This document shows positions 1-64,000 of a DNA stretch of 64,000 nt, in pieces. Position 1 is the stretch's first letter. The number at the start of each line of letters is the position of its first letter. The stretch is from Eledone cirrhosa (taxonomy: Eukaryota), in assembly GCA_964016885.1 (NCBI GenBank), contig OZ024743.1:325314001-325378000 (forward strand), written 5' to 3'. The notes under the pieces were generated by a model, which did no database searches, had not been told where the DNA came from, and worked only from the letters and a program-made list of their open reading frames with translations. The position numbers were made by a program, and so were the translations under genes.

Positions 1-3000
1 CCTGTTTAACACCACTACCTGACCGTTAGGCGGTATACTTAATCCATCACCCAGTTTAACACCACCACCTGGTCCTTAGTTTTGTAGACTTAATCCATCA
101 CCCAGTTTAACAGCACCACCTGGTCCTTGGGTGGTAGACTTAATCCAGCACCCAGTTTAACACCACCACCTGGTCCTTAGGTGGTAGACTTAATCCATCA
201 CCCAGTTTAACACCACTACATGACCCTTGGGTGGTAGACTTAATCCATCACCCAGTTTAACCCTACTACCTGATCCTTGGATGGTAGACTTAATCCATCA
301 TCCAGTTTAACACCACTACCTGAACTTTGGGTGGTAAACTTAATCTATCACCCAGTTTAACACCACTACCTGACCCTTCGGTGGTAGACTTAATCCATCA
401 CCCAGTTTAACCCTACTACCTGACCCTTCGATGGTAGACTTAATCCATCATCCAGTTTAACACCACTACCTGATCCTTGGGTGGTAGACTTAATCCATCA
501 CCCAGTTTAACACCACTACCTGACCCTTGAGTGGTAGACTTAATCCATCACCCAGTTTAACACCACTACCTGACTCTTGAGTGTTAGACTTAATCCATCA
601 CCCAGTTTAACACCACCACCTAACCCTTGCATGGTAGACTTAATCCATCACCCAGTTCAACACCACTTCCTGAACCTTGGATGGTAGACTTAATCCATCA
701 CCCAGTTTAACACCACTACCTGGGCCTTAGGTGGTAGACTTAATCCATCACCCAGTTTAACACCACGACCTGGTCCTTGCGTGGTAAACTTAATCCATCA
801 CCAAGTTTAACACCACTACCTGACCCTTGGGTGGTAGACTTAATCCATCACCCAGTTTAACAACACTTCCTGAACCTTGGGTGGTAGACTTAATCCATCA
901 CCCAGTTTAACACCACCACCAGGTCGTTAGGTGGTAGACTTAATCCATCACCCAGTTTAACACCACCACCTGGTCCTTAGGTGGTATGCTTAATCCATCA
1001 CCCAGTCTAACACCACCACCTGGTCCTTAGGTGGTAGACTTAATCCATCACCCTGTTTAACACCATCACCTGGTCCTTGTGTGGTAGACTTAATCCATCA
1101 CCCAATTCAACGCCACCCCCTGGTGATTAGGTGGTAAACTTAATCCATCACCCGGTTTAACCCCACTACCTGAGCCTTGGATGGTGGACTTAATCCATCA
1201 CCCAGTTTAACACCACCACCTGGTCCTTAGGTGGTAGACTTAGTCCATCACCCGGTTTAACCTCACTACCTGAGCCTTGGATGGTAGACTTAATCCATCA
1301 CCCAGTTTAACACCACTACCTGACCCTTAGGTGGTAGACTTAATCCATCACCCAGTTTATCACCACCACCTGGTCCTTAGGTGGTAGACTTAATCCATCA
1401 CCCAGTTTAACACCACTACCTTACACTTGGGTGGTAGATTTAATCCATCACCCAGTTTAACACCACTACCTGACCCTTGGGTGGTAGACTTAATCCATCA
1501 CCCAGTTTCACACCACTACCTGACCCTTGGGTGGTAGACTTAATCCATCACCCAGTTTAACACCACTACCTGACCCTTGGGTGGTAGACTTAATCCATCA
1601 CCCAGTTCAACACCACTACCTGACCCTTGGGTGGTAGACTTAATCCATCACCCAGTTTAACACCACTACCTGACCCTTGGGTGGTAGACTTAATCCATCA
1701 CCCAGATTAACACCACTACCTGACCCTTGGGTGGTAGACTTAATCCATCACCCAGTTCAACACCACCACCTGGTCCTTAGGTGGTAGCCTTAATCCATCA
1801 CCCAGATCAACACCACCGCATGACCTTTGGGTGGTAGAATTAATCCATCACCCAGATGAACACCACTACCTGACCGTTAGGTGGTAGACTTAATCCATCA
1901 GCCGGTTGAACACCACTACCTGACCCTTGAGTGGTAGACTTAATCCATCACCCAGTTCAACACCACCACCTGGACCTTAGGTGGTAGACTTAATCCATCA
2001 CCCAGTTTAACACCACTTCCTGACCCTTGGGCTGTATACTTAATCCATCACCCAGTTCAACAACACCACCTGGGCCTTAGGTGGTAGACTAAATCTATCA
2101 CCCAGTTTAACACCACTACCTGACTCTTGGGTGGTAGACTTAATCCGTTCACCCAGTTTACCACCACTTCCTGACCCTTGGGCGGTATACTTAATCCATC
2201 ACCCAGTTCAACACCACCACCTGGGCCTTAGGTGGTAGACTTAATCCATCACCCAGTTTAACACCACTACCTGACCCTTGGGTGGTAGACTTAATCCATC
2301 ACCCACTTCAACACCACTTCCTGACCCTTGGGTTGTAGACTTAATCCATCACCCAGTTTAACACCACTTCCTGACCCTGGGTGGTAGACTTAATCCATCA
2401 CCCAGTTTAACACCACTACCTGACCCTTAGGTGGTAGACTTAATCATCACCCAGTTTAACACCACCACCTGACCCTTAGGTGGTAGACTTAATCCATCAC
2501 CCAGTTTAACACCACTACCTGACCCTTAGGTGGTAGACTTAATCCATCACCCAGTTTAACACCACCACCTGACCCTTAGGTGGTAGACTTAATCCATCAC
2601 CCAGTTTAACACCACTACCTGACCCTTAGGTGGTAGACTTAATCCATCACCCAGTTTAACACCACTACCTGACCCTTAGGTGGTAGACTTAATCCATCAC
2701 CCAGTTTAACACCACTACCTGACCCTTAGGTGGTAGACTTAATCAATCACCCAGTTTAACACCACTACCTGACCCTTAGGTGGTAGACTTAATCCATCAC
2801 CCAGTTTAACACCACCACCTGACCCTTAGATGGTAGACTTAATCCATCACCCAGTTTAACACCACTACCTGACCCTTAGGTGGTAGACTTAATCCATCAC
2901 CCAGTTTAACACCACCACCTGGTCCTTAGGTGGTAGACTTAATCATCACCCAGTTTAACACCACCACCTGACCCTTAGGTGGTAGACTTAATCCATCACC

Positions 3001-6000
3001 CAGTTTAACACCACCACCTGACCCTTAGATGGTAGACTTCATCCATCACCCAGTTTAACACCACTACCTGACCCTTAGGTGGTAGACTTACTCCATCACC
3101 CAGTTCAAAACCACCACCTGACCCTTAGGTGGTAGACTTACTCCATCACCCAGTTTAACACCACCACCTGGTCCTTAGGTGGTAGACTTCATCCATCACC
3201 CAGTTTAACACCACTACCTGACCCTTAGGTGGTAGACTTACTCCATCACCCAGTTCAAAACCACCACCTGACCCTTAGGTGGTAGACTTACTCCATCACC
3301 CAGTTTAACACCACCACCTGGTCCTTAGGTGGTAGACTTAATCAATCACCCAGTTTAACACCACTACCTGACCCTTAGGTGGTAGACTTACTCCATCACC
3401 CAGTTTAACACCACCACCTGGTCCTTGGGTGGTAGACTTAATCCATCACCCAGTTTAACACCACCACCTGACCCTTAGGTGGTAGACTTAATCCATCACC
3501 CAGTTTAACACCACTACCTGACCCTTAGGTGGTAGACTTACTCCATCACCCAGTTCAAAACCACCACCTGGTCCTTAGGTGGTAGACTTAATCCATCACC
3601 CAGATTAACACCACCACCTGGTCCTTAGGTGGTAGACTTAATCCATCACCCAGTTTAACACCACTACCTGGTCCTTGGGTGGTAGACTTAATCCATCACC
3701 CAGTTCAACACCACCACCTGGTCCATAGGTGGTAGACTTAATCCATCACCCAGTTTAACACCACCACCTGGGCCTTAGGTGATAGACTTAATCCATCACC
3801 CAGTTTAACACCACCACCTGGGCCTTTGGTGGTAGACTCAATCCATCACCCAGTTTAACAACACCACCTGGGCCTTAGGTGGTAGACTTAATCCATCACC
3901 CAGTTTAACACCACTACCTGGGCCTTAGGTGGTAGACTTAATCCATCACCCAGTTTAACACCACCACGTGGTCTTTGGGTGGTAGACTTAATCCATCACC
4001 CAGTTTAACACCACTACCTGAACCTTGGGTGGTAGACTTAATCCATCACCCTGTCTAACACCACCACCTGACCCTTAGGTAGTAGACTTAATCCATCACC
4101 CAGTTTAACACCACCACCTGGTCCTTAGGTTGTAGACTTAATCCATCACCCAGTTTAACACCACTACCTGGGCCATAGGTGGTAGACTTAATCCATCACC
4201 CAGTTTAACACCACTACCCGAACCTTGGGTGGTAGACTTAATCAATCACCCTGTTTAACACCACTACCTGACCGTTAGGTGGTATACTTAATCCATCACC
4301 CAGTTGAACACCACCACCTGGTCCTTAGTTTTGTAGACTTAATCCATCACCCAGTTTAACACCACTACCTGTGCCTTAGGTGGTAGACTTAATCCATCAC
4401 CCAGTTTCACACCACTACATGACCCTTGGGTGGTAGACTTAATCCATCACCCAGTTTAACCCTACTACCTGATCCTTGGATGGTAGACTTAATCCATCAT
4501 CCAGTTTAACACCACTACCTGACCCTTGGGTGGTAGACTTAATCCATCACCCAGTTTAACCCAACTACCTGACCCTTCGATGGTAGACTTAATCCATCAT
4601 CCAGTTTAACACCACTACCTGATCCTTGGGTGGTAGACTTAATCCATCACCCAGTTTAACACCACTACCTGACCCTTGAGTGGTAGACTTAATCCATCAC
4701 CCAGTTTAACACCACTCCCTGACCCTTGAGTGTTAGACTTAACCCATCACCCAGTTTAACACCACCACCTAACCCTTGCATGGTAGACTTAATCCATCAC
4801 CCAGTTCAACACCACTTCCTGAACCTTGGATGGTAGACTTAATCCATCACCCAGTTTAACACCACTACCTGGGCCTTAGGTGGTAGACTTAATCCATCAC
4901 CCAGTTTAACACCACGACCTGGTCCTTACGTGGTAAACTTAATCCATCACCAAGTTTAACACCACTACCTGACCCTTGGGTGGTAGACTTAATCCATCAC
5001 CCAGTTTAACAACACTACCTGAACCATGGGTGGTAGACTTAATCCATCACCCAGTTTAACACCACGACCTGGTCCTTAGGTGGTAGACTTAATCCATCAC
5101 CCAGTTTAACACCACTACCTGACCCTTGGGTGGTAGACTTAATCCGTTCACCCAGTTTAACACCACTACATGGTCCTTATGTGGTAGACTTAATCCATCA
5201 CCAAGTTTAACACAACCACCAGGTCGTTAGGTGGTAGACTTAATCCATCACCCAGTTTAACACCACCACCTGGTCCTTAGGTGGTATGCTTAATCCATCA
5301 CCCAGTTTAACACCACCACCTGGTCCTGAGGTGGTAGACTTAATCCATCACCCTGTTTAACACCATCACCTGGTCCTTGTGTGGTAGACTTAATCCATCA
5401 CCCAGTTCAACGCCAGCACCTGGTGATTAGGTGGTAGACTGAATCCATCACCCGGTTTAACCCCACTACCTGAGCCTTGGATGGTGGACTTAATCCATCA
5501 CCCAGTTTAACACCACCACCTGGTCCTTAGGTGGTAGACTTAGTCCATCAACAGGTTTAACCCCACTACCTGAGCCTTGGATGGTAGACTTAATCCATCA
5601 CCCAGTTTAACACCATCACCTGGTCCTTAGGTGGTAGACTTAATCCATCACCCAGTTTAACACCACCACCTGGGCATTAGGTGGTAGACTTAATCCATCA
5701 CCCAGTTTAACACCACCAGGGCCTTAGGTTGTAGACTTAATCCATCACCCAGTTTAACACCACTACTTGACCTTTGGTGGTAGACTTAATCCATCACCCA
5801 GTTTAACACCACTATCTGACCTTTGGTTGTAGACTTAATCCATCACCCAGTTCAACACCACCACCTGGTCCTTAAGTGGTAGACTTAATCCATCACCCAG
5901 TTTAACACCACTACCTGAACCTTGGGTGGTAGACTTAATCCATCACCCAGTTCAACACCACCACCTGGTCCTTGGGTGGTAGACTTAATCCATCACCCAG

Positions 6001-9000
6001 TTTAACACCACTACCTGACCGTTAGGTGGTATACTTAATCCATCACCCAGTTTAACACCACCACCTGGTCCTTAGTTGGTAGACTTAATCCATCACCCAG
6101 TTCAACACCACAACCTGGGCCTTGGGTGGTAGACTTAATCCATCACCCAGTTTAACACCACTACCTGGGCTTTAGGTGGTAGACTTAATCCATCACCAAG
6201 TTTAACACCACCACCTGGTCCTTGGGTGGTAGCCTTAATCCAGCACCCAGTTTAACACCACCACCTGGTCCTTAGGTGGTAGACTTAATCCATCACCCAG
6301 TTTAACTCCACTACCTGACCCTTGGGTGGTAGACTTAATCAATCACCCAGTTTAACACCACTACCTGAACCTTGGGTGGTAAACTTAATCCATCACCCAG
6401 TTTAACACCACTACCTGACCCTTGAGTGGTAGACTTAATCCATCACCCAGTTTAACACCACCACCTAACCCTTGCATGGTAGACTTAATCCATCACCCAG
6501 TTCAACACCACTTCCTGAACCTTGGGTGGTAGACTTAATCCATCACCCAGTTTAACCCTACTACCTGACCCTTGGATGGTAGACTTAATCCATCACCCAG
6601 TTTAACACCACTACCTGGGCCTTAGGTGGTAGACTTAATCCATCACCCAGTTTAACACCACGACCTGGTCCTTGCGTGGTAGACTTAATCCATCACCAAG
6701 TTTAACACCACTACCTGACCCTTGGGTGGTAGACTTAATCCATCACCCAGTTTAACACCACTACCTGAACCTTGGGTGGTAGACTTAATCCATCACCCAG
6801 TTTAACACCACGACCTGGTCCTTAGGTGGTAGACTTAATCCATCACCCAGTTTAACACAACTACCTGACCCTTGGGTGGTAGACTTAATCCGTCCACCCA
6901 GTTTAACACCACTACCTGGTGCTTATGTGGTAGACTTAATCCATCACCAAGTTTAACACCGCCACCAGGTCCTTAGGTGGTAGACTTAATCCATCACGCA
7001 GTTTAACACCACCACCTGGTCCTTAGGTGGTATACTTAATCCATCACCCAGTTTAACACCACCACCTGGTCCTTAGGTGGTAGACTTAATCCATCACCCA
7101 GTTCAACGCCACCACCTGGTGATTAGGTGGTAGACTTAATCCATCACCCGGTTAAACCCCACTACCTGAGCCTTGGATGGTGGACTTAATCCATCACCCA
7201 GTTTAACACCACCACCTGGTCCTAAGGTGGTAGACTTAATCCATCACCCTGTTTAACACCATCACCTGGTCCTTAGGTGGTAGACTTAATCCATCACCCT
7301 GTTTAACACCATCACATGGTCCTTGTGTGGTAGACTTAATCCATCACCCAGTTTAACACCACCTGGTCCTTAGGTGGTAGACTTAATCCATCACCCAGTT
7401 TAACACCCCTACCTGAACCTTGGGTGGTAGACTTAATCCATCACCCAGTTTAACACCACTACCTGACCCTTGGGTGGTAGACTTAATCCATCACCCAGTT
7501 TAACACCACCACCTGGTCCTTAGGTGGTAGACTTAATCCATCACCAGTTTAATACCACTACCTGACCCTTGGGTGGTAGACTTAATCCATCACCCAGTTT
7601 AACACCACTACCTGACCCTTGAGTGGTAGACTTAATCCATCACCCAGTTTAACACCACTTCCTGAAACTTGGGTGGTAGACTTAATCCATCACCCAGTTT
7701 AACACCACTGCCTGACCCTTGAGTGGTAGACTTAATCCATCACCCAGTTTAACACCACTTCCTGACCCTTGGGTGGTAGACTTAATCCATCACCTAGTTT
7801 AACACCACTTCCTGACCCGTGGGTGGTAGACTTAATCCATCACCCAGTTTAACACCACTTCCTGACCCTTGGGTGGTAGACTTAATCCATCACCCAGTTC
7901 AACACCACTACCTGACCCTTGGGTGGTAGACTTAATCCATCACCCAGTTTAACACCACTTCCTGACCCTTGGGTGGTAGATTTAATCCATCACCCAGTTT
8001 AACACCACTACCTGACCCTTGAGTGGTAGACTTAATACATCACCCAGTTTAACACCACTACCTGACTCTTAGGTGGTAGACTTAATCCGTTCACCCAGTT
8101 CAACACCACCACCTGGGCCTTAGGTGGTAGACTTAATCCATCACCCAGTTTAACACCACTACCTGACCCTTGAGTGGTAGACTTAATCCATCACCCAGTT
8201 TACCACCACTTCCTGACTCTTGGGCGGTATACTTATTCCATCACCCAGTTCAACACCACCACCTGGGCCTTAGGTGGTAGACTTAATCCATCACCCAGTT
8301 TAACACCACTACCTGACCCTTGCGTGGTAGACTTAATCCATCACCCACTTCAACACCACTTCCTGACCCTTGGGTTGTAGACTTAATCCATCACCCAGTT
8401 TAACACCACTTCCTGACCCTGGGTGGTAGACTTAATCCATCACCCAGTTTAACACCACTTCCTGACCCTGGGTGGTAGACTTAATCCATCACCCAGTTTA
8501 ACACCACCACCTGACCCTTAGGTGGTAGACGTAATCCATCACCCAGTTTAACACCACCACCTGACCCTTAGGTGGTATACTTAATCATCACCCAGTTTAA
8601 CACCACCACCTGACCCTTAGGTGGTATACTTAATCCATCACCCAGTTTAACACCACCACCTGACCCTTAGGTGGTAGACTTAATCCATCACCCAGTTTAA
8701 CACCACCACCTGACCCTTAGGTGGTATACTTAATCATCACCCAGTTTAACACCACCACCTGACCCTTAGGTGGTATACTTAATCCATCACCCAGTTTAAC
8801 ACCACCACCTGACCCTTAGGTGGTAGACTTAATCCATCACCCAGTTTAACACCACCACCTGACCCTTAGGTGGTATACTTAATCATCACCCAGTTTAACA
8901 CCACCACCTGGGCCTTAGGTGGTAGACATAATCCATCACCCAGTTTAACACCACCACCTGGTGATTAGGTGGTAGACTTAATCCATCACCCGGTTAAACC

Positions 9001-12000
9001 CCACTACCTGAGCCTTGGATGGTGGACTTAATCCATCACCCAGTTTAACACCACCACCTGGTCCTAAGGTGGTAGACTTAATCCATCACCCTGTTTAACA
9101 CCACCACCTGACCCTTAGGTGGTAGACTTAATCCATCACCCAGTTTAACACCACTACCTGGTCCTTGGGTGGTAGACTTAATCCATCACCCAGTTCAACA
9201 CCACCACCTGGTCCATAGGTGGTAGACTTAATCCATCACCCAGTTTAACACCACCACCTGGGCCTTAGGTGATAGACTTAATCCATCACCCAGTTTAACA
9301 CCACCACCTGGGCCTTAGGTGATAGACTTAATCCATCACCCAGTTTAACACCACCACCTGGGCCTTTGGTGGTAGACTTAATCCATCACCCAGTTTAACA
9401 CCACCACCTGGGCCTTAGGTGATAGACTTAATCCATCACCCAGTTTAACACCACCACCTGGGCCTTTGGTGGTAGACTTAATCCATCACCCAGTTTAACA
9501 CCACCACCTGGGCCTTAGGTGATAGACTTAATCCATCACCCAGTTTAACACCACCACCTGGGCCTTTGGTGGTAGACTTAATCCATCACCCAGTTTAACA
9601 CCACCTCCTGGGCCTTAGGTGGTAGACTTAATCCATCACCCAGTTTAACACCACTACCTGGGCCTTAGGTGGTAGACTTAATCCATCACCCAGTTTAACA
9701 CCACCACGTGGTCTTTGGGTGGTAGACTTAATCCATCACCCAGTTTAACACCACTAACTGAACCTTGGGTGGTAGACTTAATCCATCACCCTGTTTAACA
9801 CCACCACCTGACCCTTAGGTAGTAGACTTAATCCATCACCCAGTTTAACAACACCACCTGGTCCTTAGGTTGTAGACTTAATCCATCACCCAGTTTAACA
9901 CCTCTACCATGTGCCATAGGTGGTAGACTTAATCCATCACCCAGTTTAACACCACTACCCGAACCTTGGGTGGTAGACTTAATCCATCACCCTGTTTAAC
10001 ACCACTACCTGACCGTTAGGTGGTATACTTAATCCATCACCCAGTTTAACACCACCACCTGGTCCTTAGTTTTGTAGACTTAATCCATCACCCAGTTTAA
10101 CGCCACTACCTGGGCCTTAGGTGGTAGACTTAATCCATCACCCAGTTTCACACCACTACATGACCCTTGGGTGGTAGACTTAATCCATCACCCAGTTTAA
10201 CCCTACTACCTGATCCTTGGATGGTAGACTTAATCCATCATCCAGTTTAACACCACTACCTGAACCTTGGGTGGTAAACTTAATCCATCACCCAGGTTAA
10301 CACCACTACCTGACCCTTGGGTGGTAGACTTAATCCATCACCCAGTTTAACCCTACTACCTGACCCTTCGATGGTAGACTTAATCCATCATCCAGTTTAA
10401 CACCACTACCTGATCCTTGGGTGGTAGACTTAATCCATCACCCAGTTTAACACCACTACCTGACCCTTGAGTTGTAGTCTTAATCCATCACCCAGTTTAA
10501 CACCACTACCTGACCCTTGAGTGTTAGACTTAATCCATCACCCAGTTTAACACCACCACCTAACCCTTGCATGGTAGACTTAATCCATCACCCAGTTCAA
10601 CACCACTTCCTGAACCTTGGATGGTAGACTTAATCCATCACCCAGTTTAACACCACTACCTGGGCCTTAGGTGGTAGACTTAATCCATCACCCAGTTTAA
10701 CACCACGACCTGGTCCTTGCGTGGTAAACTTAATCCATCACCAAGTTTAACACCACTACCTGACCTTGGGTGGTAGACTTAATCCATCACCCAGTTCAAC
10801 ACCACTTCCTGAACCTTGGATGGTAGACTTAATCCATCACCCAGTTTAACACCACTACCTGGGCCTTCGGTGGTAGACTTAATCCATCACCCAGTTTAAC
10901 ACCACGACCTGGTCCTTGCGTGGTAAACTTAATCCATCACCAAGTTTAACACCACTACCTGACCCTTGGGTGGTAGACTTAATCCATCACCCAGTTTAAC
11001 AACACCACCTGAACCTTGGGTGGTAGACTTAATCCCTCACCCAGTTTAACACCACGACCTGGTCCTTAGGTGGTAGACTTAATCCATCACCCAGTTTAAC
11101 ACCACTACCTGACCCTTGGGTGGTAGACTTAATCCGTTCACCCAGTTTAACACCACTACATGGTCCTTATGTGGTAGACTTAATCCATCACCAAGTTTAA
11201 CACCACCACCAGGTCGTTAGGTGGTAGACTTAATCCATCACCCAGTTTAACACCACCACCTGGTCCTTAGGTGGTATGCTTAATCCATCACCCAGTTTAA
11301 CACCACCACCTGGTCCTGAGGTGGTAGACTTAATCCATCACCCTGTTTAACACCATCAGCTGGTCCTTGTGTGGTAGACTTAATCCATCACCCAGTTCAA
11401 CGCCAGCACCTGGTGATTAGGTGGTAGACTGAATCCATCACCCGGTTTAACCCCACTACCTGAGCCTTGGATGGTGGACTTAATCCATCACCCAGTTTAA
11501 CACCACCACCTGGTCCTTAGGTGGTAGACTTAGTCCATCACCCGGTTTAACCCCACTACCTGAGCCTTGGATGGTAGACTTAATCCATCACCCAGTTTAA
11601 CACCATCACCTGGTCCTTAGGTGGTAGACTTAATCCATCACCCAGTTTAACACCCCTATCTGAACCTTGGGTGGTAGACTTAAACCATCGCCCAGTTTAA
11701 CACCACTACCTGACCCTTGGGGGGTAGACTTAATCCATCACCCAGTTCAACACCACCACCTGGTCCTTAGGTGGTAGACTTAATCCATCACCCAGTTTAA
11801 CACCACCACCTGGGCCTTAGGTGGTAGACTTAATCCATCACCCAGTTTAACACCACCACCTGGGCCTTAGGTGGTAGACTTAATCCATCACCCAGTTTAA
11901 CACCACTACTTGACCTTTGGTGGTAGACTTAATCCATCACCCAGTTTAACACCACTACCTGACCTTTGGTTGTAGACTTAATCCATCACCCTGTTTAACA

Positions 12001-15000
12001 CCACCACCTGACCCTTAGGTGGTAGACTTAATCCATCACCCAGTTTAACACCACTACCTGGTCCTTGGGTGGTAGACTTAATCCATCACCCAGTTCAACA
12101 CCACCACCTGGTCCATAGGTGGTAGACTTAATCCATCACCCAGTTTAACACCACCACCTGGGCCTTAGGTGATAGACTTAATCCATCACCCAGTTTAACA
12201 CCACCACCTGGGCCTTTGGTGGTAGACTTAATCCATCACCCAGTTTAACACCACCACCTGGGCCTTAGGTGATAGACTTAATCCATCACCCAGTTTAACA
12301 CCACCACCTGGGCCTTTGGTGGTAGACTTAATCCATCACCCAGTTTAACACCACCACCTGGGCCTTAGGTGATAGACTTAATCCATCACCCAGTTTAACA
12401 CCACCACCTGGGCCTTTGGTGGTAGACTTAATCCATCACCCAGTTTAACACCACCACCTGGGCCTTAGGTGATAGACTTAATCCATCACCCAGTTTAACA
12501 CCACCACCTGGGCCTTTGGTGGTAGACTTAATCCATCACCCAGTTTAACACCACCACCTGGGCCTTAGGTGGTAGACTTAATCCATCACCCAGTTTAACA
12601 CCACTACCTGGGCCTTAGGTGGTAGACTTAATCCATCACCCAGTTTAACACCACCACGTGGTCTTTGGGTGGTAGACTTAATCCATCACCCAGTTTAACA
12701 CCACTACCTGAACCTTGGGTGGTAGACTTAATCCATCACCCTGTTTAACACCACCACCTGGTCCTTAGGTTGTAGACTTAATCCATCACCCAGTTTAACA
12801 CCTCTACCATGTGCCATAGGTGGTAGACTTAATCCATCACCCAGTTTAACACCACTACCCGAACCTTGGGTGGTAGACTTAATCCATCACCCTGTTTAAC
12901 ACCACTACCTGACCGTTAGGTGGTATACTTAATCCATCACCCAGTTTAACACCACCACCTGGTCCTTAGTTTTGTAGACTTAATCCATCACCCAGTTTAA
13001 CACCACTACCTGGGCCTTAGGTGGTAGACTTAATCCATCACCCAGTTTCACACCACTACATGACCCTTGGGTGGTAGACTTAATCCATCACCCAGTTTAA
13101 CCCTACTACCTGATCCTTGGATGGTAGACTTAATCCATCATCCAGTTTAACACCACTACCTGAACCTTGGGTGGTAAACTTAATCCATCACCCAGTTTAA
13201 CACCACTACCTGACCCTTGGGTGGTAGACTTAATCCATCACCCAGTTTAACCCTACTACCTGACCCTTCGATGGTAGACTTAATCCATCATCCAGTTTAA
13301 CACCACTACCTGATCCTTGGGTGGTAGACTTAATCCATCACCCAGTTTAACACCACTACCTGACCCTTGAGTTGTAGTCTTAATCCATCACCCAGTTTAA
13401 CACCACTACCTGACCCTTGAGTGTTAGACTTAATCCATCACCCAGTTTAACACCACCACCTAACCCTTGCATGGTAGACTTAATCCATCACCCAGTTCAA
13501 CACCACTTCCTGAACCTTGGATGGTAGACTTAATCCATCACCCAGTTTAACACCACTACCTGGGCCTTAGGTGGTAGACTTAATCCATCACCCAGTTTAA
13601 CACCACGACCTGGTCCTTGCGTGGTAAACTTAATCCATCACCAAGTTTAACACCACTACCTGACCTTGGGTGGTAGACTTAATCCATCACCCAGTTCAAC
13701 ACCACTTCCTGAACCTTGGATGGTAGACTTAATCCATCACCCAGTTTAACACCACTACCTGGGCCTTAGGTGGTAGACTTAATCCATCACCCAGTTTAAC
13801 ACCACGACCTGGTCCTTGCGTGGTAAACTTAATCCATCACCAAGTTTAACACCACTACCTGACCCTTGGGTGGTAGACTTAATCCATCACCCAGTTTAAC
13901 AACACCACCTGAACCTTGGGTGGTAGACTTAATCCATCACCCAGTTTAACACCACGACCTGGTCCTTAGGTGGTAGACTTAATCCATCACCCAGTTTAAC
14001 ACCACTACCTGACCCTTGGGTGGTAGACTTAATCCGTTCACCCAGTTTAACACCACTACATGGTCCTTATGTGGTAGACTTAATCCATCACCAAGTTTAA
14101 CACCACCACCAGGTCGTTAGGTGGTAGACTTAATCCATCACCCAGTTTAACACCACCACCTGGTCCTTAGGTGGTATGCTTAATCCATCACCCAGTTTAA
14201 CACCACCACCTGGTCCTGAGGTGGTAGACTTAATCCATCACCCTGTTTAACACCATCAGCTGGTCCTTGTGTGGTAGACTTAATCCATCACCCAGTTCAA
14301 CGCCAGCACCTGGTGATTAGGTGGTAGACTGAATCCATCACCCGGTTTAACCCCACTACCTGAGCCTTGGATGGTGGACTTAATCCATCACCCAGTTTAA
14401 CACCACCACCTGGTCCTTAGGTGGTAGACTTAGTCCATCACCCGGTTTAACCCCACTACCTGAGCCTTGGATGGTAGACTTAATCCATCACCCAGTTTAA
14501 CACCATCACCTGGTCCTTAGGTGGTAGACTTAATCCATCACCCAGTTTAACACCCCTACCTGAACCTTGGGTGGTAGACTTAAACCATCGCCCAGTTTAA
14601 CACCACTACCTGACCCTTGGGGGGTAGACTTAATCCATCACCCAGTTCAACACCACCACCTGGTCCTTAGGTGGTAGACTTAATCCATCACCCAGTTTAA
14701 CACCACCACCTGGGCCTTAGGTGGTAGACTTAATCCATCACCCAGTTTAACACCACCACCTGGGCCTTAGGTGGTAGACTTAATCCATCACCCAGTTTAA
14801 CACCACTACTTGACCTATGGTGGTAGACTTAATCCATCACCCAGTTTAACACCACTACCTGACCTTTGGTTGTAGACTTAATCCATCACCCAGTTCAACA
14901 CCTCCACCTGGTCCTTAAGTGGTAGACTTAATCCATCACCCAGTTTAACACCACTACCTGAACCTTGGGTGGTAGACTTAATCCATCAACCAGTTCAACA

Positions 15001-18000
15001 CCACCACCTGGTCCTTGGGTGGTAGACTTAATCCATCACCCAGTTTAACACCACTACCTGACCGTTAGGTGGTATACTTAATCCATCACCCAGTTTAACA
15101 CCACCACCTGGTCCTTAGTTGGTAGACTTAATCCATCACCCAGTTCAACACCACTACCTGGGCCTTGGGTGGTAGACTTAATCCATCACCCAGTTTAACA
15201 CCACTACCTGGGCTTTAGGTGGTAGACTTAATCCATCACCCAGTTTAACACCACCACCTGGTCCTTGGGTGGTAGCCTTAATCCAGCACCCAGTTTAACA
15301 CCACCACCTGGTCCTTAGGTGGTAGACTTAATCCATCACCCAGTTTAACACCACCACCTGGGCCTTGGGTGGTAGACTTAATCAATCACCCAGTTTAACA
15401 CCACTACCTGAACCTTGGGTGGTAAACTTAATCCATCACCCAGTTTAACACCACTACCTGACCCTTGAGTGGTAGACTTAATCCATCACCCAGTTTAACA
15501 CCACCACCTAACCCTTGCATGGTAGACTTAATCCATCACCCAGTTCAACACCACTTCCTGAACCTTGGGTGGTAGACTTAATCCATCACCCAGTTTAATC
15601 CTACTACCTGACCCTTGGATGGTAGACTTAATCCATCACCCAGTTTAACACCACTACCTGGGCCTTAGGTGGTAGACTTAATCCATCACCCAGTTTAACA
15701 CCATGACCTGGTCCTTGCGTGGTAGACTTAATCCATCACCAAGTTTAACACCACTACCTGACCCTTGGGTGGTAGACTTAATCCATCACCCAGTTTAACA
15801 CCACTACCTGAACCTTGGGTGGTAGACTTAATCCATCACCCAGTTTAACACCACGACCTGGTCCTTAGGTGGTAGACTTAATCCATCACCCAGTTTAACA
15901 CCACTACCTGACCCTTGGGTGGTAGACTTAATCCGTTCACCCAGTTTAACACCACTACCTGGTGCTTATGTGGTAGACTTAATCCATCACCAAGTTTAAC
16001 ACCACCACCAGGTCCTTTGGTGGTAGACTTAATCCATCACGCAGTTTAACACCACCACCTGGTCCTTAGGTGGTATACTTAATCCATCACCCAGTTTAAC
16101 ACCACCACCTGGTCCTTAGGTGGTAGACTTAATCCATCACCCAGTTCAACGCCACCACCTGGTGATTAGGTGGTAGACTTAATCCATCACGCGGTTTAAC
16201 CGCACTACCTGATCCTTGGATGGTGGACTTAATCCATCAACCAGTTTAACACCACCACCTGGTCCTTAGGTGGTAGACTTAATCCATCACCCTGTTTAAC
16301 ACCATCACCTGGTCCTTAGGTGGTAGACTTAATCCATCACCCTGTTTAACACCATCACCTGGTCCTTGTGTGGTAGACTTAATCCATCACCCAGTTTAAC
16401 ACCACCTGGTCCTTAGGTGGTAGACTTAATCCATCACCCAGTTTAACACCCCTACCTGAACCTTGGGTGGTAGACTTAATCCATCACCCAGTTTAACACC
16501 ACTACCTGACCCTTGGGTGGTAGACTTAATCCATCACCCAGTTTAACACCACCACCTGGTCCTTAGGTGGTAGACTTAATCCATCACCCAGTTTAATACC
16601 ACTACCTGGCCCTTGGGTGGTAGACTTAATCCATCACCCAGTTTAACACCACTACCTGACCCTTGAGTGGTAGACTTAATCCATCACCCAGTTTAACACC
16701 ACTTCCTGACCCTTGGGTGGTAGACTTAATCCATCACCCAGTTTAACACCACTACCTGACCCTTGAGTGGTAGACTTAATCCATCACCCAGTTTAACACC
16801 ACTTCCTGACCCTTGGGTGGTAGACTTAATCCATCACCCAGTTTAACACCACTTCCTGACCCTTGGGTGGTAGACTTAATCCATCACCCAGTTTAACACC
16901 ACTTCCTGACCCTTGGGTGGTAGACTTAATCCATCACCCAGTTCAACACCACTACCTGACCCTTGGGTGGTAGACTTAATCCATCACCCAGTTTAACACC
17001 ACTTCCTGACCCTTGGGTGGTAGATTTAATCCATCACCCAGTTTAACACCACTACCTGACCCTTGAGTGGTAGACTTAATCCATCACCCAGTTTAACACC
17101 ACTACCTGACTCTTAGGTGGTAGACTTAATCCGTTCACCCAGTTTAACACCACTTCCTGACCCTTGGGCGGTATACTTATTCCATCACCCAGTTCAACAC
17201 CACCACCTGGGCCTTAGGTGGTAGACATAATCCATCACCCAGTTTAACACCACTACCTGACCCTTGAGTGGTAGACTTAATCCATCACCCAGTTTAACAC
17301 CACTTCCTGACCCTTGGGTGGTAGACTTAATCCATCACCCAGTTTAACACCACTTCCTGACCCTTGGGTGGTAGACTTAATCCATCACCCAGCTTAACAC
17401 CACTTCCTGACCCTTGGGTGGTAGACTTAATCCATCAGCCAGTTCAACACCACTACCTGACCCTTGGGTGGTAGACTTAATCCATCACCCAGTTTAACAC
17501 CACTTCCTGACCCTTGGGTGGTAGACTTAATCCATCACCCAGTTTAACACCACTACCTGACCCTTGAGTGGTAGACTTAATCCATCACCCAGTTTAACAC
17601 CACTACCTGACTCTTGGGTAGTAGACTTAATCCGTTCACCCAGTTTAACACCACTTCCTGACCCTTGGGCGGTATACTTATTCCATCACCCAGTTCAACA
17701 CCACCACCTGGGCGTTAGTTGGTAGACTTAATCCATCACCCAGTTTAACACCACTACCTGGGCCTTAGGTGGTAGACTTAATCCATCACCCAGTTTAACA
17801 CCACTACCTGACCCTTGAGTTGTAGTCTTAATCCATCACCCAGTTTAACACCACTACCTGACCCTTGAGTGTTAGACTTAATCCATCACCCAGTTTAACA
17901 CCACCACCTAACCCTTGCATGGTAGACTTAATCCATCACCCAGTTCAACACCACTTCCTGAACCTTGGAAGGTAGACTTAATCCATCACCCAGTTTAACA

Positions 18001-21000
18001 CCACTACCTGGGCCTTAGGTGGTAGACTTAATCCATCACCCAGTTTAACACCACGACCTGGTCCTTGCGTGGTAAACTTAATCCATCACCAAGTTTAACA
18101 CCACTACCTGACCTTGGGTGGTAGACTTAATCCATCACCCAGTTCAACACCACTTCCTGAACCTTGGATGGTAGACTTAATCCATCACCCAGTTTAACAC
18201 CACTACCTGGGCCTTAGGTGGTAGACTTAATCCATCACCCAGTTTAACACCACGACCTGGTCCTTGCGTGGTAAACTTAATCCATCACCAAGTTTAACAC
18301 CACTACCTGACCCTTGGGTGGTAGACTTAATCCATCACCCAGTTTAACAACACCACCTGAACCTTGGGTGGTAGACTTAATCCATCACCCAGTTTAACAC
18401 CACGACCTGGTCCTTAGGTGGTAGACTTAATCCATCACCCAGTTTAACACCACTACCTGACCCTTGGGTGGTAGACTTAATCCGTTCACCCAGTTTAACA
18501 CCACTACATGGTCCTTATGTGGTAGACTTAATCCATCACCAAGTTTAACACCACCACCAGGTCGTTAGGTGGTAGACTTAATCCATCACCCAGTTTAACA
18601 CCACCACGTGGTCCTTAGGTGGTATGCTTAATCCATCACCCAGTTTAACACCACCACCTGACCCTTGGGTGGTAGACTTAATCCGTTCACCCAGTTTAAC
18701 ACCACTACATGGTCCTTATGTGGTAGACTTAATCCATCACCAAGTTTAACACCACCACCAGGTCGTTAGGTGGTAGACTTAATCCATCACCCTGTTTAAC
18801 ACCATCAGCTGGTCCTTGTGTGGTAGACTTAATCCATCACCCAGTTCAACGCCAGCACCTGGTGATTAGGTGGTAGACTGAATCCATCACCCGGTTTAAC
18901 CCCACTACCTGAGCCTTGGATGGTGGACTTAATCCATCACCCAGTTTAACACCACCACCTGGTCCTTAGGTGGTAGACTTAGTCCATCACCCGGTTTAAC
19001 CCAACTACCTGTGCCTTGGATGGTAGACTTAATCCATCACCCAGTTTAACACCATCACCTGGTCCTTAGGTGGTAGACTTAATCCATCACCCAGTTTAAC
19101 ACCACCACCTGGGCCTTAGGTGGTAGACTTAATCCATCACCCAGTTTAACACCACCACCTGGGCCTTAGGTGGTAGACTTAATCCATCACCCAGTTTAAC
19201 ACCACTACTTGACCTTTGGTGGTAGACTTAATCCATCACCCAGTTTAACACCACTACCTGACCTTTGGTTGTAGACTTAATCCATCACCCAGTTCAACAC
19301 CTCCACCTGGTCCTTAAGTGGTAGACTTAATCCATCACCCAGTTTAACACCACTACCTGAACCTTGGGTGGTAGACTTAATCCATCACCCAGTTCAACAC
19401 CACCACCTGGTCCTTGGGTGGTAGACTTAATCCATCACCCAGTTTAACACCACTACCTGACCGTTAGGTGGTATACTTAATCCATCACCCAGTTTAACAC
19501 CACCACCTGGTCCTTAGTTGGTAGACTTAATCCATCACCCAGTTCAACACCACTACCTGGGCCTTGGGTGGTAGACTTAATCCATCACCCAGTTTAACAC
19601 CACTACCTGGGCTTTAGGTGGTAGACTTAATCCATCACCCAGTTTAACACCACCACCTGGTCCTTGGGTGGTAGCCTTAATCCAGCACCCAGTTTAACAC
19701 CACCACCTGGTCCTTAGGTGGTAGACTTAATCCATCACCCAGTTTAACTCCACTACCTGACCCTTGGGTGGTAGACTTAATCAATCACCCAGTTTAACAC
19801 CACTACCTGAACCTTGGGTGGTAAACTTAATCCATCACCCAGTTTAACACCACTACCTGACCCTTGAGTGGTAGACTTAATCCATCACCCAGTTTAACAC
19901 CACCACCTAACCCTTGCATGGTAGACTTAATCCATCACCCAGTTCAACACCACTTCCTGAACCTTGGGTGGTAGACTTAATCCATCACCCAGTTTAATCC
20001 TACTACCTGACCCTTGGATGGTAGACTTAATCCATCACCCAGTTTAACACCACTACCTGGGCCTTAGGTGGTAGACTTAATCCATCACCCAGTTTAACAC
20101 CTTGACCTGGTCCTTGCGTGGTAGACTTAATCCATCACCAAGTTTAACACCACTACCTGACCCTTGGGTGGTAGACTTAATCCATCACCCAGTTTAACAC
20201 CACTACCTGAACCTTGGGTGGTAGACTTAATCCATCACCCAGTTTAACACCACGACCTGGTCCTTAGGTGGTAGACTTAATCCATCACCCAGTTTAACAC
20301 CACTACCTGACCCTTGGGTGGTAGACTTAATCCGTTCACCCAGTTTAACACCACTACCTGGTGCTTATGTGGTAGACTTAATCCATCACCAAGTTTAACA
20401 CCACCACCAGGTCCTTAGGTGGTAGACTTAATCCATCACGCAGTTTAACACCACCACCTGGTCCTTAGGTGGTATACTTAATCCATCACCCAGTTTAACA
20501 CCACCACCTGGTCCTTAGGTGGTAGACTTAATCCATCACCCAGTTCAACGCCACCACCTGGTGATTAGGTGGTAGACTTAATCCATCACGCGGTTTAACC
20601 CCACTACCTGAGCCTTGGATGGTGGACTTAATCCATCACCCAGTTTAACACCACCACCTGGTCCTTAGGTGGTAGACTTAATCCATCACCCTGTTTAACA
20701 CCATCACCTGGTCCTTAGGTGGTAGACTTAATCCATCACCCTGTTTAACACCATCACCTGGTCCTTGTGTGGTAGACTTAATCCATCACCCAGTTTAACA
20801 CCACCTGGTCCTTAGGTGGTAGACTTAATCCATCACCCAGTTTAACACCCCTACCTGAACCTTGGGTGGTAGACTTAATCCATCACCCAGTTTAACACCA
20901 CTACCTGACCCTTGGGTGGTAGACTTAATCCATCACCCAGTTTAACACCACCACCTGGTCCTTAGGTGGTAGACTTAATCCATCACCCAGTTTAACACCA

Positions 21001-24000
21001 CTACCTGACCCTTGGGTGGTAGACTTAATCCGTTCACCCAGTTTAACACCACTACCTGACTCTTGCGTGGTAGACTTAATCCATGACCCAGTTTAACACC
21101 ACCACCTGGTCCTTAGGTGGTAGACTTAATCCATCACCCAGTTTAACACCACTACCTGACCCTTGGGTGGTAGACTTAATCCGTTCACCCAGTATAACAC
21201 CACTACCTGACCCTTGGGTGGTAGACTTAATTCATCACCCAGTTTAATACCACTACCTGACCCTTGGGTGGTAGACTTAATCCATCACCCAGTTTAACAC
21301 CACTACCTGACCCTTGAGTGGTAGACTTAATCCATCACCCAGTTTAACACCACTTCCTGACCCTTGGGTGGTAGACTTAATCCATCACCCTGTTTAACAC
21401 CACTACCTGACCCTTGAGTGGTAGACTTAATCCATCACCCAGTTTAACACCACTTCCTGACCCTTGGGTGGTAGACTTAATCCATCACCCAGTTTAACAC
21501 CACTTCCTGACCCTTGGGTGGTAGATTTAATCCATCACCCAGTTTAACACCACTTCCTGACCCTTGGGTGGTAGACTTAATCCATCACCCAGTTCAACAC
21601 CACTACCTGACCCTTGGGTGGTAGACTTAATCCATCACCCAGTTTAACACCACTTCCTGACCCTTGGGTGGTAGATTTAATCCATCACCCAGTTTAACAC
21701 CACTACCTGACCCTTGAGTGGTAGACTTAATCCATCACCCAGTTTAACACCACTACCTGACTCTTAGGTGGTAGACTTAATCCGTTCAACCAGTTTAACA
21801 CCACTTCCTGACCCTTGGGCGGTATACTTATTCCATCACCCAGTTCAACACCACCACCTGGGCCTTAGGTGGTAGACTTAATCCATCACCCAGTTTAACA
21901 CCACTACCTGACCCTTGAGTGGTAGACTTAATCCATCACCCAGTTTAACACCACTTCCTGACCCTTGGGTGGTAGACTTAATCCATCACCCAGTTTAACA
22001 CCACTTCCTGACCCTTGGGTGGTAGACTTAATCCATCACCCAGCTTAACACCACTTCCTGACCCTTGGGTGGTAGACTTAATCCATCAGCCAGTTCAACA
22101 CCACTACCTGACCCTTGGGTGGTAGACTTAATCCATCACCCAGTTTAACACCACTTCCTGACCCTTGGGTGGTAGACTTAATCCATCACCCAGTTTAACA
22201 CCACTACCTGACCCTTGAGTGGTAGACTTAATCCATCACCCAGTTTAACACCACTACCTGACTCTTGGGTAGTAGACTTAATCCGTTCACCCAGTTTAAC
22301 ACCACTTCCTGACCCTTGGGCGGTATACTTATTCCATCACCCAGTTCAACACCACCACCTGGGCGTTAGTTGGTAGACTTAATCCATCACCCAGTTTAAC
22401 ACCACTACCTGACTCTTGGGTGGTAGACTTAATCCATCACCCAGTTTAACACCACTACCTGACCCTTGGGTGGTAGACTTAATCCATCACCCAGTTTAAC
22501 CCTACTACCTGACCCTTGGATGGTAGACTTAATCCATCACCCAGTTTAACACCACTACCTGGGCCTTAGGTGGTAGACTTAATCCATCACCCAGTTTAAC
22601 ACCACTACCTGACCCTTGAGTGGTAGACTTAATCCATCGCCCAGTTTAACACCACTACCTAACCCTTGCATGGTAGACTTAATCCATCACCCAGTTCAAC
22701 ACCCCCACCTGGTCCTTAGGTGGTAGACTTAATCCATCACCCAGTTTAACACCACAACCTGACCCTTAGGTGGTAGACTTAATCCATCACCCAGTTTAAC
22801 ACCACTACCTGACCCTTGGGTGGTAGACTTAATCCGTTCACCCAGTTTAACACCACTACCTGACCCTTGGGTGGTAGACTTAATCCATCACCCAGTTTAA
22901 CACCACGACCTGACCCTTGAGTGGTAGACTTAATCCATCACCCAGTTTAACACCACTACCTGACCCTTGAGAGGTAGACTTAACCCATCACTCAGTTTAA
23001 CACCACTACCTGATCCTTGGGTGGTAGACTTAATCCATCACCCAGTTCAACACCACTACCTGACCCCTGAGTGGTAGACTTAATCCATCACCCAGTTTAC
23101 ACCACTACCTGTCCCTTGGGTGGTAGACTTAATCCGTTCACCCAGTTTAACACCACTACCTGACCCTTGTGTGGTAGACTTAATCCATCACCAGTTTACA
23201 CCACTACCTGTCCCTTGGGTGGTAGACTTAATCCATCACCCAGTTTAACACCACTACCTGACCCTTGAGTGGTAGTCTTAATCCATCAACCAGTTTAACA
23301 CCACTACCTGACACTTGGGTGGTAGACTTAATCCATCACCTAGTTAAACACCACTACCTAACCCTTGGGTGGTAGACTTAATCCATCACCCAGTTTAGCA
23401 CCACCACCTGACCCGTAGGTGGTAGACTTAATCCATCACCCAGTTTAACACCACTACCTGACCCTTGGGTGGTAGACTTCATCCATCACCTAGTTAAACA
23501 CCACTACCTAACCCTTGGGTGGTAGACTTAATCCATCACCCAGTTTAACACCACCACCTGGGCCTTAGGTGGTAGACTTAATCCATCACCCAGTTTAACA
23601 CCACCACCTGGGCCTTGGGTGGTAGACTTAATCCATCACCCAATTCAACACCACCACCCAGGCCTTAGGTGGTAGACTTAATCCATCACCCAGTTTAACA
23701 CCACCACCTTGTCCTTAGGTGGTAGACTTAATCCATCACCCAGTTTAACACCACCACCTGGTCCTTAGGTGGTAGACTTAATCCATCACCCAGTTTAACA
23801 CCACACCTGACCCTTGGGTGCTAGACTTAATCCATCACCCAGTTTAACACCACCACCTGGTCCTTAGGTGGTAGACTTAATCCATCACCCAGTTTAACAC
23901 CACCACCTGGTCCTTAGGTGGTAGACTTAATCCATCACCCAGTTTAACACCACCACCTGGTCCTTAGGTGGTTGACTTAATCCATCACCCAGTTTAACAC

Positions 24001-27000
24001 CACTACCTGACCCTTAGGTGGTAGACTTAATCCATCACCCAGTTTAACACCACCACCTGGTCCTTGGGTGGTAGACTTAATCCATCACCCAGTTTAACAC
24101 CACACCTGAACCTTGGGTGCTAGACTTAATCCATCACCCAGTTTAACACCACCACCTGGTCCTTAGGTGGTAGACTTAATCCATCACCCAGTTTAACACC
24201 ACACCTGACCCTTGGGTGGTAGACTTAATCCATCAGCCAGTTTAACACCACTACTTGACTCTTGGGTGGTAGACTTAATCCATCACCCAGTTTAACACCA
24301 CTACCTGGTCCTTGGGTGGTAGACTTAATCCATCACCCAGTTTAACACCACCACCTGGTCCTTGGGTGCTAGACTTAATCCATCACCCAGTTTAACACCA
24401 CTACCTGGTCCTTGGGTGGTAGACTTAATCCATCACCCAGTTTAACACCACCACCTGGTCCTTGGATGGTAGACTTAATCCATCACCCAGTTTAACACCA
24501 CTACCTGAACCTTGGGTGGTAGACTTAATCCATCACCCAGTTTAACACCACTACCTGAACCTTGGGTGGTAGACTTAATCCATCACCCAGTTTAACACCA
24601 CCACCTGGTCCTTGGGTGGTAGACTTAATCCATCACCCAGTTTAACACCACCACCTGGGTCTTAGGTGGTAGACTTAATCCATCACCCAGTTTAACACCA
24701 CTACCTGACCCTTAGGTGGTAGGCTTAATCCATCACCCAGTTTAACACCACCTGGTCCTTAGGTGGTAGACTTAATCCATCACCCAGTTTAACACCACCA
24801 CCTCACCCTTAGGTGGTAGACTTAATCCATCACCCAGTTTAACACCACCTGGTCCTTAGGTGGTAGACTTAATCCATCACCCAGTTTAACACCACCACCT
24901 GACCCTTAGGTGGTAGATTTAATCTATCACCCAGTTTAACACCACCTGGTCCTTAGGTGGTAGACTTAATCCATCACCCAGTTTAACAACACCACCTGAC
25001 CCTTTGGTGGTAGACTTAATCCATCACCCAGTTTAACACCACTACCTGGTCCTTAGGTGGTAGACTTAATCCATCACCCAGTTTAACACCACCACCTGAC
25101 CCTTAGGTGGTAGACTTAATCCATCACCCAGTTTAACACCACTACCTGACTCTTGCGTGGTAGACATAATCCATCACCCAGTTTAACACCACCACCTGAC
25201 CCTTAGGTGGTAGACTTAATCCATCACCCAGTTTAACAACACCACCTGACCCTTAGGTGGTAGACTTAATCCATCACCCAGTTTAACACCACAACCTGGT
25301 CCTTAGGTGGTAGACTTAATCCATCTCCCAGTTTAACACCACCACCTCACCCTTAGGTGGTAGACTTAATCCATCACCCAGTTTAACACCACTACCTGGT
25401 CCTTAGGTGGTAGACTTAATCCATCTCCCAGTTTAACACCACCACCTCACCCTTAGGTGGTAGACTTAATCCATCACCCAGTTTAACACCACTACCTGAC
25501 CCTTGGGTGGTAGACTTAATCCATCACCCAGTTTAACACCACCACCTGGTCCTTAGGTGGTAGACTTAATCCATCACCCAGTTTAACACCACTACCTCAC
25601 CCTTAGGTGGTAGACTTAATCCATCACCCAGTTTAACACCACTACCTGACCCTTGGGTGGTAGACTTAATCCATCACCCAGTTTAACACCACCACCTGGT
25701 CCTTAGGTGGTAGACTTAATCCATCACCCAGTTTAACACCACTACCTGACCCTTGGGTGGTAGACTTAATCCATCACCCAGTTAAACACCACCACCTGGG
25801 CCTTAGGTGGTAGACTTAATCCATCACCCAGTTTAACACCACCACCTGTACCTTGGGTGGTAGACTTAATCCATCACCCAGTTTAACACCACCACCTGGT
25901 CCTTAGGTGGTAGACTTAATCCATCACCCAGTTTAACACCACTACCTGACTCTTGCGTGGTAGACATAATCCATCACCCAGTTTAACACCACTACCTGAC
26001 TCTTGGGTGGTAGACTTAATCCATCACCCAGTTTAACACCACTACCTGACTCTTGGGTGGTAGACATAATCTATCAACCAGTTTAACACCACCACCTGGT
26101 CCTTAGGTGGTAGACTTAATCCATCAGCCAGTTTAACACCACTACTTGACTCTTGGGTGGTAGACTTAATCCATCACCCAGTTTAACACCACTACCTGGT
26201 CCTTGGGTGGTAGACTTAATCCATCACCCAGTTTAACACCACCACCTGGGCCTTAGGTGGTAGACTTAATCCATCACCCAGTTTAACACCACTACCTGAC
26301 CCTTGGGTGGTAGACTTAATCCATCACCCAGTTAAACACCACCACCTGGGCCTTAGGTGGTAGACTTAATCCATCACCCAGTTTAACACCACTACCTGAA
26401 CCTTGGGTGGTAGACTTAATCCATCACCCAGTTTAACACCACTACCTGAACCTTGGGTGGTAGACTTAATCCATCACCCAGTTTAACACCACTACCTGAA
26501 CCTTGGGTGGTAGACTTAATCCATCACCCAGTTTAACACCACCACCTGGTCCTTGGGTGGTAGACTTAATCCATCACCCAGTTTAACACCACCACCTGGG
26601 TCTTAGGTGGTAGACTTAATCCATCACCCAGTTTAACACCACTACCTGACCCTTAGGTGGTAGGCTTAATCCATCACCCAGTTTAACACCACCTGGTCCT
26701 TAGGTGGTAGACTTAATCCATCACCCAGTTTAACACCACCACCTCACCCTTAGGTGGTAGACTTAATCCATCACCCAGTTTAACACCACCTGGTCCTTAG
26801 GTGGTAGACTTAATCCATCACCCAGTTTAACACCACCACCTGACCCGTAGGTGGTAGATTTAATCTATCACCCAGTTTAACACCACCTGGTCCTTAGGTG
26901 GTAGACTTAATCCATCACCCAGTTTAACAACACCACCTGACCCTTTGGTGGTAGACTTAATCCATCACCCAGTTTAACACCACCACCTGGGCCTTAGGTG

Positions 27001-30000
27001 GTAGACTTAATCCATCACCCAGTTTAACACCACCACCTGGGCCTTGGGTGGTAGACTTAATCCATCACCCAATTCAACACCACCACCCAGGCCTTAGGTG
27101 GTAGACTTAATCCATCACCCAGTTTAACACCACCACCTGGTCCTTAGGTGGTAGACTTAATCCATCACCCAGTTTAACACCACCACCTGACACTTGGGTG
27201 GTAGACATAATCCATCACCCAGTTTAACACTACCTGGCACTTGGGTGGTAGACTTAATCCATCACCCAGTTTAACACCACTACCTGACTCTTGGGTGGTA
27301 GACTTAATCCATCACCCAGTTTAACACCACCACCTGGTCCTTAGGTGGTAGACTTAATCCATCACCCAGTTTAACACCACACCTGACCCTTGGGTGCTAG
27401 ACTTAATCCATCACCCAGTTTAACACCACCACCTGGTCCTTAGGTGGTAGACTTAATCCATCACCCAGTTTAACACCACCACCTGGTCCTTAGGTGGTAG
27501 ACTTAATCCATCACCCAGTTTAACACCACTACCTGACACTTGGGTGGTAGACATAATCCATCACCCAGTTTAACACTACCTGGCACTTGGGTGGTAGACT
27601 TAATCCATCACCCAGTTTAACACCACTACCTGACTCTTGGGTGGTAGACTTAATCCATCACCCAGTTTAACACCACCACCTGGTCCTTAGGTGGTAGACT
27701 TAATCCATCACCCAGTTTAACACCACACCTGACCCTTGGGTGCTAGACTTAATCCATCACCCAGTTTAACACCACCACCTGGTCCTTAGGTGGTAGACTT
27801 AATCCATCACCCAGTTTAACACCACCACCTGGTCCTTAGGTGGTAGACTTAATCCATCACCCAGTTTAACACCACCACCTGGTCCTTAGGTGGTTGACTT
27901 AATCCATCACCCAGTTTAACACCACTACCTGACCCTTAGGTGGTAGACTTAATCCATCACCCAGTTTAACACCACCACCTGGTCCTTGGGTGGTAGACTT
28001 AATCCATCACCCAGTTTAACACCACACCTGAACCTTGGGTGCTAGACTTAATCCATCACCCAGTTTAACACCACCACCTGGTCCTTAGGTGGTAGACTTA
28101 ATCCATCACCCAGTTTAACACCACACCTGACCCTTGGGTGGTAGACTTAATCCATCAGCCAGTTTAACACCACTACTTGACTCTTGGGTGGTAGACTTAA
28201 TCCATCACCCAGTTTAACACCACTACCTGGTCCTTGGGTGGTAGACTTAATCCATCACCCAGTTTAACACCACCACCTGGTCCTTGGGTGCTAGACTTAA
28301 TCCATCACCCAGTTTAACACCACTACCTGGTCCTTGGGTGGTAGACTTAATCCATCACCCAGTTTAACACCACCACCTGGTCCTTGGGTGGTAGACTTAA
28401 TCCATCACCCAGTTTAACACCACTACCTGAACCTTGGGTGGTAGACTTAATCCATCACCCAGTTTAACACCACTACCTGAACCTTGGGTGGTAGACTTAA
28501 TCCATCACCCAGTTTAACACCACTACCTGAACCTTGGGTGGTAGACTTAATCCATCACCCAGTTTAACACCACTACCTGAACCTTGGGTGGTAGACTTAA
28601 TCCATCACCCAGTTTAACACCACCACCTGGTCCTTGGGTGGTAGACTTAATCCATCACCCAGTTTAACACCACCACCTGGGTCTTAGGTGGTAGACTTAA
28701 TCCATCACCCAGTTTAACACCACTACCTGACCCTTAGGTGGTAGGCTTAATCCATCACCCAGTTTAACACCACCTGGTCCTTAGGTGGTAGACTTAATCC
28801 ATCACCCAGTTTAACACCACCACCTCACCCTTAGGTGGTAGACTTAATCCATCACCCAGTTTAACACCACCTGGTCCTTAGGTGGTAGACTTAATCCATC
28901 ACCCAGTTTAACACCACCACCTGACCCTTAGGTGGTAGATTTAATCTATCACCCAGTTTAACACCACCTGGTCCTTAGGTGGTAGACTTAATCCATCACC
29001 CAGTTTAACAACACCACCTGACCCTTTGGTGGTAGACTTAATCCATCACCCAGTTTAACACCACTACCTGGTCCTTAGGTGGTAGACTTAATCCATCACC
29101 CAGTTTAACACCACCACCTGACCCTTAGGTGGTAGACTTAATCCATCACCCAGTTTAACACCACTACCTGACTCTTGCGTGGTAGACATAATCCATCACC
29201 CAGTTTAACACCACCACCTGACCCTTAGGTGGTAGACTTAATCCATCACCCAGTTTAACAACACCACCTGACCCTTAGGTGGTAGACTTAATCCATCACC
29301 CAGTTTAACACCACAACCTGGTCCTTAGGTGGTAGACTTAATCCATCTCCCAGTTTAACACCACCACCTCACCCTTAGGTGGTAGACTTAATCCATCACC
29401 CAGTTTAACACCACTACCTGGTCCTTAGGTGGTAGACTTAATCCATCTCCCAGTTTAACACCACCACCTCACCCTTAGGTGGTAGACTTAATCCATCACC
29501 CAGTTTAACACCACTACCTGACCCTTGGGTGGTAGACTTAATCCATCACCCAGTTTAACACCACCACCTGGTCCTTAGGTGGTAGACTTAATCCATCACC
29601 CAGTTTAACACCACTACCTCACCCTTAGGTGGTAGACTTAATCCATCACCCAGTTTAACACCACTACCTGACCCTTGGGTGGTAGACTTAATCCATCACC
29701 CAGTTTAACACCACCACCTGGTCCTTAGGTGGTAGACTTAATCCATCACCCAGTTTAACACCACTACCTGACCCTTGGGTGGTAGACTTAATCCATCACC
29801 CAGTTAAACACCACCACCTGGGCCTTAGGTGGTAGACTTAATCCATCACCCAGTTTAACACCACCACCTGTACCTTGGGTGGTAGACTTAATCCATCACC
29901 CAGTTTAACACCACCACCTGGTCCTTAGGTGGTAGACTTAATCCATCACCCAGTTTAACACCACTACCTGACTCTTGCGTGGTAGACATAATCCATCACC

Positions 30001-33000
30001 CAGTTTAACACCACTACCTGACTCTTGGGTGGTAGACTTAATCCATCACCCAGTTTAACACCACTACCTGACTCTTGGGTGGTAGACATAATCTATCAAC
30101 CAGTTTAACACCACCACCTGGTCCTTAGGTGGTAGACTTAATCCATCAGCCAGTTTAACACCACTACTTGACTCTTGGGTGGTAGACTTAATCCATCACC
30201 CAGTTTAACACCACTACCTGGTCCTTGGGTGGTAGACTTAATCCATCACCCAGTTTAACACCACTACCTGACCCTTGGGTGGTAGACTTAATCCATCACC
30301 CAGTTAAACACCACCACTTGGGCCTTAGGTGGTAGACTTAATCCATCACCCAGTTTAACACCACTACCTGAACCTTGGGTGGTAGACTTAATCCATCACC
30401 CAGTTTAACACCACTACCTGAACCTTGGGTGGTAGACTTAATCCATCACCCAGTTTAACACCACTACCTGAACCTTGGGTGGTAGACTTAATCCATCACC
30501 CAGTTTAACACCACCACCTGGTCCTTGGGTGGTAGACTTAATCCATCACCCAGTTTAACACCACCACCTGGGTCTTAGGTGGTAGACTTAATCCATCACC
30601 CAGTTTAACACCACTACCTGACCCTTAGGTGGTAGGCTTAATCCATCACCCAGTTTAACACCACCTGGTCCTTAGGTGGTAGACTTAATCCATCACCCAG
30701 TTTAACACCACCACCTCACCCTTAGGTGGTAGACTTAATCCATCACCCAGTTTAACACCACCTGGTCCTTAGGTGGTAGACTTAATCCATCACCCAGTTT
30801 AACACCACCACCTGACCCGTAGGTGGTAGATTTAATCTATCACCCAGTTTAACACCACCTGACCCTTTGGTGGTAGACTTAATCCATCACCCAGTTTAAC
30901 ACCACTACCTGGTCCTTAGGTGGTAGACTTAATCCATCACCCAGTTTAACACCACCACCTGGTCCTTAGGTGGTAGACTTAATCCATCACCCAGTTTAAC
31001 ACCACTACCTGACCCTTGGGTGGTAGACTTAATCCATCACCCAGTTAAACACCACCACCTGGGCCTTAGGTGGTAGACTTAATCCATCACCCAGTTTAAC
31101 ACCACTACCTGAACCTTGGGTGGTAGACTTAATCCATCACCCAGTTTAACACCACTACCTGACTCTTGGGTGGTAGACTTAATCCATCACCCAGTTTAAC
31201 ACCACTACCTGACTCTTGGGTGGTAGACATAATCTATCAACCAGTTTAACACCACCACCTGGTCCTTAGGTGGTAGACATAATCCATCACCCAGTTTAAC
31301 ACCACTACCTGACACTTGGGTGGTAGACATAATCCATCACCCAGTTTAACACTACCTGGCACTTGGGTGGTAGACTTAATCCATCACCCAGTTTAACACC
31401 ACTACCTGACTCTTGGGTGGTAGACTTAATCCATCACCCAGTTTAACACCACTACCTGACACTTGGGTGGTAGACTTAATCCATCACCCAGTTTAACACC
31501 ACTAGCTGACTCTTGGGTGGTAGACCTAATCTATCACCCAGTTTAACACCACCACCTGGTTCTTAGGTGGTAGACATAATCCATCACCCAGTTTAACACC
31601 ACTACCTGACTCTTGGGTGGTAGACTTAATCCATCACCCAGTTTAACACCACCACCTGGTCCGTAGGTGGTAGACTTAATCCATCACCCAGTTTAACACC
31701 ACCACCTGGTCCGTAGGTGGTAGACTTAATCCATCACCCAGTTTAACACCACCACCTGGGCCTTAGGTGGTAGACTTAATCCATCACCCAGTTTAACACC
31801 ACCACCTGGGCCTTGGGTGGTAGACTTAATCCATCACCCAGTTCAACACCACCACCCAGGCCTTAGGTGGTAGACTTAATCCATCACCCAGCTTAACACC
31901 ACCACCTGGTCCTTAGGTGGTAGACTTAATCCATCACCCAGTTTAACACCACCACCTGGTCCTTAGGTGGTAGACTTAATCCATCACCCAGTTTAACACC
32001 ACCACCTGGTCCTTAGGTGGTAGACTTAATCCATCACCCAGTTTAACACCACACCTGACCCTTGGGTGCTAGACTTAATCCATCACCCAGTTTAACACCA
32101 CCACCTGGTCCTTAGGTGGTAGACTTAATCCATCACCCAGTTTAACACCACCACCTGACCCTTGAGTGGTAGTCTTAATCCATCACCCAGTTTAACACCA
32201 CTACCTGGTCCTTAGGTGGTAGACTTAATCCATCACCCAGTTTAACACCACTACCTGGTCCTTGGGTGGTAGACTTAATCCATCACCCAGTTTAACACCA
32301 CTACCTGAACCTTGGGTGGTAGACTTAATCCATCACCCAGTTTAACACCACCACCTGGTCCTTGGGTGGTAGACTTAATCCATCACCCAGTTTAACACCA
32401 CTACCTGAACCTTGGGTGGTAGACTTAATCCATCACCCAGTTTAACACCACTACCTGAACCTTGGGTGGTAGACTTAATCCATCACCCAGTTTAACACCA
32501 CCACCTGGTCCTTGGGTGGTAGACTTAATCCATCACCCAGTTTAACACCACCACCTGGGCCTTGGGTGGTAGACTTAATCCATCACCCAGTTTAACACCA
32601 CTACCTGACCCTTAGGTGGTAGACTTAATCCATCACCCAGTTTAACACCACCTGGTCCTTAGGTGGTAGACTTAATCCATCACCCAGTTTAACACCACCA
32701 CCTGACCCTTAGGTGGTAGACTTAATCCATCACCCAGTTTAACAACACCACCTGACCTTTAGGTGGTAGACTTAATCCATCACCCAGTTTAACACCACTA
32801 CCTGGTCCTTAGGTGGTAGACTTAATCCATCTCCCAGTTTAACACCACCACCTCACCCTTAGGTGGTAGACTTAATCCATCACCCAGTTTAACACCACCA
32901 CCTGGTCCTTAGGTGGTAGACTTAATCCATCACCCAGTTTAACACCACCACCTGACCCTTAGGTGTTAGACTTAATCCATCACCCAGTTTAACACCACCA

Positions 33001-33264
33001 CCTGGTCCTTAGGTGGTAGACTTAATCCATCACCCAGTTTAACACCACCACCTGACCCTTAGGTGGTAGACTTAATCCATCACCCAGTTTAACACCACCA
33101 CCTGGTCCTTAGGTGGTAGACTTAATCCATCACCCAGTTTAACACCACCACCTGGTCCTTAGGTGGTAGACTTAATCCATCACCCAGTTTAACACCACTA
33201 CCTGGTCCTTGGGTGGTAGACTTAATCCATCACCCAGTTTAACACCACTACCTGGCCCTTGGGT
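1..33264. repeat. Tandem satellite, 50-bp monomer CCAGTTTAACACCAC(T/C)ACCTG(AC/GT/GG/AA)CCTT(G/A)GGTGGTAGACTTAATCCATCAC, ~665 copies; runs off the left edge
   Basis: 50-nt periodicity is directly visible. 47-, 49- and 51-bp variants occur. The array ends at ...CCCTTGGGT 33264. Confidence 0.98.
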
Positions 33265-33332
33265 ACTATCAAGTCCACTCTGTGACAGGTACTTAGACTA
33301 TGACTGTTGTTTGAAGATATCGTCCTTATATG

Positions 33333-34140
33333 CTACCAACACCACCACCACCACCACCTCAACTACCACCAACATCGCCATCACTATCAGACTATTACCA
33401 CCTCAACTATCTCCTTCCTCACCATACTACCAACACTGTCATCACAATCACCACCACTACTACCAACACTATAGCCACCATAACCATCAACAACTAACTT
33501 TGTCACCAATACAACTATTACCAATACCACAACAGCTATAACTATTACCAACACTGCCACAAATATTACCACCACCACAACTATCTCTACTACTACCACA
33601 ACCATCACTACTACTACCAATACAACGTTCTTATCTTCAAACTTCTCACAGCATGTTGGAGCTTGACATAATTCTGTCCTTTTGCTGGTTTTCATTCCTT
33701 ATATGGTATTATTGTTGAAATGGTTGCTGTAGTAGTAGTAGAAGTTTTTGTTGTAGATGTTGTAGCAGTAGTAATTATTATTGTAATAGTTGTTGTTGTA
33801 GTAGTGGTTGTTGTTGTAATAGTTTTTGTAGTTGTTGTCTCCAACTCATAATCTCTACTTAAGTCGTTTTTCTTTCTTAGAAACTCAAAAGTTTCCTGGT
33901 AACTAACAGCAACAAATGATAAGCATTCTTGTTGCACTGCACCTCATTGTTGTTGTTGTTGTCATTGTGTTGTTACTGTTGTCATTACTGCTGTTGCTGT
34001 TGTTACTGTTATTACTGCTGTTGCTGTTGTTGTTATTACTGCTGTTGCTGTTGTTGTTACTGTTATCATTATTGATGTTACTGTTGTTATTGCTCTTACT
34101 GTTGTCATTACTGCTGTTGTTGTTACTGTTGTTGTGTTGT
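33333..34140. repeat. Degenerate trinucleotide low-complexity tracts: (ACC/ACT/ACA)n, then (GTA/GTT)n, then (TTG/CTG)n
   Basis: Visible composition. These tracts explain the poly-T/V/L ORFs in the track. Confidence 0.9.
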
Positions 34141-34639
34141 TTAGCCTTGTGTTAGCCTTCATCAAGCAGATATTTTCATACTTTTCCATCCGTAACAATC
34201 CCATCATGTATTCAATGTAACTTCTACTACCAACTCGGACGATATTGGCTCTAGTTTTTGAAACAATATCACCTATTTTAAAGGTTTCTATTGAAAGTAA
34301 AATCTTCCAACATAATTTTATATAAGAATTATACATTAAGTTACTATTTTCTTTTCTTCTTCTTTGTCCACTTATTCCTGAGAGGGCCGTGGGGGCACAG
34401 TCCTCAAACACGCCTTCCAGCAGGTCATGTCAAGATGGTTATCTTGCTTAGGATCTAGCCCCTAGTCTCCTGCCAGCTGTTTTGTCAGTAAAATCTGTTC
34501 AGTGATTCTTTCCTGAGACATTCTAACCACATTCCCAAAGTATTGGAACTGTGATCTCTCAATTCAGAGAAGTAGTGGCTCTACCTGAAGTGACTCTCAT
34601 CTCCGAACTACGTACTCTATCAAGTAACATTACTCCAAT

Positions 34640-35325
34640 GACCCAATTTTCAAAAAGGGAGACAAGAGAGATTGCTCCAATTATAGATGGATCTCCTTGT
34701 TAAGCCTCCCCAGTAAAGTGGGTACTAATTGTCTGGCAAAGAGATGTAGGGAGATTGTCGTGTCCAAGTAAGCTGATTAACAGTATGATTTTTGTCCTGG
34801 ATGCAGCACAGTTGACCAAATATTCACACTGTGACAAGTCTTTGAGAAATGCTTAAGAGGTATATTCTTGCTTTGTAGACTTCAAAAAGGCATATGACTG
34901 CACTCCACAGGACCCGTTGTTGAAGATTCTGCATCAGTATGGAATCGATGGTCAACTTCTTGTTGCCCTGACGTCTCTATAAGAATCCCCAAGTATTTGT
35001 GTTCGGAAATCATTCAAAGTGGAGGTCAGACTCCGCCAAGGGTGTGTAGTGTCACCTCTCTTGTTCATTAATTTTATGAACAGGATTGTATGCGTAGCTG
35101 AGTTAGAAGTGGTATCACGACTGACAGGTGTAGAATCAGTCAGCTCGAATTTGCGGACGACATTGTACTACCTGACTTGACAGAAGGGGATCTCTGACTT
35201 GCACTTGATAGGTTTGATGCTGGCTGGAATGAAAATCAATACTGTGAAAACTTAGATGCTCATCCTGTCAAGTAAGCCTGCACAGTGAATGGAGTTTCAG
35301 TGAAACAGGTAAAGAACTACAAGTT
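34640..35325 (+). pseudogene. Degraded non-LTR (RTE-like) reverse transcriptase fragment
   Basis: Hand translation gives PIFKKGDKRDCSNYRWISLLSLPSK, FVDFKKAYD, LRQGCVVSPLLF, FADDIVL and GMKIN, with stops and frameshifts. Confidence 0.85.
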
Positions 35326-35564
35326 ACTATCTTAATAAAGAAATAATATTTTTAGTAAAACCCTCAAAATTCTCTATTAATTAACTGAAATATGGTGTAT
35401 TTCATTAGAAATACAGCTGGGATTTGTGAGGCATTTCGCTGCTGATTTTTGCTCTTAAGAACCACGTGTTCTTGATAACTTGCACCTAAATGTGGCCTTT
35501 GATCAGACCTGTCAACTCTCCCCATCCGATGGTGAGATCTCCCACCCACTTTGGTATAGATTCC

Positions 35565-35655
35565 ATTCTCCCCATTTTGCCACATTTCTTCCTGTTTTGG
35601 GGCATTTTTTCCTATGGTACTCCCTGTTTGGGTTTTTAGAGGTTGGCAAGTCTGC
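35565..35655 (-). repeat. Unclassified interspersed repeat; second copy at ~44465-44560 (+)
   Basis: Shared CAACCTCTAAAAACCCAAAC(A/G)GGGAGTACCAT...AAAATGGGGAG; the ORF track shows QPLKTQTGST in both copies. Confidence 0.75.
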
Positions 35656-36401
35656 TTTGTCACAGATCTTTAAGTATAAGTATTATATTTTCTGCTGTCT
35701 GCACTATATAACAACCACTTGTCAAATTATCAATTCAAGGCTGGTCCACTTGAATTACAGGTACAATTCATTTTTGTCACCTGTCTTCACTGGATCAATG
35801 CTTAAGAGCCAACACGTTACCGGGAATCGAATTTCCGCCGTTACGATCGTGCGAGACCCCCCCCCCCCCCCCCCCCCACACCACTACCACCATCAGGCAA
35901 CTTAAAGTTGTTTACAGTGTAACACTCAAATTTGTTTAAGTTTAAAATTTCAACTATATCTCCGCTTTTGTTCCATAGTGAAGCGGGTCAGTCAAACACA
36001 TCGTGAAAACCAGAATACAGAGGCCCGCATCTTATATGGTTTTAAATCGTGCAGTCGGAAGATCGGAATTTATTTTTTTCTAATAAAAAAAAGACTAAAA
36101 TTCTTAATGACATCTTCAGCATAAAACTATCTCCTGATGTAAGGGAGAAAACTCTAATCCCCTAGTGCCATCATTCAGACGTTATGCTTTCTCCTACATC
36201 GGCACCGAACATACGCGGTTTTTGAATAGTGCAGAGGCTTGACGAACCAATTGACTGCGTAAGATGCGTATTCCCCTGTAATATTATGAAACCATTCTTT
36301 CATAGTGGGACGCCCCAGTAATATTTATTCTGATATTTACAAGTAGTTTCATTAGGAATAAAAGAATCAAGGTATCGACCATAAATTACGAATACGTTTA
36401 C

Positions 36402-36453
36402 TGTTGCCCCTAGCAACACGCAACAATCATGGCGTCTTTAATGTTTCGTAAAT
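36402..36453 (+). promoter_or_regulatory. RFX X-box-like palindrome followed by a possible start codon and splice donor
   Basis: GTTGCCCCTAGCAAC 36403-36417; ATGGCG at 36429 (MASLMF); GTAAAT at 36448; unique CpG-containing surroundings. Confidence 0.35.
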
Positions 36454-36884
36454 ATGTACCATTTATACAATAGACTGTAGTTTGCTTTAAGTACCCACTG
36501 CTGTTCTGTGCCTTTTCACTCCATCGAAGTCTCAAATCGAAATATTAAACCGCGTGGTGAGACATTACAAATTTTGTTTTCTCTCACAGACATAATGCTT
36601 ACATTTCTTAACGCTTTTTATACTAATCTGCCTAAAACCGGCACTCGTTCTATGGAACAAAACGACCTTATTTAAATCAAAACCTAACATAATTCCATAT
36701 AAGAAGCTTTTGTTAAATTATGCTACAAATGACAAATTAGAATGAAATAATAATTTTAGTAACTGCATTCAATTTCTTCATTTGCTTCGGCCTCAAACCT
36801 CGTCAATACGGGGAAATGCCTTCTCTGTTCTGTCCGCCGGGGCCGAGAAGCGGCCAGCACTTGGACCCCCATTTGCATATAATA

Positions 36885-37166
36885 ATTGTTTCTACTATTG
36901 ACACAAGACCAGCAATTATTCCAGTGTATTACTGGTACTTTATTTTATCGACCCCGTAAGGATGAAAGGCAAAGTTAACCTCGGCGGGATTTGAACTCAG
37001 ACCATAAAGGGGCGTAACTCTTTGCTGGAAGGCATGGCGTTCGACCCTCTACCGATACTGCCAATTGCATATAATAATTGTTTCTACTTTTTGGCACAAG
37101 GCCAGCAATTACCCAGTGTTTTACTGGTACTTTATTTTATCGACCCCGTAAAGATGAAAGGCAAAA
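36885..37166 (-). mobile_element. Tandem pair of tRNA-derived SINEs (one near full, one 5'-truncated)
   Basis: A box TGGCAGTATCGG and B box GAGTTCAAATCC on the - strand; shared body CATCCTTACGGGGTCGATAAAATAAAGTACCAG; TTGCATATAATAAT duplicated at 36873 and 37065. Confidence 0.9.
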
Positions 37167-37284
37167 TGAGAGATGAGGAGAGACGGAGGCGGTGGAAGTG
37201 AGAGTTTGGTTCCTCTGTGTTTGGACCTGGTGTACATGTATACATAAAATAATGTAAATAAATAAATACTAATTAATATCATAC

Positions 37285-37620
37285 AGAGGACAGGAAGACA
37301 AGCAAATACCGGGACCTGTCCAGCCGCTTCCTCGTGGCACCGGTCGCCACCTAGACCTCAGACATCCTCAGACTCTGTACTTCCGAGTTTCTCTGCAAAA
37401 TCGGAACGTGAGCAGCCCGTCTGAGGTAGAAGCGCCGCCAGGCGGTGTGGCTGTTACAGCGATTGTCACTGGCCATTGTCCGTGGAAATGCCTTTGTAGT
37501 GTTGTCGGTGCGGCGCAGCCGAAACACCGCCCCGCCCTAGGCATAGAGCTCATCACCCTCTCACCTTCCCCCCTCCCTTTCTCCCGTGGCCCAAAAATCC
37601 TTGCTTTTCCCCTCCATTTC
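37285..37620 (+). mobile_element. CRE-clade LINE RLE 3' fragment (family 2)
   Basis: Translates EDRKTSKYRDLSSRFLVAPVAT*TS; similar to 41755-41890. Confidence 0.65.
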
Positions 37621-37699
37621 CTCTATTTTCCCATACAGCCAGATCTGCCCTTCTTTACACCCCCCCCCCCCCGATTGTTGTTAATTAAATTTGTTTTTA

Positions 37700-39780
37700 T
37701 TCACAGTTGTATAAATAACATTACAAATTGTTTGCAATTCTTTCAGAATGAAAATATAAACAGAGCATATAAATAAATTTACAGTAGAATAACAAATATG
37801 TTTTAAATATATATATAAATAACATTACAAATGCTTAGATAACATTATAAATAGCTCGTGATTCTTTCAGAAAGATATATATTTTTAATGTTACAATATT
37901 AAAGAAAATGTAAAGGAAGGGGTGAACAACCGAGCCAGCACCAGAGCAAAAGACAACAGCGAGGGGTACTGGGCAACCTCTCTAATGATTTTTTTAGGCA
38001 AGCCAGCACACTCGCAGCGTTGCCTCGGGTGATGGCGAGGCTAATGCGCTGGAACAACCAAGCGCCCTCGTGAGATTCGCCAGTTACCTCTATTAAGCGA
38101 GCCGCCAGTGAAGAGAGGAACCTCGCAATCAGTGGCCCGACTCCCCCAAACGTCTCGAAAGCCACAGGCTGAAAAATGTAGCTGGAGTCGAAGGTATGCC
38201 TTCGAACTTATGCTGTCCCAAATTCTCTGACTTCGACTGTCCTCCACCTTCTCAGGAAGTGACAAGCCCAACTCACTCCATTGCTGGAGAGCTTCACCCA
38301 ACTCTCTGTTGCAACTAGTCCATGTTGGGGAGGAGAGGATGCTGCTCACCAGGGTGGAGCAAGCGTGGGTGGAGGAAAGGAAACAGGAGAGAGAGAGGGA
38401 CGAACACTTACGAAGGGCAAGACACCCAAATCGCTTGGGCAACACAGCCTGATCGCGGGACTCTGGAGAGAGTCTAACATTGACCAGGCACTCGAGTCTC
38501 TCGAAGATTAGGTCGTCGAAGTGTTGGAGGCAGGACGGAAATCTGTGTGAGGGGCTGACCCTGAGCAGATACAGAAGCTTAGGAATAGACAGGTAGTTCC
38601 TGAGTATGAAGAAACCTTGATGGGGTTTGATAACTTCTATATTCTTCAGCAGCTGCTCAAGGCCACCCATCTTCGATTGGAAGATTGACTCGAAGGCAAG
38701 GTCTGTGATTGGGGCTCCTAAGGAGCACCAAGCTGACGGGAGAGGGACCACAATGGAAGGGAAGGACTCTGCAAACAGGTCGATTAGCTGTTGGTGTTGA
38801 GAAGCCGGGTGGTTGAGGATCCAGAGCTCACATTTGGAGCTATTGACCTGGAGACCCCAGCGACCAAGCTCTCCAACCATCTTGTTGGCAGTGGCGAGAA
38901 CCATATCCGGAGCAGCCCCCCCCCCCTCCAAAAAAAAACAGGCGTCGTCGAGATACCAGACATTGAGGTCCAACTCAACCCCCATCTTGGTGACATCATC
39001 AATGCCCAGTGCAAACAGAGCGGGCCCGTGTGGGTCTCCCTGTTGGATTCCTGAGGCAGAGGTGATGATTTGGTCACCGAAAGAGAGGTAGGTAGGAGGG
39101 CTCCCGATAAGCCTGCCAACCAAAGTGGTAGAATTGTGGGACCCTCTCTCTTACTGAGCCGAGGACAACGTCGCGGCTGACGGAGTTAAAACGTTCCTGA
39201 GATCAAGTTTGAGGATGACCTTGGGGGAAAGAGGAGGGCAAGTTGGTAAATGCTCTGGTAGCGTGGACAGCAGCCTCACATCCAAACTTGGTACCCACCC
39301 CCAGCTGGATGGGGGAAAATTCCTCCGCCAGTGAGTCGGAGACCAACAGCAAACACGCCTTTGCAGTGAGGCGGCGAAGGGTGCAGCCAACCGCAATGGG
39401 GCGCAGGTCTCCGCTGGGCTTGGTGAGACCAAATAGCTTCGCACCGAAGAACAGTGGGCGGATGAACGGGAGAACGTTCACTGAAGAGAACTGATTCACA
39501 AACTGAGTCAGACTCTCCAAGAGCTCGAGTCCGGCGTCACCAGCCGATAAGGAGATACCATCTTTGGGGTCAAGTTTGAGGATGACCTTGGGGGAAAGAG
39601 GAGGGCAAGTTGGTAAATGCCGTCAATTCCCGAGCCTGATCGAGCGGGGAAGGATGAAATCGGTGGTGTAAACCGGTCTCGAGTATTCTGGTGGTTCGGG
39701 CCAGTGTAGCTGATCATCTGGGGGTGCCGATGGGCGCTTCTCTTTCAGTCGCTCAAGAGAATCAGAGTTGCACGGAGCAA
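37700..39780 (-). mobile_element. CRE-clade non-LTR retrotransposon relic (RT, RLE end, 3' UTR); frameshifted and internally deleted
   Basis: LRPIAVGCTLRRL, QLGVGTKFGCEAAVH, GIQQGDPHGP, WYLDD, then AFETFG...WLFQRISLAITRGNAASVL, which are CRE-type motifs. A ~51-bp segment is duplicated at ~39202 and ~39570. Confidence 0.85.
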
Positions 39781-40006
39781 GGGAGGACAGTTATCTTTCT
39801 TTTCGTATTTCCATCATTCTATAACTCCTTTTTGTAAAATATAGTTGACATAATAAAAGTTAGATCTTTAAAAAACAAACAAACAAAAACATTAATTAAA
39901 ATATAGTCTATATAATCAAAAATGTTGGTCCCAACTTCGATACGGGAAGTGCCTGCCTGGTATAGATCTTATTCTGTTGGAATATGTAGTATATGTGGTT
40001 GTTTCA

Positions 40007-40222
40007 GGCGGTGTACTGGCAGAACCGTTACAACGTTAGCTAGAATGCTTTGCGGTATTCGTTCCGGTTATCTAAGTTCAAATCCAAGCGAAGTCAGCCT
40101 TAACCTTTCATCCTTTCGATAAATGAACTCCCAGTTCATACGAGGGTCGATTCTTCCCCTAGTACCAGTAATGCACTGGGTCATTGCTGGCCTTGTGCCT
40201 AAAGTAGAAACAATTATTATTT
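40007..40222 (+). mobile_element. tRNA-derived SINE, diverged or chimeric copy
   Basis: GGCGGTGTACTGGCAGAACCG head, AGTTCAAATCC B box, GGCCTTGTGCCTAAAGTAGAAACAATT tail. Confidence 0.8.
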
Positions 40223-40371
40223 ATGATATATATATATATATATATATATATCATCGTTTAAAGTCCATTATCCACGCTAGTATGGGTTAGACGGGTTGTC
40301 CCATTTGAGGCAAGTTGGGTCAGGTGACCGTGTCTTGTTCATATATATATGTATGTGTGTGTGTAAGAATA

Positions 40372-40635
40372 AATAATTGTTTCTACTTTAGGCACAAGGC
40401 CAGCAATTACCCAGTGCATTACTGGTACTTTATTTTATCGACCCCGTAAGGATGAAAGGCAAAGTTAACCTCGGCGGGATTTGAACTCAGATCGTAAAGT
40501 GTGTGAGAATAAATAATAATAATAATTATTATTATCATTAACTTTCATCCTTACGGGGTCGATAAAATAAAGTACCAGTAATACACTGGATAATTGCTGG
40601 CCTTGTGCCAAAAGTAGAAACAATTATTATTATTA
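40372..40635. mobile_element. Two truncated SINEs in inverted orientation (40372-40495 -, 40541-40635 +)
   Basis: Same SINE body on opposite strands, separated by a short AAT/ATT spacer. Confidence 0.85.
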
Positions 40636-40824
40636 TTATTAGTAGTAGTAGTAGTAGTACAGATTAAAAGTTTAAGCAAATAAGTTCTGCTTTCACCCTA
40701 AGCCGGATCTTTATATATTTATATATATGTGTGTGTGCATGGTCCCTTATAGACACACACACATCCATGACAGCACCCCTACGATTCCACCAGGTATTAA
40801 GGGAGCATGCGCAGATTGTGTATA

Positions 40825-40998
40825 AATAATTGTTTCTACTTTTGGCACAAGGCCATCAATTATCCCAAGTGCATTACTGGTACTTTATTTTATCGACCCC
40901 GTAAGGATGAAAGGCAAAGTGAACCTCGGCGGGATTTGAACTCAGACCATAAAGGGGACCATGGCGTCCGGCCTTCTACTGATATTGCCAATCCACCA
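40825..40998 (-). mobile_element. tRNA-derived SINE
   Basis: Same family as 44561-44744. Confidence 0.9.
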
Positions 40999-41122
40999 AT
41001 AATAATGAAATTATTGTGTACAGTGCTCAGGTGCACTACAACAAAACAAAACAACCTTCTAAAAGATCTTTACCTTTTGAATTATTAAATATGAATTTGC
41101 AAGAAAAAGTGGTTGTAGAAGC

Positions 41123-41194
41123 TGCCGTGACCAGGATTCGAACGTGGGTTACCACGGCCACAAACTGGGGTCCTGACCACTAGACGATCACGGC
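41123..41194 (-). tRNA. tRNA-His(GUG), possibly a pseudogene (3 stem mismatches)
   Basis: Reverse complement GCCGTGATCGTCTAGTGGTCAGGACCCCAGTTTGTGGCCGTGGTAACCCACGTTCGAATCCTGGTCACGGCA has a perfect acceptor stem and a GTG anticodon. A T5 terminator lies at 41104-41108. Confidence 0.92.
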
Positions 41195-41274
41195 TAACAG
41201 CTAATATAACTCCATGTTTGCGCCTTAGATGCTACACATTGTTTGGCAGTCGTAAGCTTGTGTGATTTGTAAAT

Positions 41275-42000
41275 GTGACGTTCGAGACATTTTAAGGGAG
41301 TTAGGCCAACGACAACGAAGTTCTTGTCTCTGTTGACGGCTCACCTTACCGACGTATCAAGTAATGGCCGGGAATGCGCTTGGTTATTTCTGTGTCTTAG
41401 CCTCGCTATCACACATGGAAATGCTGCAAGTGTGTTGGCTTGTCTAAAAATTGTTAGAGGGTATCTCCAGCGGGCGGTTGTTGACGAGTTCGGCCTGCAC
41501 CCTCTGTCTTGCCGCCAGAGCGCAGGCCGGTTCACCCGACATGCCGCTCTCAACGACATATTGAGAAGAAGCTTGGACGCAGCTGGCTTTCCGTCTCAAC
41601 AGGAGACAGCAGGCCTAGACCGTGGAGATGATAAGCGCTCCGACGGAATCAGCCCCTTCCCATTCGAAGGAGGTAGATCCCTTATCTGGGACGCCACCTG
41701 CTCCGCCTCCAACTTAGTAGCTTCGGCCACAAACCCCGGAATCGCCGCCCGCCTCGTAGAAGAACGTAAAATAAACAAATACCGGGGTTTGTCCGGCCGC
41801 TTCCTCTTCGCACCGGTGGCCGTCGAAACCTCAGGCGTACTTGGACCCCGTACTGCCGAGCCCCTCCGCGTAGGCATCCCGTCTGAGGAGGGAGTCCCAC
41901 CATCATCCGGGGGAATGCTTTTGCCGTCTTGTCAACGAGGCGTAGCACTTCTGCCCTCTTGCTCTAGGCCCAAAGCCAATCACCCTCCCCCGCCCCCTCT
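41275..42000 (+). mobile_element. Two fused CRE-clade RLE fragments (family 1 end, then family 2 zinc knuckle + PD-(D/E)xK region)
   Basis: WLFLCLSLAITHGNAASVL, then HPLSC...RH..LND, KRSDG, IWDATC, KYRGL...FAPVAVETSGVLGP. Confidence 0.8.
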
Positions 42001-42716
42001 CATCTGCGACACCAGAGCTCTTTCCACCCTCCCCTTCCCGATATTTTTCTTCTTTCTCTTCTCTTTTATTTTCAGATTTTTTTGTTTTATATTTACCTAT
42101 TCTTTCTTTCCTTTTGTTTCCCCTTCTTTTTTATTATTTCTATATTGGAAATAAACATTTAACCCCTTTGTTACCAAACGCCTGAAACTGCCCCTCAGTC
42201 TATAACACAACATTTTTTCTGTTCGTATGGTTGTCAATCTGGAATCGATTAATTACAGGAAACTGATTGAGTGAACCCCTAACTTTAAACATTAACCCTA
42301 CTTTGGAATAAATTAGTTTGGATTATATTATTGACTTATTCACATTAATTTATCAGGAAAGGGGGGGGGGGGGGTTATTCTGTAGAAACATCCATTTTCT
42401 CCACACTGTTTTCTGCAAGTTTTCCCAATTTAGACAATAAGAAAAAATATTAAATGTAAAGTGAATAATAGTTGTGATTTTTTGAACGGCATAAAAAGAC
42501 TCTTAGTTTTATTATAAGAATATACATAGAAATTTCATGTTATATTTTATTAAAACCCTTCGTTTTATATATCACTTGCATATAAGTATTTACCTAAGAT
42601 TAAAATTCTAGGCAAATTCCTATAATCTTTCTACATTAAAGGGAAATTAAAAATCGGATATACCGGATGTTTTGTTTAAACAATTCGTATCTGCACGAAC
42701 ATTTATATATATGTAT

Positions 42717-42890
42717 ATGTGGGAGCCCCTACATGGACACACTGGAAGAGGAAGACCAAGGTTAACGTATGTTGATGCCCTAAGGAGAGACACTGGTCTG
42801 TTGGAGACGCAGGACATGGCAGCGATAATGAGGGACAGAGACCGCGGGAGAGAACTCGTCCATGGATCTCGGGAATTTTACCCGCCCTAG
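42717..42890 (+). mobile_element. RTE-like LINE extreme 3' fragment
   Basis: WEPLHGHTGRGRPRLTYVDALRRDTG...MRDR is a typical RTE C-terminus. Confidence 0.7.
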
Positions 42891-42900
42891 ATAGATAGAT

Positions 42901-43682
42901 TTCTTTATTAGCCACAAGGGCGCAACAAGAAAAGGGGACAATACAAAGACATGCCGGGGATTTTACATACAGTCGTGTAAAAAATATAAAAACAAACAAT
43001 TTCAACAATCGAAATCCCCAACAGGGGGGAGGCGCCACAAATGGGTTGTTTAATACCCCGTCGATAGAACAACCCTCAACTCCAGGAGCATGTTGTGCAA
43101 GTGCTCCTTTCTTCCTTTTGCTCTCTTCCTCAACCTACAGGCTTATAAACAGAGAAGGCCCAATCACTCGGGCCATTTTCGCTTCATTCACCCACCTTTC
43201 AGTAAATTTACTAGGGTGCAGTGCCTCTCTCTCCGCCCTGATTCTCCTTCTAAAGTGATACTTAAAGAAGGGAATCAATTGTTGTCCGGAGAGAAAGGCA
43301 TCTGTCCTCAGTCCTCTCAGCCTCGTCCACCATATAACTTCTTTCACCATAGCCACCGTACAGAGGAAAACCGCCTCTCTTTCGTTTTTGAAAGAGTCTG
43401 GCGGTTTGATCCTTACTATGGACTCGGCAGTCAACTGGATTTGTCCCATACGCGACAGCAGTTGTTCTGCATAGTTCCACAGGTCGCTTACGCCCGGGCA
43501 GTGTACAATTGCGTGCAGAACTGTTTCAATGTCCTGCGCACATCTTGGACACGTCCTCTTGGAAGGATCCCTGCCAGGGCGTCCGTGCCTGTAGATCTTG
43601 TCACGAACCGGTAGAGCTCCTCGGTAGCACTGCCAGGCCAGGGACCTCTGGAAGTTGTCCATAGGTCCCGGGCGGAAAGTCC
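42901..43682 (-). mobile_element. L1/Tx1-like LINE 3' fragment with CCHC zinc knuckle
   Basis: WQCYRGALPVRD...CPRCAQDIETVLHAIVHCP; AATAAA near the 3' end; TAGATAGAT on both flanks. Confidence 0.8.
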
Positions 43683-44134
43683 TTAGATAGATATGTGTGT
43701 CTGTATTTGTATATACGTGAGTGCGTCTGTATTTGCACGAACATATGTGGAGAAATAGGTTTAAAAACCATCAATTTGCATTCGCGAATCTTATATTTCT
43801 TGCGTTAATTAAATTTATAGTTGCAGTTAACTACATGTATCTATATAATTTTATTTATATTATATTATATTAGTTAGCTTACATGTAGGTAGCATTATTT
43901 ATTTAATTAGTCACTTCGCTTTCATTTTCATCAGATTTTTACTGTCATTTTAATATAGAAGGCTTCTAGGACTTTACCAATAAATATGCATGTCTGGCAA
44001 TTTTTTTAATTTAAAAAAAAATGAACTAAAATGTCAACAGGCCGAACAAGAAGGGTTCGCTATCACTACTCTATACCTGTCCCATAAATTTTCTATTCTT
44101 TCTTTTTAACCAAGGGGGGAGGGGAGGGTGACAC

Positions 44135-44300
44135 CATCGCTAGGGAGTCGGGCAAAATGCTTCGCAATGTTTAGTTACGGTTCTTTACACTCTGAATTCA
44201 GATCCTGTTGAGGTCGATTTTGGTGTTTCATCCTTCCAAGATCGATAAAATAAAGTACCAGTCATGTATCAGTGACGATATAATCAACTTTCCCTATATT
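44135..44300 (+). mobile_element. Older tRNA-derived SINE copy
   Basis: GGGCAAAATGCTT...TTCATCCTTCCAAGATCGATAAAATAAAGTACCAG. Confidence 0.7.
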
Positions 44301-44560
44301 TCTGGCCTGAGTAAATATTGACGCCTAACATAGGGAGTCTATATTTACTCGGGTAAAAATTGTGCTTTAGAACCAGGCATATTTAAGATTTGTAAAATAA
44401 AGAAAAAAAATCTATTGAAACATATAGATACAGATTATTCTGGCCAATGATGTGCAGTATGATGACCTTCCAACCTCTAAAAACCCAAACGGGGAGTACC
44501 ATGAAAAAAAGGGCCCCCAAACAGAGAGAAAAGAAGCAAAATGGGGAGATTTTACATAAT

Positions 44561-44744
44561 TGTTTCTACTTTAGGCACAAGGCCAGCAATCATCCAGTGC
44601 ATTACTGGTACTTTATTTTATCGACCCCGTAAGGATGAAAGGCAAAGTCAACCTCGGCGGGATTTGAACTCAGATCTTAAAGGGACGTAACTATGCTGGA
44701 AAGCATGGCGTCCGACTCTCTACCGATACTGCCAATCCACCGCC
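44561..44744 (-). mobile_element. Full-length tRNA-derived SINE with an 18-bp target-site duplication
   Basis: GGGGAGATTTTACATAAT at 44543-44560 and 44745-44762; intact A and B boxes. Confidence 0.95.
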
Positions 44745-45859
44745 GGGGAGATTTTACATAATGGAAGCTATACTCATTTTCACAAGAGAAAACATCTCTT
44801 TTCCACCCAAAAGTGAGTGGGAGATCTCGTCGGACGGAGAGTGTTGACAGGTCTGTGTATGATATTGTTCGAACAACACCATACAATACCTTTTCAAATG
44901 GTCACTCACGAATACCCCCCCCCCTTCCCTAGTAAAATAAGAATATGAAGACTAGGACGTGAAGGTTTGAACAACATCAAGGAATGGTTGTGAGGAATAT
45001 CAAGGAATGGTGGAAAACATGAGATTGACTAGTGATTGGAAAGAATGGATGGAAAAACTTGTGTTCAAACAACACATGTTCAACTATTAAAACAAAAACA
45101 AATATGGAAATATTATTTTTAAAAATGGGAAGAACAGACTCACCAGTAGAAAGTGACGTTGAGATGATGTAACATTTTTTTCACAATTCAGGATTGATCT
45201 GTCTACACAGATACCTAGAAGAAAGATATTTTCTATAAATGAAAGAAAACCCAATTACTCGGAATGAAGCTTAAAAGGGTTGCGTTTAAGCGAATCGCTA
45301 AGGCATCTGACTATTGGCTGAGAGCTTAACAAATCATATCCAAACATCTCCGTAGTACACCAATGAGGTTACAGTTACCTTTACAACGAGTTCCATTTAG
45401 CTGTAATTTGGTGTCATGACGAAATAGCAAAATAGTAACTAATGGAATCCAATGGAAAACAGACAATCCAACTGAAATGAAATAGAAGACGCTCAAAGAA
45501 GTTGGTGAGTTTGAATATTTAGGAAGAACGACAACGGAATATGTGAGAGCAAAGAAAGAATTAAAATACCAGACTGCAACAGTCTACGTGGTTTTAGTAA
45601 AATTAGATTAGGTTCGGGAAAATAAAAATAACAATAACCACAAAATTTCTTTTTTTTTAAAAAGTATTTTAAGGGTAATTTCAACTAGCTTTTATAATGG
45701 ACGTTAAATGCTGTAAGTTATGAATGAAATGTTATAGAGAAAATAAACAAAACATCGAAATAACTAGTTTTAGGAAAGAAAATTGTTAGAAACACTAGGA
45801 ACCACGAAACGTTTCTGTCAGTTGTTCTTCCGAGCGTTATTTCTGCTACACGACAATAA

Positions 45860-46340
45860 AATATATCACAAACATATTTCAATTGGTTCACAATTCTTTC
45901 AGAATGAAAATATAAACACATATGATAAATACAATTAACTATTGTTAGGAACCTTACAAATACAACGCACCTACTTATATGATCAACGCGAGTGAAAGAA
46001 AAAAAACAAAAACAACCATCAATTCACCACCAAGTGCTACAATCGGCCCACATCACAAGAGTCAATGGAAATTTTTTTTTTTGGGGGGGGGGAGCCAATA
46101 CGCTCGCAGCATTACCATGGGTGATGGCGAGGCTAAGGTGCTGAAACAGCCAGGCACCTTCACGAGCATCATCTGACATCTCGGTAAGGCGAGCCGCCAA
46201 CAATGACAAGAACATCACTGTCAGCGGCCCAGCTCCACCAAACGTCTTGAACGCCACAGGCTGAAAAACATAATTGTTTGATAGTTCCCGGTATTTGGGT
46301 GTTTTATTCCGTTCGGCAAATGAAGCAGTGACTCTCACAT
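45860..46340 (-). mobile_element. CRE RLE 3' fragment (family 1) with AT-rich 3' UTR
   Basis: KYRELSNNYVFQPVAFKTFG...GNAASVL. The block CAATTCTTTCAGAATGAAAATATAAAC is shared with ~37735 and ~46855. Confidence 0.8.
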
Positions 46341-46611
46341 TTCAGTTAGTATTCAGGATCGCCTTTTTAGGCCAATTATTTCCCAACCTACTGGGGAAAG
46401 GGGTATACTATCTCCTGGCGTTTTTCTTGTGACAGGAGGCGGGATTTCAACTTCGAACCCATACAGCTGGACAACATACTACAAAACATACAACCCTAGT
46501 CTTTAACGATTCCGCCAATCCACCGCCCCTATAGATTTTGAAAGGTTGACATCGGTGAGAACTAATCCACGCGTTTTCACCCTCATTATTATATTTATTC
46601 TGGTGGATAAA

Positions 46612-46797
46612 GGCGGTGGATTGGCAGTATCGGTAGAGGATCGGACGCTTTCCAGCATAGTTACGTCCCTTACAGATCTTAGTTCAAATCCCGCCGAGGT
46701 TGACTTTGCTTTTCATCCTTACGGGGTCGATAAAATAAAGTACCAGTAATGCACTGAGTAATTGCTGGCTTTGTGCCAAAAAGTAGAAACAATTATT
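46612..46797 (+). mobile_element. tRNA-derived SINE
   Basis: Near-identical to the reverse complement of 44561-44744. Confidence 0.92.
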
Positions 46798-47154
46798 ATA
46801 TATAAAAAAATGTATTTGCTTTAAATATATACATAATTAACACTACAAATTGCTCACAATTCTTTTAGAATAAAAATATAAACACATATAAAAAATACAA
46901 TTAACTATTGCTCGGAACCTCACAAATACAACGCACCAAAATATATGACCAGAGCTAGTCCTCTAACACTTTGGCCATTCGGCTTTTCTGTCTACTGACC
47001 CGAATAAAATGTTATTTATCAATAAACATGTAATTTTTAAATTCTTCAACATATTTTCCCTTTTTTTTAAAGACAGTTGCACAACTTCAATCTTACATCA
47101 ACACCTTACAAACCTAGAACCATAACCGAAAGGAATAAAATATTAAATTACCTG

Positions 47155-47375
47155 GAATTGTCGGCAAACTATTTTTTTCCAGCCTGTGGCTTTTGAGACG
47201 TTTCAAGGAGTTGGGCCGCTCGCAATGAAGTCCTTGTCATCGTTGGTGGCTCGCCTTACCGAGATATCAGATGATGCCCGTGAAGGCTATTGGTTGTTCC
47301 AGCACCTTAGCCTCACTATCAGCCGCGGTAACGCTGCCAGTAGTTGGTTTACCTCAAAAAGTATTAGAGGGAGGC
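47155..47375 (+). mobile_element. CRE RLE 3' fragment (family 1)
   Basis: AFETFQGVGPL...WLFQHLSLTISRGNAAS. Confidence 0.8.
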
Positions 47376-47638
47376 TGCCAAATCTACTTCCGTTACTATT
47401 TATTATTGTATCTAATTCAGAAGCATAAAACATTTCTTTTTAAAATAGAGACTTGGAACAAACACCGCAAAGCATTTTATCCAACTATTTAACAACTCTA
47501 TCACTTTCCTGCTATACTATATATACAAAACAATAATACTTGGAGTCAACGAGGGCTTCTACGTGGCCACATGACTTGCTAAAAATAGCACTGAAATTTA
47601 CCTGAAATGATACCATACTTTATATATATAGGGTGCGT

Positions 47639-47680
47639 GGCTCTGATGAACGCCAAGCAGCGTGAAACAGACTGTCAGCT
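47639..47680 (+). ncRNA. Minimal type I hammerhead ribozyme
   Basis: GGCT-CTGATGA-ACGC/caagca/GCGT-GAA-ACAG/a/CTGT-C|AGCT; GUC cleavage predicted after 47676. Confidence 0.8.
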
Positions 47681-47817
47681 TCTCTCCCTTCTTTCGCCGA
47701 AAAGAAGTAAGTGACATAGTCACTACTTTAAAACTGATAGCGTATGGTCTTCTAAATGTTTCTAATTAAACATACGGTGTATTGCCAAATATACTATACA
47801 AACATTCATATATATAT

Positions 47818-47878
<61 letters not shown>

Positions 47879-47879
47879 G

Positions 47880-48100
47880 TTTTCTTTATTAACCACAAGG
47901 GTTTACATAAAGTAGACATTAAGAACAGTACAGGACAATACAGGACGGTACAAATGGGCATTTCTGCGTGTAAAAAAAACAGAGGATGTAATAAAATAAC
48001 AAAGAAAAATTCCCCAATAGGGGGGAGACTTCCGAGGGACATTTGTGGAGAAAGCCCATTAATAAATGCGAAGGCTAAAATCCAAAGAGGGTTCGATAAG
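47880..48100 (-). mobile_element. LINE 3' UTR related to the 42901 element, next to (AAT)n
   Basis: TTCTTTATTA(A/G)CCACAAGGG terminus shared with 42901. Confidence 0.55.
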
Positions 48101-48772
48101 GATAAATATATATCAAATATATAAGAACCCTAGAGCAAATATTTATTAAAATATATACGCATTCATGCGTGTATATTTATATATGTATATATATATTATA
48201 TGTATACACACACACACACACATATATTTTTATGTGTATTTGGTGTATACGTTCGTATGTGTCCGGGTATATGTATCGTGCCGGTTTACGTACGTGTGCG
48301 TGTGTTTATGTGTACATGCATGGTGTGTGTTTTGCGTATGCAACGTGTATGTACGTATTTAGATGTGCGTATGTATATATTTAATTATTATTACTTTTAT
48401 GATTTTAATGGGTTCCTAATTATACCATAAACGTCGTTTTGTCTTTGTGCGTAATTGTTCTCACGTTCCGCATAACGGCGTATTACCTTCGCTTTTTTCC
48501 GTTCATTGCCAGGGAACGACTTCACGAACCAAAGTATCGTCTTCCTGTTTTCCTTCGGTTGCAACGTTTTTCGAAATATTTACTTCTGCATTCACAGATT
48601 AATTTTTTTTAGTTTCAGAAGATCCCGTTAAGGGTGAAAGCAGCGATTCTTTGCTTAAACTTTAATCTGTTATTTTAATAAATAAATATATATATATCAC
48701 TAATATTCAAACAGAACTTAAAACGATAAGTTCTTGTTTTTGGATATGTCACTATCTATAAAACAATTTTTG

Positions 48773-48834
48773 TATTTTATCTGATGAGGGCGTACCAAAA
48801 ATGTTGGTACCCTTGAAATATATATAATAAAATA
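48773..48834 (+). ncRNA. Minimal type I hammerhead ribozyme
   Basis: TATTTTAT-CTGATGA-[GGGcGTACCAA..TTGGTACCCTT]-GAA-ATATATAT-A|ATAAAATA; palindromic stem III; cleavage predicted after 48826. Confidence 0.8.
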
Positions 48835-49031
48835 AATATGGTTTTATAAAGATAGTTTCCATTTATTAATATTATTTATATTATACTCCAGAAGAAATAT
48901 TGTAGAGTGCTTCGAATCTGTTATAAATAAATCTGTTGAATAACCAACAAATTAAGTAACTCTTTGCTTATATATATATATATATATATATAGCAAATAA
49001 TTTATAAGAGATCAGTTATAAACATTTATGT

Positions 49032-50190
49032 TTGTCGGACTTCCACACCCTCAAAGAGAAATTTCCTTCCCATAATATCGGTTTATACCGTGATGACGGA
49101 TTGGCAGTTTCTCATACCACCAACGGCAATAACCTTGATAAATTCCGTAAAGATTTAATCAATACTTTTGCTAATCTTAACCTTAAAATCACTATAGATA
49201 CGAACCTTACCAATGCTAACTTTCTTGATATTAATCTTGATCTACTTACCGCCTCTTTTAAACCTTATCACAAACCTAATGAAAATCTTAGGTATATACA
49301 CAAAGAGTCTTTCCATCCCCCTATAGTTTTTAATAATCTTATTCCCAACATTAGCCGTAGGATTTATACCGTATCTTCGTCTATAGACATTTTTAATAAA
49401 GCCGCCCCTTATTATAATAAAGCCCTTAAAAACAGCGGTTTTACAGAACAAATTTATTATTTACCTAAACCCCCCCCCCCCCATAAAACTAACCACAATA
49501 ACAGGAAAAGGAAAATTATTTGGTTTACACCCCCCCTTCTCTCTAACTGTCAAAACTAATGTAGGAAGGAAATTCCTTGAACTCTTAGATAAACATTTTC
49601 CTCCTAATCATAGATATTATAAGATATTTAATAGGAATGTAGTTAAGATCAGTTACTCTTGTTGCCCATCTATGAAGTTCAAGATCACTAATTCAAATCA
49701 TACGAGAACAAATCCAGGATGCAGTTGCAGGAAGCTGGGTGAATGCCCATTGCAGGGCAAATGTAACACCAAATCTGTTGTGTATGAGGCTAAAGTAACA
49801 CCTTTAATCAACAACCAGCCAGCCAGGAGTGAGCGATATGTCGGCATGACCCAGGACAGGTTTAAAACCAGGTTTTATGCACATGTCGCTTCTTTTAAGC
49901 ACTCCGATAAACGAACAACAACGGCCCTCGCAAGTAAGGTGTGGGAATTCAAGGATAAAAACATCCCGTACTCTATCGATTGGTCTATTTTAGACCATTC
50001 GAGGGAGTACCAAAGGGGCACAAAGAATTGTTCTTTGTGTACCACAGAAAAATATAGGATTTTGCTAAACTTGAAAGCCACTTCTGCTTGCCTGAACTCA
50101 AAGACCGAGATCTTCAGATGTTGTCCTCATCTGAAATCACATCTGATCTGTAACTGGATTGACATTCCTATGATAACTCAACCACCTTGA
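49032..50190 (+). mobile_element. Penelope-like element (Naiad-like), 5'-truncated RT + GIY-YIG; one +1 frameshift in a C-run at ~49530
   Basis: GLYRDDGL, FLDINLDL, IIWFTPP, KISYSC, CSCRKLGECPLQGKC, VVY...YVGMT..RFKTRFYAH, CSLC. Confidence 0.9.
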
Positions 50191-50640
50191 ACTCCTTTCC
50201 TGCTCTTTACTTCTACTACGGTTTTTTTACCTGATGAATCCACGTTCTGTACTCTTGTATTCTCTTTCTCCCTTATCTCCCCTTATATTTAAACCTTTTC
50301 CTATGTCATTCCACCCCCTCTTTTCCCCCCCTATATTTTTGCCTTACCCTTCACATACCAAACATTTTTTTATTTTTAGATATTAATTTTTTAAATAATG
50401 GTTTTGTGTGTTTTTATATAATAGCCTCAGAAAAGGCTTGAGCTCTGCCGTAGGGTCAGACTTTTTCCTATGTGTGTGTGTATATATATATATATTTATA
50501 TATATGTATATATACGTAATTGTATGTGTGTTTGTATTTCTGTGGTTGGAGGTTTTTTTGTTTTTTTTTGTGTGTGTGTGTATGTATATGTAATAAATTA
50601 ATTTATTATTATTTTTTTCTCTCTATCTTCATACATAATT

Positions 50641-51050
50641 TCCCTTCGTTAATTTTCAAATTCCTTTAATTTATACATTATCTTCCAACGGTTCCCAACC
50701 TCTCTATATTAAAACAATATATCTTTTTCTCAGTTATAAAAACTATCTTTCTCTCTATCACCCATCTCTCCCTCTCCACCTTCACTCTCATCTCCTCCCC
50801 CCTTTTTTTCATCCTTTCCACCCCCACCCCCCTCCCTAAATAAAATATTTTTCCTCGCACATATCCTCCCTTCGTTAATTTTCAAAATTTTTAATTCATA
50901 CAGTATCTTCCAACGGTTTTCAACCTCTCTATGTAAAAAATATATCTCCTCTCAGTTATAAAAACTATCTCTTTCTCTCTATCACCCATCTCTCCCTCTC
51001 ATCTCCTCCCCTTTCATCCTCCCCCCCTCTCTAAATAAAATATTTTTCCC
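50641..51050. repeat. Tandem duplication of a ~225-bp pyrimidine-rich unit
   Basis: TCCCTTCGTTAATTTTCAAA...TAAATAAAATATTTTTCC begins at 50641 and again at ~50867. Confidence 0.85.
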
Positions 51051-51142
51051 AATATCACACATCAATCTAAAACCATTTTTCATATGTTGATTTAAAACTG
51101 CACTATCCACAAGTGTTTTTTAGCCTTCATATCATGTTCTCC

Positions 51143-51213
51143 TGTTTTATCTGATGAAAACACAAATATTATTGCTTGATGATGTTTGTTTTTGAAATGC
51201 GCATAATAAAATA
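51143..51213 (+). ncRNA. Minimal type I hammerhead ribozyme
   Basis: TGTTTTAT-CTGATGA-[AAACACAAATATTATT..GATGATGTTTGTTTTT]-GAA-ATGCGCAT-A|ATAAAATA; cleavage predicted after 51205. Confidence 0.8.
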
Positions 51214-51639
51214 TATGGAACTCCTTTAACCATCTTTTGATCTTATATTATATATATATATATATATATATATGAAAACCCGGAGTTAAAAACTCGCGTT
51301 AATACCCTGTAATTAGTGAGCTCAAAGTATAAGAACTGGGCTCTTTACAATATAATGTATAGAAATGAACACACAAAGAAGTGTGTTTTGAAAATAGAAA
51401 ATAGAGTATAAATATTACAAGGATTTTCTGTCCTCCGTTTAAGCTTTTACCGTTCTGATAGCAAGTGAAAAACTGTAAAAGCTTAACCAACTGGAAGAAG
51501 ATATGGACATTGAATGAATTACACAGTACAACAGAGAGAAGACGTGTACAATGAATTACACAGTATAAGGAATACTGGTGTTTCCCTCTAAAACTATTTT
51601 AGGTAATCCAAGACACCGACGGCATTACCGATGGTGACA

Positions 51640-51765
51640 GTGTAGCTAAGATACTGGAATAGCCAAGCACCCTCATGACTACCACCTAATATTTCATTTA
51701 GGCGGGTCGCCGATAATGACAAGTACCTCGTTATTAGAACGTCTCGAATGCACAGGATGAAAAAT
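51640..51765 (-). mobile_element. Degraded CRE RLE fragment (family 1)
   Basis: CTGGAATAGCCAAGCACCCTC...AACGTCTCGAA...ACAGGATGAAAAA resembles 38050-38178. Confidence 0.65.
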
Positions 51766-51951
51766 CTAGCTTACGCCAAATCATCAGACTTCCATACAAC
51801 ATTCCGTCCAATAAACCACTCCGTGTTGGAATAATGTACATTCAGGCTCTTAAGGCGATGTAAGCATGAACGATGAAGTGCTAGGGCCTATTTGTGATGA
51901 CGTTCGGTCATTTCACCAGTTATCCCCCTTCGTCATACACTGTTGTAGTGG

Positions 51952-52115
51952 ATGCAGCATGGTCAAATAGTTAAGAAGTTTGCTTCGCAATCATTAAATC
52001 CCGTGCTCGATACCATTGTCTACCATCTTGGACAATCGTCATTACCATTGTCTCGAGATGACCTGTGCCTTATGATTGAAATTGAGTGAAAAGAAATTGT
52101 TTGTAAACCTGTCAG
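51952..52115 (+). mobile_element. Diverged tRNA-derived SINE of a second family
   Basis: tRNA-like head GCATGGTCAAATAGTTAAGAAGTTTGCTTC...GCTCGATACC; resemblance recalled, not searched. Confidence 0.5.
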
Positions 52116-52184
52116 GTGGACTGTACCCATAATTCAAAGTGCCAACCGACAGATGTCCATTTCGTGTATTTGCAAGATAATACA

Positions 52185-52390
52185 TTTTCCAGCGTTCGAG
52201 ACGTTTGGGGAGGTCGGGTTACTAACAGCGAGGTTCTTATCTTCACTGGCGGCTCGCCTAACAGATGTAACCGGTGATGCTCGTGAGGGCGCTTGGTTGT
52301 TCCAGCACATCAACCTCGCCATCACCCGAGGTAAAGCTGCGAGCGTGCTGGCTTGCCTAAAAAATTATTAGAGAGGTTTCCAAGTGCTCC
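52185..52390 (+). mobile_element. CRE RLE 3' fragment (family 1)
   Basis: AFETFGEVG...GAWLFQHINLAITRGKAASVLACLK. Confidence 0.82.
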
Positions 52391-53980
52391 TCGCGATATT
52401 GTCATATTTTGTTCTGATAGTAGTTCGTTTGTCCACCCCTTTACTTTGCCTTTTGTTGTATGTGGTCCTAGATGTGTGTATTAGCTGCTTGTGAGGTTTT
52501 CTTTTTTTCGTTTCTTTTTCCTTTCTATTTGTAATATTATATTATGTTGACGGCTATGCCTTAATAAAATGAATATATAAGGTAACTGGCGCTATACGAT
52601 TGTTTTTTCAAGGGAAATAATTAAGTGAGAGTATTAAAAGTATCAAAAGTTATTTCCCTTTCAAGAAGGCCTCTTTTTCTAAAAAAAAAAATTAACTTTT
52701 TTGTTCTGTATTCTTGCAGCCTAAACCATCTAGATCATAACTATTGGGAAAACGGTTTCTGGTAATTAGATTCATAACTTTTCGAAACTTGGTATATTTT
52801 TGTCACTGAATTATAATTATTCAAAAGACGTCATATTTCTGGTACACTATACATCTTATACCAATGACTATAAAACAACGAATCGTGTCGAGTATAAATA
52901 AACATGTCCGATTTCAAACTTAGAATTATAACGTATGAAATACTGTGAACACAAGACATTTTGACACTTACAAGTTTCCAGACCCCTAAAACAAACTATC
53001 AAATCACACCTACGTCAACATTGTTTTTCATCCTTTTAAGGTCGATAAATAAAGTACTAGTCCAATACTTGGATTCATTCTCTCTCTCTCTCTCTGCTAA
53101 GAGTTAAGGATTCATGGATGGATGGAATGAGCTATGTTAAAAGTTAATATAAAAAATTGTTTCATTTTCTTTTTTTTTTTCATGTTAAGGTTTTTTTTGT
53201 CTTCTAAGTAACACTGTCATATTATCCTGTGGACAACTTTGTCTGTCATTCTTGACAAGGTAGGGATTGATAAATAAGTACCAGCCCAGGAACAATGGAT
53301 AGTTAAAGAATCAGATGAGATGCCTTGTGATACTTATCCAGTTCTTTTCTGTTCTGAGTTGAAATCCTGCTACCTTCTGTCAGGATTTGTGGCCAGCAGA
53401 CAGTATCAACAATGGAAAAACCAATAAAAATATTGTTTCCTTGGTCTTATTTTACAATTGGCTCCTTTCTGGGTTTTTTATTTATTTCTATTGTCATATA
53501 ATTCTAAAAATCATGTTTAACTCTTAACATCCTATCTTGAAGAGGCGTAGGGATCTGCCTTTGTGTCGCTACTTGAGTCCAGATTGAACCACCCTGCACG
53601 ACCTCCCCTGCACTTCCAGCATCCTAGCCCCACACATCCTGTACTATATAAAACCAAATTAGCATGATATTCTTTCACTGTGACTGTATCACATTCAAAT
53701 CTAAAGTCTAAATGTTAATCCTTCAAATTTTCATAATGATCTGTCCACTAGTAAATTATATTAGGAATATTTTAATTAACAAACCCATTTTAAAATATTT
53801 TCTGTAAAAGGATTATCAGATGTTATGAGTCAATTAACAACTGCATTAAATATTAAAATAATTTTCCCAATGATCTGTACACTAGTATATCTTTAGATAT
53901 TTTCAACTAAATCATTACAGGATGTTAAGAGTTAATTACTTTTATATTCTATTTCAGATAAACTGCTCTAAAAAGGTAAG

Positions 53981-54620
53981 ATGGATGAGGTCAATCATCT
54001 TGAAAGTGTTAAACTTGCAAAAGCTGAAATAGAAAGAATGGAAAGAGAGAACATCAATATCAACCAATTTTTTCCAACAATTGCACATAACTTTGAAAAC
54101 TATTCTGCTAAAGTGATGGACAACTGGCCGAGGAGGGAACTAAATACATCTGTGTCTGGTGGTGCAACGTCTGGAAAACGAAAAGGTATCACATTCCGCC
54201 AAGACATGAAATTTTACAAAAACACAAATGCTTTAGTGGAGAACACAAGATATCTAGACAGAAAAGAAGAAAGTATGAAAGGAAAAAGAAAAAATGATGA
54301 TGATGATGAAGTGGAGCAGGTTTTCTCTAATGGTAGTGTGGAAAAACAGACGTTAAAGGATGAAAGGGATAATGATGCCGAAAAAGAGGAATGTGGGATG
54401 ATAGAGTCATTAGGTGATACAACTAGAAAATTACAATTAAATTCTGAAGATAGCAGGGAAGACCAGATATTTAATGCTAATAATCAGAATTATATAGATA
54501 AAGAACAAAATGATGTTATTGCTGCTCCTGATGCTGATGATGATAGTGTTGATATTGTTGCTGTTGCTGCTGATGATGATAAATATGCACCATACACATC
54601 TCTGCTGGAGGTTCTCAACC
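53981..54620 (+). CDS. Probable first coding exon of an unidentified host gene (acidic, probably disordered N-terminus)
   Basis: 219-aa non-repeat ORF in AT-rich DNA; acceptor TTCTATTTCAG at 53957; in-frame TAA upstream of the ATG; possible donor GTAATG at 54621. Confidence 0.55.
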
Positions 54621-54839
54621 GTAATGTAAATATCATATAACTATGTTATACCTACATCATATTATATGAGATGGTAGTTACAAAAATATCAACATATATA
54701 TATATGTATATATGTGTGTGTCGATATATATATATGTGTGTAGATATATATATATATGTGGATATATATATATATGCACACACACATATATATGTGTGTG
54801 TGTGTGTATATATATACACACACACAGACATATATATGT

Positions 54840-57800
54840 CATCATCATCATCATCATCATCACCGTTTTACGTCCGTTCTTCCACGCTAGCATGGGTTAG
54901 ACAGGTTGTCCTGTTGTGGGCAGTGTCTGGTCGGCTGACCATGCCTTGCTCATACAGGAACTGATTTGGCTTGATTTCTACAGCTGGATGCCCTTCCTAA
55001 CACCAACCTCATTTACAGTGAGTGCTGGGTGCTTTTTCATGGCGCCTACATGTCCACTTTACAGTGTGGGCTGGGTGCTTTTTTGCCGTGGCACCTCCAC
55101 GACCACCTTGCGGTGGGGTGTGGGGGAATTTTGTCTATATGCTTCAGCTTGTACCCATGGGAGGTCGGGTACTCTGTATTACTGCATGACGCCAGAGGTC
55201 ACGGTCGTGTGTCATCACCTTTGAGAGGTGTAATTGGGTAAGGTCAGCTTTTATCACCTCATCCCAGGTCATCTTGGGTCTCCGCACTCCGCGGTTTCCA
55301 TCGACTTCTAGTGCTCTGCACCTTTTTATGCAGCTGTTATCCTTCATACGCATCACATGTCCATACCAGCATAACCGCCTCTCCTGCACACAGCATTTGA
55401 TTCCTCTTATGCTCAGTCTCTCTCTCAATTCATTTATGCTTTGTCGTTTGCGTATATTACTGTTACACATCCATCGGAGCATGCAGGCTTCGTTTCTCTC
55501 TAATCTACGTAAGTCTTCCACCTTCAGCGCCCAGGTCTCACTACCATGTAACATTGCTGTTCGGATACACGCATCATACAGTCTGCCTTTCATTTTGAGG
55601 GAAAAGCCTTTTGCAGCTAGCAGTGGCAGTAGTTCCCTAAATTTCTTCCATCCCGTTCTTACCCTAGTTATTGTACTTTCTGAACACCCACCTCCACTGC
55701 TAATTCGGTCACCGAGGTAGCAGAAGCTGTCTACTGTTTCTACAGAGCCCTCCCAGAGATTGGTGGTACTTGATTCCTGTGGCTGTTTGCTCTTTGCTGT
55801 CCCAGCACAGATGCTGCATGTGAAGCCTACATTCTTAATTAAGATTCCTGAGATCCCGCTACATCTCTTGTGTACCCATTGTTTGCATTTGGGGCAGAGA
55901 ATGGAGTTCCTACCTACGCCTTTCCTACATACTGAGCAAGGCCATTTCCCTGAGGGGATCTGGGTTCTGTTTTCTCGTCTACTTACAAGGACCTTAGTCT
56001 TTGTCATGTTGACTTTGAGACCCTTTCTTTCTAGTCCCTGCTTCCAAGTTTGGAATTTCTTCTCTAGTTCTACCATAGATTCAGCTATAAGTGCGAGGTC
56101 ATCAGCATACAGGAGTTCCCATGGGCATCCGGTCTTAAACTCCTCCGTTATTGCCTGCAGGACTATGATGAACAGGAGGGGGCTAAGAACAGAGCCCTGG
56201 TGGACCCCAACCTGTACGCTAAATTCCTCGCTATACTCATTGCTAATCCTAACTTTGCGGACTGCTCCTCTATACATGGCTTGTACCGCTTTCACAAGCC
56301 ATTCATCTACTCCTAGTTTTCTAAGAGGCCACCAGATTACAGCACGTGGAACTCTGTCAAAGGCTTTCTCAAGGTCGACAAATGCCAGGTAGAGTGGCTT
56401 ACTTTTCGCTAGGTACTTTTCCTGTAACTGCCTCACAAGGAAGAGGGCATCAGTGGTGCCTCTTCCTGATACAAACCCAAATTGCATCTCGTCTAGTTTC
56501 ACCCGGTCCCTAATCAACTGTGCTATAACTCTTTCTGTTACTTTCATGACCTGGTCCATCAGCTTTATACCTCTATAGTTTCCTCTATCTAGTGCATCAC
56601 CTTTACCTTAGTAGCAGTTGACAATGATGCTACTGCACCAATCTTTTGGTATGACACCTTCTAGTATTACCTGGTTAACAATACGTGTGGTTATAGTGTG
56701 ACCTACAGACCCAGATGCCTTCAGCATCTCGGCAGCTATACCCGATGGACCGGTTGCCTTCCCCATCTTCATATCTTTGATTGCCTTACTTACTACGTTG
56801 CTGCTGACTTGTACTGCTGGCCCCTCTATAGGGTCTACTTGGAGTAGGGTCTCTTCTTCCCATGCATTCTCCTTATTTAGTAATCTATCATAATGACTCT
56901 TCCATGCATCTTTCTTCTCAGCACTTGTGAGGGCAAGCTCACCTTTATCATTCCGGATACACTTCTCTCCAATGACATCACAACTATCTCTGACACACTG
57001 CCTCGCGTTCTTGAACACCTCCTGTTTCTGGTCCTCACGTTGCAAAACAAGCTTGAATTTTCTATCCTCTGCTTCCCTCCTAGCTAAGTATACTTGTCGC
57101 CTAGCTTCCCTCTTGGTCTCTATGTAATGTACCCTGCTCCCCCCGTTCTTCCATTCTTTCCATGCCTGTCTCTTGGCCTTAACTGCCTCATCTACCTTAT
57201 TGTTCCACCACCAAGTCACTCTCCTCCTGCTTGAGGTCTTACTCCAGCCACAGACCTCATCCGTCGCCTCTAATAAGTTATTTTTTAGGAACTCCCAGTT
57301 CTCTTCTACATTGAATGTCTCTATCTGTTTTTCTTTACTGTCTTAGGCGTTGAGTAAAATATCTTTAAATCTGTTACTGGTTGAGGGGTCTTTCAGCTTC
57401 CAGATCTTTCTTCTCCAGGTTGGCCTCTGTTTCCAGTTTCGTCTAGTTCTGACTGTGAGGTTGCTGACAACTAAGCTATGTTGGGATGTACATTCCTCAC
57501 TAGGGAAGGCTTTTGTGTTTACGACCGTCCATCTGTCACGTCCTCTGATGAGGATAAAATCTATCTGACTAGAGTGCTCCCCTGATCTATAGGTGATCAG
57601 GTGGTTGTCGGGTTTTTTAAAGTTTGTGTTACATATCGACATGTCATTGGCGTCGCAGAATTCTAGAAGTCTGAATCCTTCCTCATTTCTTGTGCCAACC
57701 CCATGGCCTCCATGTACTCTATTGAAGCCCTCGCAGTGTTTACCTACGTGTCTGTTAAAATCTCCTGCAATGATTAGGAAGTCATTGTCGTCTGTTAGAG

Positions 57801-58200
57801 CAGTAGTGTGCATTAGGGACTCGTAAAACCTATCCTTACGTTCGTCTGGCAGCCCCGATTGGGGTGCGTAAGCTGATATTATTGTGGTAATTGTTTTATT
57901 CAGGACTAGTCTGAGTTTAATGATTCTTGCATTTACCCTGTACACTGAGATTACTTTATCTACCCACTTGTCAGCTAGTAGTATACCTACACCACCCATC
58001 CCATCGTCATTTCCCACCCAGAAAAATTTGTAGCACTGACTTTTTCCTACAAGGACTCTAGCAGACTCTCCTCTCCATCTAGTCTCTTGCACACAGCATA
58101 CACCAATTTCCTTTCGCTCTAGCATTTCTACAATTTCTCCTGCTCTTCCTTTCATTGAGCCTACATTGATGGTACCAACTCAGAGTTTTGGGCATTTGTC
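54840..58200 (-). mobile_element. Near full-length RTE-clade LINE (APE endonuclease + RT), broken into three ORFs, (GAT)n tail
   Basis: VGTINVGSM, VQETRW, AYAPQ, GDFN, SQIDFIL (APE); FVDLEKAFDRV, QGSVLSPLLF, YADD (RT); 3' UTR ends in CAT repeats at 54840. Confidence 0.95.
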
Positions 58201-58898
58201 GACACTCGTAGGGAAGGGTCTCTGGATTGGCGCTTCACATGGGTGCTTGGTAGCTCACAGATTCATATTTCATCTGTTAATTCAGAGTTGCTCAAATTTA
58301 ATATCAGTTCATCCATCCATAACGGTAGGAAAATTGAGGGCTAGAAGAACAGTGGTGGTGGAATAATGGAAGGGTGTGTTGGGCTGGGACAGGGGAGGAG
58401 AGAGTTAGTTAGGTAGTAGTAGTAGAAGAAATGACATGCTGAGGTTTGATGGGTCGAATAGCCTATGGTGGGTGGGAGGGAAATTGTGAGGTAGGGAGAG
58501 AGGGTCGCCATCAAGATGGATGACTGGAATGAAGCCAAATCAACTCTAGTGATTCATTTTAGCCTTTCAGAATAGAGTGTCTTATCTCTTCAATAGCTTC
58601 AAGATGAGTGAGGTGGAATGGGTGAAGAGGGAACGGGAGGTAATGGGTGGCTTAGAGATAGATAGAGAGAGGGTAGCCATCATAGAAAGAAAGATAGAGA
58701 GGGGGATAGCCATCATAGAGAGAGAGGGTCGCCGCATGGCAAAGTAGCCGATAGAATACATCAACAATAATATTAATAATATATATACATATACATATAT
58801 GTAGATATACATATACATATATATATGTGTAGATATATATATGTGTATATATATGCATGTATATATATGTGTATATATATATATGTGTATATATATAA

Positions 58899-58929
<31 letters not shown>

Positions 58930-58934
58930 CGAAA

Positions 58935-59643
58935 GCTGTATAAAAAAGTGCAGGGCAATAAAAATAGACGGTAGCCATGGAGTAGGCAGACCCAGAAAAA
59001 CCTGGGACGACCTGATAAATTCCGACCTCACACACTTACACCTCTCCAAGATAATGTCACTGGACCGAGATCTTTGGCGCTACACAGTAATACAGAAGAC
59101 CCGCCTTGCCTAAGTACAAAGCGAAACCTACAGTCAGCAGGCACCTCTAACAGAAATACACCCCTGTCCCACTACCCCCACCCCATCCACACCACCCCCT
59201 TAAATGTGAAGTTATGTTGGTACCACAACATCCAGTCCGAAACAAATGAGGTCGTGTAGGTGTCACGACAAAAAAACACACAGTCCACGCTGTAATGTGG
59301 CCGTGTAGGTAACACGGTAAAAACCTCCCAGTCCACACTGTAAACGTGGTTGGTGTTAGGAAGGGCACCCAGCCGTAGAAAACCCGCCAGACGTGTAGGT
59401 GTCACGACAAAAAAAAACACAGTCCACGCTGTAATGTGGCCGTGTAGGTAGCACGGTAAAAACCTCCCAGTGCACACTGTAAACGTGGTTGGTGTTAGGA
59501 AGGGCATCCATCCGTAGAAAACCCGCCAGACAGTCCTATACGAGCAGGACAACCAATCTTGCCTCAAGTGGGAAAACTCCCGTCCAAACCCATGCAAGCG
59601 TGGAAGATGGACGTTAAACGATGATGATGATGATGATGATGAT
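58935..59643 (+). mobile_element. RTE 3' fragment with an internal ~140-bp tandem duplication and (GAT)n tail
   Basis: [13 protein letters not shown]; CGTGTAGGTGTCACGAC...AAACCCGCCAGA at ~59253 and ~59392. Confidence 0.85.
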
Positions 59644-60286
59644 ATATATATGTATCTATTAATTGATTAATTGTTTATGTTTGTTTGATAACTTCTGGTT
59701 GAGTGCTTAATTCAGTTTGTCTAAGGGAATTTCATTCCTTTGTCTCAAATTTCGAATTCACCGCCTAAACGGGGGTTACCTCCCTTGGAGAAAACCATGT
59801 GTCTATAGCAAAATTTACTGCTATAACACACCCACTGCGGCTAAAGAACGCAAGACATGTTGAAGAAGTAAATCCTTTGTTCTGTCGTCAAAGACCATTA
59901 ACTTGCAGACACCTGCAAGCGGAATTAGTCGATCTCGGATTTACAGAAACCTAGCGTGGATATTGTGTGTTGTATGTGATGTATATCGTATGCTATACGA
60001 TATGCATTATACATTGCATTCGGTCTCCGCGCAATGGTCCAGGTCAGTCTCAAAATCTTTGCCTGAGTCCAACCATTTTCGTTGCTATGGCAATGCGGCT
60101 GGACTGCCGATCACTATATTTGATTTGCAAAGCTGTCTACACGTATTGTTATTACTCTGGGGTATCATTCTCTATCGAGTGCTAAAGCTACACTCTGAAT
60201 TTGCATTCGTTACCTAGCCGCTGCCTAAATCTTCGTTAATGCTGTACTAAAATGTGTATGTATATATATATGTATGTATATGTATA

Positions 60287-60534
60287 TCATCATCATCATC
60301 ATTTATATCCGTTTTTCCCTGCTTGCAAGGGTGGGATGGGTCCTATTCAACACAGCATCTCGATTCGTCACAGTCCTTTGTCATCTCCTCCGTGAGCTTC
60401 AGCAATCTGAGGTCAGCTCTCACCACTTCCACCCATGATTTTCGTGGTCTTCCTCTACCGAGTCTTCCTTCCACTGGGATTTCTTGACACTTCTTTACCC
60501 AGCGGTCATCCTCCATGTGCATCACATGTCCATA
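60287..60534 (-). mobile_element. RTE 3' fragment (second family)
   Basis: EGRLGRGRPRKSWVEVVRADL; (GAT)n tail. Confidence 0.8.
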
Positions 60535-60539
60535 TCAAA

Positions 60540-60911
60540 GGCAATGACACACGACCGTGACCTCTGGCGTCACGCAGTAATACAGAGTACCCGACCTCCC
60601 ATGGTTACAAGCTGAAGCATATAGACAATATGCCCCCACACACCCCCACTGCAAGGTGGTCGTGGAGGTGCCACGGCAAAAAAGCACCCAGCCCACACTG
60701 TAAAGTGGACGTGTAGGCGCCACGAAAAAACACCCAGCACTCACTGTAAATGAGATTGGTGTTAGGAAGGGCATCCAGCTGTAGAAATCAAGCCAAATCA
60801 GTTCCTGTATGAGCAAGGCATGGTCAGCCGACCAGACACTGCCCACAACAGGATAACCCGTCTAACCCATGCTAGCGTGGAAGAACGGACGTAAAGCGGT
60901 GATGATGATGA

Positions 60912-60957
<46 letters not shown>

Positions 60958-61257
60958 TCATCATCATTACCATTTTATGTCCGTTCTTTCACGCTAGCAT
61001 GGGTTAGACGGGTTGACCTGATGTGGGCAGTGTCTGGTCAGCTGACCTTGTCTTGCTCATACGGGAACTGATTCTGGCTTGATTTCTACAGCCGGATGCC
61101 CTTCCTAACACCAACCTCATTTACAATGAGTGCTGAGTGCTTTTTTTCCGTGGCACCTACACGTCCACTTTACAGTGTGGGCTGGGTGCTTTTTTGCCAT
61201 GGCACCTCCACGACCACTTTGCAGTGGGAGGGGGGTGGGGCATATTGTCTCTATGCT
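60540..61257. mobile_element. Two RTE 3' UTR copies tail-to-tail around (TA)n (60540-60915 +, 60955-61257 -)
   Basis: Both are near-identical to 54861-55220. Confidence 0.9.
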
Positions 61258-61304
<47 letters not shown>

Positions 61305-61411
61305 GAGAAAAAGTTTTAAAATAAATTTTAAAAAATTCGCTGTATTTACTATATGTGCCTTTACTGTGGTTTCATATATATATATATATATCTATATATA
61401 TATATATTTAT

Positions 61412-61560
61412 ATAGGAAAAGAGTTAGGACCCTGACGGCTGAGCTCCTGCTATTTTGACAGCTAGATCCGAACTTAGCCACCAATATTAGAACAGCGGGT
61501 TTGGATCTAGCTGTCGAAACGGCCAGAGCTTAGCCGTCAGGGTTCTGACTCTTTTCCTAT
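61412..61560 (+). other. 149-nt long hairpin (MITE-like or structured RNA)
   Basis: 35-bp and 23-bp helices paired by eye. Confidence 0.85.
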
Positions 61561-61677
61561 TACCCACTCTACTACCCTAAGTATCGAGTACTCTGGTGTG
61601 TTATGGTCCACCTGGTTTCTTACTACACTTCCTTTGTTATATATATATATATATAAATATGTATATATATATATTTA

Positions 61678-62328
61678 TGAAATGTAAATCTGAGTTTTTC
61701 GAATAATATTCGATTTGTTTGCAATTATGCAAACAGCCTCTTAAGCCATGTGAGTAGAATGACCTCGTCATTCTTGTTCTTGTGTTGGCATATAAACAGA
61801 ATAGCAGACACTATGTGTCTTGGTTATTACCCTTCATCAGTACTGTATACTGTTTACCTGCCAACTGTTAGAGTTAGTGAAAATATATGATATTTTCTGG
61901 AATATACAGTGACTGATCAGCCTGATTTGCATATTAGCAGACTGCCTGATCAGTCAGATCTGCATATTAGCAGATCCACTGATCAGCCAGATTTGTTTAT
62001 CAGCAGATCGGCCAGTCAGTTTTATGTATACAAGTGATTAATGGCCGGCTTTGCCATAGTCAAATAACTAAGCAATAGTTTTATCGCTCTACATGGCTGA
62101 ATACAAGAAATGTAAATCTGAGTTTTCCGAATATTAATGATAATATTCAATTTGTTTGCAATCATGCCAACAGCCTCTTAAGCCATGTGAGTAGAATGAC
62201 CTCGTCATTCTTGTTCTTGAGTTAGCATATAAACAGAATGGCAGACACTAATGTTTCTGGGTTATTACTCTTCATCAGCACCGTATACTGTTTACCTGCC
62301 AACTATCAGAGCTAGTGAAAATATATGA
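61678..62328. repeat. ~215-bp direct repeats (61678-61890, 62107-62328) flanking three 33-bp CTGATCAG units (61913-62011)
   Basis: Direct sequence comparison. Confidence 0.85.
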
Positions 62329-63254
62329 GTGTCTGCCAAAACATAAACACAAGCTACAAAATATACACCTTCTACCCAACCATACCCTTGACCTATTCCT
62401 TAAAATCAGGAAAACAATACAGAAATTCTAAACCTCCTTAATGAAATCAGAAACACACACAAACAATCCTAGCTTCTGTCTTTAACTACAATAGTGTTAT
62501 AGTATGCTTGACACATTGGAGAATATGGAAAATTTGATAGGTTTTAGAAGCTTCTACAATGTAAATAGGGCTGTGAAAACTGAGGTAACAAGGCAAGCAA
62601 TATTTACCATATATACTTATGTAAAAGTCGAAATTTTTAGACAATTTTTTAAGGTTAAATTTATGGGGTTGACTATTATGGATACTATTTTTGAGGGGCT
62701 TGAAATGCAAGCTAGAATCCAAAGTACCTTATCAGTAGCAGAAGCCCAACTTATCTCTAAACAAATAAAAACAAAAACACAATGAATTACAGTAATATTA
62801 CCAATTCTATACATCAAAACACATGTGCTAGTAAATAAGAAGCATTTGCTGGAGTTCCATGACAGCGCTCTCTGTGAAACATGTTCTCACCATGTAAACA
62901 GACAATAAGATGAACATTGGCACATATGTTTATTGTGTTTGGAAATGGGCAAAATATAAATATTGCAGGCTTGTAGCACATCTTGTGCATACATTTTATT
63001 AATGGTGATGTAGCATCCATCAACAGATGTGTAGTGCTTGCTATTATATGAGCATTCCACTACAAGCACTAAGCATTCCAGCTATAGGGCAAGCTATAGT
63101 AAGGTAGACACATGCTTAGGTACAATTTTAGTTTCAGACATGTATTTGCAATAATATAAATTTGCCTTAAATTCATGACGATTTTGTAAGTGTTATTTCT
63201 ACATACAGGATGATACCTTGACCGATAAATGTAGCTTTGTTATTCATGAACAAC

Positions 63255-63343
63255 ATGGGTCGACTTTTATAAGAGGTATATGGAAAATTCCAGATTTTTT
63301 GGACAAAAATATGGGGTCGACTATTACTTGAGTATATACAGTA
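63255..63343. mobile_element. Probable Tc1/mariner (Tc2-like) terminus
   Basis: GGGTCGACT repeated, ending in ...TTGAGTATATACAG-TA, which resembles Tc2-type TIRs; no partner end seen. Confidence 0.5.
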
Positions 63344-63443
63344 TTAGTCCCAATACATTTTGGATAAGATATCCATTTTCAAAAGAGTTGTTAAGAAAGT
63401 TAAGATAGTGGTATTCATCATCATTATCATCATCATTGGCAAG

Positions 63444-63630
63444 GGCGGTGGATTGGCAGTATCGGTAGAGGGTCGGACACCATGCTTTGTAGCACAGTTA
63501 CAGTCCTTTATCGTCTGAGTTCAAATCCCGCCGAGGTTAACTTTGCCTTTCATCCTTACGTGGTCGATAAAATAAAGTACCAGTAATACACTGGGATAAT
63601 TGCTGGCTTGTGCCAAAAGTAGAAACAATT
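63444..63630 (+). mobile_element. tRNA-derived SINE
   Basis: Same family as 46612-46797. Confidence 0.92.
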
Positions 63631-63860
63631 ATCATCATCAACATCATAATTTTATATCCCCTTTCTATGCTAGCATTGGACAAGCTGTTATGGACTAAAT
63701 CCAAATGGGTGGAACAACCAATCTTGTTCATTTCATTCTATATTTGGCATGATTTCTATGGCTAGGTGCCCTTCCTAATGCCAACCACCTTACAGAGTGT
63801 GCTGGGTGCATTTTTCATGACATCAGAATGGGTGCATTCTTCATGACACTAGTACTCACA
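63631..63860 (-). mobile_element. RTE-tail-related repeat
   Basis: (CAT)n plus GGTGCCCTTCCTAATGCCAACC, a motif shared with the RTE 3' UTRs in this window. Confidence 0.6.
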
Positions 63861-64000
63861 CTGGACTGGATGCATTTTATTATGCCAAACTGACCTATAT
63901 TGTCACCATTTGACTTTGTTTACCAAACCATGTAGCCTCCAGTCTCTCATCATATTTACTTTTAGTTTCATAGTGCTTATACTGGTGAGCCTTTTGCATT

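What the first reader, a model, noticed from the sequence alone, without database searches (positions are those of the whole stretch)
47639..51213. Cluster of three co-oriented minimal hammerhead ribozymes around a Penelope-like element
Seen: three complete CUGAUGA...GAAA...UH cores on the + strand (47643, 48781, 51151), each with stems I and II and a self-complementary, almost loopless stem III (ACAGACTGT, ATATATAT, ATGCGCAT). The last two share stem I but have unrelated stem II and III sequences that still pair, which is natural covariation. Known: PLEs and retrozymes carry such minimal hammerheads, which work as dimers through stem III. Inference: cleavage after 48826 and 51205 would release a 2379-nt RNA holding the RT/GIY-YIG fragment, and 47676-48826 a 1150-nt non-coding RNA. 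The differing palindromes could act as family-specific dimerisation codes. A (TA)n tract at ~48970 suggests some of these are separate insertions.
Basis: partly seen in the sequence, partly recalled or inferred. Interest (0 to 1): 0.75.

Follow-up and report, generated by a model that had tools for sequence, protein, structure and literature searches.

The report
Chance nest of Penelope hammerhead ribozymes
The three hammerhead (self-cutting RNA) motifs are real, but each belongs to a different jumping-gene family that inserted separately into TA repeats, so the cluster is likely an ordinary pile-up of a known kind of element and not one working unit.

Summary
All three hammerhead cores are present where stated and exceed chance (3 observed; 2 in total over 300 shuffles). 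They do not flank one element. Other genomic copies resolve 47630-51251 into separate insertions:
(A) a truncated copy of a 315-nt non-coding tandem unit (retrozyme) whose hammerhead is canonical-like, not minimal;
(B, C) 3' ends of two related Penelope-like (PLE) families;
(D) the RT/GIY-YIG fragment, a different Hydra-clade family whose own hammerhead is missing here;
(E) a PLE end with a fourth, overlooked hammerhead fold (core CAGAAGA).
None of 29 other C or 29 other D loci shows the D-C join. Neighbour orientation is unbiased (26 same, 31 opposite). The proposed 2379- and 1150-nt RNAs are therefore patchworks. The B/C covariation is real, and stem III stays self-complementary through subfamily changes, as dimer cleavage predicts; that is published for PLEs. 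A family-specific palindrome code is untested and not strict. The scan noted before, on other DNA, the A4 core, PLE-type retrozymes, the one-tail-per-arm rule and the RCUC/GAGY tail hairpin; I re-found these here. No cleavage or expression was shown.

The parts
47630..47809 (+). Family A: 5'-truncated copy (about 57%) of a 315-nt non-coding head-to-tail unit (non-LTR retrozyme); ends at the family's fixed short 3' end, then (TA)5
47630..47692 (+). HH1, canonical-like type I hammerhead; core 47643-47649, predicted cleavage after 47676; 3-bp stem III with 3-nt loop; long distal stem I of the family is cut off in this copy
47816..48059 (-). Unrelated repeat end with AATAAA and (ATT)n tail, likely the 3' end of a LINE or SINE (inferred from anatomy); partly matched by one other locus (47817-48014, 86%)
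48060..48153 (-). Family E inverted arm consisting of the tail only
48154..48684 (+). Family E sense arm (PLE 3' end; GIY-YIG found upstream in other copies), short end, then (TA)n to 48697; matches to other copies shown for 48287-48697, the rest inferred
48595..48670 (+).
48704..48968 (+). Family B: 5'-truncated 3' end of a PLE family, with its about 84-nt tail
48773..48834 (+). HH2, minimal type I hammerhead; core 48781, predicted cleavage after 48826, stem III ATATATAT
48885..48908 (+). Bulged hairpin ACUC-helix-2-nt bulge-GAGU at the start of the B tail; candidate reverse-transcription start signal (inferred)
48969..48992 (.). (TA)12 target tract between B and the next insertions
48993..49045 (+). 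Scrap of the tail of a B-related subfamily (49011-49045 matched elsewhere), joined to D
49042..50592 (+). Family D: Hydra-clade PLE fragment, 5'-truncated just before the YRDD motif, frameshifted near 49470, GIY-YIG ending at 50190; its last about 1.4 kb with its own hammerhead is absent
50605..51251 (+). Family C: 5'-truncated 3' end of a young Hydra-type PLE family with its own ORF; short end, then (TA)n to 51273
51143..51213 (+). HH3, minimal type I hammerhead; core 51151, predicted cleavage after 51205, stem III ATGCGCAT, 16-pair stem II with one mismatch

Best explanation
The interval is a nest of at least five separate insertions from different repeat families, each bringing its own family's hammerhead, and it was likely built by Penelope-like (Hydra-clade) retrotransposon enzymes that repeatedly target (TA)n tracts. 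Shown: family boundaries, fixed 3' ends 28-160 nt past the ribozyme site, variable 5' truncation, (TA)n flanks, and two-armed inverted insertions with a tail on one arm only. Inferred, by analogy with the anole PLE PAc (PMC11167929): the RT/GIY-YIG protein cuts both strands of AT-rich DNA and starts reverse transcription at two fixed internal sites of an uncut or circular RNA. This would give a short end and a tailed end and carry the intact hammerhead into DNA. HH2 and HH3 likely cut only as dimers through the palindromic stem III, possibly with protein help. HH1 likely cuts its 315-nt retrozyme multimer into monomers. This locus is likely inert debris: D cannot encode an RT, and each ribozyme is a lone truncated copy.
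For: Each piece is a separate multi-copy family with sharp boundaries and unrelated flanks elsewhere (first-look candidates: A 2668, B 3657, C 50, D 3923, E 3543; boundaries). Exact-pattern counts: B 7878, E 19763, A 353. The C ORF is 37-42% identical to D's. D's own hammerhead differs. 0 of 29 other C loci (1.5-kb flanks) and 0 of 20 longer C loci contain D's ORF; 0 of 29 other D loci have C downstream, and one (L120) has C upstream. Nearest neighbours of other families or diverged subfamilies: 26 same orientation, 31 opposite, p 0.6. Other-family hammerheads occur at 0.95 per 10 kb near such insertions, and 9 of 142 loci hold two or more. Two-armed insertions with exactly one tailed arm: C 12 of 12, E 12 of 13, B 5 of 6; A 11 of 13 by hand. 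Hydra motifs RWK, DKT and CxCx5C are present in D. A is a closed 315-nt unit with up to 3.4 tandem copies and no linked ORF.
Against: All six PLE-type pieces here have their sense arm on the + strand (1 in 32 if independent), although no general bias was found. There is no (TA)n tract at the D-C or scrap-D junctions, so these could be template-switch chimeras made in one event. A cruder regex recount of A two-armed insertions gave 5 tail/short and 3 short/short; two of the three (L163, L172) show a tail. Loci were the best-scoring hits, so the sample is biased to young, complete copies. No cleavage, expression or dimer was measured. The autonomous partner of A was not identified, and A lacks the Hydra RCUC/GAGY hairpin at its ends.
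Confidence: 0.88

Rival explanations
1. One reading: the ribozymes flank one composite element and release 2379-nt and 1150-nt RNAs that act as transposition units.
For: All cores are co-oriented and intact in this copy. Read-through transcription across the locus could in principle give such fragments if dimers form.
Against: No other examined copy has these joins. The RT is truncated and frameshifted. The two ends belong to different families whose stem III strands are predicted not to pair (B:C +1.7 kcal/mol versus C:C -10.5 and B:B -3.2).
Confidence: 0.04
2. Not exclusive of the best explanation: the differing palindromes are a selected specificity code that keeps co-resident families from cleaving each other. 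In a double hammerhead, stems I and III both pair between molecules (established model, recalled; dimer figure described in PMC4209133), so B and C, which share stem I, would be told apart only by stem III.
For: B and C are homologous, share stem I and the stem II register, yet have cross-incompatible palindromes. The central pair, impossible in a monomer hairpin, is kept in 16 of 18 hand-grouped families with even stem III of 6 nt or more (one poorly paired single hit, L037, left out). Within B it passes through U-A, U.G and C-G states: 53, 36 and 5 of the first 100 listed of 7878. The pairing form TACGTA outnumbers the mismatched TACATA 90 to 10 in the first 100 listed of 417.
Against: These data show selection for self-pairing, not against cross-pairing; drift of a palindrome gives the same picture. 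ATATATAT is shared by B and an unrelated family, and ACTAGT by two others. B variants ATATATAT and ATATGTAT are cross-compatible. The three B states are only two substitution events. Family E spread to about 20000 copies with a non-palindromic stem III and an altered core. In PAc, ribozyme cleavage is dispensable for insertion in vitro (PMC11167929).
Confidence: 0.2
3. Not exclusive: the PLE hammerheads here act mainly as slow, protein-assisted or structural elements, and uncut RNA is the template.
For: Every genomic copy runs through the cleavage site. Family E has A at core position 4 in 19763 exact matches versus 92 with U, and 8 of 10 inspected U copies sit at 5' or inversion junctions. 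PAc ribozyme mutants insert normally and cleavage needs protein (PMC11167929). Monomer minimum-energy folds of HH2 and HH3 do not form stem III.
Against: The canonical core and self-pairing stem III are kept in most families, which suggests selection for catalysis; circular templates also explain read-through of the site.
Confidence: 0.3
4. Family A is only the pseudo-LTR of an unrecognised autonomous PLE rather than a non-autonomous retrozyme.
For: A has PLE-type ends (tail, inverted arm, TA target), and retrozymes have been proposed to derive from pLTRs (10.64898/2026.07.22.740005).
Against: The tail leads straight back into the same 315-nt unit, and 34 of 56 copies exceed one unit (sample chosen partly for length). 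No PLE ORF adjoins A in 10 loci of 6-7 kb (one EN hit 3.4 kb away) or in 6 further loci.
Confidence: 0.08

Closest known systems
Minimal type I hammerheads of metazoan PLE pseudo-LTRs (Cervera and de la Pena 2014, PMC4209133, parts 1-2 of 4 read; Lunse et al. 2017 known only from its citation in PMC6765202)
   Same: HH2 and HH3: near the 3' end of PLE families, long stem II, short palindromic stem III, many single truncated copies, many sequence families per genome, predicted dimer action.
   Different: New families. Stem I pairs over 8 bp. [quoted passage not shown] The three motifs here are not two ends of one element.
Hydra clade of PLEs (Craig et al. 2021, PMC8557442; sections 6 and 11, passages, supplement parts 52-53 and rows read)
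   Same: C-terminal GIY-YIG, DKT, CxCx5C linker, (TA)n insertion, canonical hammerhead, inverted 5' arm, tail at one end.
   Different: Tails of about 60-90 nt against 30-40 described for PLEs; C reads RWT for RWK; long microsatellite-rich 3' region in D; E has A at core position 4.
Animal non-LTR retrozymes (Cervera and de la Pena 2020, PMC7229834, part 2 and passages; Li et al. bioRxiv 10.64898/2026.07.22.740005, parts 1-3 of 5)
   Same: Family A: non-coding 315-nt unit within the 170-400 nt range, head-to-tail copies, canonical-like type I hammerhead, highly self-paired (z -6.1).
   Different: Mostly dispersed copies of 0.6-2 units with PLE-type two-armed, tailed insertions in (TA)n; circular RNA not shown; no parent pLTR found.
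Poseidon element PAc of Anolis (Frangieh et al. 2024, PMC11167929, parts 1-2 of 4 read)
   Same: Two internal RT start sites downstream of the hammerhead that explain the tail; AT-rich targets cut on both strands.
   Different: A different clade. PAc starts in an AC-rich stem-loop inside the ORF; here the short end lies 0-15 nt before a bulged RCUC/GAGY hairpin in non-coding RNA.

Membership tests
Type I hammerhead ribozyme | CUGANGA, GAAA and UH joined by stems I, II and III, open at stem I | tested here: met
   HH1-HH3; the E fold fails the core at position 4
Type I hammerhead ribozyme | Site-specific self-cleavage | not testable with these tools
   No assay available
Minimal PLE hammerhead | Stem III too short for a monomer and palindromic | tested here: met
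   HH2 and HH3; not met by HH1, which has 3 bp plus a 3-nt loop and canonical loop motifs
Minimal PLE hammerhead | Located at the end of a PLE with an RT/GIY-YIG ORF | tested here: met
   C: ORF pieces up to 651 aa; B: GIY-YIG hits 1.3-2 kb upstream in L143 and L146
Hydra-clade PLE (D, C) | RWK, DKT, CxCx5C linker, C-terminal GIY-YIG without CCHH | tested here: met
   D has all, read from translations; C has DKT, CxCx5C and RWT; definition
Hydra-clade PLE (D, C) | Placement in the Hydra clade on an RT tree | not tested
   No reference proteins were available as stored sequences
Hydra-clade PLE (B, E) | Full ORF with the diagnostic motifs | tested here: inconclusive
   Only EN or partial RT hits of about 30-50% identity to C and D; end homology of B with C
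PLE-type insertion | (TA)n target, 5' truncation, inverted 5' arm, tail on one end | tested here: met
Non-LTR retrozyme (A) | Short non-coding unit in head-to-tail repeats with a type I hammerhead in each | tested here: met
   315-nt period; up to 3.4 units; core-pattern pairs about 315 nt apart
Non-LTR retrozyme (A) | Expressed as linear and circular monomer RNA | not testable with these tools
   No RNA holder listed
   HH2, ORF and HH3 come from families B, D and C

The most novel reading that the evidence does not exclude
Co-resident Penelope-like families use their hammerheads as an RNA self-recognition code. Both stem I and the palindromic stem III pair between molecules, so sister families B and C, which still share stem I, changed their palindrome by compensatory steps (seen in progress inside B as U-A, U.G, C-G) to avoid cleaving each other's transcripts. 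A separate bulged RCUC/GAGY hairpin sets where the reverse transcriptase starts.
Probability: 0.2. Interest if true: 0.6.

Novelty: new member of a known kind. Interest (0 to 1): 0.27.

Why it matters
As a cluster it matters little. Such nests are common in this genome, and PLE hammerheads with palindromic stem III, retrozymes and their likely PLE dependence are in print. Its value is as ready test material. B and C are a natural pair with the same stem I and incompatible palindromes for a homo- versus heterodimer assay. B carries three natural central-pair states. E is a roughly 20000-copy family with an altered catalytic core, which bears on the open question of whether PLEs need their ribozyme. 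A shows PLE-specific insertion marks on a canonical-hammerhead retrozyme, which adds anatomical support to the proposal that PLE enzymes mobilise animal retrozymes.

Tried and rejected
Rfam scan of 44000-56000 found only a weak HH9 match to HH1 (E 0.3) among microsatellite-driven miRNA hits; HH2 and HH3 were not detected. Pfam gave no significant hit for the D ORF pieces (a betaC1 hit at E 0.035 is below its cut-off and was ignored), so identification rests on tblastn and motifs. Orientation bias among neighbours: none. The idea that stem III dimers deliver two templates for two-armed insertions was rejected as a requirement: E, with a non-palindromic stem III, follows the same rule in 12 of 13. 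A scrambled (non-circularly permuted) hammerhead in E was considered after earlier notes and rejected; E folds as ordinary type I. A PLE ORF or parent pLTR for A was not found. The strict RCUC/GAGY hairpin is absent near A's ends; a hit deeper in the unit competes with the hammerhead's distal stem I and was treated as an alternative pairing. Host-gene context: the 222-aa ORF at 53972 had no homologue among longer proteins (only that length class was searched), so whether the nest lies in an intron is unknown. Literature: seven searches. None listed a paper on heterodimer specificity or on a natural A4 core, but the library is incomplete, Lunse et al. 2017 was not held and may have tested heterodimers, and the bioRxiv supplements were not seen. 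In PMC8557442's main text 'hairpin' and 'stem-loop' do not occur.
Full report
Observation. In bases 33001-64000 the strict count is 3, against 2 hits in total over 300 dinucleotide shuffles. Rfam sees only HH1, weakly. The window lies on a 379-Mb contig of a 3.0-Gb genome rich in TA microsatellites.

The interval is a mosaic. I searched the genome with each piece and mapped the fetched loci back to the window. Only the 40 best candidates per search are scored and 30 fetched, so samples lean to young copies. Each piece is a separate family with sharp ends: A 47630-47809, E 48060-48684, B 48704-48968, D 49042-50592 and C 50605-51251. A LINE-like end (47816-48059, minus strand) and a scrap of a B relative (48993-49045) lie between them. 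In other copies the sequence upstream of each 5' boundary continues as family sequence that the window lacks, so A, B, C and D are 5'-truncated here.

HH3 does not belong to the RT/GIY-YIG fragment. None of 29 other C loci and none of 20 longer C loci contains D's ORF. None of 29 other D loci has C downstream; in one (L120) the order is C, E, D. C has its own ORF, 37-42% identical to D's. D normally ends about 1.3-1.4 kb further on in a hammerhead with stem III ACCACTGGT, absent here. The window's D piece starts just before YRDD and is frameshifted, so it cannot encode an RT. D carries RWK, DKT and CxCx5C; C carries DKT, CxCx5C and RWT. These match the Hydra clade as defined in PMC8557442, section 11; no tree was built. 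B and E have GIY-YIG sequence upstream in other copies.

HH1 is a retrozyme ribozyme. Family A closes on itself with a 315-nt period. Of 56 copies, 54 end at the same 3' position, 39 are followed by (TA)n, 18 have an inverted 5' piece, 9 a sense tail of mostly 20-29 nt, and 34 exceed one unit (26 of the 56 were found with a query longer than one unit). Arrays reach 3.4 units and no PLE ORF is linked. The unit folds far better than shuffles (z -6.1). A fuller copy aligns to Rfam HH9 with the loop-1 UAC bulge and CAAnnA loop 2 (E 5e-4, below gathering). The window copy has the common GUGC variant of the bulge (15 of 40 listed copies, GUAC 18). Stem III is consensus in 73 of the first 100 listed of 353 pattern matches, the rest scattered changes (hand count). 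This fits the non-LTR retrozymes of PMC7229834, whose mobiliser was left open with PLEs as the candidate, and the 2026 preprint that derives retrozymes from pLTRs.

A fourth fold was missed. Family E has stem I AGTTT/AAACT, core CAGAAGA, a short stem II, GAAA and a 5-bp stem III. The A-at-4 pattern has 19763 exact matches and the U form 92. Eight of 10 inspected U copies sit at 5' or inversion junctions (read), so A4 is the family state. Earlier scan notes report the same family.

The cluster is chance. Nearest neighbours from other families or diverged subfamilies were co-oriented in 26 and opposed in 31 cases. Other-family hammerheads occur at 0.95 per 10 kb around these insertions, and 9 of 142 loci hold two or more, some of which may be two arms of one insertion. 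Against this, all six PLE-type pieces here face the same way (1 in 32), and two junctions lack a TA tract, so a template-switch origin of D-C is not excluded.

Covariation and dimers. B and C are homologous beyond the ribozyme. The central stem III pair cannot form in a monomer. It is kept in 16 of 18 hand-grouped families with even stem III of 6 nt or more, though the descriptor did not ask for it (L037 left out). Within B the states are ATATATAT 53, ATATGTAT 36, ATACGTAT 5 and other 6 among the first 100 listed of 7878 (hand count). The C-G form outnumbers the mismatched C.A form 90 to 10 among the first 100 listed of 417, so it is an amplified lineage. Predicted duplex energies are C:C -10.5, A:A -6.9, B:B -3.2, A:C -0.6, A:B and B:C +1.7 kcal/mol. 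This supports dimer action, which is published (PMC4209133; review PMC6765202, passages). It does not show a code, because unrelated families share palindromes, the B path is two events, and E thrives without a palindrome.

How the insertions were likely made. Two-armed insertions have exactly one tailed arm in 12 of 12 (C), 12 of 13 (E) and 5 of 6 (B) cases. For A the count is 11 of 13 by hand, leaving out four internal inversions and one complex locus; a regex recount gave 5 of 8. PMC11167929 shows for the anole PLE that both strands of AT-rich DNA are cut, that RT starts at two internal RNA sites that define the tail, that ribozyme mutants insert normally and that cleavage is protein-assisted. 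I infer the same here. A bulged hairpin RCUC-helix-2-nt bulge-GAGY starts 0-15 nt past the short end in B, C, D, E and two further families. It was found in 5 of 6 single test sequences (shuffle rates 0.1-0.9%); the window's E tail has a substitution, but other E copies have the motif. By eye it also stands in published Hydra-2_Amil, Hydra-1_Ajap (twice) and Hydra-2_Ajap, partly in Hydra-1_Crog, and is not visible in the ends given for Hydra-1_Amil and Hydra-1_Obim. Five D loci that run past the tail show a second, imperfect copy about 6 nt beyond the tail end. Earlier scan notes describe this twin-hairpin idea; its function is untested.

Verdict. These are new members of known kinds in an ordinary nest; the 2379- and 1150-nt units are patchworks of unrelated insertions. 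No cleavage, dimer or transcript was shown. Lunse et al. 2017 and the preprint's supplements were not seen and may bear on the novelty of the code idea.

Noticed in passing
window 48595-48670: Fourth hammerhead fold with A at core position 4, the fixed state of a family with 19763 exact matches versus 92 with U; most inspected U copies arise at 5' or inversion junctions of a quasi-palindrome.
   Followed up: yes
window 48885-48908; L159 7093; L121, L126, L130, L137, L138 about 390-420: Bulged RCUC/GAGY hairpin just past the short insertion end in six families and in published Hydra consensus ends; a second, imperfect copy just past the tail end in D.
   Followed up: partly
window 4-33264: Satellite array of a 50-nt unit, about 667 copies at 90% match.
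   Followed up: no
window 53957-54640: 222-codon acidic, low-complexity open frame on the + strand behind an acceptor-like site; possibly a host exon; no homologue among longer proteins.
   Followed up: partly
window 55144-58179 (- strand): Nearly complete LINE-type element: endonuclease-like frame, then RT (Pfam RVT_1, E 2e-32) with an embedded PHD finger, split by stops.
   Followed up: no
window 46093-46316, 47126-47340, 52192-52353, 41279-42151, 38044-39622: Several fragments of another RT element whose C-terminal part reads ...AWLFQHLSLAI..., on both strands.
   Followed up: no
window 44570-44704 and 46647-46781: 135-nt inverted copies (93%) of a common short repeat, with further copies near 44226 and 52999.
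   Followed up: no
window 50633-50854 and 50859-51049: Internal duplication of about 225 nt (about 80%) in the 3' region of family C, present in its other copies too.
   Followed up: partly
L025, L054, L085, L159, L100, L190: Other hammerhead families with stem II inserts of 58-91 nt and perfect or near-perfect palindromes; L158 has a U3-A8 core with a 12-nt palindrome.
   Followed up: no
L061-L110 (family C): Very young family (many copies 99-100% identical over 216 nt), about 50 candidates, many as inverted two-armed insertions 1.3-5.4 kb across; no fully intact ORF seen in the loci fetched.
   Followed up: partly
window 51274-51460: Unassigned repeat-like sequence after the last (TA)n with 72-84% matches in four other loci; not the missing 3' part of D.
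   Followed up: partly
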